Below, in pieces: positions 1-64,000 of a stretch of 64,000 nucleotides of DNA. A model generated the notes under the pieces. It had not been told where the DNA came from, did not search any database, and worked only from the letters and a program-made list of their open reading frames with translations. Every line of letters begins with the position of its first letter. The stretch's first letter is position 1. Made by a program: the position numbers and the translations under genes. Source of the DNA: Lama glama (taxonomy: Eukaryota); assembly GCA_028534125.1 (NCBI GenBank), contig JAPYYK010000103.1:1302001-1366000 (forward strand), in the 5' to 3' direction.

Positions 1-3000
1 TTCCTCCTTCAACAGAAGGCTCTTAGCCAACTGAGGAATGTCAGACTGCTTTCTGTGGGGCTCTGTCATCCATTATGGGGGTGAAATAAGGGATAGAAGC
101 AGGTGCAGCAAGATGATTCCGTGTTCTTTTTATTTTGCACCCAGAAGGTACCCATTTCTTCTCTGCTTCAGATATACTAGTTACTCTACTCTGAAGATCC
201 TACATGGAACTTCAGGTACAGCTATTACTCCAGTAAAGCTGCATCCTAGAAACTTGAGTGGATCAAGCTAGAGTTTAACAGTGATGCACTGATGATAAAC
301 AAATGCCATCATCTGAAAGTGGGAACTGAAAGCCAGGCAGGGAAAATGTATGGCATTTGGGAAGAACGAGCCTCCTCGTTAGGGAGATGCTACTGGTTAG
401 TAAGAAAGGCACCAGTTAAACAGTTCACAGAAGTCCTTCATTTTAATAAGCACCCCATCAAAACATAATTGTTTCAATTTAAGTCTTTATAAAAACCTTT
501 TTTGTTTCCTGTTTCAGGTTTGAAAATTCCTTATTAAAAGCAGCAAAATGAAAACCTTAAGAATGTAGCTTTAAGAAAGCATTTATCCAAGAACAAATCT
601 TCTGCAGAATAAACAAAAGCAAGAAAAGGCTACCCACAATTTTTAAAAATTCATTCAATCAATAAAGAAGATAGATATCACTTACATACCACAATCATTG
701 CAAAGAATAACATTTAAACTTCATATAATGAACGAAATAACAAATATAGAATACTTTGTTTAATAAGGAAGGTGAGTATATAATATAATTTTGAAATATT
801 TTTAAGTAAAATAAAAGGAGGAAAGGCACTATCGTCTTCTGAAGATAAGCTTCACCTATCTAGAAAATTCACTTAAATAGAGCCCTAAAATCCCCTAGCA
901 TGGTGGACCCACAAATAATACTGAAATAGGTGAATATTTTAATGAACATCTCATATTACAGTAACCCTACAGCACAGAGGTGTACTCAGAATTAAAGCAG
1001 ATGTTCTGGGAAAGCATATCACTATTTCTAAAGAGAGATAACCCATTATATAGGATAAAAGTGCTCCAAGAAAAGGGTATTCATTTATATTTATTTTTGC
1101 AAACTAGATCTTGGTTATTCAGTATTTCCAGAATGAACTTTCACTGATGCCTGAAGATTATGAGCAAACTATAAATATAAGAACTTGGATTTCAAAACTA
1201 TTTGTATCAACCTTAGGATCCAATTGTCATGACCTTTTAAGCCTTCCAAGGCACTACAGATTTATCACTCCCCAGGCGTTCCAAAGGACTTGAAAAGGAT
1301 TTTTATCGCAATAGATAGCATTTAAGTTCACTCGCTGTGCTCACTTGCTGGTGAACATCATGGCTACAGATTGGATGAAAACTGTATTTAAAGATAACTA
1401 ATCAAATGGTTAGATCAAAAGATATCATCAAACAAGTACTGGAAAGCCTGATAAGGATGATAAAGAACTAACTGTGGAGATTTTAAAGGATTAACTTACC
1501 TCCTTGAAGAGGTAAGGCTTAGAATCTATTACCTTCAGGGCTCCCATGCAGAAAGCCAGCAGCTGCAAATTACTACTTAGTTTTACAAAGTAAAGTTCAC
1601 GTAAAGAAAGCAGATAGCAGTAGGCATCAAAGGAAGTAGAATGTGTTAATTACTAAGGACCCTGTGGCATTTACATGAGATCTTAAGGTTACTATCCATT
1701 TAACTCTTTAAAAAAAGAAAATCCTACCATGCTAACTATTTTATTCCTACATGCCAGGAAGATTAGACAAGTTGCCCAAGGCCACTCAGCCTGCTGACTG
1801 GCCTGTCATTCAGAGTCCCCAGTAGTGAATCATGCCATCAGAGAACTGATTTATATGCCCATATGGCATTTGGATATAGCATTTCTTCTTTTTTTCCAGG
1901 AGATATATATATTTTTTGCATATCACAATAATCTAAAGGAAAGAGAGAAAACAGTGTTTGATGGAGCAAACTCTACTCTAGGGTATTCAGAGCAATACTG
2001 AAACTATAAATTATACAGCAAGCAAAGTCCTGTGGGACTAGCGCCCATTTGATGAGAGACGAAGCCTTTTAAATAAAGAAGGAAACTCCACCTCCCCTAT
2101 TACCCATGACAGATGCATAATTGCTTGGCTCTTTTCAACATCCTGTCCCACTCACTTACTATCATGCTATAAGCGGAGCTGAGACACTGTCTTTTAATTT
2201 CCATGGTCCTGCACAGAATATCAATAAAGGCATGGGAGACAAGCACATATGTTTACCATCTTTCTCTTGGAAATTTAGCACAATGAGATTAATTCAGGGG
2301 AACCAAAGAGCTTTCCTTTTCTTTCTCATCTTTCTCTTTAGATTACTTCTGTAGCTGCTGTGCTTGTAGTGTAATGTAGGTCAATGACACCATCAGAGGT
2401 TTTTTGCTAACATGACGATCTGCTTTGGAGAAAGAAGGAAGGAAAGCAAGAGGCAAGGGAGAGAGGGATTCCATCAGTTGGGAGGATGTGGGGCTGGACA
2501 GAAAAAGATCTTCTCCTCCTAATGTTTATGTCTGGATAGAGACAAAACCACAACACTCGAATAAGAGGCTGTCCCTTTTGAAGATGTAAACTTCCGTTTC
2601 AATGGCACTTAAGACATGCTATAAGAAACTGTTTCACTGAAAGCACTGGGCTCTGGTTGCCATCTCTGCCTCAAAAGTCCAAAGGTTCTATTGCCTGTCC
2701 CTCCCCTCTGGGCTCAGATGTTAAGTTGGCAGATCTCAGATGTTGAGTTTGCAGATCCATACAAGAATAGTGATTTCTCTTGGCTGGTGATTTCTGGCTG
2801 TGGTTTTGCAGGCTTTTCACTGAGATGTAAAATGAGGTCCTGACTACCCAGAGTCATTAAGCCTCCCTGGAAACTTTCTGCAAGGGTAGTGATATTAACA
2901 GCAATTGCCCTGGCCAGATTCCATTCCAAGTAATTGGATTCCACCAGGCAGTTTGTGACAAAAGCCTTTTCCCATGTCGTCTTCTTGGGTTCCTCTGCCC

Positions 3001-4332
3001 ATCAGATACCAGCTGCTGAGCTCCAACTACTTTGGAGTCAAAACAGAGTTTCCGGAGCACAGTCATCTGTAGAATATGCATGGCTAGACAAATCCCCACA
3101 GCCTCCTTTGTCATCTGCAATGATTCCCCCGTTAGCTTACGATGTCAAAGCATTCTTGAAATTTTCCCTGTTTCCAAGATCCAGCTCCAAACTTTTCTCT
3201 TTCAAAGAGTCCTTCAAAAGCCTATCCTGTAAGGATTAATCCTACATTCGCCCAAGTTTCCTCATCATGGTACTAATGCAGTATTAGACTATTTAACTCA
3301 GCTCAATAAATATGCACCCCTCTGTGTTTGTGATTTTCTGTTCCTCGCCACCATATAATAGATGAGCGAACAGGATACCTGTTATTAACTCTATTCATAT
3401 GAAGAAACAGTGGTACCCAAAACCATGTTGCTTTGCATGTGCATCAGACGAGAGTATATTTACAGCAAAGTGATAAATGATGTCCTTTGCTAATGAAAGT
3501 GGTAATTAAAATCAGAAGACTCTGCTGCCTTCATCCTAGTTAGGAATCTTGTTTCCTTTCTGAAATTCCCTCTGCACTGTAGGTAGCGCTTTCCTTTTAC
3601 AATTTTGCAAAAACTGAGTGCCCCACCCCTCAAAAAAAAAAAAACCTGCAAGGTGTAATCCTCCCAGAATATGCTTTGTACTTCTTTTTTTCCCCCATAC
3701 ACGTGTTTGTCCATACCTCAACTAAAGCCTTTACCATATAAAGCTCACCTTTCTTCTCATGGTCACATTTTCCCAAAAAGTTATCTTGGAAATAACTATT
3801 AAAACATTGATCTTGTACATTTATTCCTTATTTTTCAAATATCTAAATATCTTTTCATACATGATTGCATTTTACTGTTAATAATCTTGAGAGACAGGAA
3901 AATTAGTACTTTGTCCATTTTCCAGATGGAATAAGATGTTCGGGATTCTACTACTGGTTCTGAAATAAAACCACCTGCTATGTATCTCAGAACAAATGGC
4001 TCAAACTCCTCTGGGCTTCCTTTTCTCCAAGACTGGTCCCACTGGTCATAATTCCCTAAAATAGAACCATCTTCTCCATGTAGCAAAAGCTCCCTGCAAC
4101 AGCAGGTACAGATGATTTCTACGGGGGAAAAAGAAATCTCCTACTTTGCAACTGTACTTTGAGTTTTCCTACAAAGGGCACATCAGAATAAAATGTCCAA
4201 TGGATTTTGAGTTCATAAAAAGAAAAAACAAAAACAAAAACAAAAACTGGTACCTTGAAAGAAAATTTGTGTCTAGTACAAGGTACTCAAGGATATTCAT
4301 CCTGTGTTTTTTGTGTTGTTTCTTTCTCTTTG

Positions 4333-4390
4333 TCTTTTTTTGAAGTAGAGTTGATTTACACTATTTTATTCGTTTCAGGTATACAGTGTA
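4333..4390 (-). mobile_element. Heavily 5'-truncated L1 3' tip (artiodactyl/camelid type)
   Basis: T-run followed by TGAAGTAGAGTTGATTTACACTATTTTATTCGTTTCAGGTATACAG, the reverse complement of the artiodactyl L1 3' terminus; same motif as at 14.6, 25.2 and 64.0 kb. Confidence 0.6.
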
Positions 4391-6344
4391 TGTTGTTTCA
4401 TTTCATGTTGCCATGCCCCTCATCCATGTGATCTTCCCCATCGCACAGAGGACTATGTCCCCAAGCACACACACCGGTGCCGCTGAGGCTGGCTGCCTCC
4501 AGGAGCCACGCTCTTAACCAACCATGCTTCAGCATCCATCTCAATGCAGGTAGGACGAAGCATCCCCAGGTGCTTGCAGCCCCTTTCCCGCTGCCACACA
4601 CAGTAGTCACATGGCTTCTTCTTGTTTTCCTACAAAACTTTAGAACTAAACCGGAAGAGTAAAGGGAAATAAAAAGGATATTGAACTTGTTCAGAGAAAA
4701 GCTGAGAGGGTTTTAAAGCAGTTTTGTGTTTTACTGCCAGTTGTAAAGAAAACAAGATGTGAGATTCAAGCCAAGTCATCACACTCAGATTCCATCTTTA
4801 CATATTTATTTTCCTAGCCAAGGCATATTTCCTCCCTCCCTTTCTTTTTATGGGGGGGGGGGCTATAAAGGTATACCATTTTTTAAAAACATAAAAAACA
4901 AAACAAAAAGAAACAACCTCCCAGACTAAAGAGCTGCTCTAAATTCCTGGACATCTGAAATGAAGCTTGACTTCGGCCTTGGCACAGAGACAGAAGGTGT
5001 TAGGGATGGGAAACTCACTCTTCTCTTGGCCGAGAGGCTCCATAGCCAGGCTGCCCTTCTGAGAAGACAGCGGGATCCAGTCTTCACTGGTCTCCTGGAA
5101 AGACCCTCTCATCTTGCCAGGATCCCCGGGCCAGCCCTGTTCAATTGACTAGTCACTGCGGGAACTTGAAAGACATGACAGCCAAACTGCACAACAGAGA
5201 TGAGTGACAGCTAAGCTTTGGCAGTGCTGGGTCAGAGGAGGGCTGAGCTGCTAAGTACAAAGGAAGGGACTAGAAAAGGAGCATCTGGTGGGATCCAATC
5301 CATTTATTCTTCCATTCATCTTACCACCTTCATAAACTCCCCTTCACGATGAACAAAATTTCCAGGATCTGTTTGGTAGGCTGATCTGAGCACCTACCTG
5401 GCTCTGGACTAAAGTTGAGAGAACCCTCTCTGTGCATTTATGTATGTCTCTTTTCAAACAGGAGTCATTTTCTTCCTTTGTTTTTGTTTATTTTTGTTTG
5501 TTTTATTTCACTTATCTAGTGTTTGTGGATGGGAGAGGGGAGACTTCATAAACATGAAATAAAAAGCATCCATGCTCACTACCAACTGTCTTTCTTTTGT
5601 AAGGTGGGGAATGTTCAAGTTCAGTGATAGGTGAAAGCTCACATATCCATGCTTCCTTAAAATTCCCCCCTCACTGGCCCAAACTCAAAACAATGACAAT
5701 CCCTCTCTTCCCTCATCTTGCAGACCACAACACGTGTTAGAATTGATTCCCAAATCTGTTTTTCAAAAAAAAAACTGCATTTTTTTTTCATATTCCACTC
5801 TCATCGGACCTTTGAATAGCAGTTTGTACCTAATAAGCCTGTGTGGGCTGCCTGTGTTTCATACCAGGACAGAGCCACTTGCTGCGCAAAGGATATGAAA
5901 TTAGAACTCTGGAATAATGGAGTGGAACGCTCAAAAAAGAAAATTTCAAGAAGCCCCCCTCCCTGAGCTTATCAAATGTCTTTGAAAACACTGTAAAAGT
6001 AGCCTCCCACACCTTTGCAAAGTTAAATTGCTAGTAAGCAGCTCTAGGCCATGGAGCAACAAAGAATGATTTCTTCTAGCCCTTACTTCACTCCTAGGAA
6101 AAAGAGCAGAAGGGTAATTCGCAGTCTGCACCACCTGCCTCCCTAATCCACTCCTGAAGACTGTGGCTTAACCCCTTCCTTAGATGCCCTGAGTGTACCT
6201 GCCTGCTCTAGACCTTGATCCCACCCAGTGGTCAAATGCATAATATGCTGTCTCCCTGCGAGGGGAATAAGGAATCCAGAAACCCAGTTTTCCTGTCAAC
6301 GGGACAAATGGAGAAAAATAGTTATTTCACATCAAATCTTCCAT

Positions 6345-6361
6345 TGGCCAGTAGAGGGCAG
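6345..6361 (+). promoter_or_regulatory. CTCF core motif
   Basis: TGGCCAGTAGAGGGCAG matches the consensus CCASYAGRKGGCRS at every position. Occupancy is not shown. Confidence 0.5.
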
Positions 6362-6551
6362 GTGACTCCAAACACATAACAAGTGTTTTATACTCATGTC
6401 ACCAACACCAAGAGTTCTACCTACTTATTTTATCGAGAAAAATGAAACCAAGAGATTCCTTGAAAAATGATTCGTTACTGTCAGTACAGCTCATCTTTGT
6501 TCAGGAATGTGTGGCCTCAGGTGCATATGGGGGGATGGGGGAGGTGGTACC

Positions 6552-6678
6552 CACTTAAAATGCAGATTCTCAGAGCTTCTGACCCAGAATTTCTGAGAAA
6601 CAGGCTGTCAGCATCTCCATTTTGAACAAACTCTCTAGATGACTCCTCTCTAGGCTGAGATTTAAGAACCTCAGTACT
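6552..6678. mobile_element. MER5-like hAT-Charlie MITE remnant
   Basis: TTAAAATGCAGATTCTC...CATTTTGAACAAACTCTCTAGATGACTC...TTTAAGAACC resembles MER5A/B; degraded. Confidence 0.5.
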
Positions 6679-8069
6679 AACTTGACCACCATTCCCTGGA
6701 TCTCTGAAAGTCAGGTGGACCTATCTTTAAGTATTTTCACATGTAGAGAGAAATCCAAAGGTTTCAGAACATTCAAGCTACTGCATTCTTCTATAAGTGG
6801 CTGAAAAACAGAATTACCGTTCCTGCTTGCTTCACTGAGCAGAAGTGAGTATCTCACATGCACCATTAAAAGAAATAACTGTGGCCCTAGGGAGATTATA
6901 CTCCTTAGTTAATATACAGGGAAGATGAATGGTAGCCAAGAAGCTTAGGGAAATTTCCACGTTGCCGAGTCCTTGTGAGGTTACGAGCTATATCATCTGG
7001 ACGGCCCACTCTCTGAGCCTTAGTTTTCTCAATGTTAAAACGGAGTTTAGGGCACTTACCCGGTTTCTGAAGTTTTGTTTTGTTTCATTTCTGCATCAAC
7101 AATCATCATGTGTGGAATATTTGCAGTTCATTTCACGTATGCATATCTGACAGTGTAGAGTTTATTATAATCACAGACTTGAGAAGCATGAACCATGGTT
7201 GTCCTGCTACTTCTCTGAAAGTGTGAGTCTGGGTTACTTCAAATACCACCTAACTTAAGAGGCAAAGGGAGGTTTCTGGTTCCCATTCAGATCTGGCTTA
7301 AACAAGGCATCCTCTTTAATACTTCCCATTGTATTTCTCCCTCTCATAGTTTTCATTGTTTCCTTTATACATTTGATGTAGAAAAAAAAATTGGGTGGGG
7401 ATATTCAAGAGGTTTATTCACTAGGGCCTATATGTTTAATCCTAGAAAAGCACATTTTTTTTTCTTCCCCACTGCTGCTACAGGAAATTGCTTAGAAGAA
7501 GAGGATCTCTTTTCCAAGGAATTGAGAGGAAGTGGTAGTTCCTGCAAAAAAAAAGTGTGTGCCTAGAGACTCAATGATGTACAGTATCTCAAAGATTAAA
7601 GGCGATGATGAGGTCACAAGGGGAAGAACAAGTCCAGGGCACTGTGTGCCTGTAGTGACAGAGGACCATTTCTCAGTTGTGATTTCTCCAAGCAGCATCA
7701 CTCAGGACAATGGACTCCACCTCTAAGGAGATCCTGTACCAAACATTGTCCAGTTGTCTTGCTCTGCATGTCACAGGCCACAAATGTGATGCTGGGAGAG
7801 GTACATTTCTGATCTGCATTCTCTCCAGTGGAAAACAACAACCCAGAGGACACAAATACATATTGCGAGTAAACAGAGGCAGCCTACTGGGCCCCCAGGG
7901 AAGCTCAGAGCCAGGGCGAGGGACAGTGCCAGTTACAGGACTGTCGTGACAGGGGAAAAGTACAGTGAGGGTCACTGCCTGTCCTCCTGCCATAGCAGGT
8001 CTGTCCCGATTATTGTTAGTAGCTCTAATCTAAGAAATACTGAGAAAAAAATATTCTCGAACTTCCTTT

Positions 8070-8170
8070 TATTTATTCATTTATCTATTCATCAATGTAT
8101 TCATTTTTTTTTTATCAGCAAGCATTGACTGAGTTCTTCCTGGGCGCCAGTACTGGGACCTGGCGCTAAA
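8070..8170 (-). mobile_element. L2 3' end
   Basis: ATTCATT-type tail followed by AGCATTGACTGAG...GCCAG..CTGG, the antisense L2 terminus pattern. Confidence 0.5.
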
Positions 8171-11169
8171 ATGAGGTTTCCTTGGGACTCTGCATGGAGT
8201 CTTTTTCAGATTTTACAAACATCAGGCTTATCCTGTAAAGCTGTCGAGGCTATTACCAAGAAATGATAAGCAAGAGGCTGGATTTTATACAAGCTGACTT
8301 AAAATGTGACATATGGTTTGCCTTTACATTTTCTCTGTGCTTTGCATTTTATCTGGGATTATATAATTCATATTTAAAACACGAAATTTAGGAAAGGTCT
8401 ATAGAGGAATCAGCACTTAGCCTCAAGAACACTAGCAAAAAGTACGCTTCCCAGACAGGAAACCGGAGCAACGTTTGGAGAATGGCAAACTGAAAGAGAA
8501 GAAACAGAACAGAAATGCGAAGACTGGGTTCTACCTAAAGACCACCAGCTGCTAACTAGGTCTCAGGGCTAAAATATCATAACCTTTCCTGCCCACCTCA
8601 CTGAGTTTGTGTAAGGATGAGACGATTATACACACATGCACACACACATTTATGTAAAACTTATGAAATATATTCTATTTTAAATATATAAGGTGGTCTC
8701 ATCACTCCCTCTTTCATATAAATGAGCTTTGGGAGAGAATGAATGAAAGGAAGATGGAAGGAAAAAAGAAAAGAAGAAAGGAGGGAAAGCAGAAACAAAT
8801 AAAGCAGTTGTAAACAGGTAATATCCAATTTCAATACCTCTCTCTGCTGCATATTTATTTCAGAGTTCTTTGTAATTCCCCTGAGTTGGGTTTATACACG
8901 AGGAACATAATGAACCATGGGCGAAACTCTGCTTTGTAATAAGTGGAGCCAAATGGTTTGAGTTTGATAATCTTCTGGGCTTCATCATATGAGCTTAACT
9001 AGCTCCCATTGGTTGCTGGGAAATGGGAGGCTGGCATGCATCTCCAGGGAGCCAGATGATCCCCACTTACCATGCTACACTCCCAGGATCTACCAAGACC
9101 CATGGGGTGGGAAAAGTGAAGTGCTTTTCCGGGAAACTTTAAGCCCTCATACAATATAATCTTCATGAATCTATAAAATTTCAAACAGTAAGGACAGGAG
9201 GAAGAGGGGGAGGATAATATAACTGCAGGAACTGTTTTCTCTGCAGATCAAAGAATTAATTCCATTTTCTCAGTCTGGTGGTTCGTCCTAACAGTGTAGG
9301 GAGAGGGTGGGAGGAAGAGGCTATTTCTACAAGAAGAGGACCGCACTTGTCCAGCTTTAATGCTTAGATCTGGAATTTTAAACTAAACAGGGAAAGGCAA
9401 ATTTCAAGCTCCATTTACTTTTAGCAAATTGGGACTTCTTGTCTTAATCTGAATACAGAGAGACTTTTCCTAGGCCACTGTGTTTACATATAACAACTTC
9501 TACCAAAATAAGTGGGCTGGTGGAATTTGGCTCAAACCTCATTAAAATGTCAGCAGCAGCATATCTGCCTCATAACAGGAGACGGGGGAAACAGAAGTAA
9601 AGAGTAGCAAGAGTTATAAAGGAGACGATATATTTCTGAATACATCATCAAGTTTATTTCTCTAAATTAGTACGTCTTAAGGCTTCTGGTCTGCCAGTGA
9701 TACTGATCTTCTCACGATAAGTATCTGTGATCTCAGACTACTTCTGGCTCTAGATGCCCTGATCTCAAATTCCCTTAAAGAGAGGAACTTAAGTTTACCT
9801 AAAAGGCTACCATCCTAGCCTTGTGGTAATAACATATAATTTGACGCGCAGAGGACTCCGTGCCTGACTTCCACACTCGGGAGTTTCAGTCCTTCTGTCA
9901 GTCTGCCACGGAGCAGGCCAGCTCTGCCTGGGGCAGAATGGCCCTGCAATTAACAACAAATCACTATCCTGAAGTAACTGGCATGCTCTGCCAATATGTG
10001 AATCTGGGATATACCTGCAGGCAATGTCCCAATTTTTGCCTAATTATTTTATTTATGTAAGGTCTTCATTTGTGTCGACAAAGAAAAAAAGGTGATTTAA
10101 CTGAAAACTTGTTAAGTCTTGTGGTCTGCCCCTTTTTCTTCCAGAGAAAACATACGTTTCCATTCTCAGGTCAGGCTCTTATTGTTTTGGAAAGAAAAAG
10201 AAGAAAGCTAAGAAGAATGCATCCCACCAGTGACACCAGGCACAGAGCCAGAATTACAGCAAGCACTGCAGCGGTAAGAAGCAAGAGATTTTCATTGGTG
10301 CCCAGGGGTAAAGGTCAGCTGTCTTGGAACAATGGGCATCTCTGGTGGTAACTGACTGAGTCCTCTGTGGGAGTTTGTAAATGTCAGTAATGCACTTCCA
10401 AATGGAGGCACAAAGGGCTTGGGCCCATGGAACAAAGACAGCATTAGCCAGATGAGGAAATATGTAAATGTGTTGGTTAAATAATGCATTCATAAAGCGT
10501 AAGAGGTAGCCACACACAAACCAACCACATAACTTAAATTCAAAAGAAAGCAAACTGCCTCCAATATCAGACAAGTGCCTTCATGAGATGCAATGTCTTT
10601 TTCCCTAGCTTACCTTCAGCTCTTTTCCTGGAATTCAAACACTATAATTATCTGAGTCCAGCTGGATGGGTGATTTGGCTCCTAGAGCTACAGTCATCCT
10701 AGTGAAATCCGGGTTTATTGAAAGAGAAAACATCAGCATTTATTAAGTCATAGCTGTTCTTTCAAGAGAATTTAGGTCCCTTTTAGAAAGTAGTGGGAGA
10801 AAAAGATGAACTACAAGTTACTGAAACACCAGAAGTGCACACTGACCCACCAAATCAGGAGGACCTGACTAATCCTCCTTGACTGCTTACACTGCCTCTC
10901 TTATTGCCATGTTTCACTCCATTCTTCTCATTTCCCCCTGTTACCTACTGCCCTGATCTGGACGCTCTCCTAAGTGTTCAGTAAGTTTAATGGGACTGGA
11001 TTGTTTAAATCAACAATTAGGGTGAATATTCTGTCAGAGGAGCACTTTTAGGATGCAAAAGAGTAGGACATATATGCTAATCAGATTATTCGTATTTCAG
11101 GCAGTGAAAGGTACCATACCCATTATTAATGTAAATGCCATGCTCATCCCTACCTGCGTACCTCTCACT

Positions 11170-11600
11170 TTAATCTCCTTGTCTTAGCAGACTTAGTAGA
11201 CTGGGTCGTTTTATGCACATTTGTATCTCTACAACTAGCACTCAATAAATGTTGATTGAACTAAATTACACATACGTATTTTTGTGAATGTCATGATCCT
11301 GTGTCATACTGGTTTGCTTCATTGATCAATCAAAGCCCTCTCATGCTGTCTTCCTGACTATCCCAGGTGACAGTTCTCTCCAAATTCTTAGAGCCTTTGT
11401 CATCTGTACTGTACTGTACATCCATCATCTTCTGTCTTGTACTATTCTTTAATTGCATCCCTGTAGAGGGAAAGTAAACTCTAAAAGGGCAATGCAAGAG
11501 TCACACTTTTCTATACACATAAATATATATGTATATTATTTACCAATGTGTTTGCAAAGCACTGGGCACAAGCCAGTGTTCAATAAAATACGTGTCAATT
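11170..11600 (+). mobile_element. L2 3' fragments
   Basis: Two L2-type termini (GCACTCAATAAATGTTGATTGAA; GTGTTCAATAAAATA) preceded by the TAGACT/GTAAACTC...AGGGCA motif. Confidence 0.5.
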
Positions 11601-12049
11601 GATTTCTTAAAATTGCACCTCCAAATCTCTTCAATAGTTCTGGATGACCAAATGTTACTTAAGATAAATGCTGAATATATCAACTCTATAATAAGGTAAA
11701 TTTTTTTGGTATTAATTGTTAATAATGTTGCCACTGCCTGCTTATTTATTTTATAAAGATAGGAAGATTTATAAGAATTTTAAAATTTAAATTATTATGT
11801 TAGAATTATAATTCAATTGGCATGAGGACTTCTACTTGTGTCTAATTAGTCAGTACAGTCAGATATAAATAGAAATTAATATGTTAAAATAGGTACAAAT
11901 AGTCAAAATAGGCACATACTTTTTCATTTATATTGGCAAATCAATCAATGCTATGTATGCACTGTGGTCTGTCAACAGTGGTTTCTCACAACACATACAC
12001 TGAAAGACACTTTTCATCTTCTTTTTCCCTCACTTTTGACAAATATCTG

Positions 12050-12280
12050 TTCTCTGCAAAGCCTTCTTTGAGTGCCCCCAAACAGAGTTCTATGTACTTA
12101 GCTATTATGACACATAACTTCAGTCCTGTAGTGGACTGTTTATACATTCATCTCCTCTGCCAGACTGCACAATCTTTAAGAGCAAAGACAACGTCTTTAT
12201 TTCTATTCTACTTCCTAGTTCTTAAAAAAGATCTGGCACAAAATAAGCATTTAATAATTCTCACTGAGTTGACAAATGAT
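12050..12280 (+). mobile_element. L2 3' fragment
   Basis: CCAGACTGCACAATCTTTAAGAGCAAAGAC...CTGGCACAAAATAAGCATTTAATAA, the L2 terminus pattern. Confidence 0.5.
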
Positions 12281-12319
12281 AGCATAAGGCATGGCCATAT
12301 AGTAAGAAACGGATAAAGA

Positions 12320-12545
12320 TGATAACAATGAGAATACCTGAATACCTGCTGTATGTCAGGCACTTCTTTTTTGCTTTACCTCTTCTCATAACTACCTCTT
12401 GATATTGACACAATCGTTTTATTTTATTGTAGAGATGAGGACACTGTATAACAAACAAACCAACAAATGAAACGTCGGCTAAGGGCACACACCTAGTCTG
12501 TGGCTTCGCTGGAATTTAAAGGCAGGCCGACTGGCTCCAGGGCCC
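12320..12545 (-). mobile_element. MIR SINE
   Basis: ATTTTATTGTAGAGATGAGGACACTG...GGCTAAGGGCACACACCTAGT...GGAATTTAAAGGCAGGCCGACTGGCTCCAG, antisense MIR core. Confidence 0.6.
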
Positions 12546-14603
12546 ATTAGATTAACCACTACACCACAAGTAATGACTCCACCAGGCAAAAATTCACAAT
12601 GACGGCCCTCAAATGGCCAAGTGTGGCTCCACAGTGACTGCAAATAGATGCTGAGTTGTGCACCTGACAAGTGCAGAAACTCTTTAAGATGTACACATAA
12701 ACAGAGGAGGCCATTCCATAGAGGAATGGGGGAGGAGCCGGGAGAGACAGCAAGAAAAGGACAAAAATCCTGTAAGTACAGGCAGTAGCCAGGATATTTC
12801 AATCTGCTGCTGGGGAGCTGGGGAGCCCACATCCAGGCCTGCCGCTCCTCCACACTTGAGTCATAACTGGGTGCTTCTTCCTGGCAAAACCAATTTTGCC
12901 CACAGCCATCAACATCTTTTCCCCCTTTGAAAGCACTCAGGAAGAACTGAGAGAGAAAGGTAAATTGCACTCCCTCTGGAAGCCTTAATAAGTTCCTGGT
13001 AAATTAGCCAGCACTCTTCTCTCTGAGTGATCTCAAGAGATTCTTAACCTCCTACTGGAAAAAATTATGCTTTTATTATTTCTTTTTCTTTAACCTTCTG
13101 TCTTCACTGTGCTCTTTGTATTAGCTTTCTCTCATCACCATTTGGTTACTCTGAATGCTTTGTAGTGATCTCTGCTGTCTTCCCTCTTAGCTTAACATCT
13201 GTGCCTGTCCTCTCGCACCTTTTCTCCTCTTACCTGTGAGATACTGTGTATTCAGGGTGTTTTATTTTTCTCCCTGTCCTTTATTTTCTGGCTCATCCAC
13301 ATCATCCTTTTCTCCACTCAAGGCCTGCTCATTTCCTGGTGACAGTTGCTGTCAATCCCGGAGATATTTAGTATTCTAGTCCCCAAACAAGCACACACAG
13401 CCCCAAGTAAGCAAAGAAGAGACTGCTCCATCGCAGTCATCAGACTGCAGGCCGTTTTACCGATGAAGATCTAAGCCCATGTAGTCACCTACAAGCTATG
13501 GTATTTTGTCCTGCAAAAGTTATTCTAAGTCGTTGACTAGGATGGCTATGGAAGGAGAAACACACTAGCAGCCAGGGACCTAGTAGAATGGGAGGTGGGT
13601 GCCTAGAGAAAAACCATCAAAAGAAGATCTGGTCAAGAAGAAGGTCAGGTCAGAAAAAGGAATGTTTAAACGGAAACAATTTAGCCCCTGAGGCCAGAGG
13701 TATTCTCTTAATTTCTCCAGGGAAGAAAAAAGTGGTTTTATTAAAGATTCATCGACGCTGACTCTGTTTTTCCTGACAGGACCAAGAGAAAGCTCAGAGC
13801 AAATCTGTTATACTGCAGTGAAACATCCCCACCCGAGGAAATACGGCACGTTTCCTGTAGCGGCCAGCATTCATCTCCATCTATCACGAGAGCAGCACGG
13901 CTACTCACTAGAAACAAATGTTCTAGATACAGTGTGTCAAACACTGAATGATGGAAACCCCTGAGAAACCACAGGGAGTATGCTGGAAGCAAACAGACCA
14001 GAATGTTGAAAAGACTTCTGACCATTTTCCACAGATGAGCGTAACTTGGAACCAACCTGAAATAATGCATTTGACCTTCATAAAAGGGTAATGGATGGGC
14101 ATTTAACATGAGGCCAGGCAGACCTCAGAGAACTCGAGTTTTAATGAGGACAGATGATGAGACAAAAATAAATAAACAAAGAGGTGGATAACTCAATAAA
14201 AAAGATCTGCTCCCCCAAAGAAGGTTAAGCAGATAGTCTATGAGGCATATTTGAAGAATGATCAGCCTCTGCTACAGGCTTTCTTCCATTTTTGAGAACT
14301 TCTCTCCACTTGGCCATAGAGGCAACCTACCTTCTGAGACCCACTCAGTGGTGTAAGAAACATGCAGTTTCCAGATCAATCTTACTTCATAATATTTTGA
14401 GACTAACTCAGGCTCTCTCTACCTTGATTAACTTCATTTGCTGAATAGAAATAACACCAAATGACAGAGTTCTATTGTTCCCTGTTTGGGAAAGAAATAC
14501 CACCTGACATCAACTAGAGGACGTTGTCTTAATTTAGAAAAGGTTTATCTGGGGATCTGCTTATCACCAGTCTACCTACTTGACAGCTAGCTAGCTACCT
14601 GTA

Positions 14604-14694
14604 CTTCTTCTTTTTTTTTTTCATTTTGTTTTTTATTGAAGTGTAGTTGGTTTACAATGTTAGTTTTATGTATATAGCAAAGCAATTCAGCTAT
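14604..14694 (-). mobile_element. Truncated L1 3' tip with TSD
   Basis: T-rich tail plus TTTATTGAAGTGTAGTTGGTTTACAATGTTAG; flanked by direct repeat TACCTGTA (14596-14603 and 14695-14702). Confidence 0.7.
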
Positions 14695-15244
14695 TACCTG
14701 TATATTTTTAAAACACAAATATGGCTATTAAAACTCTGAATTATAATGTCAACATCGCATAAACTTCATCCTTATACAGAGATAACTGAGTTGTTTCTTT
14801 TTAGATCAGCAATTCATGATTAATATTTAATGTATCAGATGCTTATTATATGTGATAGACACAACATCTTACAAATGAGGAATAACAAAATATGTGATGT
14901 TAATTATGCAAGAACCTTCTTTCCAACAACAACAACAAAATACTTAGTGCTACTTAAAGCTGCTTGAAATAAAAGTGAATTACTAGTTAATCTGACATGT
15001 TCTGAGAAACCAGGCACATTCTGAATGTCTTCTCTTTTTTTAACGTTAGTGTTAGAGAGACACAGATATGATTCAGTAAAAGTCAACTAGGTACCTAACA
15101 TACTGTGCTAAAATTGAAGACTGTGGCTTGATTAGTTTTTTTAATCTACGAATGTTATCATAGGTGCTTTGACTTATGTAAAATAGTATGAGGTACATGG
15201 TTATTTCAGGAGTAATTCCATGTACAGAAATGGAATGACTTAGA

Positions 15245-15425
15245 TCAGTGTTTTTTGGTTTTTTTCCAACTGTGTTCTGTGTTGCCCAAGAGTCCCACAG
15301 GGCTCCCCAGGGCCACACTGGGGTGACGAGGGAGTCTGCTAGTGGGCACTGTTCCTGAACTCTGTCCCTGTTTCAAACAGAGCACTTTGCACTTACTATT
15401 CTACAGCTTGTTTGAAAGCCAGGGG
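15245..15425. mobile_element. Old hAT-Charlie-type MER remnant
   Basis: TAGATCAGTGTTTT...CCAACTGTGTTC start and TTTGAAAGCCAG end resemble Charlie TIRs; subfamily not assigned. Confidence 0.35.
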
Positions 15426-16444
15426 CTTGGAGGACTGTCGAAAAATCACCCAGAGGGTGGTAAAATGTAGATGCAGTATGCTTTCTTGGATTTGATTTGA
15501 TTTCTGAATGCTCAAGAAAAGAAAGGAACAATGCTTGATGGAATGAAATAGTATAGACACTCAGCTGTTTCCAGGAAGGATCAAAGGAGATGATTTCTCC
15601 CTTTAGCCGTCACTGCCCAGGTTAAGTGCAGGAAAGGAAGCAGCCGTTTGCTGAAAAAGTCACTTCTACTGAAGTCTGGGAATGCCACTTGCACTGTCTC
15701 TGAGTTCATGTGTTGTATTTCTTTATGAATGAAACATATGCTATTTTTTCAAAAGATTAGAGGCAAATGCATGATCTTGTGTACAAAGGGCCAGATAAAA
15801 GAGTGAGGGAGGAAAGAGCAAGTTTTGCCTGCCCGTCAAGGGAAATGTCATGCGCCCCTTTTGATGTATTATACAATACACTAGCTCCCCTTGGCCTCGG
15901 CAGATAATGTCGAGTGAGTGCTATGCAAAGTCGTACCATTTTAAATATTAATCATGCACTTCTTGGCTAGAAAAGATAAAATTATACACTATGGCCTAGA
16001 AATGACTATAACCTACAGGGATATTTTTTTTTTTTACTATCCTTGTTTATTCACTTGAAATAATTAATTTTATAATTAAAGAAAATAAATGAATCAAAGC
16101 TAGTGTCACACTGACTTTTTCTTTTCAAGTTTCAGCCTAGGAGTCCAAACCCCAACCTACGTTCAATTAAAATCCTTATCTATGTGTTGGACACTGACTG
16201 AACCCCAAGACCCTGGCTCGGCATGTTTGAGATAATAGCTGATCAAGGCACTTTATCCCATCTAGGATGCTGTGTTCTAAAAGGAGAGCTAGACAGGGTC
16301 AAAAAGCAAGTATAATTAGAAGAGAAAAGTGCTAGAAAAAACAGGCAAATGCCTGGGAGATTGGGGGAGTGAGAAAATCTCAGTGGAATTGATTTGATTT
16401 TATGGGATAGGTGAAATTTGGGGTTGACTTTAAAGGTCTAATGA

Positions 16445-16575
16445 TCTTAGCTATTCATTCGCCAGTTGAATGCAACCTTCGGCAAGACACTAATCTTTCA
16501 GCATTCAGTTTCCCTATTTGTTAAATGCAAAAGCAGAATCTGAAAACTTCCAACATTTTTAAGGCTCTGATTTAA
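16445..16575 (+). mobile_element. MIR/MIR3 fragment
   Basis: AACCTTCGGCAAGACACTAATCTTTCAGCATTCAGTTTCCCTATTTGTTAAATG is the MIR core. Confidence 0.55.
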
Positions 16576-19538
16576 TGATTCCATAATTTTTCTTAAGAGG
16601 AGTTGGTGGACACTATCAGCCACACTTCTTCCCTGTCCCCAAAAGTCACATACATGATACAGACCACCCAAGCAAATGACAAGAGGTATTAAGCATGCCC
16701 AGGATACAAAGAGAAGAAGCAAGGACTCAATAATCATACACTTATCGAGAAAGAACCACATACAGTAGAGTAATTAAAACCTAAACATCTGGAGAAAATG
16801 CAAACAGTGTTTAATGTTGACAGGTACCAAGAGACCCACAAAAATGATCAATGTGTTCTGAGGAGCCAGGATCCTATTTATAGGATGAAAGTCTTGGAAG
16901 GCTCTCTCAGTAGGAACAATATTAATTAGGTGGTGATAACACTGAAAGGAGAAGGAACTGGGGTATGAGGGGGACACAGGAAATATAAAGAACAAATAAC
17001 ATCTAGGTTTTTTTCTTCGCTAGGAGCACAGCGTATAGAGAGTACACGGATAGAACAACTAAATGAATTGGCTGTTCAGAGTTCAAAAAAAACAAAACAC
17101 TCTTTTTCTTCTTCTCTCCTCCAATGAATTCCACTTGGGATTTTGTATTCTTTAATCCTTGAAGATGTTGTACAAGACCACGTGAAGGGAGAAGAGCTAA
17201 GGTTAGTTGGGGGTGATGGGAATGCGCGCTGATAGATACATGCAGAGTATAAAGAAGTTTTCTCTTCAGTCAGAAAACAAACACACTCGGTGAGAATTTA
17301 AGAGTAAGACTGAGATTTCAGCATTGATTTTTTTTCTTTGATACATTTGTATTTGTTCTTCCCATCACTCTCTGCATCCCAGATGTTCATTTCAGGTGCA
17401 AGTTAAATCATCTTTTCTCATTGAAGATTATATGTATGTAGCCAATAAACTACTGCAGAAACCTACAAGCCTTGGGATTTATCATGACCCAGAGGTGGGG
17501 GAGAGCTTTTTCTTGGAGCCATAGCCATAGTGACGGATAGCCTGCCTCTCCTCAGGCACTAGGATCCATTCATCCTTGCTCTTTTGAGCCTACCTCACAT
17601 ATCAGAGGCCAGGTGTAGTATTCCTTCAAAAAAGAGTATATTGAACTACTGTAATACCTGGGAGCCAGCTTTCTATGTCTCTTAGTTAGTCAAAATTTCC
17701 TAGACTGACCTATGATGAGATTACAGTTTTTACTGTAACAGATGTCTTCAAGGAAAGCGGCTGTAATTTACAGCAGGCTTGCAGAGCAACAGCCAATGGA
17801 TGATCATCAATTTAAACTGTAAATAAGGGCCTGTTTTGTTCTGGACTCTGATCCCAGTAGTGCCCCTAACAAGCTGCCCGCAAAGCCAGGGCATGATGCC
17901 CGCTGTTGGAGACGTGTTGACTGAGGAACTGTGCTTGTCCTCGCAAGCCACTAAAAATAGCAAGAACGCAAAGGCAAAACAGGTTTCTGGGAATGCAAGA
18001 CAGTTACCCTGATGTCAGTTTTATTCCAGTTGCTCTCACTGATGTGAAAAGGAGAGAGAAGTATCTGGTACCAAAGATGTTAACTTGCCAGACAGCACCC
18101 CAGAGACCAAAAAGAATTAATACAACCCTTTAAAGGAGTCCGCCTTTTCACCGGAGGACGCAGAAGTCCTAGGAGAACTGGAGCAAACGTGAATGCCTTT
18201 GTCCTGCATAATTAATGGAGCCTCAGAAATTTTTTCTCTTCTTCTTCCTTCTTTTTGTAACATAAACTCTCATTGATTGGGGAAAATATATTCACACATT
18301 AAAATGTTGGGCAGGTACTATCTCTTTGGTTCAAGTATGTCCCTTTGCGGGGGGGAAGTACATATTTCATGGTGATAAATTCAGCTCATAAGTAGAAAAA
18401 CTGAACACAAATATACTGCTATGTCAACTTTATTGATTTTCGCAGCATTGTAAAGACCTTCATCGTCCTCCAATATTTCTTAAATCTATCAGCATCTCAG
18501 AAAGTGACCCTGAAGGCCTCATTTATCTGTGGAGGAAAAGATCCCTTCTCTTAGGTTCACCCATAAACACTGTGATTTAAACAGCTCACACCTGCCTCTG
18601 TTTCTGGAAAGTAGCCTGTGCAGACAAAGCTGTTCTTACGAGTCATGGGTAATGGCTTCCTTTTCTCTGGAAAAAGGATCAGCCAAGTCTTAATTTCAGC
18701 CACGTGTCCATGGCCAAATGTCCTTTTTTAAAGTCCTGAAGATAACTATAGATTAAGTATGCAGCTTGGTTGATACTGATGCACTGATTGACATGAGTGA
18801 ATTCGAGGGTAGGGCTCTTTTCTGTATCATGTGTAAGCATTGCTTCCAGTGTTGGGTGCTACATCTGGACTTGAGAGTCTCACTCTTCAAGTCCTGCTCC
18901 TGCTAAGAATCTTGAAGTCTCCTTCAAGGTGTCACCACTACATATTCTGCTGCTACAGAAAAACCTATGCTCACTTCAATATTTGACATCTTATTTTTAA
19001 AAATCATATTCCTTTCTAATGGCATCAATGAAACAGAGACTATCACTAGATGAGAACAATTTGAAGGTGTCTTCCGGCTACAAATTCCTTTGTTTTTGTC
19101 TATCTCACCTTACAAATGGGAAAATGTAAATGACTCACCCAAAGTCACCTGCAAGGTGGAAGCAGAGTCAGAGATTTCTCAATCACAAAAATTCAGAGTG
19201 CTTTTCCCACCAGAAAAGGGATCCTTGAGGGTGGAAAGCTGCTTATTTCTTTTTACACCCTCTGGTGCCTACAGTTTGTTGATTGTTAAATAAAATTTAC
19301 TAAAAATGTGAACTAGAGGAAAAATCAATAGGGATTACAAGAATCGATCCAAAGCCAACAAACATAACTAAATCTCATTATAAAAATAAAGGATGTAAGT
19401 TCAGCTCCTCAACTTAGGGCTGTATACAACAGATCAAAATTGTGTAGATCTAATTGTTGACGGACCGTAATCAGCCTAAGGAGAAGACAGTAACGCTAAA
19501 GGGTAAATCACTAAATCTGTGAGGTTGACATTATTGAA

Positions 19539-19744
19539 CTGTGCTGTCCAATCCTGCGGCCACCAGCCTCATGTGGCTATTTACATTCAAATTAATTAAA
19601 ATTAAATGAAATGTAAAATTCAGTTTGTCACTCACACTAGCTATATCTCAAGTACTCAATAGCCCTCAGTGGTTAGTGTCCACAGTACTGGACAGCGTAG
19701 AGGACCATTTCTATCAGTGAGGAAAGTTCCACTGAAGACTGCTA
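19539..19744 (+). mobile_element. MER3 (hAT-Charlie non-autonomous DNA transposon)
   Basis: CTGTGCTGTCCAAT...CATGTGGCTATTTACATTCAAATTAATTAAAATTAAA...CTCAATAGCC...TGGACAGCG...GAAAGTTC follows the MER3 consensus over ~200 bp, with its internal palindrome. Confidence 0.8.
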
Positions 19745-19839
19745 TTTATACAGGATAATCACTACTATTACTTATAGTAATTACATGAAGGAGGAGGAGA
19801 AGGAAGATGAGAAAAGGAGAATAAAGTGGAGAGAAAAAC

Positions 19840-20053
19840 ATTGATTAAGACTTACCTATTCTGTGCTAAACACTTAAAATGCCTTAGTTCCTATAATCCT
19901 AACAAATTCCCTTATGAGGTAGGTACTACAATTATTCCCATTTAAATTTGATGACACTGTGCTTCGAGAGATTAAGTAAGTCACCATAGTTATGCACTTG
20001 TTAATTGGTTTAGCTGGGTTTTCACTCAAGCCATCTGACTCCAGAGTCCATGC
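19840..20053 (-). mobile_element. MIR SINE, near full length
   Basis: CCTTATGAGGTAGGTACT...ATTCCCATTT...GAGAGATTAAGTAAGTCACC...TCTGACTCCAGAGTCCATGC is antisense MIR. Confidence 0.75.
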
Positions 20054-20128
20054 ACAGCTGGGAAATTATGCCACTTCTACTGAAGAACTTGAGATGTTTA
20101 GGGCCAGAAGAAACATGACACTCTACAT

Positions 20129-20290
20129 CAGTGGTTCTTAACCCCAGATACATACCAGAAGCACGTGGGAGCCTACTCCAGATATAGCTCCCTGAACCCT
20201 ACACCAGAGCAACAGGGGTGGGCCTGAGGCTTGCCCACTGGAGGACAATTAGTGCTTTGAATATACAGCCAGAGTTGAGGATAACTGGTT
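20129..20290. mobile_element. MER5A-like MITE
   Basis: Starts CAGTGGTTCTTAACC, ends GAGTTGAGGATAACTG, with internal GGGGTGGGCCTGAG. Confidence 0.55.
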
Positions 20291-20674
20291 AGCGATGTAC
20301 TAATCCACCTTCCACAGGCCAGACAAGAAAATGCAGAACCTACCCACGGTCACTAACCGTACCTACTGACAGATCTAAAACAAGAGCCCGGATGTCAGTG
20401 TTACCATCATATGAGAATATGGCTTAGGACACATTAATGAACAGCACTTTTCTATTTCCTGATGGATATCATTATCCATTTATATAAGGCATATATAATG
20501 CTTACAGAGTATATGTCAGAATCCAGAATTTGATAGTGCAGATCTTTGAAACCAATAATGAATATAGCACTACTCTCCTCCTGAGACAGGTCTTTCTCAT
20601 TTAACAGCAAACATTTTCTTCCTAAGAAAGTACCATCTTTCTCTGAAGATTAGATAAACCCTCTGCATAGGAGG

Positions 20675-20845
20675 AGTATAATGTAGTGGAAACAGAATGC
20701 CTGCCAATAAGGAACCTGAATTCTAGTCCCAACTGTGTCCGTAACTCTGTGATGGAGACAAGCCATTTCTTTTCTTTGAACCTTAGCGTTCTTATTTGTA
20801 AAATTAGGGTGTGGTACATCATGATCTCCAAGGTTCCTTCCAGCA
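20675..20845 (+). mobile_element. MIR3-like SINE
   Basis: GTATAATGTAGTGGAAACAG...ACCTGAATTCTAGTCCC...TTTGTAAAAT...ATGATCTCCAAGGTTCCTTCCAGC, the MIR3 3' signature. Confidence 0.65.
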
Positions 20846-22894
20846 GTGTCTCCACCCCTGACATCTGTGTGCAGGCTGAACAAATTTTAGAAATGAAACC
20901 TCCAACCTGCTGTAGGACAAGGCATTCACTTCAATTCTAGCCAATCTATTTATTCCATGTCAAGGGAAAACAGAGGGACATCTTACGAAAACCCCACCTT
21001 TTGTTTTATCAAGACTCTGATTCTTGTCACTGATCGGTCAGACCCCTTACAAGAGTCCAAACATCCAATAACAAGACTCATTCCCTGTAGTGCCTTGTGG
21101 AAATGCTAATGATATATCTACCCGGCTCCCTCCTACATTCACAGCTGCTGATCTGAAAATTACGATGTGTCAGACATTTTACCACCTTAACATCCATCAA
21201 CTCATCTCTACATCTCTTAAAGCTTACCTGTAATGGATTTTTAGGTGGCTCAGAGAGCCAGCCAAGACAGAAGTCACACCATGAATAAATAGCATGCTGA
21301 AAATGCATTCCTTACCTTACGCTTGTTGGTAGGACACACGTAGAGGTAGCTTAAAATTGTTTTCAACCCAACTTTATCATTCAGCTTCTCATAGGTTGTC
21401 CCATAATCAGTTGACCTATAATTCAAAAGGAGCATTAATGAGGACAGATGTATACGTCATTTGCCTGCTTGTCAGTATAATGTATGTTTTACATAGTAGG
21501 ATAGCCCTCCAGAGGTTTCTAAATGATTCATGTAGTATATAATGATGCTTAATTATGTACACAGCAGCATCATGTGAGTGGTTAACATTTGCATTTAAAT
21601 TGAATTGGTAAAAATTAAAACTCCATCTCTCCACTGCTCCTTAACGTACGTGCATTGCATAAAGAATGTGTTTAATTTTAAGATTAAGAATGAGGGTGTC
21701 GCTTAAATTGGCCAAAGAAATAATGAGCTTTTACTTAGATTTGACATTTCCAAACTTCTGCTTTATCCTTGGCACAGTGGAAAAGCAGGTTCTCCTGATT
21801 TATGTACAAACTGTTTTTTGTTTCATGAGTCATAGAATATATGGCAGGTCAGTCCCTCCAAAGGTCATTCTGTCTTTTCCCATTATTTAAGAATAAGAAA
21901 ATGTCTTAATAATAAGTGAAATTTCACAATTCTACTCAGTGGCCTTTTCCAGTGTTAAGCAATCTGAGGCTGAGAGTATATTACTTCTTGGCAGTGACCC
22001 TGCAATTTTTTTGGAAATTCTCTCATCTTTTCTTAACATTGGTCAAGAACTTATTATTCAGACTGAATAAATAGGCCCTAATCACCTTCTCCATGTAAGT
22101 CTATTATCTATTTCAGATGATCAATCTTATTAGATCATCATTACAACCATGTACAGTAGGAAATACTATCTGTATTTGAAGAAAGTGGATGAGAGAACCC
22201 AAACATATAACTGGCTTTCTTCAGGACCAGTCTGTGCTCTAGCCCAAACACTGGCTGATAGCCAAGAATATTTGAAGAACATCCCAAAACTCTTTGACAG
22301 AAGATCTTATTTATGAAGCACAAAAGGCTTTAAATTCTCCTTCCACATTCATCTTTTTTTCTCCTTAAACTCATGTTGATGTGAAATTTCCTCCTACTTT
22401 CTAAGAAATATCTGAGACTTCTTTCTTTACTCAGTCCAATCTTGGTGTTTGATCATTTGTTTTTTCCATTTTACCCTGGCCTTACTGGGTCAACGTTCTC
22501 TTCTAAGACTTGCTTATCTCCAAAATTTCACTAGCTCCTTTTATTGGATAACTTTTTCTGTTTAGTATTTGGAACAATACAAGTTCAAGAACAACAACAA
22601 AAAATAGATACAAAATCTATGCGGCGGTGATGGGAAGAAGATGAAATGTGCAAATATTTGTACATTAATAAATTTGCCTGGTGATAGGTGGAAATCAGTA
22701 GGACTATGTTGGAGATGACAGAATGGTTTAGTTTTCCAGTGGGGTAATGGGAAAGGAGGCTAGAGAAGTAGGGTTAATCCATAAGGACATAATAATTAGT
22801 TTCTTATGATTTCTATTAACTTGATCCTTGAGCTACTCAATGAATATTTTTACATTCAAAAAAACATATGACAAGGGCAAACCCTATATTTATA

Positions 22895-22898
<4 letters not shown>

Positions 22899-22924
<26 letters not shown>
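22899..22924. repeat. (TG)13 microsatellite
   Basis: Directly visible. Confidence 0.95.
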
Positions 22925-22925
<1 letters not shown>

Positions 22926-23329
22926 ATTTAACTGAAATCCCGATGTGGCAAGATGGTAATGGAGTGACTAGTTCAGACTGACATTAACAACTTTTTTTTC
23001 CAGAGAGCTTACAATATGTTATTGGGTACTTTTCTCTTATAAAAATCACCAATACAGATCCTTCAAAGTATCCGTCATTACTTTATGTGCTATTTTTTGT
23101 CCCTTTATTTCTTAAAGCTCAAAAAGTGAATTACAATTTGTCAATTCTCCATTCCAACAAAACTACATGTTTAAATGTTATGCCATTATAATAATCAATA
23201 GGTAGAATGAGAAAAAAAAAAAAGGATGCACTTCCAACACCCAAAATGGCATAGACTAGCAATTGTCCATGGTTGTCCCACAGAACCAGAATTAGACAGA
23301 GTGCTGACCCGTGTCATGGGTAAAACCAA

Positions 23330-23843
23330 CAATCAGCTTTGATACACTGGTACAATGATACAGGAGTGAACCTACTCAACACTTCCAAGCCAGCTGGTAA
23401 ACAGGGCTGCACCAAGCTCTCCGAGTAGCTACTTCCATCAGCCTCACCACCATGGCCTCTCCTTGGAGAACTCCCAGATCTCCTCACAGTCCCAGCAACC
23501 AAAAGCTTGAGGGCTGGCACATCAGAGGTCCTCAAGAAACTTGTTCCAGCACCTGTTCTGACTGGTCACTTCCTATGCCAATCAGGCTACACCTGAGCCC
23601 CCGTGGAGGAGGCAGTGACCTTGGTGGAGGCACTGAACCCTGGAAGGCAACTCCTGGTGCCCATCTGCAAACTCCCCTTCACAGCTAACATATTGTCCTA
23701 GTTATGCCTGCATGGCCAAATGTGGGAAATTCAGTCTCCCTGGGATGTGGGCTCTGAAAGAGCAAAGGAGGGACAGATAGCAGAGCAGCAGGCTGGCTTT
23801 TGAGCCAGTGAACTAGCTGTTAAATATTTTAAGTATCATCCTT
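23330..23843. mobile_element. Possible Arthur1-like (hAT-Tip100) DNA transposon remnant
   Basis: Right end CTGTTAAATATTTTAAGTATCATCCT resembles the Arthur1 TIR as recalled; left boundary uncertain. Confidence 0.3.
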
Positions 23844-23859
23844 AGATATGGGGGAGAGG

Positions 23860-24110
23860 AGTGTTATTCAAGATCAAAAAAAAAAAAGTTAGGAAATGCT
23901 TGATTAGGCAAAATTTAATGTTCCTTTACTTTAGAACTTATAAATTTTATTATTCTTATATACATATATAAATTTTATTATTCTAATATACACTGTGAAC
24001 CTCTTACATGCATATTTCATGAAGCATTTTCAAAACATATTTGATTATAGGATTCATTCTTGAGAGGTATCTAATGAGATTAGTGTCCTGAACAATATAC
24101 TTTGGAAAAC
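23860..24110. mobile_element. hAT-Charlie (Charlie4/MER112-like) remnant with an internal 26-bp tandem duplication
   Basis: AAGTTAGGAAATGCT...AGCATTTTCAAAACATATTTGA...TAGTGTCCTGAACAATATACTTTGGAAAAC; TATAAATTTTATTATTCTWATATACA duplicated at 23939-23964 and 23967-23992. Confidence 0.45.
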
Positions 24111-25159
24111 CATATCAAAGGCAAAAAAAAAAAGAAAAAAAAAAAGGCTAAAGAAAGATTATGGATCTTGGTTTCATAAGGAAAGGGGAGCAATAAAAAT
24201 ATTTAAAACAAATTAAATTTGCAAAGAGAAAATGCCAGTTTTGCTAACCATAAAGTGACTGCTGTTGCAAAGTCAAAAAAGAGGAAGTAATCTTAAAAAA
24301 TACGTATCATAGAAAGACGTACTTAAGATGCAATATAAGCAGCCTTGAATTTGCAACTGGTACCATTTTTTTAAAACATTCCAAAGCACACATTTTTTTC
24401 AGGTTTTGTTTATAAGTTGACTTATCTACAGAAGAAAAACATAGCTTCTGTCAACATCTAGACTTGGGCTAGACTTAGCTTAAAAACTAAGCATTCCAGG
24501 AAAATAAACAGCAAATGATTAAATCAAGAATTATAGGTTCTTGCTTTTGATCCTTAATCCCTACTCTACTTTTTTACAAACATATCTTAAATATGTTCAG
24601 AACATTTGAAGTATTTCGTTACTTAAGAATTTACTATATACATAGAACAGAGATGAGTTTCTTGGAGGGGTGGAGATACCACATTCAAGGCATGGCACCT
24701 GCCTTCCAAAACCCTGTGATCTCTTTAAGATGACAAAGTCTCCTATCAAACTGAAAGAAGGGACCAACTCAAGGCATGGCTAGTTTCCACAAGGAGTGGC
24801 AGAAATAAAACGTGTGATTGGATTTCCTCTACTATAATCTTATACCATCAAATGAGATAATAAATAAGCACAGAATCATTTGTAAACTAAATTAATCCAT
24901 AAAAAGCACTGAGTACAATGGCTGGTATGTAATAAACAATCTACAAATGACAGCTTTTGTTATTCATTTTATCCCTCATTCTTTTTTCTTGATGATTTTT
25001 TGTATTCTTTGCCCAGCACTTACTCAAACCCATTACATGCACCTTCCAGGAAAATCTCAACCGCTGAAAATGAGTTAGCGTTAGTTTGCTCAGAAACTAA
25101 GACATTCATGAAGCTATTACCATTTTAAAATGTAATCACATTTAGCCTATCATATTTTA

Positions 25160-25344
25160 CTTTTTATTATTTTTTATTGAAGTATAGTCAGTTTACAATG
25201 TTATGTCCATTTCTGGTATATAGCATAATGTTTCAGTCATACATATACATATGTATATTCATTTTCATATTCTTTTTCATTATAGGTTACAATAAGATAT
25301 TGAGTATAGTTCTCTGTGCTATATAGAAGAAACTTATTTATCTA
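25160..25344 (-). mobile_element. Camelid-type L1 3' end, 185 bp, with 17-bp TSD
   Basis: TTTTATTGAAGTATAGTCAGTTTACAATGTT...GAGTATAGTTCTCTGTGCTATATAGAAGAAA; TSD TAGCCTATCATATTTTA (25143-25159) / TAGCCTCTCATATTTTA (25345-25361), 1 mismatch. Confidence 0.85.
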
Positions 25345-25514
25345 TAGCCTCTCATATTTTAAAGGAGATGCGCTAGTCATTTTGTGTGGGGCTTGGATCA
25401 CAGAGGTAAGGCTAAGAATGGGAATTTGACAGTTAAAGATCCTGCACTCTGCTTCTATAACAATTGTCCCAGAAATCCATCGTTGAGTAGACTATTATGC
25501 TTAAGAAACTTACC

Positions 25515-25730
25515 AGATAATAAAAATGAACCTTTATTGAATGCTTACCATGTGACCTCAGCTCATACAGAATCCCATGAGATGGACACTGATATTAGTC
25601 ACATGCAGAGACCAGGAAGACCTAGATAGAAAACCAACCTGCTTAATTAAAGCCACAGAACTTGGAGGTACAGCCCCCAATCAGGCTGCCACTCCAGACT
25701 GGGCATCCCTAACCCCAGGCTGCACTGTTT
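25515..25730 (-). mobile_element. MIR SINE (degraded)
   Basis: TTTATTGAATGCTTACCATGTG...ATCCCATGAGATGGACACTGATATT...AAAGCCACAG. Confidence 0.5.
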
Positions 25731-26289
25731 CTCTCAAAAGCTACAAGAGGAAAAGTAAATGCATTTACAAAATCTAGTTTTGCATTTCTTGGTAAAACTA
25801 ATAGGAACTGAAATCGTTATAAGTTCCTGGTGGTGTAGGCCAAAACCTAGCTTCACTTACTTTGTAAAGACAGGGCCTGCCAGGGAGGATCCATTTGAAG
25901 AAAAGTACAAGCAGAAACTCTCACAGTGATGTAAGTAAGAGGAAGAGAAAGCCAGTCTTGGATCTGGTCCACCCTGGCTCCTGGGGAGGCTAGGCATATG
26001 GACAAAGTGAGTGCGTCAACTTGTTAATGATCTGATGATGTCTCGTGAAGATTACCAAGATGGCACAGTCTCAGAGAAAGAGCAAGTACTTGAAGCCAAA
26101 CAGAACTGGATTCAGGCACTTGCTAACTGTCCTGCTCTCCACCACAAACTTCAGACTTGCTCTAGACAAAGTCACGTTTACTTCTGTATCGAATAGGTTT
26201 GCAATATAATTGTGAGATGCCCATTTCTCAGTTACTCTCCTTTTTCTGCCTCCTCCCCATCCCTGCCCACTCCAGCCTTGTTATTCTCT

Positions 26290-26510
26290 GTCCTTGGAAA
26301 GCTCTTTCCCCAGACACCCTGACAGATGCCCCTCACTTCTTTCCGTACCCCACTAGTGCTGAATGAAATAGTGACTCCTCTCACTCTCCCAGCATGTTCC
26401 ATCCCCCACCAGAATGTAAGCACCTCGAGAAGAGGAAAGATGTCTGTTTTGTATGCTGCTGTCTTCTTCACCCTAAAAAGAGTGCCCCAGACACTTGGGA
26501 AGCCCAACTG
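26290..26510 (+). mobile_element. L2 fragment
   Basis: CCAGAATGTAAGCACCTCGAGAAGAGGAAAG...CCCTAAAAAGAGTGCCCCAGACAC, the L2 3' region pattern. Confidence 0.55.
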
Positions 26511-27339
26511 TTCCTGGCTGAGTGGCCGGCTTCACAGATGCCTGCTCTTCTTGTGTGTGGCCCACTGGACTCCTACTAAGGCAAAACCAAGAGGCTCACA
26601 TGGTCTAACAAGAACCACTGCAGTCCCTGCCGTGAGCAGATTCAATCAGCTGCGCAGGATGAAGTGGGACTTGGGTGGTGAGCACGTTCTGTGCTTCTCT
26701 ACTTTTTACTGGAGAACCTCTGCCAGGCATCTACTTCCTGACTACTCTTAAGTACCATAAGGGTAACTCATATCCTTGTTGGCCCCCAAGTCCCCAGAAC
26801 AATGCTGGTGCACAGCAGATGCCTTTTGCCTCCAGAAGGCAAATGAATTCATGAAGCCGGGTGGACACACTCTTTGAATCAAAGATGAGCCAAGCTTTAG
26901 AAAGTATCTAAATAACCTGACCCCCTCCTCCACCTCCAAGCCCCAGAGAGGGAAGATCCTCTCTCCCAGACACACCATGACATTTGCCAAAGTCACAAAC
27001 CCAGGACTCAAGCTCTAGAGGGAAGCTTGGGGACTAGCATCAAGGCATCACTCAAATCAGCTTAAATGAGATTCCTGAAAATGGAACAGCATTTACCCCT
27101 AAATCAAGCAGCTGCGGCTTCCGTCATTTGTTTCTTTCCTACAATCATTAAGAGCAGCCACTTCCATTGTTCCTGGTGCATTTGGCGGCCTAAAAATACT
27201 TTCCGAAGGCAAAGGTGCACGCACTGGCTGCATCTCAGGCTCTGCTCCTGAGTAACTTAGGATGCATGAGGTTAAAGCAGTAAGAATAATTTAGGGTTTG
27301 GAAAATGTTTGCGAGTGAGTCGACATTTAAATAACTTCA

Positions 27340-27850
27340 TTATCATTCATTGACAGCTTTTTTTTTAACCTGTCAGTGCAATTGATATTTCTATTACCAT
27401 GTTATAACAAACCCCTGCACATTTTAAATACAGTCACCAGATTCCATTAGTCTACCCACTGTCAAGAAAATATCTCCCAATCCATTTTTCATAATACCCT
27501 GAGAATATAACAGGCAATCTACATCAAACAATGACGTGGAGCTGAAGGAAATTGTCTCCTGCTTTCTAAGGATTCTGCCCTGAAATACGTTTGCCTGTCA
27601 GCCTAAACATATAATTTAAATGTGCTGCTGAGACATTAAGATGCACCGTGAACCGAACCAGCTCTCCTCTTGTTTCTTGGATTCCCTGAGCTTTACAGAT
27701 TAACCTGCAGAATTAGAGCAAAGGGGGTTAAACAGCAGGATTAGGGGAAGGCATGTCAATGTGCTAGACAGATAGTTCCACTCTGTCACGTGTCACAGAA
27801 TTTGAAACGAATTTCACTTGTAATTAAAAGGTGTTTATTTTTCAAATGTA
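27340..27850. promoter_or_regulatory. Candidate enhancer: TALE (MEIS/TGIF) plus OTX/CRX motif cluster
   Basis: Five TGACAG/CTGTCA hexamers (27351, 27370, 27459, 27595, 27783), GGATTA (27738), TGACGT (27532), GTCACGTG (27785) and TAATTA in a stretch with no recognisable repeat. Confidence 0.45.
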
Positions 27851-28284
27851 AGGGGAAGTCCCTATGTGTCCTCTCTCATTCCTCTGGTCTTTCTGTGGCA
27901 TTGTTCTTCCTTTCTTTGGATTATTGCATGTGTTCTTGATGCTTCTAGTCACACCGGGCAGCTAAGAGAAACGTGAAATGTATCCGATTTTGATCTGCAT
28001 GCTGCTCTGTGGGAAAGTGGCAAATCTCAAACACAAGAATCGCCACCCACATACATTTCTGCAGTAAGTAAATTGATCTATATTACAGTTAACATTAAAG
28101 ATAGGGGTTACCTTTACCTCTGAAATTTCTTTCAGTTCATTTTTTGAGTATAAAAGTAACCACAGTTGGTACTGATACCCAGGTCTCTGACTATGTTGCT
28201 TAAGAAAGGGAGGGTAGAGTAATTTAGACAGAAGTCTCTGTTCAGTTTTGGGGGAGCAGGCACAGGGAAGAGTATTTTTCTTAC

Positions 28285-28500
28285 CAGGTGATGCCCAAGA
28301 GATCCTTCTGACACGCGTGAGCACGCACACATGCACACACACTCACCCGCGCACTCACACACACACGCACTCGCACACCCACACACTTGCACACACACGC
28401 AGGACTGTCTGTCCCTGGCTGTCCACGTCTGCGCCCTCCCTCTCCGGGGCGGGCGGGTTGCTGCCATCTCTGCAGTGGCAGGTCCTGATGCAGCAGCCCA
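28285..28500 (-). promoter_or_regulatory. Putative (alternative) promoter and non-coding first exon of a minus-strand gene
   Basis: Local CpG enrichment in a CpG-poor window; GC box GGGGCGGGCGGG (28446-28457); (GT/GC)n tract; strong 5' splice site CTG|GTAAGA with the exon ending at 28285; no clear upstream acceptor. TSS position and gene identity unknown. Confidence 0.55.
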
Positions 28501-29487
28501 GGTGACACTACTACTGGTTCCTCGTCACAGATGCCCCCTCCCTCTTGCCACCATGTCTCTGCAAATACAATATCCACCGCTACAGAGACAAGCTGGTGGG
28601 GGTAGGGAGGGCAGAGGACACACATCCCTTGTCATCGATCAAGAGTCCACTTCACAGTCACTTTCCCTGCGATTTCTCTCCAGACAACGCCAGCTGACCA
28701 GCAGCCTTTATCCCTTCTGCGATATCCCAGACTCTTACACGTTACACCGAAATTATCAGTGCTCACAGTTTTCTCTGCTAATAGACTATGTTCTCCGAAG
28801 GCAGGACTAGTTTATATTTATCCTTTCACCCTTCTTTCCACTTATCAAAATTCATTTATGTACTTCCTGGCTGGACTCACATACCCCTTCCTTCATGGAG
28901 CTTTCTCACATCCCTCTGCCGAATGGAATGACTCTCTCCTTTAAACCCCATGTAACTCCTCTGAACCTCTCTTATGTCGCTTTTTATTTTCTTCCATGTG
29001 TTACCCTTGTCTGGGTCTACTCCCCTCACCTGACAGTCATCTGCTTTTCAGCAATTTATGCTTCCTCTTCTGTCTGTCTCTCTCCTCAACACTTTAGCTT
29101 CTCCTTACAATCCAAAAAGGTGCTCAATGTGTCTGATTGAACTGAAGGCACCACCCTGAAATTTATCAGAAGATATAATTTGAGAAATTTCACATGTGTT
29201 TTTTTGCATTTCTTTTTGCAGGGTGAGGGAGCAAGAAAACTTCAGGGTTCCCTGCTGAGTCTGAGTCATCTGGTAATTCTGAGGCATAAATATAAGAGAA
29301 ATTAGGGGCTTACTTAAGGAAGCACACATACAAATGTGTATGTAAAATGTTCTATGCATTAACATTAAAATAATATACATAAATACAGCAATGCAAAACA
29401 TACTATGCATTTATCAATTACAGAGGTAAAGATAAATCTAGGAGGAGAAAGGCATGTCTGCTCAGCAATGTAAAGGGTTCTCTCTTT

Positions 29488-29651
29488 TTATTATTCTAAT
29501 TATTCTTTATTCCTTTCTGCATTGACTCTTTTTAGGGAGGGGAATAATTAGGTTTATTTTATTAGTTTATTTTAACAGAAGTACTGGGAATTGAACTCAG
29601 GACCTCAAGCATGCTAAGCATGCACTCTACCCCTGAGCTATACCCTCCTCC
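29488..29651 (-). mobile_element. Vic-1-type camelid tRNA-derived SINE with 15-bp TSD
   Basis: Minus strand GGAGGAGGGTATAGCTCAGGGGTAGAGTGCATGCTTAGCATGCTTGAGGTCCTGAGTTCAATTCCCAGTAC...AAACCTAATTATTCCCCTCCC with A/B boxes; TSD AAGGGTTCTCTCTTT (29473-29487) / AAGGGTTCACTCTTT (29652-29666). Confidence 0.9.
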
Positions 29652-29794
29652 AAGGGTTCACTCTTTCGATACGACCCTAGTCCTTCAGGCATTTTTGCTC
29701 CAACACACAGTTTCCATTATCATGCTGAGGTTACATCTTCATAGGCTACATTACCCTGCACTCATAATTGATTGTGCCAAATAGTTTATGAATA

Positions 29795-30045
29795 ATAATA
29801 GTGGGCATTCACTCAATGCTTAAAACATACCACAGCTTGGGCTAACTTTGCTAGCTAACTTTGCAAAGATTACCTCATTTAATTCTCATAACACCCAAAG
29901 AGTTAAGTACTAGTATGGTCCACATTTAACAGAATTTTATAGACATAGAGATCAAGACTGAAAGAAGAACAACTTGCCAATACCAATCAGCATCGATGAG
30001 TGGGACCTGGATTCAAACTCAGACAGTTAGTCTCCAAGGCCAGCT
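29795..30045 (-). mobile_element. MIR SINE
   Basis: TTACCTCATTTAATTCTCATAACACC...CCACATTTAACAG...AACTTGCC...CTGGATTCAAACTCAG. Confidence 0.65.
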
Positions 30046-31399
30046 TCCTACAGAGACAAGGTGACTCATCCATTCAAGTCTTGTGCTCTTTGGAAAGATG
30101 GAATAGTTTGCCTGGAATTTTCCAATGGAGCTCCCAGAAGTTAAATCACTCTCATCCGAAAGGATGAACCACAGCTGTTTGTAATATCTGCCAGTTATCA
30201 TCCTAAATCAACTTTCTAGCTGAATAAGGGCCCTTAGCCCAAGTATCTAATAAACCAAGACTCCAAAGGCATTGATGTAGTCTAGAGACTACTGCAGCCT
30301 TTCCCCTACTTGTGAAGAATGTACAGTACCAGACACGAAATGACATACAGAGCCCTTGTGTTAGCATTTTTACAGGAAAATGAATTTAACCTGCAGCTGC
30401 TTATTGTGATGTGCTATTTCTGCCAGACTGCTTCACTTTCCTCTCACCCTGTACTCTGGTTGGCTAAAGGAGCACCAACACTGTCTCACCTGGAAATATT
30501 CAAAAATAAGTAAAATATTTATCCAATGAAGACAATGCTACTCAGTCTTCCTGGCCTTTCCATTAGCACATACAAATAAAAATGATAAAATCTGTATTTT
30601 GGAAGCATAAGCAGCTGATCATCTAGTGGTGACAATGGGATTTACCTGATTCCCTGATATTAAAATGAATCAATTATCCTAAATTATAGAGGCTGTTCTC
30701 TGGGTGTCATGATATAAGGTCATCTTGTTAATTTTTCTTAAATGGTGGGAACCATGATGGTGTGCAACCGAGCTTTTGCTACCTTTAATTTTCCAGAAGT
30801 GAAGTGAAGTTGGAAAATGAGTAAATTACTTCCTCACATGTAATTGGAGAGGGCTGGACCATCTGATCTCTAGATGTGACTGTAACATTCAAGAATTCCT
30901 GTAGCAGGAGGAGTCTGGGGGAACTCTATAATCACAGTGAAGCCTAGGCTGGGGCTTAGAGATAAATATCATCCCCAGATTGTATGAGACAACCAGGAGT
31001 TGGAGCATCAAGGTGGAGGTATATCTTCTTTATCTGTTACATATGATCTGTTCTCTGCCTAGCTTCTTTAAGGATGAAATGATTGAGCCTGGTCAGAAAA
31101 CATTTTTTTTCATTATTGCCTATCATAGCAATATCTTAAATAATCACCATGTATTGGGGGGTCCTGACCTATTATTTGAGGAAAGTTAAAAATTCTAAAA
31201 TGGTAGAGCTTCAGTAAGGTCTTAGAGATAATCTCATTTCTGTTCAATGTTTTCATTTTTTTCAAAATTAAAGTAGTGGGGAGTTTAAGGCCTCCTCTAA
31301 TTATACAGTAGACACATGGAGTTAGACTCACTGAAACCCTGTCCTCCACTCCAGCCCACCCCCACACACACTCTAGTTTACCCTCTTTCAGTAACTTTT

Positions 31400-31552
31400 T
31401 AACACTTTCACACAACCTCTTGAAATCAATCGTTTCCACACAATAGAGTAAGTCTGACCTTATGATTCTGCAGATAAAGAAGCTGAGACTCAGTGTAAAG
31501 TAAGTCAAGCATTTAGCTGAGATAAAGCCATGATGAGAACCCAGGTTTTCTG
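31400..31552 (-). mobile_element. MIR fragment
   Basis: CAGATAAAGAAGCTGAGACTCAG...GAACCCAGGTTTTCTGA. Confidence 0.55.
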
Positions 31553-32449
31553 ATGGTTGTGTTAAGTCATTTCTCAGAATTACAGGTTATCAAACACACC
31601 AAAGTACCTTTATCTCATCAGAGAAAAAAAATATATAAAGCTTGGCCATCTTAGAACTAATGAATGCTATATGAAAGAAACATGATTCTACGTATGGAAA
31701 ACTTAATTCTCCTCCAAAACAAAACCGATAAATTTAAAAAAAACCAGAGGCATAGCTGTATAAGAAACTATGCACAACCACACTCAGGGTCACATCAGAC
31801 TGAAAACTGTGGTTACAGCTGGGAAAGGGACTGGATGAAGGACGACAGTCAATCAAAGTGGATATTAAAAATCAGAAATGATACACCGTGCTTATGGAGA
31901 ACGTACTCCAGTATCCCTCCTGGAATGAAGATTTGGAAGAGAAAAGCCCAGAAACACTTCAGCCATTGACCTTCGCCCCTGCCCGTCTGCGTGCAGTGAT
32001 ATCTAACCGACCCACAGGCAATATCCCTTCACAGAGAGTCTGACGGTCCAGCCAAGTGGAGCTGGAGCTCTAACCTACACGCCCCTCTAGGCCACACGGA
32101 CACTTGTTCACAAGTCACAGGAGAACTGCCAGGTCCCACTTCCCTCAGCTTTTCCAATTGTATTTAAAAAGCAAGTAGTCCAGGAAAAGTCGGCAGTCCC
32201 ATCCAAAACCTTACCATAGTCCCTTCCCTGCATTCTTAGATGCTTCAAGCTGAACACAAATAGAAACGAAAACACTCAGACCTCCTTTGGCTTGCATCTT
32301 TCTGGGGCACTGGTGGCACCAGAATATTCGGTAACAGATGCTGCAAAACATTCACCAGGAAGTCCAAGGCTTCGATTCTTCCTGACCAGACACAATACGC
32401 AGTTAATCTAATTATCAGAAAAACAGTGCTGTGATACAGTGTAATGGTC

Positions 32450-33022
32450 CATTCACTCACTCATCCGACAATTATTTGTGCTGTGTCTCCCATGTTCCAG
32501 GCCTTGTTCTGGGCATGGGCAACAAAACAGAGAAAGGAGAAAAAAGCAAAAAAAATTGCTGTTCCTGTAGAGCTTACATTCTAGCAAAAAGAGACAGATT
32601 AGAGATACATAAACAAATATATAAATAATTTTCCAGGTGACAGTAAATACCACGAAAGTAAAGGCCTTTTGTAAACACCTAGGAAAGTAAAGAGGACAGA
32701 GAGTGAAGATGGGGTGTGTTACGTTACACAGCACAGTCAGAGAGGATCGGTCTGGATGGTATAAGGGGGTGGGGGTGCTGCATATGTTGAGAAAGAGTGT
32801 TACAGGCAGAGAGAAAAGCAAGCGCAAGGACACTGAGTTAGGTCCAAGGTGAGGGTGATCCAGGAGATGACCATGCCTGGAGCCAAGGACATTAGCAAGG
32901 AGGAGCGAGGCTGGTCCCTCTCCAAGGTAATAGCACCCGGACCACACTGAGCCTTGCAGGCCACGTTCAGCCTTTGGAAGGTTCTGAGAAGTGGAAGAGC
33001 TTGATCTCACTACGGTTTTAAT
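32450..33022 (-). mobile_element. L2 (L2a-like) 3' portion
   Basis: CATTCACTCACTCA tail, TGTTCCAGGCCTTGTTCTGGGC, GAGCTTACATTCTAG, CAGGCAGAGAGAAAAGCAAGCGCAAGG, GAGCCTTGCAGGCCA, typical antisense L2. Confidence 0.75.
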
Positions 33023-33049
33023 AAAGTGAAGTTTCTAGATTGGCACGTA

Positions 33050-33190
33050 GAACTCAGTTTCCCTGTCTGTAAAATAAGGATCAAAATGCTATCTGTCTCA
33101 TGGGATTGTTAGAAGGGTTCAGTGAGCTGCTTCCTGGAAAACACTTGGCGTTGAGTAAGCACTTATCACCGTAAGCAGTTATTACTGTGG
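33050..33190 (+). mobile_element. MIR 3' half
   Basis: CTCAGTTTCCCTGTCTGTAAAATAAGGAT...CTCATGGGATTGTT...AGTAAGCACTT. Confidence 0.65.
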
Positions 33191-33999
33191 TTGATGGTTA
33201 GTTCAGGAAAATCTGCTTCCAAGGAACAGAGTTAAGAGATAAAATCTGAAAGCCCAAAGGACAAAAATTATATAGGACGTAACAGTTCACCCACTTAGAA
33301 CTTGTCTTTTTTTTTTAATTTCAGTATGTAGTGCCATTTATTCAAGAACTACTTACCTTATATCATAAAGGAAGTGAAAAAACAGAAACAAATAATGGAA
33401 AGTGAGATGCAACATGATTTCTTAAAACTGAGATCATTTTTCTTCGTATACATCCCTGGAGGATATTCAGTAGGACATGTTGATCACAATGGGGACTGAA
33501 ATTTGTACACTGGGCTTCAAAGGCTGAAATACTATGTAAACCAGATTTCATCCTCACAAAACATCAGGAAGCACTGCCTAATCCAGGTGAGTTGGTGGCA
33601 TATTATTTTAGAGAACTAAACTTATTTCTGAACAGGACTTGTTTCTGATACCGTGATCCAGACTCTTCTAAAAGCTTTTGGGCCTATAACTTATTATTGT
33701 TCATCTCCCAAGGCCACCCAAATTGATTTTCTACATACATCCCTGCTTTTTACAGTCCTATTTTTCAAATTCCATTTCTCTCATTTTCTCAAAAATAGTA
33801 TGTCCTCCAATTCACCTCCATTGAGCAGCATCTTCAATTTTCAATATCTGGCTCCAGTTTCTAATTGCACCAATAACTCCTTCAACTCAAGGCCTTCACA
33901 TTTCTCTCACTTTAGAACATTTAGTGTTTATATGCCTACCTTACAAGAAAAGCGATTAGGGGTCACCCTTTCAAGAGGAGTAAATGCCAGGACTTGTCA

Positions 34000-34195
34000 C
34001 AGTAATGGGCTCTGAAGTTGCCAATGCAGGCTTTGCCAAAGACCTGCTGAGTGACCTTGGGCAAGCTGCCCAGCCTCTCTGGGCTGTTCTTTAATAATGA
34101 TGATTGACCTCACAAGGTTGCTGGGAGGAATCACTAATCAATCTGGTTGGGAAACAGTCAATACAGAGTGCTTTATAAATATTTACTAATAAACA
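34000..34195 (+). mobile_element. MIR SINE
   Basis: GCTGAGTGACCTTGGGCAAGCTGCCCAGCCTCTCTGGGC...CCTCACAAGGTTGCTGGGAGGA. Confidence 0.65.
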
Positions 34196-34487
34196 ATGAG
34201 CTCACTGCATCTGAGAGCCAAAAGATTTGCATAATCACAGAAAACCCTGTCTGGACCCCAGAATAAGTCAACATAGTGCCTGAAATGGTTCTTGTCTCAA
34301 AATTTTAGGCTATCTGCATTGCGGGATGTATCCTGAGAGAGGGGAATGAATCAGATCAGTGAACGTTTAGTCACCTACTAGACAAAGAAAACAATGATTC
34401 TAGTCCAGCCAACTAAACTAGTAAAATTAAATGCAGGGAAAAAAGTATATATAATGCTTTTATACTAAAGTGTGTGTACAACTGAGC

Positions 34488-35070
34488 TCATCACTCAACA
34501 AACCAGGTGAACTGAGGACAATATATAACAGACACTGTTCTGGATACTGGGGATAAGATATCTGATAAAACAAGCAAGGATTCTGGTCTCACAGAGCCTT
34601 CATTTTAGCATAAGAGACAATCAATCCCACCATTAAGACTATCTGTTATTTTCTTGTTTGCATTAAGTACTCGGATGAAAACAAAAGAGGGTCTTGTTAA
34701 AACTGACAGTGTGGCCACCGCTGTAGATTGGATGGCCTTGGAAGACCTCATATAAGTGTACATTGGAATTAGAAGAAACATAGTGCTAAGGCTTTAAGGT
34801 ATATCCAAGAAACCACAAGAAAATTGTATGCTTAGAGCTTAGAGGGGGATGAATACAGAAAAATTGACAAGGGCTATATCATTTAAGGAGTATAGGGTAA
34901 GAGGTTTAGATTTCCTCCAGTGTGAGATTATGGGCAGAGGAGGGATTTGGCCAAAGCCAAGTCAGAAATCAACAACATTTTTTAAAAGATCACTTTGGCT
35001 ACTTGGTGGAGAATAAACTAGAAAATGGAAAAAGCAGAGGGTCCAGCTGGGTGGTAAGAATGGCCTGGAT
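34488..35070 (-). mobile_element. L2 fragment
   Basis: CAGACACTGTTCTGGATACTGGGGATA...TCTCACAGAGCCTTCATTTTAG...TTTTAAAAGATCACTTTGGCT. Confidence 0.65.
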
Positions 35071-36774
35071 GAGGCACTCAGGCCAGGAGTCATTCCTGAG
35101 CTTCACTGAAAACCTGAAAAGTGAGGAATACTTGTAAGCTACCATCAAGTTATCAAGTGCACCCAAACATAGTAATCTACAATTTTTTCTATTAATATTT
35201 CATAATAATTTCAATTCACTATGTATAACATGTTCTAGGTATAACTCAGCAATTTCTTCAACTTACACTCTTCTTTAGCACAATCCTGATTCAACCCCTG
35301 GTGCTTCCCTTCCACTTAGGACTAGACAATTTCAGAGATGTTCTGGTTACAGTACACTCCAAGGAGTGTGGCTTGACATTGAGGGTGTAGTTTCTGTAAT
35401 CATGAATAATTCAGCAGTGTATTAGTTATGCTTTATTATCATTGTTAACTTCAACTTGAGCCATAGTTTTAGCATTGTGGATTTTTTTTTTTTTTAATCA
35501 GCAGAAGCTCATCCATCACTTTGCATCCCAGGGATTTACCAGGTTATTAAGTTTGCTATTTATAGCAACAATTGTGATTTAAAATAAGAATCGGTATTTT
35601 GTGTCCCTGACATCTAACCTTAGGTTAAGCACAGGATCTCCAGATGGATTTTTACAGGAAGTAAAATGAAAGCATGCAGCCAGAGATTAATGTCAGCACA
35701 GTGCTCAAGAGAATGAGCTCTCTGGCTGCTTCCCAGAAGAAAAATGGTCAGTAATGTAGATTTTGTGTCTCAGCCACACAGAGGGGTGGCAGAGGAATGA
35801 CAGGCAGGATGCCCTGGCACTTCCACATCAGGGCACACGAGCCTAATTTTCTCAAAATGAAGTAGGATCTACCAAAATCCTGTTCAGAGATCGCCTTAGG
35901 AAAGGCATCTCCAAGACTCCTCACTTAAGTCACTCAATCCTCAGTGACTTCTTACTGAGTATCATTTACGGGGTTAGCTGTGAGCTCAACTTCCCTCCAC
36001 TTCACCAGGTAATGTCTGTATCTCTTGGAAATACCACCACCGTGAACACCAACCTAATCTGTCTTCCCATCCTGGTACCTGAAGATGTGATGTTTCCATA
36101 CAGTTAAGAGGTTTTCCTAGAGTGATATTTCCACGGATGCAGACAGGTTCCTTTGCACAGCGCCGAGCATGCGGCCTTAAGTAATTAATGTTTCTGACAG
36201 TGATGAGATTAATGAGAATCAGCTACTATTTTCATGCTTCCAAAGGCATTTCAATCCTTATTTGCTTTAGAATGTGTTTGAAAACCTAGAGAGAGGACTT
36301 TTCTTTTTGCCACAGCTGGGGTTTTAATACAAATTATTAATATACAATCTTCTCTAAAATTCAGGGAACAAAACTCAAGCTGCTTCATGGGCTTGAGGAG
36401 AAAATCCAATTGTCGGTCTGCTTCTGAAAAGGCAGAACTCTCTATTCAAAAAAACGGGCACAGCCCTCTGTAAAAAAGAAAATGTTTTGTCAACAGTGGA
36501 AAATAAAATAAATATTCGACCTACTTGTCATGACAGACTTCTGGGACCTGTTGGATTAGAATTCTGGAGAAGAACCAGGGAATATGCAGATTCTGGGAGA
36601 GTCTAGTCCCTCTGGGAACACAACAAGTGTACAGGTTCAACAAGCCCCACCCCCCAAAGATGAATCAAGTGTCCTGTGCAGAACTTTCTGTGATGCTGTG
36701 GTGCAGAGAAGAGACGCAGTGGGATGGGCATGACTGAACAAAGCAGGGGCTTCTTCTAGAGCACCTGGCCAGGT

Positions 36775-36915
36775 ATTCTTACAGACTTCTGTACTTGAGA
36801 GATGGCAAAAACAAGGCTCTAAGAACTGCGAGAACTTGGCCAAGTTCACACAAGGGGCAGAATCTGGTTTCAAATGTCACTCTGACTGACTCCAAAGTCC
36901 ATATTCATAACCTCT
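36775..36915 (-). mobile_element. MIR fragment
   Basis: AACTTGGCCAAGTTCACACAAGGGGCAGAATCTGGTTTCAAA...TGACTCCAAAGTCCAT. Confidence 0.6.
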
Positions 36916-37142
36916 GTCTTAGACAATCCCAACACAGTGCCCACAAATGAACTGAAGATGTCAGGTCTCCCTGACCCTTACTCCCTACCTATGCATGGCC
37001 CTGTGGTAGACACAGGCAAGTCATATGTAACCTAGGGATTTGTTTTGGGGCAGTTATTTAACCTTTATGAGCAGTCCAAGAACAGACAGGGTTTCTTTTA
37101 AATATCGAGATTCAACCAATCACTATCTGTGAGCTTTCTTCC

Positions 37143-38310
37143 CAGTACTTTTCAGCTGGGGTGCCACCATCCCCTAGGGGACTCTACGGAAATGCACGGG
37201 ATGTGTTAGTATTGTCGTCATGACTGAGGGTGTCTAGAGCAGAAGGCTGAGGGATGCCAGGTGTCATCACACAATTCTCAAATGCCCCATTAGGTTTTCA
37301 TGGAGTACAAAAGTATCTCTAAAGCCAAATTCTATTTTACATATAAGCATAATTTTTTCCCATTACTAATATATACGAAATTTTACAAAGTATGACTCCA
37401 AGTAACTCGAGGGAAGATTTCATTTTTTTTTCTTTGATTGAGAACTTTACCAAGGGATGCTCATTATTTCTAAAAATCTCATAAGGACCTCGTGGAACCT
37501 GGGCTGCCAACCCTACTCACTACCTTCATCGTAACTCTTCTTTCTAATAATTTTACTTCTAACAGTGTATTGTAGGAACAATGACATATTAAAATACAGC
37601 TTATAATGCATCCATTATATTTCTTTTATCTCTACTTTTATTTACACTGAATGATGTGCATAGGTGAGCGTGGTAGGCAGAATATTGCCTCCTCCTTCAA
37701 AGATGTCCTTTCCTAACAGATATGTGAGATTATCGGACAAAGGGGATTTCACATTTATAACTGAGATTATTAATCAGTTGATCTTTAAGTGGGGAGATGA
37801 TCTTGGATTATCTGGGCAGACACAATATCATGTGTGCTCTTGAAGGCAGAAGGAAATAAACAGAAGAGTAAGTCAGGAGCACCTGTGAGAGGGACTGACT
37901 CCTGGCAATGATGCTGGGTTGAAGATGGAGACGGTCATGTGAGAAGAGATGTGAGTGGTCTCAGGGAGCAGAGAACAGGCCCAGATGACAGCCACCAAAG
38001 AAACAGTGACCTCAGACCTACAGTTTCAGGAGCACGGAAGAGAACATTTCTCCCGCGCCACTACATGGGAGCCCAGCCAGTGGACGCCTGAATTTCAGCC
38101 ATGTGAAACTCTGAACAGCAAAGCAGCAGGGTTCACTTGAACTTCTGAGCTACAGAACTGTGAGCATATGTATATACATGGATGCTTTTTCTGGGGTTAA
38201 ATTTACAGTAATTTGCTAGGCAGCAATACAAATACAATACAATTTCATGTGAGACAGTTCTGATAGGAGTAATAATTAAAGAGCTAGGCAGTTGGTAGCT
38301 AGGGTGGTTG
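37143..38310 (+). mobile_element. MER20B-like hAT-Charlie element interrupted by an MLT1 LTR
   Basis: CATGACTGAGGG...GGGATGCCAG...TTTTACATATAAGCA...CGAGGGAAGATT...GAACTTTACCAAG matches the recalled MER20B layout; a weak continuation follows 38241. Confidence 0.6.
37669..38241 (+). mobile_element. MLT1D/E-type MaLR solo LTR
   Basis: GTGGTAGGCAGAAT...AAAGATGTCC...GGAGATGATCTTGGATTATCTGGG...TGAAGATGGAG...TGACAGCCACCAAAGAAACAGTGACCTCAG...ACAGAACTGTGAG...GCAGCAATAC...AATACA. Confidence 0.8.
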
Positions 38311-40021
38311 GAATGCAAAGTGGAGCCACTGTCCTTATTTGGAACCCAGGACAGATATTGATCAGGCTCCAATGATAGTCCAAGATGAAGTCTTTGTGTA
38401 CAAGGCTCCATTTTACTTGTTACACAAGTGTGCTCTGTTCTTCCTGACAGCAAATCATACAAAGAGCAATTGCACTTCACAATATTGTTAAAAATATTAT
38501 GAGCCAAAGGCTAGCCTTGGAACTAAAGGACTATAAAAATAATCTTTTTGTGTTAAAAAAATGTCTAAAAACATAATTATGAGATTTTTCTAAGCTGAGG
38601 AGGCTCTAAATCCTATGTCATTGAAGGGCATTAAAGAACCAACTCTCTAGGACAGTCTGCCTGACATTTATGATGGAAGGTGGAGGAAGGGAGTCTAATA
38701 AAAACTCAAGAGTCCTGGGTCTCTTCCCCAGAGCTTCTAATCCAACAGGTCCTAGAAATGCTCAGGAACCTACAACTTAATAAGCTTCCTAAACTTAGAA
38801 CAACTTATTCATAGAAAAGATTGAGAGTGTCTGAAACTCCATAGGATGAACAAAGTGTAGACCAACAAACAAACAAAAGCAAAAAAGCAGAAGAAAGAAA
38901 GTGGGAACAATATCAGCATTCCTCTTTGGGCCAGTACGCAGAATCAGCTACTACTCTAGGAACCAAGCAGTAGCCTCACTTTCAAAAGCAGAGTAAATCC
39001 CTTCAAAAAGTACAAGAGAAAGCAAGTACCTTCAAACAGAAAGACTACAACGGTCCAGCGGAAAGAACCTGGACTTGGAAGAAGACAGCTATACGTTCAC
39101 TCATGTCCTGGCTGGCTCACTCACAGGGTGCTACTGATAATTCTCCATCTCCTCTCATTTTTACTTTCTCTGCAAAAGAATAGTACCTAATGCTTAGCTG
39201 TGGTGAAGATTAAAAGAACTATTATGATTTTGACACATTGTAGCTATTTAATAAATATCTATTCTTCTGTCTGCTCCCTGTTAGAAACAAAAGTTCCAAA
39301 AGTGATAAATAGATTCTAAGTTGACTAATCCCCACCCCTGGTCTTTAACCTTTTCAGAAAGAAGAGCTTGCATCCCATTATTTTTTAAAGGCCAGAAAAG
39401 GAAATTCATTAGCATCTCTTAGTCATTTGTTCTGGGAACATCACTTATACCAGGAGTGCCTTCCTCAAACCCCACCTAATGAAACTAAAACCTATTATCT
39501 ATCCCAACATGTACTTATGGAGAAGGAGAAAAATTAAAATGAGACAGTTTGGTTACTCAAAGGTCAACAAGCTTAACAGCAAGAGCGGAAAAGATGAAAA
39601 TTTCCTGCCACTCGACTAACTCACCACTTCTAGAATAGATTTCTTACTTCGTATTCTATCAATTCCCGTTGGTTTGGTATTAATTATAGTACCAACTGCC
39701 CTTTGATATGTCTGTATTCATTCAAGCAACATATGCTGAACACAAGTCCTAGACATATGTTGAACGTATAAATGAAGATGAACTGGTCCATTTCCCTCTG
39801 GGATCACTGAGGGCAAGTTCACCTAAAGTGAAATCTAAGTTACTATCCCTTTCAGATGCTCAACGGAGGCAGAAATGCCTAAATTTTCTGCCTCTGTATT
39901 TACTGTGGTTGCTCCTGGGTTGTCTATGTACCATTCTCATCTTTAACAAGATGCCTGCAGGATGGCTACAATTCACCTGGTTCTACCAACCTGGGCAAAC
40001 TGTTGGGAATACAGTCTAGAT

Positions 40022-40229
40022 CAGGGTTTGACAACCTTTTTTCTGTACGTTGCCAGATACTTAATATGAGCCACTAAATCTAGGGTCTCTCTTACAATTA
40101 TTCAGCTCTGTAATTGTAGCAGAAAAGCAGTCAGACAACATAAAAAAGATGGATGTGGCTGTGTTCCAGTACACCTTTATTCATGAAAGCAAGTGGTAGT
40201 CAGACTTCGGCCACAGCTTGCTGACCCTG
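40022..40229 (+). mobile_element. MER58A (hAT-Charlie) with 8-bp TSD
   Basis: CAGGGTTTGACAAC...TCAGCTCTGTAATTGTAGCAGAAAAGCAG...GGCTGTGTTCCAGTA...TTGCTGACCCTG; TSD GTCTAGAT / TTCTAGAT (7/8). Confidence 0.8.
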
Positions 40230-41726
40230 TTCTAGATTCTTTAGACCAGAATTACTAGTTACTGACCCTTTGCTGTTTATCTTGAGATTACACACACACA
40301 CACACACACTCACTCTCCCTCTCTCTCACTCACTCTCTCTCTAATGGGGGAGAGGGAGATAGCAAAGAAAAAAGACAAAAGAAAAAAGCAGAGGTTCTTC
40401 TGACAAAGAGCTTTTCGAAAGAATTTTAATAAGAATAGGATAAACATCAAATTACATTGTAGGGAGATATAGCCTGTGATTGGATTTGAAGCTCTGTACA
40501 AATGACCCCTTGATGGCTGCTGAGGTTGAATGACTAAATTTAAAAACAAACCAAAAAAAAAAAAATAGCAAAACCTTCATAGACTCAAGTTCCATTCCGA
40601 CTATACTGAACTGCCGTCACCACGCATACATTAGAATTTATATCACTTGGCCCAAAAAAACCAGGTGATGCGTAGAAATAATTGCTGAAAGACCCAGAAG
40701 AGGTTTGACATAAGGTGTCTCAAGCATGCTTGGGAGATATCCACCCAGCCTGCTCCTCTTGATAGCTGTGTAAAGTCATTGACATTTCAGAGTAAGCAGA
40801 TGTCTTTCAATTTGATTTGATTTTAGAAGAGCCACTTGCCGACAACCTGAGATATGTGTCTGATCTACATAAGATGTTATAAGCCCTAAGAGTACCTCTG
40901 AATGAGAGGTGAGGTTCATAAGTTAAGAATATATTATCAGCCATGTTAATAACACCTTCACATTTTTTAAAATTTTCCCTTTGAAAGAGTTTTCAGTTCA
41001 CCTTGCAGATTCTGTCATGTTCAAAGATTAAATGGGGAACACAGGAGCTAATGTGCATAAAAAAAATAATTAGTAACCAATGGTCGTGGGTGCATCCCTG
41101 TTGCCAGCTCTACTTACAGCTCTGACTTAAGATTCTGTGACTCACCATGTAAAGAAAATTACAATGTTTCTGACCTTGCACAGGTAAACTGACCCTTTAT
41201 ACAGTGTCACAGCAGGAAGAACCTGGTTTGTTCACTGTTTTTATGTGTTGGCATCTCTAATCAAGGCACAAAGCCTCGCTCAAACTTCATAATGCAACCG
41301 TAGCTGGAGTTCTGAGCCAATACATTGTTATTTTCCCTGCTGAGAACATCAGTCATTTCTCAGGCCATATCTTTATAATGTTGTTTCTTCTCCTGAAATC
41401 TGTGAGCACTTAGCATCTAGGAAGGTTATCAAAACTTAACTCCTTCACCCCTCATTCTGTCTTCCTCTCTTCTCCTTTCTCTCATTCTAAACATGTATGG
41501 CCTTCCAACCACATGCAATGACATGTGGGGCCCTTGGATTCCAGTGACATGAAAAACTCAGTGTTTCACCCCTTTATACAAGACTCTGAAGGCTCGAGCC
41601 ACAGCCTGCTGTGGAATAAACACCTTTCTTCCCCTCAAATAGAGCTCCAAGATAACATAAGATTATCCACTTGGTGAATGAGCCACCTTAACCTTCACAA
41701 TTCTCCTTCTTTCCCTCTTAGAAATT

Positions 41727-41930
41727 NNNNNNNNNNNNNNNNNNNNNNNNNNNNNNNNNNNNNNNNNNNNNNNNNNNNNNNNNNNNNNNNNNNNNNNNNN
41801 NNNNNNNNNNNNNNNNNNNNNNNNNNNNNNNNNNNNNNNNNNNNNNNNNNNNNNNNNNNNNNNNNNNNNNNNNNNNNNNNNNNNNNNNNNNNNNNNNNNN
41901 NNNNNNNNNNNNNNNNNNNNNNNNNNNNNN
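41727..41930. other. Assembly gap (204 N)
   Basis: Run of N characters. Confidence 1.
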
Positions 41931-42965
41931 ACTTGTCTGGAGTACAAACACTTTCAATGCTGAATATCACTCCTGGTTGTCAATTAGGAAAACCACCCAA
42001 GAAAACAACAGAGGCTGAGAACTTTTTTCTTAAAGAAGACCTGAAAGTTTATTCATTCAGGACTTAGGAATTTTTTTTTCCATACTAAAAAGCTATCTCA
42101 GCATGGTAACGGAAAAACAAAACAAAACATAATCTTACTGGATAATTAAAATCAGTTCAATGCCACAAGCATTTGAGCATGTATTATTGAGGAAAGAAGT
42201 AGAGAGAGATTTTAAACCCTTATCAAAGCTTATGAATCTCTCTGGGGATACAAAGCACCTTTGAACAATTGGAAATTAACATGTACTCATCATCAAGAAT
42301 GAAGTTTGAAAAAATCCTGGTTCCCATGTTATGCTGAAGACAATTTGTGCTTTGGAGTAAAGAAAATCTATGTTTTGGATTTCTGGGGAAAGGTTTATGG
42401 AACAGAAAGAATATCAAAAACAGTCAATCTAAACGGTGCTATAGTGATTATACTGTGGGTTCTTTTTTTTTTCCTTTTGCTTCTCTATATTTTCTGATTT
42501 TGTACCTCATACATGAATTATTTTGTTTGAAAAGATAATAAAAAATTTTAAGGGGGAGCTTAGAGAAAAGAGAAAGAAAAAGTATACTTTTCAATTTCCT
42601 CAGAGAAAACAGGACTAGATGTCCTGCTTTTTGGCCCTCAATTATTAAATGGTCCCTACTTCACTCCAAAGAAAAAGACTCATGGCCAAACATCTAAAGA
42701 TCATTTTTGACCACGAGGTCAACAGCAAAGGACTGAGATTTGGCAGGTCTTACAAAAAGACTGCATTCATTGTTCTGGCAAATCCAAGAATTAAAAAGTC
42801 TATCTCTGAGCATTGCTGGGGCAAAGAAGTGAAGGGCAGCCTCAGAGCAGGGGAAGCAGAGATGCTCACTGCCTCATTTACATCCTTATATTCTGATAAC
42901 GAAGAAGATAAGGTGGTGGGAGCCATGGGGGAGATTAGTTTCTTAAAAATCATTAAAACCAAGTT

Positions 42966-42970
<5 letters not shown>

Positions 42971-43012
<42 letters not shown>
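42971..43012. repeat. (CA)21 microsatellite
   Basis: Directly visible, uninterrupted. Confidence 0.95.
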
Positions 43013-43015
<3 letters not shown>

Positions 43016-44319
43016 CTCATCTTGGTGTGAGTGGCAACATTGACGAAGCTGTCCCAAGATTATAGAGGAGGCTGTCTTTCCCAAGTACCCTGTGATTACT
43101 ATTGATCTGTTCAGCTCATTGCAACTCAGCCTCACCAGGCTGGTCATGAAAGAGGAATGGATGCTATTAAAGATCCTAGGAGCTGCTCTGCAGGTATCAT
43201 TCATTAGAAGTGAACTAAATGTACTGACTTCCAAGCATAAAGAGATTATGTAGCAGATTCATTCTCTTTCCAGAATCTAGAACCACGATGCCCTCAAATA
43301 AAGACAGGTTGAAGGGGAAGCACCTACTCTTAAAGCATGACAGGGAAGCTCAGCGTTACTGGACAATACAAGTAACTGAGCAAAGCCAGGACTGGAGTAG
43401 TTGGCTTCCATAACCAGCCATTACTTATTAAGCTATCATGTATCGAGAGCTATGTCAGGCACTAAAGAGAACGTTCAGAAAGGGATAACCAGGGATGTAG
43501 GAAAGGCCAAGGTTTCAGAGGCTAACCTTAAAACACAGTGGTCTGCAAAGACCAAAGGGTTGAAGGCTTCTGATATAAAGTAAAGTATCAGTTACAACAA
43601 GTGTTACAAATTGATTACCAATGGACACACAAATCAGCCACATGAGAGAGCATTAATGCATTAATGCTAATAAATGACTATTGATCAATATTGATTAAGA
43701 ATTGATCATGATTGTGCTATTTCAATAAATTCAAGGAAACTAAATATATTGTTAAAACTATAGAAGTGGTGACTAAGTTAAATTGAAAATTAAATCAGAA
43801 ATGTGTTGATTGATCCTATTTTGAGGTAATGCCACAATTTCATTTCAGCAATAATTTACACCATGATCTGTATTTTGGGCTAAAAAGAAGAGAAATTAAA
43901 ATGGTAAAATCACACCAGACATTCACTAATCTTAGATAGATTAAAGGGTTATAGGAAAATGAAAAATGTTATTACTGTGGCACAGTCAAGAGACTCTAGA
44001 TTAAAATATAACTTCCCAATAAAGAAAAAGACACAAAGTGCTTGGCACATAGTAGGCTTTCAATAAGTGGTAATTAGTAGCAGTAGGACAAATAATTGGA
44101 TTACAAAATAGTCTCATATGTGAATTACAGAATCACTCTAAAAAGAAACAGAATCTAGTATTGAGCACTTCAGAGATTTACTTTCTGAAGCTACAGTCTG
44201 TAATGTTTAAATGACTATAATTTTCATTACAAATGTATTGTTTCCTAAAGTGCTGGCAATTTTCTGAATACCCTGTGTTTTCGTGTTATTTCTCTCTCAT
44301 ACTGATACACTATACCTGG

Positions 44320-44510
44320 AAATGGAGTGGCTAGTAGAAAAAGCCACAAACTATGTGTCAACAGGACTGGCTTCTAGTTTTTCCTCTATCACTGACCTTC
44401 ATGGGTGACCTGAAGCAAATTCCCAACTCTTTGGCCCTTTGTTTTATCAACTATAAATGGGGACAATGCTGGCTCCTTCCCGCCTTCCATGGTGTCATTA
44501 AGATCAGAGC
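44320..44510 (+). mobile_element. MIR fragment
   Basis: GGGTGACCTGAAGCAAATTCCCAACTCTTTGGCCCTTTGTTTTATCAACTATAAATGGGGACAAT. Confidence 0.55.
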
Positions 44511-44918
44511 AATAGAATTCAAGAATTTTTTTTGGAATCTTAGAGGAAAATGCATGGAACACAAGCACTTCTCCATTCTTCAGAAGTTGGTTTGAGGTAG
44601 TACATATTTTATAGAGTGAATGAAAAAAATAAAAGATTAGTGGCCTAATAAAGAGCTAAAGCCTCCTTCTTGATAAGATCAAGCTGCCGGAGGCCAGCTC
44701 CACAATTAGAAGGTACTTGAGGCTGGTCCCTGTATGTTAAGGAGATTTGAGCCCCACTTGTGTTTCATGGTAGAAACAGCACTGAAAGGAAGTCAAAAGA
44801 TAGAGGCCATGAGCGACACAGGGGAAGTAATCAAGACCTCCCTGTTGACCACAGAGGTGGTGTCAGGGTTTTGCTGAGAACTCACAGGTCATAGATGACC
44901 AATAAAATAAGAGTGAAT

Positions 44919-44994
44919 AATAAGGCCTGTATGCACTAAGTGCCTAATATATGAATGAGTAAACAGGTTTGAATTTAGAGTTCCCTTTACTCAT
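44919..44994 (+). repeat. 76-bp dispersed duplication, copy 1
   Basis: 71/76 identical to 47878-47953, same orientation, ungapped. Confidence 0.9.
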
Positions 44995-46004
44995 AAGAAT
45001 TTCTTTAATAAAAGTTTTCAATCCTAGTTTTACTCTTGGGAAATCACTTAGCCCTGGTGACATTACATAAAATGAGGGTGGCAATATTTTCCTTTGCCAA
45101 CTTCACAGGTTTTTATTCCATGATCAACCCAGTGTCACTTCAATGACTACCTCAGACAGAGACAACCTACTTTCCACTGGACTGAATGTGCTATTTGCAT
45201 GCAAAAAACAAAGCCAGTGATACAAAGCAGGCAATGATGTTCTTTCTCCTCAATTAGACTGCAAGCTCCTAAAGACAGAAGAACCCATGCCCTAGACCTT
45301 ACTTCAAGCATTGTATTAGGCACTGGAGGAACGAAACAGAACTCATTTTTAAGAAATTAATTACCACAGATGTGAAGGCATCTGAGGAAATTTAAACGTA
45401 TTTAAGATTCCAAGGAGCTGTTTTTAAAGAGGCCTAAGTGCCACAAGAAGTACCAGAGAATGATTATTTGCACAACTTCAAGGTCATTCCAATAAACATT
45501 TTCTTTCAATGGGAGATTTTTAAAAAGGGGCCTTTATTTTATGTATTCAGAAATTAGACATAATCCTTCTATAGCTTCAGAGGATGATGGAGAAAGTCAA
45601 GATGTTACTTTCTGAGACAGGAGGCCAAGGCATCCTGGGACTAAGCCCCATTCTTCGGTTCCCCAGACCACTCAGACATTGGCAGAAAGCACAACTTCCT
45701 TGCCTTATGAGCTTTAGTAGCTCTAGTGGGCAGACAACATGGCCACTGCCCCTGCCAACTCTCCTTTGGACACAACGCTGAGGAATCAAAAGGCATAGGC
45801 CAAGGTTCAAGGGCCTTGCATCTTTAAATGCCAAGCAGCAACGACATCACCACCTGCGAGCTGGTGAGCAGTTGAGTCTCAGTGAGAATGCGTACCTAGT
45901 GAAAGAGAGCCCCAGGTGACTTGTGTGCATATTAAAACAACAGAAGCACTGTCCCAGGTCTAGCTTGGCAGTGATAGTCTCTGCTCTTCCAACAGCTTTG
46001 TACT

Positions 46005-46170
46005 AATGCTTCTTTTCAAAATGTACTGTGCGAAGAACTACCTTCTGGGGTGAATCATCTGGGGTGTTGGGCAAAATACGGATTTGGGGGCTCTCCCAAA
46101 TACCTACTGAATTTTTCAATAATCCCTGAAGGTAATTCTGATGCACATTCAGTTCTGGGGACCACTGCTT
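46005..46170. mobile_element. MER5B-like MITE
   Basis: GAATCATCTGGGGTG...AAAATACGGATT...ACCTACTGAAT...GGTAATTCTGATGCAC...GGGACCACTGC. Confidence 0.55.
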
Positions 46171-47017
46171 CATTCTTCAGTGAAGGCTGGTTCTCAAGAC
46201 CCTTGACTCTGTTTCCCGTCCATCTCTCTCTTAATTCAGAACTCTGACATTTTAGGTTGACTTTCTTTTTCCCTCTATTTACACAGATTAAATCTTTTTT
46301 TCTTATCTCTAAATCATCTGGGGATTGTTTTCCTCTAATAAAATGGCTACACTCCTGATTAAGGAAAAGTGATAAACCTGCTGTCAATTACCTTAATTGA
46401 TCTGACAACCTGATTAGGCCCAGAAAGGGGAAGGTTTCCTTAGCAGAACCTTATTAAAAAGGAGAAAACAAAACAAAGGCCCATGTAATTAAAATGTGAT
46501 CGCTGGCAATGAGTATGTAAAATCAGCCCTGAGAGGTATTAGTGATGGGAAAACATTTCTAAATGGCATCTTAGGGAGACAAAGGAACACAAGACGGTCA
46601 AACAAATCAGTGGGCTACCAGGGGAGAATGCTTAACAGAAACGCAACAATTTTTCTGAATTCTACTCACCAGTAGCTTTGACACGAACAAAATCCACTCT
46701 TGGTTTAAGGTGGGAAGAGTGTAGTTACTGGTCCCATTTGTTGTACTGTGAACCCCAAAAGAATGCCTGTTACTGGCACCATTTGTGGTTACACAAGTGA
46801 CTTTTTTTCTTCTCTAGACAACTATGCTTAAAGTAGAATCTTGGGTCCATATCTCAGTGGGGGCTGAGTAAGTTGTCCTCTGGAACTGAGTTCGGGGCAT
46901 CAATGCCACACCCTAGTCACCATGACTGCTTCAGCAAAACAGCCAGCACTTAGCCCGTGTTCCAGACTCAAGGCGTCTTCTTTTAGAATTATTTGCGATC
47001 CATTTTCTCTAACTCAC

Positions 47018-47518
47018 TATCAGACAAGTGGGGACTGAAGAGGGATTCAAGGTGAGCTGCCCCACAGGAAAAATGCACGAGGAGCCGCCATACCGCAAAA
47101 CAGACTGTTTGAGGAGCTGACATGGAGCGAAACAGCACTTTACTGCATTATAGGCGAGTGGTGCGTGCCGCGGGCAGCGGCGGCGGCAGCGGTGGCAGCG
47201 GCGGCGGCCACACCTCCTACTTCAACAAGATGGCGCACACCCGCGTGGCGCACTTGCCCTGCTCGTATCTATTTTGCCCACACATGCGCATTGTTAGTCT
47301 TTGTTCATACTGCCTACATACTACTACTAGCGCATGCGTACCTTTACTTCTTTGGTCATAAGGCTTACATAACTGGCGCATGCGTAGTGTGTATGCTACT
47401 GGCACATGCGTACATTTACCTTTTACCAGGTGCAAGCTATTGTGAACTTTGGCCTGGTCTCCACAGCCTGTTCACTTAAGGGTGGACCCCATGGCCCACT
47501 CACTTATCGCTGCCAACA
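47018..47518 (-). mobile_element. Young CpG-rich solo LTR of an endogenous retrovirus (family not recognised)
   Basis: Minus strand begins TGTTGGCAGCG and ends GTCTGATA (expected CA, one transition); flanked by CTCAC(T) at 47013-47017/8 and 47519-47523/4; U3-like repeated GCGCATGCG motifs, AT-rich box, GCCATCTTG and AGTAAA in LTR order; abrupt CpG enrichment. Confidence 0.7.
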
Positions 47519-47877
47519 CTCACTCTCAGTGGAGCACACCTTCTGAACTCATCCCACCCCTGGGTAGCCCTCAGGCCTTCAAGAACAGAAATGCAATATC
47601 GTGACTGTGTTACTTTACACAACAAAAATATCCAGGTCCCAAGCGTGCTGAGAAATAGAATATTATTAGCTAATTAGGATGAACTGTCACACTGGAGTGT
47701 TTGATTAAATTAATTAATCAAGCTGATGATTGGTCTGGAGGGGGTAGGAAGCTGTCTGTACAGTGCACCTGGTAAATTGTGCTATTAACCAGTGGTCCCT
47801 TAGAAATTTAAAGAAAAAGTATTTTTGGATCAGAAATAAACAAGTTAGCATAAATTGATATACTGATCAGAATAAAC

Positions 47878-47953
47878 AATAAGGCTTGTGTGCAGTAGGT
47901 GCCTAATATATGAATGAGTAAACAGATTTGAATTTAGAGTTCCCTTTACTCAT
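47878..47953 (+). repeat. 76-bp dispersed duplication, copy 2
   Basis: 71/76 identical to 44919-44994. Confidence 0.9.
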
Positions 47954-49958
47954 CATTATACTCAAGTCATCAGAAGTTTCAATTTGGATCTTTAAATTGA
48001 ATACAATGATTTCCTTTTTGACAATTACACAGAATAATAGATTAAAAGAGATGAAAAAAGAATCAACATCACAGACTTTTGTCTTAATTTAGGGCTTCAA
48101 CTAGACAAACCCATCCATCCACTCTTTTTTAAAGACATAAAGAAGAATTAAAAGACCTCTAGCTTTGTTGACAGTCTACTCCCATGACTAGCTGACTTAA
48201 GAGAGGTACTGCTCTTTCATTTCCTTTTGGGCAGAGATAAACCTTTCCTTCCATTGCAGCTCTTCCAAGGTGCTAAGCATCAACACAGCCTTAATTCTGA
48301 CCAATTCACTTCAAAACTAGCATTCTATGCCAGACGACATTTTGCACAAGACCCTGATTATGCTTGACACAAAGCCTTCTCCATATCTGTGAGTAAAGTC
48401 TCCAAGCATTTTATACTTTAAACAAGTTTGCTGCTAGGCTAATCTGCAGATGTGAAATTGAATAAAATGGACCAAGATTTCCCCTGTAGTCAAAGCACCT
48501 GGGATACCTGTCAATGGGTCACCAACTCTCCTTGGTGGCCCTAGAATGAAACAACAGTTCAGATAGGATTGCAACTGCATGCTAGTTCTCTGATTCGAAA
48601 ACAACCTTTTATTCTAAGTCACCTAGAGTTTGACTTATTTTAAACAGAAGTGACTGTTTACCCATTTCAGATGGTCCCTAGACAATTCCTTCAGTTAATC
48701 ACAGTGCGGTATTAACTGGGAAGGCTCAGGGACTCTATGATTCTTATGCTCTGTAGAACACCTAGCACATTTCACTACTCTGTGCCAGCATTTACTGAAG
48801 TGTTCTCACGGTTCAAAGCCTTTAAACTTAAATAATAAAGGTTGTAGGAACATATGTTGGGACTTTATCAAAGCCCATGATTCATCCATCCATTTACTCA
48901 TTCATTTATACGTGCACCCATTCCAACTATTCCACAGTCTTTCATGGAGTCTCCTTCAGGCAAGATGTAAATATAAATAAGGATAGTTCTTACCCTTCTA
49001 GAGTTCGTAGGGTGTAGCATTAACATTCCAAAGTGCTTTAGATAAATTATACCCCATATATTATCTACAAACTCTGTGTTTTAAATGAACATTTTAGGGG
49101 GGGTCCTAAACATAATTTAAAAATTATTTCTAAAACTCTCTTTACAGACTCACAGGAGGAAAAAAAAGATCCATTTGAAAACTTTATCAACTACCATTTC
49201 CCTAACTTCACCCAAGGATGGAGCTTTTCTCTTCCTCTTCCTCAGAGCCTGGTTCAAAGGATAAAGCTTTTGTCATCGGATACTCAATTTGGTCACATTC
49301 AATACATACTTCAAAAAATTATAATGTATAAAATCAACAAAATGGGTAAGAAATAACTTCTTTTTATCTAAAATATTTACTTTTGCTCAGATTATATAAA
49401 GATATATTCATTTAAAGCTACTTATCTGTATATTTTTTCCTCCCCCATTTGCCTAGAAGCTCTATGAGGGCAAAAGATATACATACTTCTGATCATTAGC
49501 ATATTACCCACACCCAGCACAATGCCTTAGCCATACTACATTCAATAATTATGGATGCAATGAATGAAACAAATGAATGAAATTAACGCAATATAATCTT
49601 TCGCCTCCAAAGTTGTGAACATCCCTAATAGTCTTAAAATTAAAAGATGCTGTTGTCACATGCTACATCTAGTATAGTGAAAATAAGTAGAAAATGCTGC
49701 AGATAATTTCCAAGGCCCAGGAAAGGTAATTTCCTTTTTTTTTCTTTTCCTAGAAGAATTACAGAGAAAAAAGAAAATGTAAGTGGAAAAGAATAAAAGG
49801 AAGCGCGAAGGGAGAGTTTAGCTCAAATGACAAACTAAACATTTTCACTCAACACTTTATAGTCTTCAAAACTGGGTAACGATCTTCCCAGCTCCTCAGG
49901 CCGGTGTAGCGTGAGGTTGAATACATCATCAGTTCTGACATAAAACATGAGTTTGCAA

Positions 49959-49977
49959 GTAAACAGGAAGTTTATCT
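49959..49977 (+). promoter_or_regulatory. FOX:ETS composite motif with adjacent GATA site
   Basis: GTAAACAGGAAGT (49959-49971) immediately followed by TTATCT (AGATAA on the minus strand, 49972-49977). Confidence 0.45.
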
Positions 49978-51304
49978 TATAAAATGGAGCTTTTCTTTGC
50001 ATAGAAGTTCTTCATTAATTACAGAGATGGACTTTCAACTACTGATTACAGCTGTGGCTCTCTCCCTGACATATGGAGCATCTTAAAAGGGAAAAAAAAT
50101 ATAAGTCGGAGGGATTTCTCAGCAAATTCAATTCCTTTTATTTTCCAGAGGGGCAGGAGTGAAGCAGCAGGTGGCAAATTCATTTTTATCTAACATTTGG
50201 TCATGTGACATATTTTACTTTCACAGTTAATATAACTTTCTGAATAGCAAATTGGGAAAATCTGCCAGCATGTGGGGAGTCAGTGGGGTGTGTGTGTGTG
50301 CACACACATGTGCAGTGTGTGTGTGCACATGTGTGGTGTGAGTGTAGAGAGAATGGGGAGGCCTGTGTGGTGAAGGTGGGGGAAGGAGGTTGCTGTTCTG
50401 TTTTAAGTCACTAGTTTCAATCCATTTTGAGAACATTCTAAAGACATTATACGGGCTGGAGAGACCACCATTATTAAACGGCATGTGGTGATCACCGGTC
50501 AGGTCCTTTAAAGGAATGAACTTTCAAAAATAACCCCAAGACTGATCACAGCAACACCGGAGATCTCCCAGGTGGGATTACAAAGATTGTGTAGCAGAAA
50601 CCTGTGTAGTTTATGAGGGAGAACAGGAACTGAGGGAGCTGTCAATCAGACTTTTTCCACCAAGAAAAGTCATCAGTTTCAAAGTTATACCTACTTTTGA
50701 TATATATGTAATACTAGCAAAACAAAGCTTTCTAAACAGATAAAACAAAAAGTGACTTGTTATTGTATCATGTCACTGACATTATGAAGAATCCCAAACC
50801 CTGGGAGAAGAGTTAAGAACTCCCGCTGGTTTCACAGACACTCAGTGTAGTTTGGGGCAAGTTGTTTTCCCACAAGCCTCAGCTCCCTCAACCCACAGGA
50901 TGGGGATAATCAGAGTATGTGTTTCATATGGCTACCAGGAGAAATACCTACATGTGGGTAAGTACTCCAACATACTAGCTTTTCTCATAAGAGATATAAT
51001 CCAGATGTCAGGTGGGAATATTCCTAACAGGGATATCCAGGTAAACTTGGTCTATGCTTTTAGACTGTACTCATCTTAGTTCATTTATCATTTCAGTGTA
51101 GTAAAGACCCCAAAGTTAGATGATCTCTCGATTACCTTCCTCAAGTCCCTCTGGGCTTACTCTGCACCATCCCTTTGGAGCGGGGTTTTTGAAACCTCTG
51201 GGGGCTCCCGTGAAATGATGGGAAACAGCATTTTAGGGATCCCTCCTACTCCAGACACTAATGCTTCCACACAGTCTGTGACTTTTAGGTGGAATCGTTT
51301 TTCT

Positions 51305-52020
51305 TCAAAACATAAAAATAAAGCTGGCAAAGAAGTGAAGAAATTGCAATTCTTGTGCACTGTTGATGGACTTATAAGATAGTACAACCACTATGGAAAA
51401 CAGTATGGAGGCTCCTCAAAAAACTGAAAATAGAACTACCATGATGATTTAAAGAGAATTATATGGAATTTTCATGATTGATGATTACAATGATCCTGCA
51501 ATCCCACTTCGGGGTATACGTCCAACACAACTGAAGGCAGAATCTCAAGGAGATATTTGCACACCCAGGTTCTTAGAATACTATCCACAACAGCCAAGTG
51601 GTTGAAGCAACCCAAATGTCCACCAATGGATAAATGCCTCAACAAATGTGATATATATTCAATGGAAAAGGAAGGAAATTGTGATATGCTACAAAATGAA
51701 TGGACTATGAGGACATTTCCCTAAGTGAAATAATCTAGTCACAAAAAGACAGATTCTACGTGATTCCATTTATTTGAGAAATCTGAAGTAGTCAGATTCA
51801 TAGAAGCAGAAAGTAATGAGGTGGTTACCAGAAGTTGTGGGGAAGGGGGGAAGTATAGTCATTGTTTAATGGGTAAAAAGTTTCAGATATACAAGATGAA
51901 AAAATTCTGGAGATCTGCTTTATAGTAATATGAATATATTTAACACTAATGACTATACACTTAAAAATGGTTAAGATGGTAAATTTTATATTGTGTTTTT
52001 TAACACAATTTTTTTAAAGA
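51305..52020 (+). mobile_element. L1MA/L1MB-type LINE 3' end (~700 bp)
   Basis: CCACTATGGAAAACAGTATGGAGG...ATAGAACTACCAT...GCAATCCCACTTC...GAAGCAACCCAAATGTCC...CTAAGTGAAATAA...CACTTAAAAATGGTTAAGATGGTAAATTTTAT. Confidence 0.85.
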
Positions 52021-52489
52021 TTAAAAATGAACTGGGTAGACATGCTGGATCTACATTCTCTGGAAACTTTTCCCAACTACATCACCCACCCAGAACAGAT
52101 TCTAGAGCTGGATTTATGTCCTTGAGTTCACGGACAGAAGGGAAATGACTCCAGGTCACAGGCTCAGGTATTCTGACACCCTCCTTACTCTATTTCCACT
52201 GGTCATGCCCCAATACTACTTTATCTATGTGCCCAAGCCCAGAAATGTCAGAAGGTTTTGGAGGATATCTAATTGCCCGTAATTGACCTGCTGTTGCTTT
52301 TCTAGACCCTCTGTCAATCTTTCAGTTTACCTTTAAGCTATATTCTGCATAAATAGGGATACACATTTCCTATTCATTACCCCTTGGCCTGAAATCCTAA
52401 TATTTGACAATCTCATCATTAAAAAATAAATTTTGTTGTTTGACTTTTCTACCATTTCCATACTACTTCCACACTGGAAACTTGCCTTC

Positions 52490-52490
<1 letters not shown>

Positions 52491-52540
<50 letters not shown>
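52491..52540. repeat. (TG)12(AG)13 compound microsatellite
   Basis: Directly visible. Confidence 0.95.
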
Positions 52541-52541
<1 letters not shown>

Positions 52542-52544
52542 CTC

Positions 52545-53010
52545 AAAATCCACCCCTACATTCTAACACCCAAATTCCCTTACAGGGAATTGCCTCTCCA
52601 CCACTGGGAAGAATCTTGGGTTGAGTGTTTAGAATAGGTGTCTGCTTCTCCCTGTAGAATTCAAAGGGGTCAGAATCCTTTCCCTTCCACTCTGTAGAGC
52701 CACAGAAGGAACCTGTGGCCAAAGCTCAGCCAATGGGATATACCTGGGATTTTGAACTTTAAGTAAGAAATGTAAGAATGGAAGAGACAGTCGGAGTTTG
52801 AACATCTGCTATCAGTATGCTGACCTGATGGTTACTGAAGTTCCTGCTTCCAGCTCTCTGGTGCTAGCTTGGCCAACACCTACTCCTAAGCTGGGACTTC
52901 ACCCCTATTGATTCTATAAGCACCAGTTATCCTGCAAGAAAACTCCTTCAATTAAATGAGCCAGAGTTAGTCCCCATTGCTTGCAAAGAGGAAACACTGC
53001 CTGACAATAT
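52545..53010 (+). mobile_element. LTR33-like ERVL solo LTR (old)
   Basis: CCTGGGATTTTGAAC and a 3' end AGCCAGAGTTAGTCCCCATTGCTTGCAA...CTGACA resemble LTR33. Confidence 0.5.
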
Positions 53011-54329
53011 TTATTTTCACAGAGAACTTGAAAACAGCAACACTGTGACGGCTACCTCAACAAGCTCCCAGAGCCCTGTGAGAGCCTCTCACACCCTTGA
53101 TTCTTTAATGGAAGGATTTTGAAAATGTCTCCATGTTTCCAGCTCTAGTTGTGTCATTTTGCTCTTTAGGTTTCTTTAAATTCACACTGATCAGCTGCTT
53201 TTCTGGCCAACGATGTCCCAAACACTTAAAATAAACCCACCTACACTACTGAGCCCGCTAATCAGATGTCTGACAGCCAATTTCTTCAGCAGGATTTCTG
53301 TCCTTCCGTTGGGCTTTCTAGGCAGGAGTTTAACAGGTAGATTAGAGACTCGTTAACTGCCCACATCTACACTCTTCTTCCTCTGTTTATTCAAGAGAGA
53401 CCAGTAATTCCACAATCTCTTTGGCACAGGAAGCTGTGTCCCAGTGTCAAACACATGGCCGTCATCACAGATCAGAAGATAAACTTTTCTGCACGTGTAG
53501 GGGAGCGAGTTCTCAGGGTGCAGATCTAGTCACAATGCTGAGATGTAGGTGGTGTGGTTGACAGGAGCCACAGCCAGACCTGTGCGGGAGTGAAAGACAC
53601 ACGGGGCTGAAAGCCTGATTACGTCATTCTTCTTATTCTCTTTGTCTTCCCTTCCTTATTTTCTCCCAAAGAAATCGGTCCTGATTTTATTTATCATTCT
53701 GATAGTTTTGTGCTCTATTCTAGGTCATTCATTTCCACCTTTCTGTTTATTATCATTTTTCCCCTACAAATCTTAAAGCACAATTATTTATACTCTATCC
53801 CTAGTTCATAAGTAAGGGACCCACTGTCTGGTTTTGACTACTCTTGTCAGAGTAGTGATGACTTTTTACTGAATTATTTTTCCTTAATTATAGATTAATT
53901 GCTTTATATTTGCATAGTCCTCAAGAGCTTACCAGGCAGATTTTTACTTCTTATGTCATTCAGTTCTCACAACAATCTTTCCAGGTGGTGAAGTGTCCAA
54001 CTAAAGTCCTACTGGTAGGTACTAGTACTGCTGAGAGGAGCCTCCATGACCAAATCATGTTGTTGTTGTTTTCTGTAGTAATTATAAACCAACCCTATCC
54101 CAAACCATTTGCTCTTCCTTTCAGTCTACACATGAACCCAAGATGCAGCCATGAAGTTCCCTGTATGGATTTCACACTGAGCTCCAGGTATTTAATAATG
54201 GGGGTTTGGCAAGAAAAGTGAAATATACCCTATTAGAACTGAAGATTCAACTAGGCACTGATGAGGAAAGAGGGAGGGAAGGAATGGTGGACACGAAAGA
54301 AAGATAAGTAAGAAACACCCTGCCCTATT

Positions 54330-55210
54330 ACATCATCTGGGTCTCCCGCCCCTAAACTGTCAATCTCTCTCTCCAATATTCACAAATGAGCGGCATAGCC
54401 ACATAGTCAATTGCTTGGTCTGAAATTCTGAAAATCATCTAGGGCTGCTCCCTCTCACTCATCTTTCTGTCAGCCTTCACAGCCTACCTCACATCCTTTT
54501 GATCCACCTGCCTACTTAAATCCATTCTACCACCAGAGCTTACTATATTTTTTGCCAACACTTTTATAGTTGCCCGTGAACTAGTCCCCTTGCTTTCAAG
54601 ATCACATTTCTACATGGGAAGTATCTTCCTAAAGACAAAGAGCTGTCTGTGTAAAGTCTTTCCAAAGGCTTTCACAAGGTCCTCACAACTTCCTTCTTTC
54701 ACAAGGTCTTCTATGACCTGGCACCAGCATGGCTCTCAAGACTCTACCGTAATTACCACCTGACCAAATGAACCCCTCCTTCCAGGTATACAGAACTACT
54801 TTAAAACCCAGGCTAAGCCATCTTTACTCATTACTACACATTTTGGCTCATATACCATATAGAGTCTTCTCTCTGGGATGTCCATCCCTTCCTTCTTTGC
54901 AAGGCTATCACCCACTCATATATCAATAAGGTCAAAAATCACCTCTACTGAATCACTCTCTGTACCTCCCTAAACCACAGAGTGAATAGCCACGGCTTCC
55001 CCTCATGAGCTCTCACAGTTGTCTCTCCTATGAATTTTCATTGCATCTTGTTTTTGCATTTGAAACAGTGTGTGTTTCTCATACTATTTGCTGGCTTACT
55101 CCCCCGTTTCCAATAACAAAATTGTGAGCTACTTGAGTTCAGAAATCATGTCTTAGTCATGATATGCCCAGTGGCTTTCACTGTGTCTGGCAATAATATT
55201 TACTGACACC
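54330..55210 (+). mobile_element. L2 fragment (degraded, ~0.9 kb)
   Basis: TTCACAAGGTCTTCTATGACCTGGC...TGTGAGCTACTTGAG..CAGAAATCATGTCTTA...CACTGTGTCTGGCA. Confidence 0.6.
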
Positions 55211-55324
55211 AGAATTGAAATCAGAAGTTATATTGCTTGTTTTTTGAGTTAGGCCATGATGATCACGGTAATGTTCAGGTTATAGACTTTCCAGGGAACT
55301 TTAGCCCCTCTGGTAGTGGAATAA

Positions 55325-55791
55325 TAGCAAAGCTGCCATTTCTCTACCCACATCCCCTTGGCCTCACCACTATAGTGTATTAATAGCCCTACTTCCAACT
55401 GCCTGTGGCTTTTCTCTGGTTGCAGGATCTCCCCTTCCTCACCAGGGATTCAGAAGCAGGCAGGAGGTGACAGAGGATGAACACTCCCTGCAGCAGCCCT
55501 CAATCAGACTGATAAGATTTGGTCTATAAATAATGTAATTCCCTCACCTCTTATATATCAGACAACTCAGGGGTGTCAGTTCTATGCCGACTCCCGGCTT
55601 CTCCAATGAGATGAAGCTCCAGTCGCCCACAGGGTTGACTGGCTTGATAACCTGCCCTTTATTGGATGATTCCAATGCCTGTCTCACTTCCCTACTCTCC
55701 AAATTTTGTTTCCAGGAGTCATCTGCAAAGAAATGACTTGTACTAGTATCCCACTGTCAAAGTCTGTTTCTAGGGGAACACAACTAAGACA
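55325..55791 (+). mobile_element. LTR16(C)-like ERVL solo LTR
   Basis: GCAGCCCTCAATCA...AAGCTCCAGTCGCCCACAG...CCCTTTATTGG...CCTGTCTCACTTCCC...TCTGTTTCTAGGGGAACACAACTAAGACA end. Confidence 0.75.
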
Positions 55792-56384
55792 GTATCTGAT
55801 ACTATATCTTTTTAGGTTTAAAAACAGTTGTATAATTCTATGAAGTAGAAAACTAATATTATCTTTATTACGCATATGAGGAAACTGAGGTACAAAGAGG
55901 TTAAGCTTCACTTAAATTTAGTGCATGCATTTGAAAGGACAATCTACCTTAAGGAGGGCTGCTTGAGGGGTCTTCCCCCATCAGCTTAGTTCTTCTACTG
56001 GTCCTGTGAGCATCTTTAATTAAAAAGCTTACACACCAGTTGCTGATGGTGCCCTCCATCCAAAAGCCTAATGCGTGGAGAAGCCCAGGACCCAAAATGG
56101 CTGAGCCTGGTAATTCTGGAGAGTTGAAAACTAAACTCCTTCCCTAAGAGAACATTAGGATCATACAGAGAGGTCACTTACAAGAGTCTTGGGAACAGTG
56201 CTGCCGTGATCACTGTGATCACCTAGGATACGAGGGATTCATCCACAATAACCAGGGAGCAGCCCCATGAAACATACAAAGCAAAATACATTCCTACAGA
56301 TTGTTTTCATCTATGAAAACCACTCAAGGTAGAAATGAATGTAAGACACAGAAATTTATCTACAATGTGAAAGACAGGGAGGAG

Positions 56385-57120
56385 AACCTATTAAAATGTT
56401 CAACTTCCTAAGCAATCACAGATACACAAAGTTTTAAAAATGAAACTTTACCATTCTGTTAAAAATAAGCAAAGATTCAAATAAGATAATGTACAATGCT
56501 TCTGTAACTAGTAAAAATGGGCACTGTGTATAATGTCAGTGGGAGTATAAATTGGTAGAACATATTTGAAAATTAATTTGACATTTTATAATAGAAGCCT
56601 TAATATAGACTATAATTTGATGCAGTAATTTTTAAAAATATTCCCTAACCTTTAATCCAGTATTTTTTCCTTACAGATTTACCTTAAGCATACAACACCC
56701 ACTTATGTACATGAAACAAAAATATGTCCTGAAAATCACCACAAAATTATTTATAATAGCCAATAAAAAGAAATCACCTAAATGACAACCAAATAAATAA
56801 ATAAACTACGATTCAACCATATGTTAGAATACTTAAAATTAACATTAAAATTCGAGGTTTTGAAAGCTACAAAATGGCATAGAAAGTAACATATAAAAAT
56901 TTTAAAGATGCAGGCTTTATCATTTTATATATGGTATGAACTTATTTTTTTAATGTTAATAAACCTAGAAAAAAAGACAGGTAGAAAACATCAGGTGATT
57001 CATAACTGTTAAAATTGGTAATGAGATTATGAGTGACATTTTCTTGTTTACTTATGAATTTTCCAAACTTTCTTCAAAACACATGCCTGATTTTTATATT
57101 TATGTGAAGTTATTTAAAAA
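56385..57120 (+). mobile_element. Ancient L1M (L1ME/MC) 3' fragment
   Basis: AAAATGTTCAACTTC...GTGGGAGTATAAATTGGTA...TTATTTATAATAGCC...ACCTAAATG; very AT-rich. Confidence 0.6.
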
Positions 57121-58959
57121 TACCAATTGGCAATATCTGGGAAGTCAATCTCTGGGTGGTTTTTTCCTGCCTAATGGAAGACTAAGCATTGAATCAAGAA
57201 TAAATACTAGAAGGTGAAATAAAAATACTAATTTATGTAGCGTTCCCTTTGTCTAATCCAGCCTCTGAATCTGTGTGGAGCATACCTCCTTTCCTTATCC
57301 ATTTTAATGTTTCCAGTTCCAACATCCACCATTGGAGAGTCTTGTGGTTAATGGACATGTGCTGATTCCAGGGGCTCATGGACCCCGTGAAGACGTGTGT
57401 TTCTGCAATTTCAATTAGGGTGGCAACTGACAAGAATACAAAGCAGCAGAGCCAATGTTACGCATCTAGTAATAAACCGCTTTCCTGAATTGAGAAAAAT
57501 GAGGTTCACTATGAGTGCCACCTGCTTCTTGTCATCTCCAAGAGCTGTAGCAGAATAACTGTTGGAAAATAAACACATACTAGCCAAGACAATCCTGTTG
57601 TGACTTGGTTCTGTGTTGACCTCCCGTGCTATCCTCTCTTAACGATTTTGCCTAAAATTCTGCAAATTAATGAACATTGTTTATTTTGGAAGATCAAACT
57701 GACTCAGCAGGACTTTCCCAGAGACAAGGAAACCAAAGATTTTTGAAGGGAAAGCAACAACTAAACCAAATGTATTTTTAATTATCTTTAAGTTACATTA
57801 ATAACAACATTCTCAGTGGGACAAAGAAATCAAATCCTACGTACTATGAGACTTCTCATTAGCTTGCGAAAGGTTTCCTTTCGTCATTTGTTTGATTTCG
57901 TTTTATGGACTGGACTGGAGAGATTCATAATTCTAATAATTTATGTCCATGGTTATAAGCATAGGGCTAGATAGTGTCATTTGCCTGTTTACTGCTGTCT
58001 GAGACAAGTGATAGGTTTTGCATCAGTGCCATTATTTCTCTCTTAATAATTTAGAAACATCACCCTTCTTTCCCAAGCCCTGACTCTGAGTCTAGAAATC
58101 AGGATTCTCAGCTCTAGGAAAGCATGGCCTCCTTTTACTTACGGATGAAGCAGAGAGAAGTTAATTGAGATTGCCTAAGTTCATATATTTGCTACTGGAA
58201 TCACGGACATCATCCAACTCCTTTAAACTTCCGGAATAATTCCAATAGCTGACACCAGGGAAATCCTCCATGCAGTAATGGTACAGCTCTGCCTAATCCC
58301 ACCATAGGAGGTCACTGAATTGTCCAAACCAAGCAGATTTGTATCAAGTTTAAAATTTAAACTTGGTCTCAACATTTACTCAAAACACTTTCATTTAGTG
58401 CTTTCTCTGTGCATGGCATATGATCGAGTCTATATTAAGACATAAGAACCCATCATGGCCTTCTAGACGCTTATCTGCTACTAGAAGAGAAGGGATCCAC
58501 ACATCAATATCTCAGCCCCAGGAAGAGGAAAGTACAAAGTGACAAAGAGAAGGATGCACCAAAGGACCACAGGAGTTTAGTGACAAGACAAATCACCCCC
58601 CTGGGCTGGTGAGGAGTCAGTGGAGGGCAAGCATCCTGGGTATCGACACTGAGACTTGAAATAGATCATTAACTGTTTCTGACACAACTTCAGGGTTTTA
58701 ATGGCATCCAGATCTCCCTCCCCTACTTTGGACAAACCTATGAAATCCCAGGAAAATAAGAGGCAACAGAGGTAGGAAAGTAAGATTACAGTTAAGCCAC
58801 ACCAAGTTTGGAGAAAGTCTTCCTAACTTTCCCACATATGGGAGATGGGTCCAACTGACAGACCGTTGTTGGCCAACTTGTATTTAGACAATAAAGCAGA
58901 AAGCTGGGACCCATGACTTCTGTATTGGCCACATCATTTGCTAGCTCTACACAGTAAAG

Positions 58960-59600
58960 TTAAACACATTTTTAAATAAAAGCAATGTTACACTGGGAAA
59001 TCAAAAGCACTCTCCAAAAAGAACTACTGAAAGAGGAATAAAAATGACAATTATAGACTAATTAGAAAATAATGAAAATACAAACACCACTATCAAAAAC
59101 TTGGATATAATACAGCTCTACTCAGATAAAATAAATGTTTAACCTCAAATGATTTAATAATTAGCTAAAATGTAAGTAAAAAAATATATTAAATTTAAGA
59201 AGGTAGAAAAATAACCACAATCATTATGAAAGCAGGGGGAGGAAAATAATAAAAATAAAGGCAGAAAAGGATGACTTAGAGAAGAGAAAAAAAGAAAAAA
59301 AAATTAAAATTGCTCAATAAATCCAGGAGCTGCTTCTTAGGGAAACATATTATTAAGTACCAATATATGAATCTGGTGAATTTATTAATAGAAAAATAAA
59401 TAAATAAAATTAGAGAAAGAAAAGATGAATACATTGCATTCAAGACAATATATAAAGTCCTCTATTAGATTTGATGTTGAAATATATGAAAGTCTAGGAC
59501 AAATAAATACATTTCTAAGAAAACAGATTATTATCAAAATTTAATGAAGAAAAATTTTAAAACCTTACCAGAATTACAGGGCAAGATTATTAAAAGTTAA
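58960..59600 (+). mobile_element. Ancient L1 ORF2-region remnant
   Basis: A-rich; AATAATGAAAATACA...ATCAAAAACTTGGATA...TCAATAAATCCAGGAGCTGCTTCTT...ATACATTTCTAAGAAAA follows the decayed L1 ORF2 layout; no open frame. Confidence 0.55.
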
Positions 59601-60399
59601 CATGATGTTAGTCCTTTCCTATCTCCCTCTTGCCCCAACAAAGGCTATTAGTGTAAGGCTAATTTGTAAGTGACTTAAAAATATATATGTTATTTTCACT
59701 CCAAGTAATTTCATAATTAAAATGGCCAGTTATCAAGGAAAATGGAACAAAAGGCAAATAAGCCTAGGGTTTCAGGGCTCTGGTTTTCCAATAATTCATT
59801 GAGTAACTTTGGTCAAATTACTCCACTTTTCTGATTCTCACTTTCTTTCTCTGTAATGTAAGCATCGGTGCACATGTGTGTGTCAAAAGAATGAATTATA
59901 TCAAACACTAGCCAGCTCCACCATCAATCCTGGAAACACTGAATTTTGGAGTTAGAGAGCTCTAGAATGCTTTAAGACAGTCTCACAATTTATTATCAGT
60001 CCCTCCTATAACCTATTGCAAACTCTCTGTGTTATCTCTGAGTTTATCCCTTAGTCAATTTCTATCCTTTTATAGATCCAATTGCATCTATATCATATCA
60101 ACACCTTTCCCTCCTTTTGGGAAACATTTAGGTTCAACAACTGTAAGTAATAATAACAAGTGAGCCTAGTTTAAATATAAGCCTGAGAGCCAGAGCATGG
60201 AAATTCAAAGTTTGGCTTGGATCCCAAAGCATCTCTAATGAATAGAGTGCACAATATTCACCTGTAATCCCATGAGGAAGGGGCTGGATGTGATTGAGGG
60301 ATGTGCCAAGTGACCAACTTGCCCTAATATAAAAGAATCAGCCTCCTGACACTATAAACGTCACACAGGCCACCCCCCAACCCCAATGCTCTTTCACCA

Positions 60400-61020
60400 C
60401 ACCTTCTTGCCAAGCCAGCATATTAACAAAGATTGAAATAGAATGGCGATACCCATTTCTGCCAGGTGAGTGGGGAAACAGGCACTCAGAGAACTTACTA
60501 TAGGTGCATATTCAGTGCCACTATTCTGGGGAGAAATTGTTCACAACATTTTGAATGAATCTTTGCAGGATTTCCTCATTATTTCTTCTTAGCAGTGAAA
60601 TAATGAGGTCAAAGGATTTTATCCCAGTATTACATACCATAGTAAGCCATCAGAAAGCCTAAAATCCAATGATAGAAGCACTGATAAATATTGTTTGATA
60701 TATTCATTAAGTAAATATCATCACCTGTTTAAATAATTATGTAGACTGATTTTTATTGACATGGAAATAGGATTAGTATACACTGATCTGAGAGAAAAAA
60801 TAAAGGCTATAGATCAAATATATTATGATTAAACGTTATCCAGCTGTGTCTACATATATACAAGTGAAGAACCATATATGTACAAATTATTAAATAATTG
60901 GTAGGCTGCTGGGATTACAGTAGATTTCACATGCTTTCATAATGTTCTAATATTTAAAAGGTAAACATTACTCTGATATCTGAAAAGTGATAAAGGTATT
61001 CCCATTTTGATAACAAAAAT
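60400..61020 (+). mobile_element. Ancient L1ME 3' fragment
   Basis: GGGGAAACAGGCACTC...GGTGCATATTCAGTGCCACTATTCTGG...ATTGACATGGAAA. Confidence 0.45.
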
Positions 61021-61289
61021 AAAATAAGGGTACCCATAAGTAAAGTCAGAAACTCTACTCATACTGTATGCACTGTGCTGGTTCCAAATTTCCCAGGGAA
61101 GCTGAATTAGCCACAGACCACTGTGGTTCCCCTGCCTTGACTTCTTATCCAACCACTTTCTTGGGTGGAGGTCTCCCTTTAGTGGTCAGAAATCCATGAT
61201 TTATATGCATATATGTATATATCTCTATTTGTACCTCTGCCCTCCCTCCCCCCATACCCAGCATGACAGCCTATATATTTATGTGTGTG

Positions 61290-61331
61290 TATATATATAT
61301 GTATACACACACACACACACACACACACACA
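61290..61331. repeat. (TA)n/(CA)n compound microsatellite
   Basis: Directly visible. Confidence 0.9.
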
Positions 61332-63274
61332 TAGTCACACCTAAATATTTGCATTTTCCCCAGCGTTGTCAGCCAACAGTTCTGTGGGTTGTTATGACTT
61401 GTGAGCTCACGCCCTTGTCCTAACCTCCCAATGGTCTCGGAAATGTCTAACACATGGGGTAGGTGTTTTTAACCACCGGGTTGTGCTAAGATGTTTCATG
61501 AACACACAACTATGGAGAATTTAGGTGTCAAACTTGAAGCCAGCGTAACTTGCCTATCAATACAGTGGGCTTCCAGGAACACTTAGCACTGATTCTTTTT
61601 TATCCCAGTGTCCAATTTCGCCCCTTCTCTGGGCAGGCATGGTTGATGTGGGGAGGGTTTTCTGCATCAGCTGCACAGCTGAAGAATTTCACTGTGTGGG
61701 TGAGTTTGTTCCCTCCAACACCCAGCTGGATGCATCCTCAGTGGGAAGCGCTGCCCATTCCTTTCCAAAGGGCCACTAACCCTTACACACACCACATGCT
61801 GAATATCCAAGGGACATGGAAATAAAACTGCTCCAGATGAGGCAATACAAGCCATCCCAGGTAAGTGTGCTGCACCGCTCTGCTCCTCCCAGTCAGCTCC
61901 CAGGTGGTTCACGGATGACTTTAAGAGCCATACCAGCCTGCGTCTATGGAAACCATACCTGTCTGCTCTAGGAATCTTCAGACTCCACTATCCAGCTTTG
62001 TCCCTCCATCTTTAAACATCCATTTACTCCATTTTTTTTTTAATGGTATATGCATCCACTCTGTCTTCCTTGCCTCCTTCAGATGCTCTGAAAGAAACAT
62101 ATGCCTGTCTTCCAGGGTCAGCTTTTCCCAAGATGGTGCACCTAAGCCAATCATACAACAGCCACCAAGCGCGCAGCTGCATGCTGTCCCCACCCCCTCC
62201 CTTCTCTGGATGGAGGATGCTACCCAACTTGGTGTTTCAGGGGGAAGGTCTGACACAGCCTTTTGAACATCCACAGAACATGGTCTTTGAGGACTACATT
62301 CAATTTTCTGCTGGCTGCCCGGCTGCCTGGTTGCCTTGCTTGCCCTCAATCCATCACTCTCATGCTGAAGACCCTGGCTGATTTCACTGGGGTGAAGAGA
62401 ATGCATTTCTTTTTGTCAGAAGTCACCATCTTTTTCCTGGCAAAGTGGCTGTAGGTATAGAGTAGGAGAATACAAAATGACAGTAAGAGAAGGGGAGAGA
62501 TGATACTTTCTGGAATGGAGGATGAGGGAGAGAAATAGACACACACACGGTTACAGAGAGAGATCCTTTACCCCCAGACCAGGACATCCTCTCCACTCTG
62601 AAATCCACATACACATTACCCACTTCACCTTTGCCAAACAGCACTTAGATACGCCTTTGCTAGTAACTGCGCACCACTGTACAAGTAGGGGGTGGTGGAA
62701 AGTGCTTGTCTACCCCAGTTAACAGCCTACTCTCTTTATCCCACATCCTTCCTAAGATTTCAATGCATTCTCAGAATGTTTAATTTTCAAAATTAATCCA
62801 GCTCCAAGCTGGTTTCTTCATCTCTCTGACTTATTACATCCGGTGGCTGTTTCTTTCCCTCTAATCCGTGAAATTCAGTCCCCTTTCCTTGATAGCTCTG
62901 CATACACACCCCTCCACAATACAGCCCCCACACACAAAGAGACTCAAAAATATCTATCTGCACAATATATTTGCAGGTACTGCTGTGGTGCAGTTGCTGA
63001 TTTGGGGGAAGAGTTAAGTCTCCAGAGCTCGGCACAGTGGGGAGGAATCCATGTTTACATCACAGCAGGGAAAATGACTTTAAAAGTTCTCTAGCCATTT
63101 CCAATCACTCCCACATATTTAATAGAGTTTTTTTTTTTAGCCATATCATTCCACTTTAGCAAAGCAAAATTTTTCTAAATATATTCTGCTGAAGATTTTG
63201 TTCTCTGTAGCCCCCACCTTCAAACTTATATCTGATTTTGTTCCCCTTTGCATATGGAAAATGTCTGTAATGTG

Positions 63275-63510
63275 GTAGAGGTGAAGGTAAGCAGTTGTAA
63301 ATTGGGCTCTTGATATGAGGAGACTGATTTTCTATGAGTGTGACATCTGGGGTAAGCTACTTCACAACTCAGTGCCTCAGTCTATGCGTAAAATGTGGCT
63401 AACGACAATACTGAACTGTGGGGTTGTATAAGGAATAAATGAGATGATGCAGGAAAGATGACTGTCAGTTACCTGGCACAGAGTAAACTCTCACTGGTGT
63501 TCATCTGAGA
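63275..63510 (+). mobile_element. MIR SINE, near full length
   Basis: GTGTGACATCTGGGGTAAGCTACTTCACAACTCAGTGCCTCAGT...GTAAAATG...GGGTTGTATAAGGAATAAATGAGATGATGCA...CCTGGCACAGAGTAAACTC. Confidence 0.7.
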
Positions 63511-63964
63511 GAATCACACATCAGTCCTCATCCCATCTTTGTTCCCCATCAGTCACTACAAGAAATATGTGGTATGCAGATGGATCTTACTACCAATGAC
63601 ATCAATTAATATAAGTGTCTCCCACGGAAGGCAAACGAAGCTCCAGAAAGTTGTTTTCACACTGCATTCTTTTTCTCTGTTTAACCTATCAGGTGATGAC
63701 TATCAATTGAACATATATACACATACAGCGATGAGATGACAGGAGCAGTATTGCCCCCATTATGGTCATGTGTGTGTCACCACCGGGGTTCTACCTGATC
63801 CCTGGATCACAACATATGCTATTATTTACTTCACTTTTTTTCTTCTTTAAATCAACTCAACTATTTTTTTGAGGCCTGATCTATGACACTAACAATAAAA
63901 TTAGAGTTCTCATGTGCTATTAATCATTGCTTAATAGGCATAAAATAAGCAGTGAAAACTAACA

Positions 63965-64000
63965 TTTTTTAAATTGAAATATAGTCAGTTTACAATGTGT
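63965..64000 (-). mobile_element. Camelid-type L1 3' tip running off the window
   Basis: TTTTTTAAATTGAAATATAGTCAGTTTACAATGTGT, same terminus as 25160-25344. Confidence 0.65.

Follow-up and report, generated by a model that had tools for sequence, protein, structure and literature searches.

Why should a compact, CpG-rich block stand in an otherwise CpG-poor stretch of the llama genome? An earlier note on this DNA had read positions 47018 to 47518 of a 64-kb stretch from Lama glama (contig JAPYYK010000103.1; the whole stretch of 64,000 nucleotides that was analysed is called the window here) as a young solo long terminal repeat (LTR) that forms a ready-made promoter resembling a CpG island. 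Our analysis leads to a related, more restrained reading: the block is probably a solo LTR on the minus strand that derives from an endogenous retrovirus (ERV) of class II (betaretrovirus-like), that would have been gated by NRF1 and YY1, and that most likely survives in this copy as a silenced relic.

A CpG-rich block in CpG-poor surroundings

The block spans 501 bp (47018-47518), with a GC content of 0.537 and 27 CpG, which gives an observed/expected ratio (o/e) of 0.75 against 0.20 and 0.14 in its two 2-kb flanks and 0.21 over the whole 64-kb window; without its triplet tract, the ratio is still 0.60. When the 64 kb are scanned in sliding windows of 501 bp, the highest count falls at the element (29 CpG, with a mean of 4.1), followed by a runner-up with 22 CpG at 28.3 kb. 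That the block is rich in CpG and its surroundings poor, as had been claimed, is therefore borne out. Under the Gardiner-Garden rule (200 bp, GC over 50%, o/e over 0.6) the stretch 46980-47403 passes, as does just one other stretch of the window, and under the Takai-Jones rule (500 bp, GC at least 55%, o/e at least 0.65) a single one of 600 500-bp windows passes (start 47078), exactly at the GC limit. The CpG change-points, at 47075-47410, fall within the element, and its ends are not marked by them.

The 10-mers, AT-rich box, YY1 site, GCC tract and AGTAAA that the earlier note had listed were all found where it had placed them. In the order of the minus strand, the features that we distinguish in and around the block are as follows:

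47519-47523, no strand: right copy of CTCAC (6 bp up to 47524, CTCACT)
47018-47518, minus strand: probable solo LTR, from its sequence, its CpG o/e of 0.75 and its polarity from purine/A-rich to T/C-rich
47280-47447, minus strand: tandem U3-type units of about 50, 46, 26 and (partial) 46 bp, with one NRF1-like palindrome each
47402-47411, no strand: degenerate NRF1-like copy, two mismatches to GCGCATGCGC
47376-47385, no strand: NRF1 motif, full match to RCGCANGCGY
47330-47339, no strand: NRF1 motif, full match to RCGCANGCGY
47280-47289, no strand: degenerate NRF1-like copy, two mismatches to GCGCATGCGC
47266-47275, minus strand: A-rich box, an alternative TATA-like candidate by its presumed role
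47226-47235, minus strand: YY1 motif, full match to GCCATNTTG
47170-47209, minus strand: tract of GCC/GCT triplets, in which 9 of the 27 CpG lie
47147-47152, minus strand: TATAAT, a TATA-like box 8 nt (start to start) before AGTAAA, its role proposed from the layout of EqERV-beta1
47139-47144, minus strand: AGTAAA, a variant form of the poly(A) signal that lies 121 nt before the 3' end
47018-47138, minus strand: C/T-rich tail of R-U5 type, with three imperfect repeats of 25-32 bp
47013-47017, no strand: left copy of CTCAC, which may be a target-site duplication (6 bp with 47018 counted in; weak alone)

An array of NRF1-type sites

RCGCANGCGY occurs twice in the 64 kb, both times within the element; shuffles average 0.03 sites, and none of 100 reaches this count. 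When the element itself was shuffled 3000 times with its dinucleotides preserved, 0.2% of the shuffles had two sites with at most one mismatch, and 0.4% had four sites with at most two. All four NRF1-like sites are found at the equivalent point of a unit of 26-50 bp that recurs in tandem, and since they sit in one repeated unit they cannot be counted as independent, but represent one motif that was amplified. The units have a mean column identity of 64%, with cores 62% and 83% alike, and in two of the four sites a CpG is altered relative to the sister units. Of the 'NRF1 x4' in the earlier note, then, two full matches stand (47330 and 47376), whereas the other two are degenerate copies of the repeat. 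YY1 is a less exclusive companion, as GCCATNTTG has six sites in the window, with a shuffle mean of 2.67 and 5 of 100 shuffles reaching six. The NRF1 and YY1 motifs carry the labels V$NRF1_Q6 and V$YY1_Q6 in one published listing (PMC4747542).

Polarity, poly(A) signal and tail

Read along the minus strand, the element is A/purine-rich over its first 273 nt (A 31.5%) and T/C-rich over its last 121 nt (T 34%, C 31%), and the AT skew climbs from -0.40 to about 0 just beyond the 47018 edge. With these segment limits, which were chosen post hoc, the polarity is equalled at 4 of the 5024 positions compared across the window, which all belong to a single further locus (12.7-13.2 kb), and under a neutral half-versus-half split it is equalled at 41 of 5024. 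The other locus, 12675-13226, is the sole further site with an equally strong A-rich/T-rich polarity; it shows this on both strands, and may be another repeat.

AGTAAA, which serves as the poly(A) signal in MMTV, is the only form of poly(A)-type hexamer in the element and is present on the minus strand only, with one occurrence ending 121 nt before the 3' end; a poly(A)-type hexamer 60-200 nt from the 3' end appears in 11.5% of 3000 shuffles of the element. The 60 nt after this AGTAAA are 63% C+T, and candidate CA cleavage sites are found at 47124, 47119 and 47111, which is 15, 20 and 28 nt downstream. Since the minus strand of 47100-47260 folds worse than 197 of 200 shuffles, a stem-loop in R is unsupported.

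How far can such features carry the identification of an LTR? The landmarks described as conserved are TG, a poly(A) hexamer (with AGTAAA listed as a variant beside AATAAA and ATTAAA), a T-rich region and CA, and the same sources describe single LTRs as hard to call by such features alone (PMC2664473, PMC1976444). For beta LTRs, the TATA box is reported to be poorly conserved, and HML2 transcripts to begin near the AATAAA motif (PMC2664473). A more specific comparison is offered by the horse betaretrovirus EqERV-beta1, a family for which abundant solo LTRs are reported, and whose LTR of 1361 nt is described as having its TATA box at 1217-1224 and its AGTAAA at 1239-1244, besides a C/T-rich stretch (PMC3185775). 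The llama element shares with this description a TATA-like box directly upstream of AGTAAA and then a C/T-rich stretch, a likeness that is supportive, not defining. From AGTAAA to the end of the LTR there are 117 nt in EqERV-beta1 and 121 nt here; however, the start-to-start distance from TATA to AGTAAA is 22 nt there and 8 nt here, the LTRs measure 1361 and 501 nt, and ours has a TA end.

This layout also bears on where a promoter would lie. The TATAAT just before AGTAAA is a better candidate for the TATA box than the AT-rich box at 47266-47275; if TATAAT is the TATA box, the YY1 site and the GCC tract fall in U3 and not in a 5' leader of housekeeping type. We keep the layout with 47266-47275 as TATA box as an alternative. 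The internal anatomy supports the earlier proposal of a solo LTR on the minus strand, which we consider likely.

Ends of the element

On the minus strand the element begins with TG, at 47518, and ends in TA when the flanking repeat is read as 5 bp or in AT when it is read as 6 bp. A 3' end of TA or AT instead of CA speaks against an LTR, as does the poor terminal inverted repeat (3 of the first 6 positions). The CTCAC(T) flanks and TG...TA ends of the earlier description are present, but a duplication of this kind is common by chance: the window contains 827 candidate pairs with TG...CA or TG...TA ends and a flanking repeat of 5 bp, which cover 88% of 2000 random 333-bp cores, and in 136 of these pairs the spanning repeat reaches or exceeds the 7 bp of the element. 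It is thus the features taken together, and not the duplication alone, that support the boundaries. CACTCACT recurs at 47497-47505, 20 bp inside the 5' end, and with this recurrence a shorter pair of boundaries with the same 5-bp repeat, 47018-47498, is formally possible.

Beyond the ends, no TGG follows the 3' end as the start of a primer-binding site, no polypurine tract lies beside the 5' end (11 of the 20 bases before it are purines), and the 64-kb window holds no second copy of the element. These absences fit a solo LTR.

Could the block instead be a genuine small host CpG island, the promoter or enhancer of a non-coding RNA for example, in which NRF1 and YY1 keep the DNA unmethylated in the germline and the LTR-like ends are due to chance? 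Its ends are weak as evidence, its sequence is found under four organism labels, and over 46980-47403 it is one of the two Gardiner-Garden islands of the window. Moreover, its plus-strand GGC-type tract runs into AAGATGGCG, which is the layout of housekeeping 5' leaders. However, the tandem motif units of 26-50 bp, the three repeats of the tail, the strand polarity, and the poly(A) hexamer with a C/T-rich tail behind it are all traits of an LTR; the element contains no GC box, and neither of the two long frames tested has a credible protein relative. We regard a host island as very unlikely.

Several other identities were considered and rejected. A processed pseudogene of a housekeeping gene is at odds with a plus-strand ATG frame of 43 codons, a missing poly(A) tail and a short flanking repeat; a DNA transposon or MITE with the absence of terminal inverted repeats; a structured RNA with the lack of any Rfam match up to E 1; and a coding gene, in the form of the 146-codon plus frame, with the lack of relatives in translated-frame and protein searches.

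Which class of retrovirus?

The assignment of the solo LTR to class II draws on the layout around AGTAAA, and several further characters can be set beside it. At 501 bp, the element is near the mean of 544 bp given for chimpanzee class II LTRs, most of which are reported with Lys primer sites (PMC1779541). Its duplication measures 5 or 6 bp depending on base 47018, and the 6-bp reading has the length known from MMTV, a length that is described as not strictly bound to the genus (PMC3790719; PMC4422553). In the host lineage, one survey of the dromedary reports no ERVK (PMC6675863), and another, using de novo libraries, gives 410-679 ERV2 elements for each camelid genome (PMC8605555); the ERV2 LTR retrotransposons of the latter likely come from the same host lineage as our element and likely belong to the same class, and its family may be among them. 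Within the scope of our literature search, outside of which lay most subscription papers and Repbase Reports, we found no description of a camelid betaretrovirus-like family that matches it.

A class I or III ERV with a 5-bp duplication could also be the source of the solo LTR, its boundaries and way of working unchanged, which we hold to be unlikely. The 5-bp reading keeps TG...TA, one base off the canonical TG...CA, and 5 bp is the length of ERVL-type duplications. Duplications of 5 bp are also reported for the gammaretrovirus Rev-A and for lentiviruses (PMC3790719), and ERVL, MaLR and ERV1 elements are given as more numerous than ERV2 in camelids (PMC8605555). Against this, AGTAAA, the adjacent TATA-like box and the spacing to the end match a betaretrovirus LTR (PMC3185775), the CCAAT box described as conserved in gamma LTRs (PMC2664473) is absent from the element, and the published use of NRF1 concerns class II LTRs (PMC12420836).

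A germline route like that of IAP?

How might a class II LTR of this design have worked? Recombination between the two LTRs of a provirus likely left the solo LTR. In the unmethylated state, NRF1 dimers on the repeated sites, together with YY1, would bring about transcription by RNA polymerase II from the TATA-like box, with a start about 25-30 nt downstream of this box, near 47120. R would be very short, as in MMTV-type LTRs, and AGTAAA would be the poly(A) signal in what had been the 3' LTR. We place the start here, and propose so short an R, because TATAAT adjoins AGTAAA and HML2 transcripts start near AATAAA; with this start U3 would take in the whole series of NRF1 units as well as the YY1 site and the GCC tract. 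CpG methylation would block NRF1, and activity would therefore be limited to hypomethylated germ cells, as in mouse IAP. The CpG richness would most simply be a viral inheritance that has partly decayed, and the present copy is most likely a silenced relic without a host role.

The comparison with IAP can be followed further. NRF1 is reported to be methylation-sensitive, to bind the unmethylated IAP LTR and to be needed for IAP expression in hypomethylated mouse spermatogonia (PMC12420836), whilst YY1 is reported to bind IAP, MLV and HERV-K LTRs, and can either activate or recruit TRIM28 (PMC3915180, PMC10968565). Among the LTR-overlapping YY1 sites described as gained in DNMT triple-knockout cells, 34 of 42 are in ERVK (PMC7605266). 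The mouse IAP LTRs (IAPLTR1/1a/2, ERVK) are, by these accounts, likewise CpG-rich, regulated by NRF1 in male germ cells and bound by YY1. In contrast to IAP, the llama element has its NRF1-type sites in four tandem units, has AGTAAA as its only poly(A)-type hexamer, and has neither a CRE nor a half-CRE (TGACG); IAP uses a CRE, to which about half of the reporter activity of IAPLTR1a is attributed (PMC9729108). An IAP-like activation by NRF1 is, for our element, a prediction from motifs, with two of the four sites matching RCGCANGCGY. An LTR that uses NRF1 and YY1 is not a novelty: this promoter design is already published for class II LTRs, with both factors described for mouse IAP.

Relatives, distribution and age

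Our searches for relatives covered metagenome, viral, prokaryote, plasmid and protein collections, and neither support nor refute an LTR family. A 20-base pattern of the element had no matches in metagenomes and none in GTDB genomes, both of them non-mammalian collections; in translated-frame scans, also of non-mammalian collections, 0 of 598 and 0 of 7 candidates were confirmed; protein searches confirmed 0 of 189 candidates and returned 0 of 1.84 billion representatives; and the plasmid search gave no match to the element. Two apparent relatives were rejected. An IMG/VR match (L001) shares only 23 bp and GCC-type low-complexity sequence with the element, and is put down to chance; and L002, the only one of 35 candidates to be confirmed in a translated-frame scan, is bacterial, with 38% over 40 residues in the triplet tract.

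Sequencing runs were compared by words sampled from a 1.5-kb stretch with the element at its centre. Of the 24 runs listed, 14, from six studies and under four organism labels, contain 0.87-0.95 of these words. Words from the flanks only make up 64% of this stretch, and words from the element only 32%, so that each of the 14 runs contains most of the element, either at the 47-kb site or as near-identical copies. The shares imply a sequence difference of 0.2-0.5%, and the element is probably common to several close taxa. Six RNA runs, three of them labelled as reproductive-system, contain 0.04-0.17 of the 1.5-kb words, values that are no evidence of expression or of a tissue.

How old is the element? 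A point of reference in the window is 29576-29647 on the minus strand, where a tRNA-like head (Rfam tRNA, 41.8 bits) is followed by an A-rich tail; this looks like a tRNA-derived SINE, which we take to be the camelid Vic-1, and the stretch 29520-29650 has 0 CpG. The CpG retention of the element says that it is younger than this SINE copy without remaining CpG. The TpG/CpA excess (o/e 1.33/1.46 in the element versus 1.21/1.20), the altered CpG in two of the NRF1 units and the lack of a CA end point to ageing; indeed, both the excess and the CpG differences in two of the four NRF1-like sites are expected under methylation. 'Young', as the element had been called, is thus a relative and undated term. 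The TpG/CpA excess and a 3' end that is not CA tell against the word, and youth is not established because runs under four organism labels hold most of the sequence of the element (0.87-0.95 of the words).

Neighbourhood and possible host use

The window's only other Gardiner-Garden CpG island lies at 28228-28529, and the LTR stands about 18.5 kb upstream of it, on the same strand. On the minus strand this island is rich in GT repeats and resembles a non-coding first exon, with a donor-like GTAAG at its end, near 28284. An 88-bp direct duplicate, 44907-44994 and 47866-47953, is 90% identical, with its two members 2959 bp apart and the LTR in between, and the similarity drops sharply on both sides of it. 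A short 3' tail of LINE type is present in three copies (14635-14660, 25176-25201 and 63973-63998, minus strand), presumably from camelid L1. Together with the tRNA-derived SINE, these copies make the camelid host lineage of the earlier note plausible.

Has the host made use of the element? It might be LTR-derived and co-opted as an upstream promoter or enhancer, its CpG richness reflecting that it stayed unmethylated. CpG retention is high despite an apparent sharing across four organism labels, a splice-donor-like GT[AG]AG starts at 47017, the first base beyond the 3' end, and the second CpG island with its donor-like GTAAG follows downstream on the same strand. Yet the TpG/CpA excess, and the differences at a CpG in two of the four NRF1-like sites, count against lasting freedom from methylation, and Pfam matched none of the 150 frames scanned (of the 164 minus-strand frames of at least 40 codons in 1-28400), so that no gene was identified for such a promoter to serve. 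Co-option is, in our view, highly improbable. A bolder scenario goes further: an undescribed camelid betaretrovirus-like family in whose U3 an NRF1 site was amplified into a tandem array, which has converged on the germline route of IAP, and of which the present copy stays unmethylated and serves the 28.2-28.5 kb island downstream as a promoter or enhancer specific to the lineage. This, too, we would call improbable. Our preferred reading remains the silenced solo LTR.

Implications

As a single solo LTR whose activity is predicted only, the element is an ordinary mammalian repeat of modest importance. Should a family be confirmed, it would bear on how many class II ERVs camels have, a point on which published counts conflict, with none in one report (PMC6675863) and 410-679 in another (PMC8605555). 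A confirmed family would also suggest that LTR promoters gated by NRF1, and sensitive to methylation, are not a peculiarity of rodents, and its tandem NRF1 array would offer a test of this outside the rodents, with copies that can be compared for methylation and for expression in the germline.
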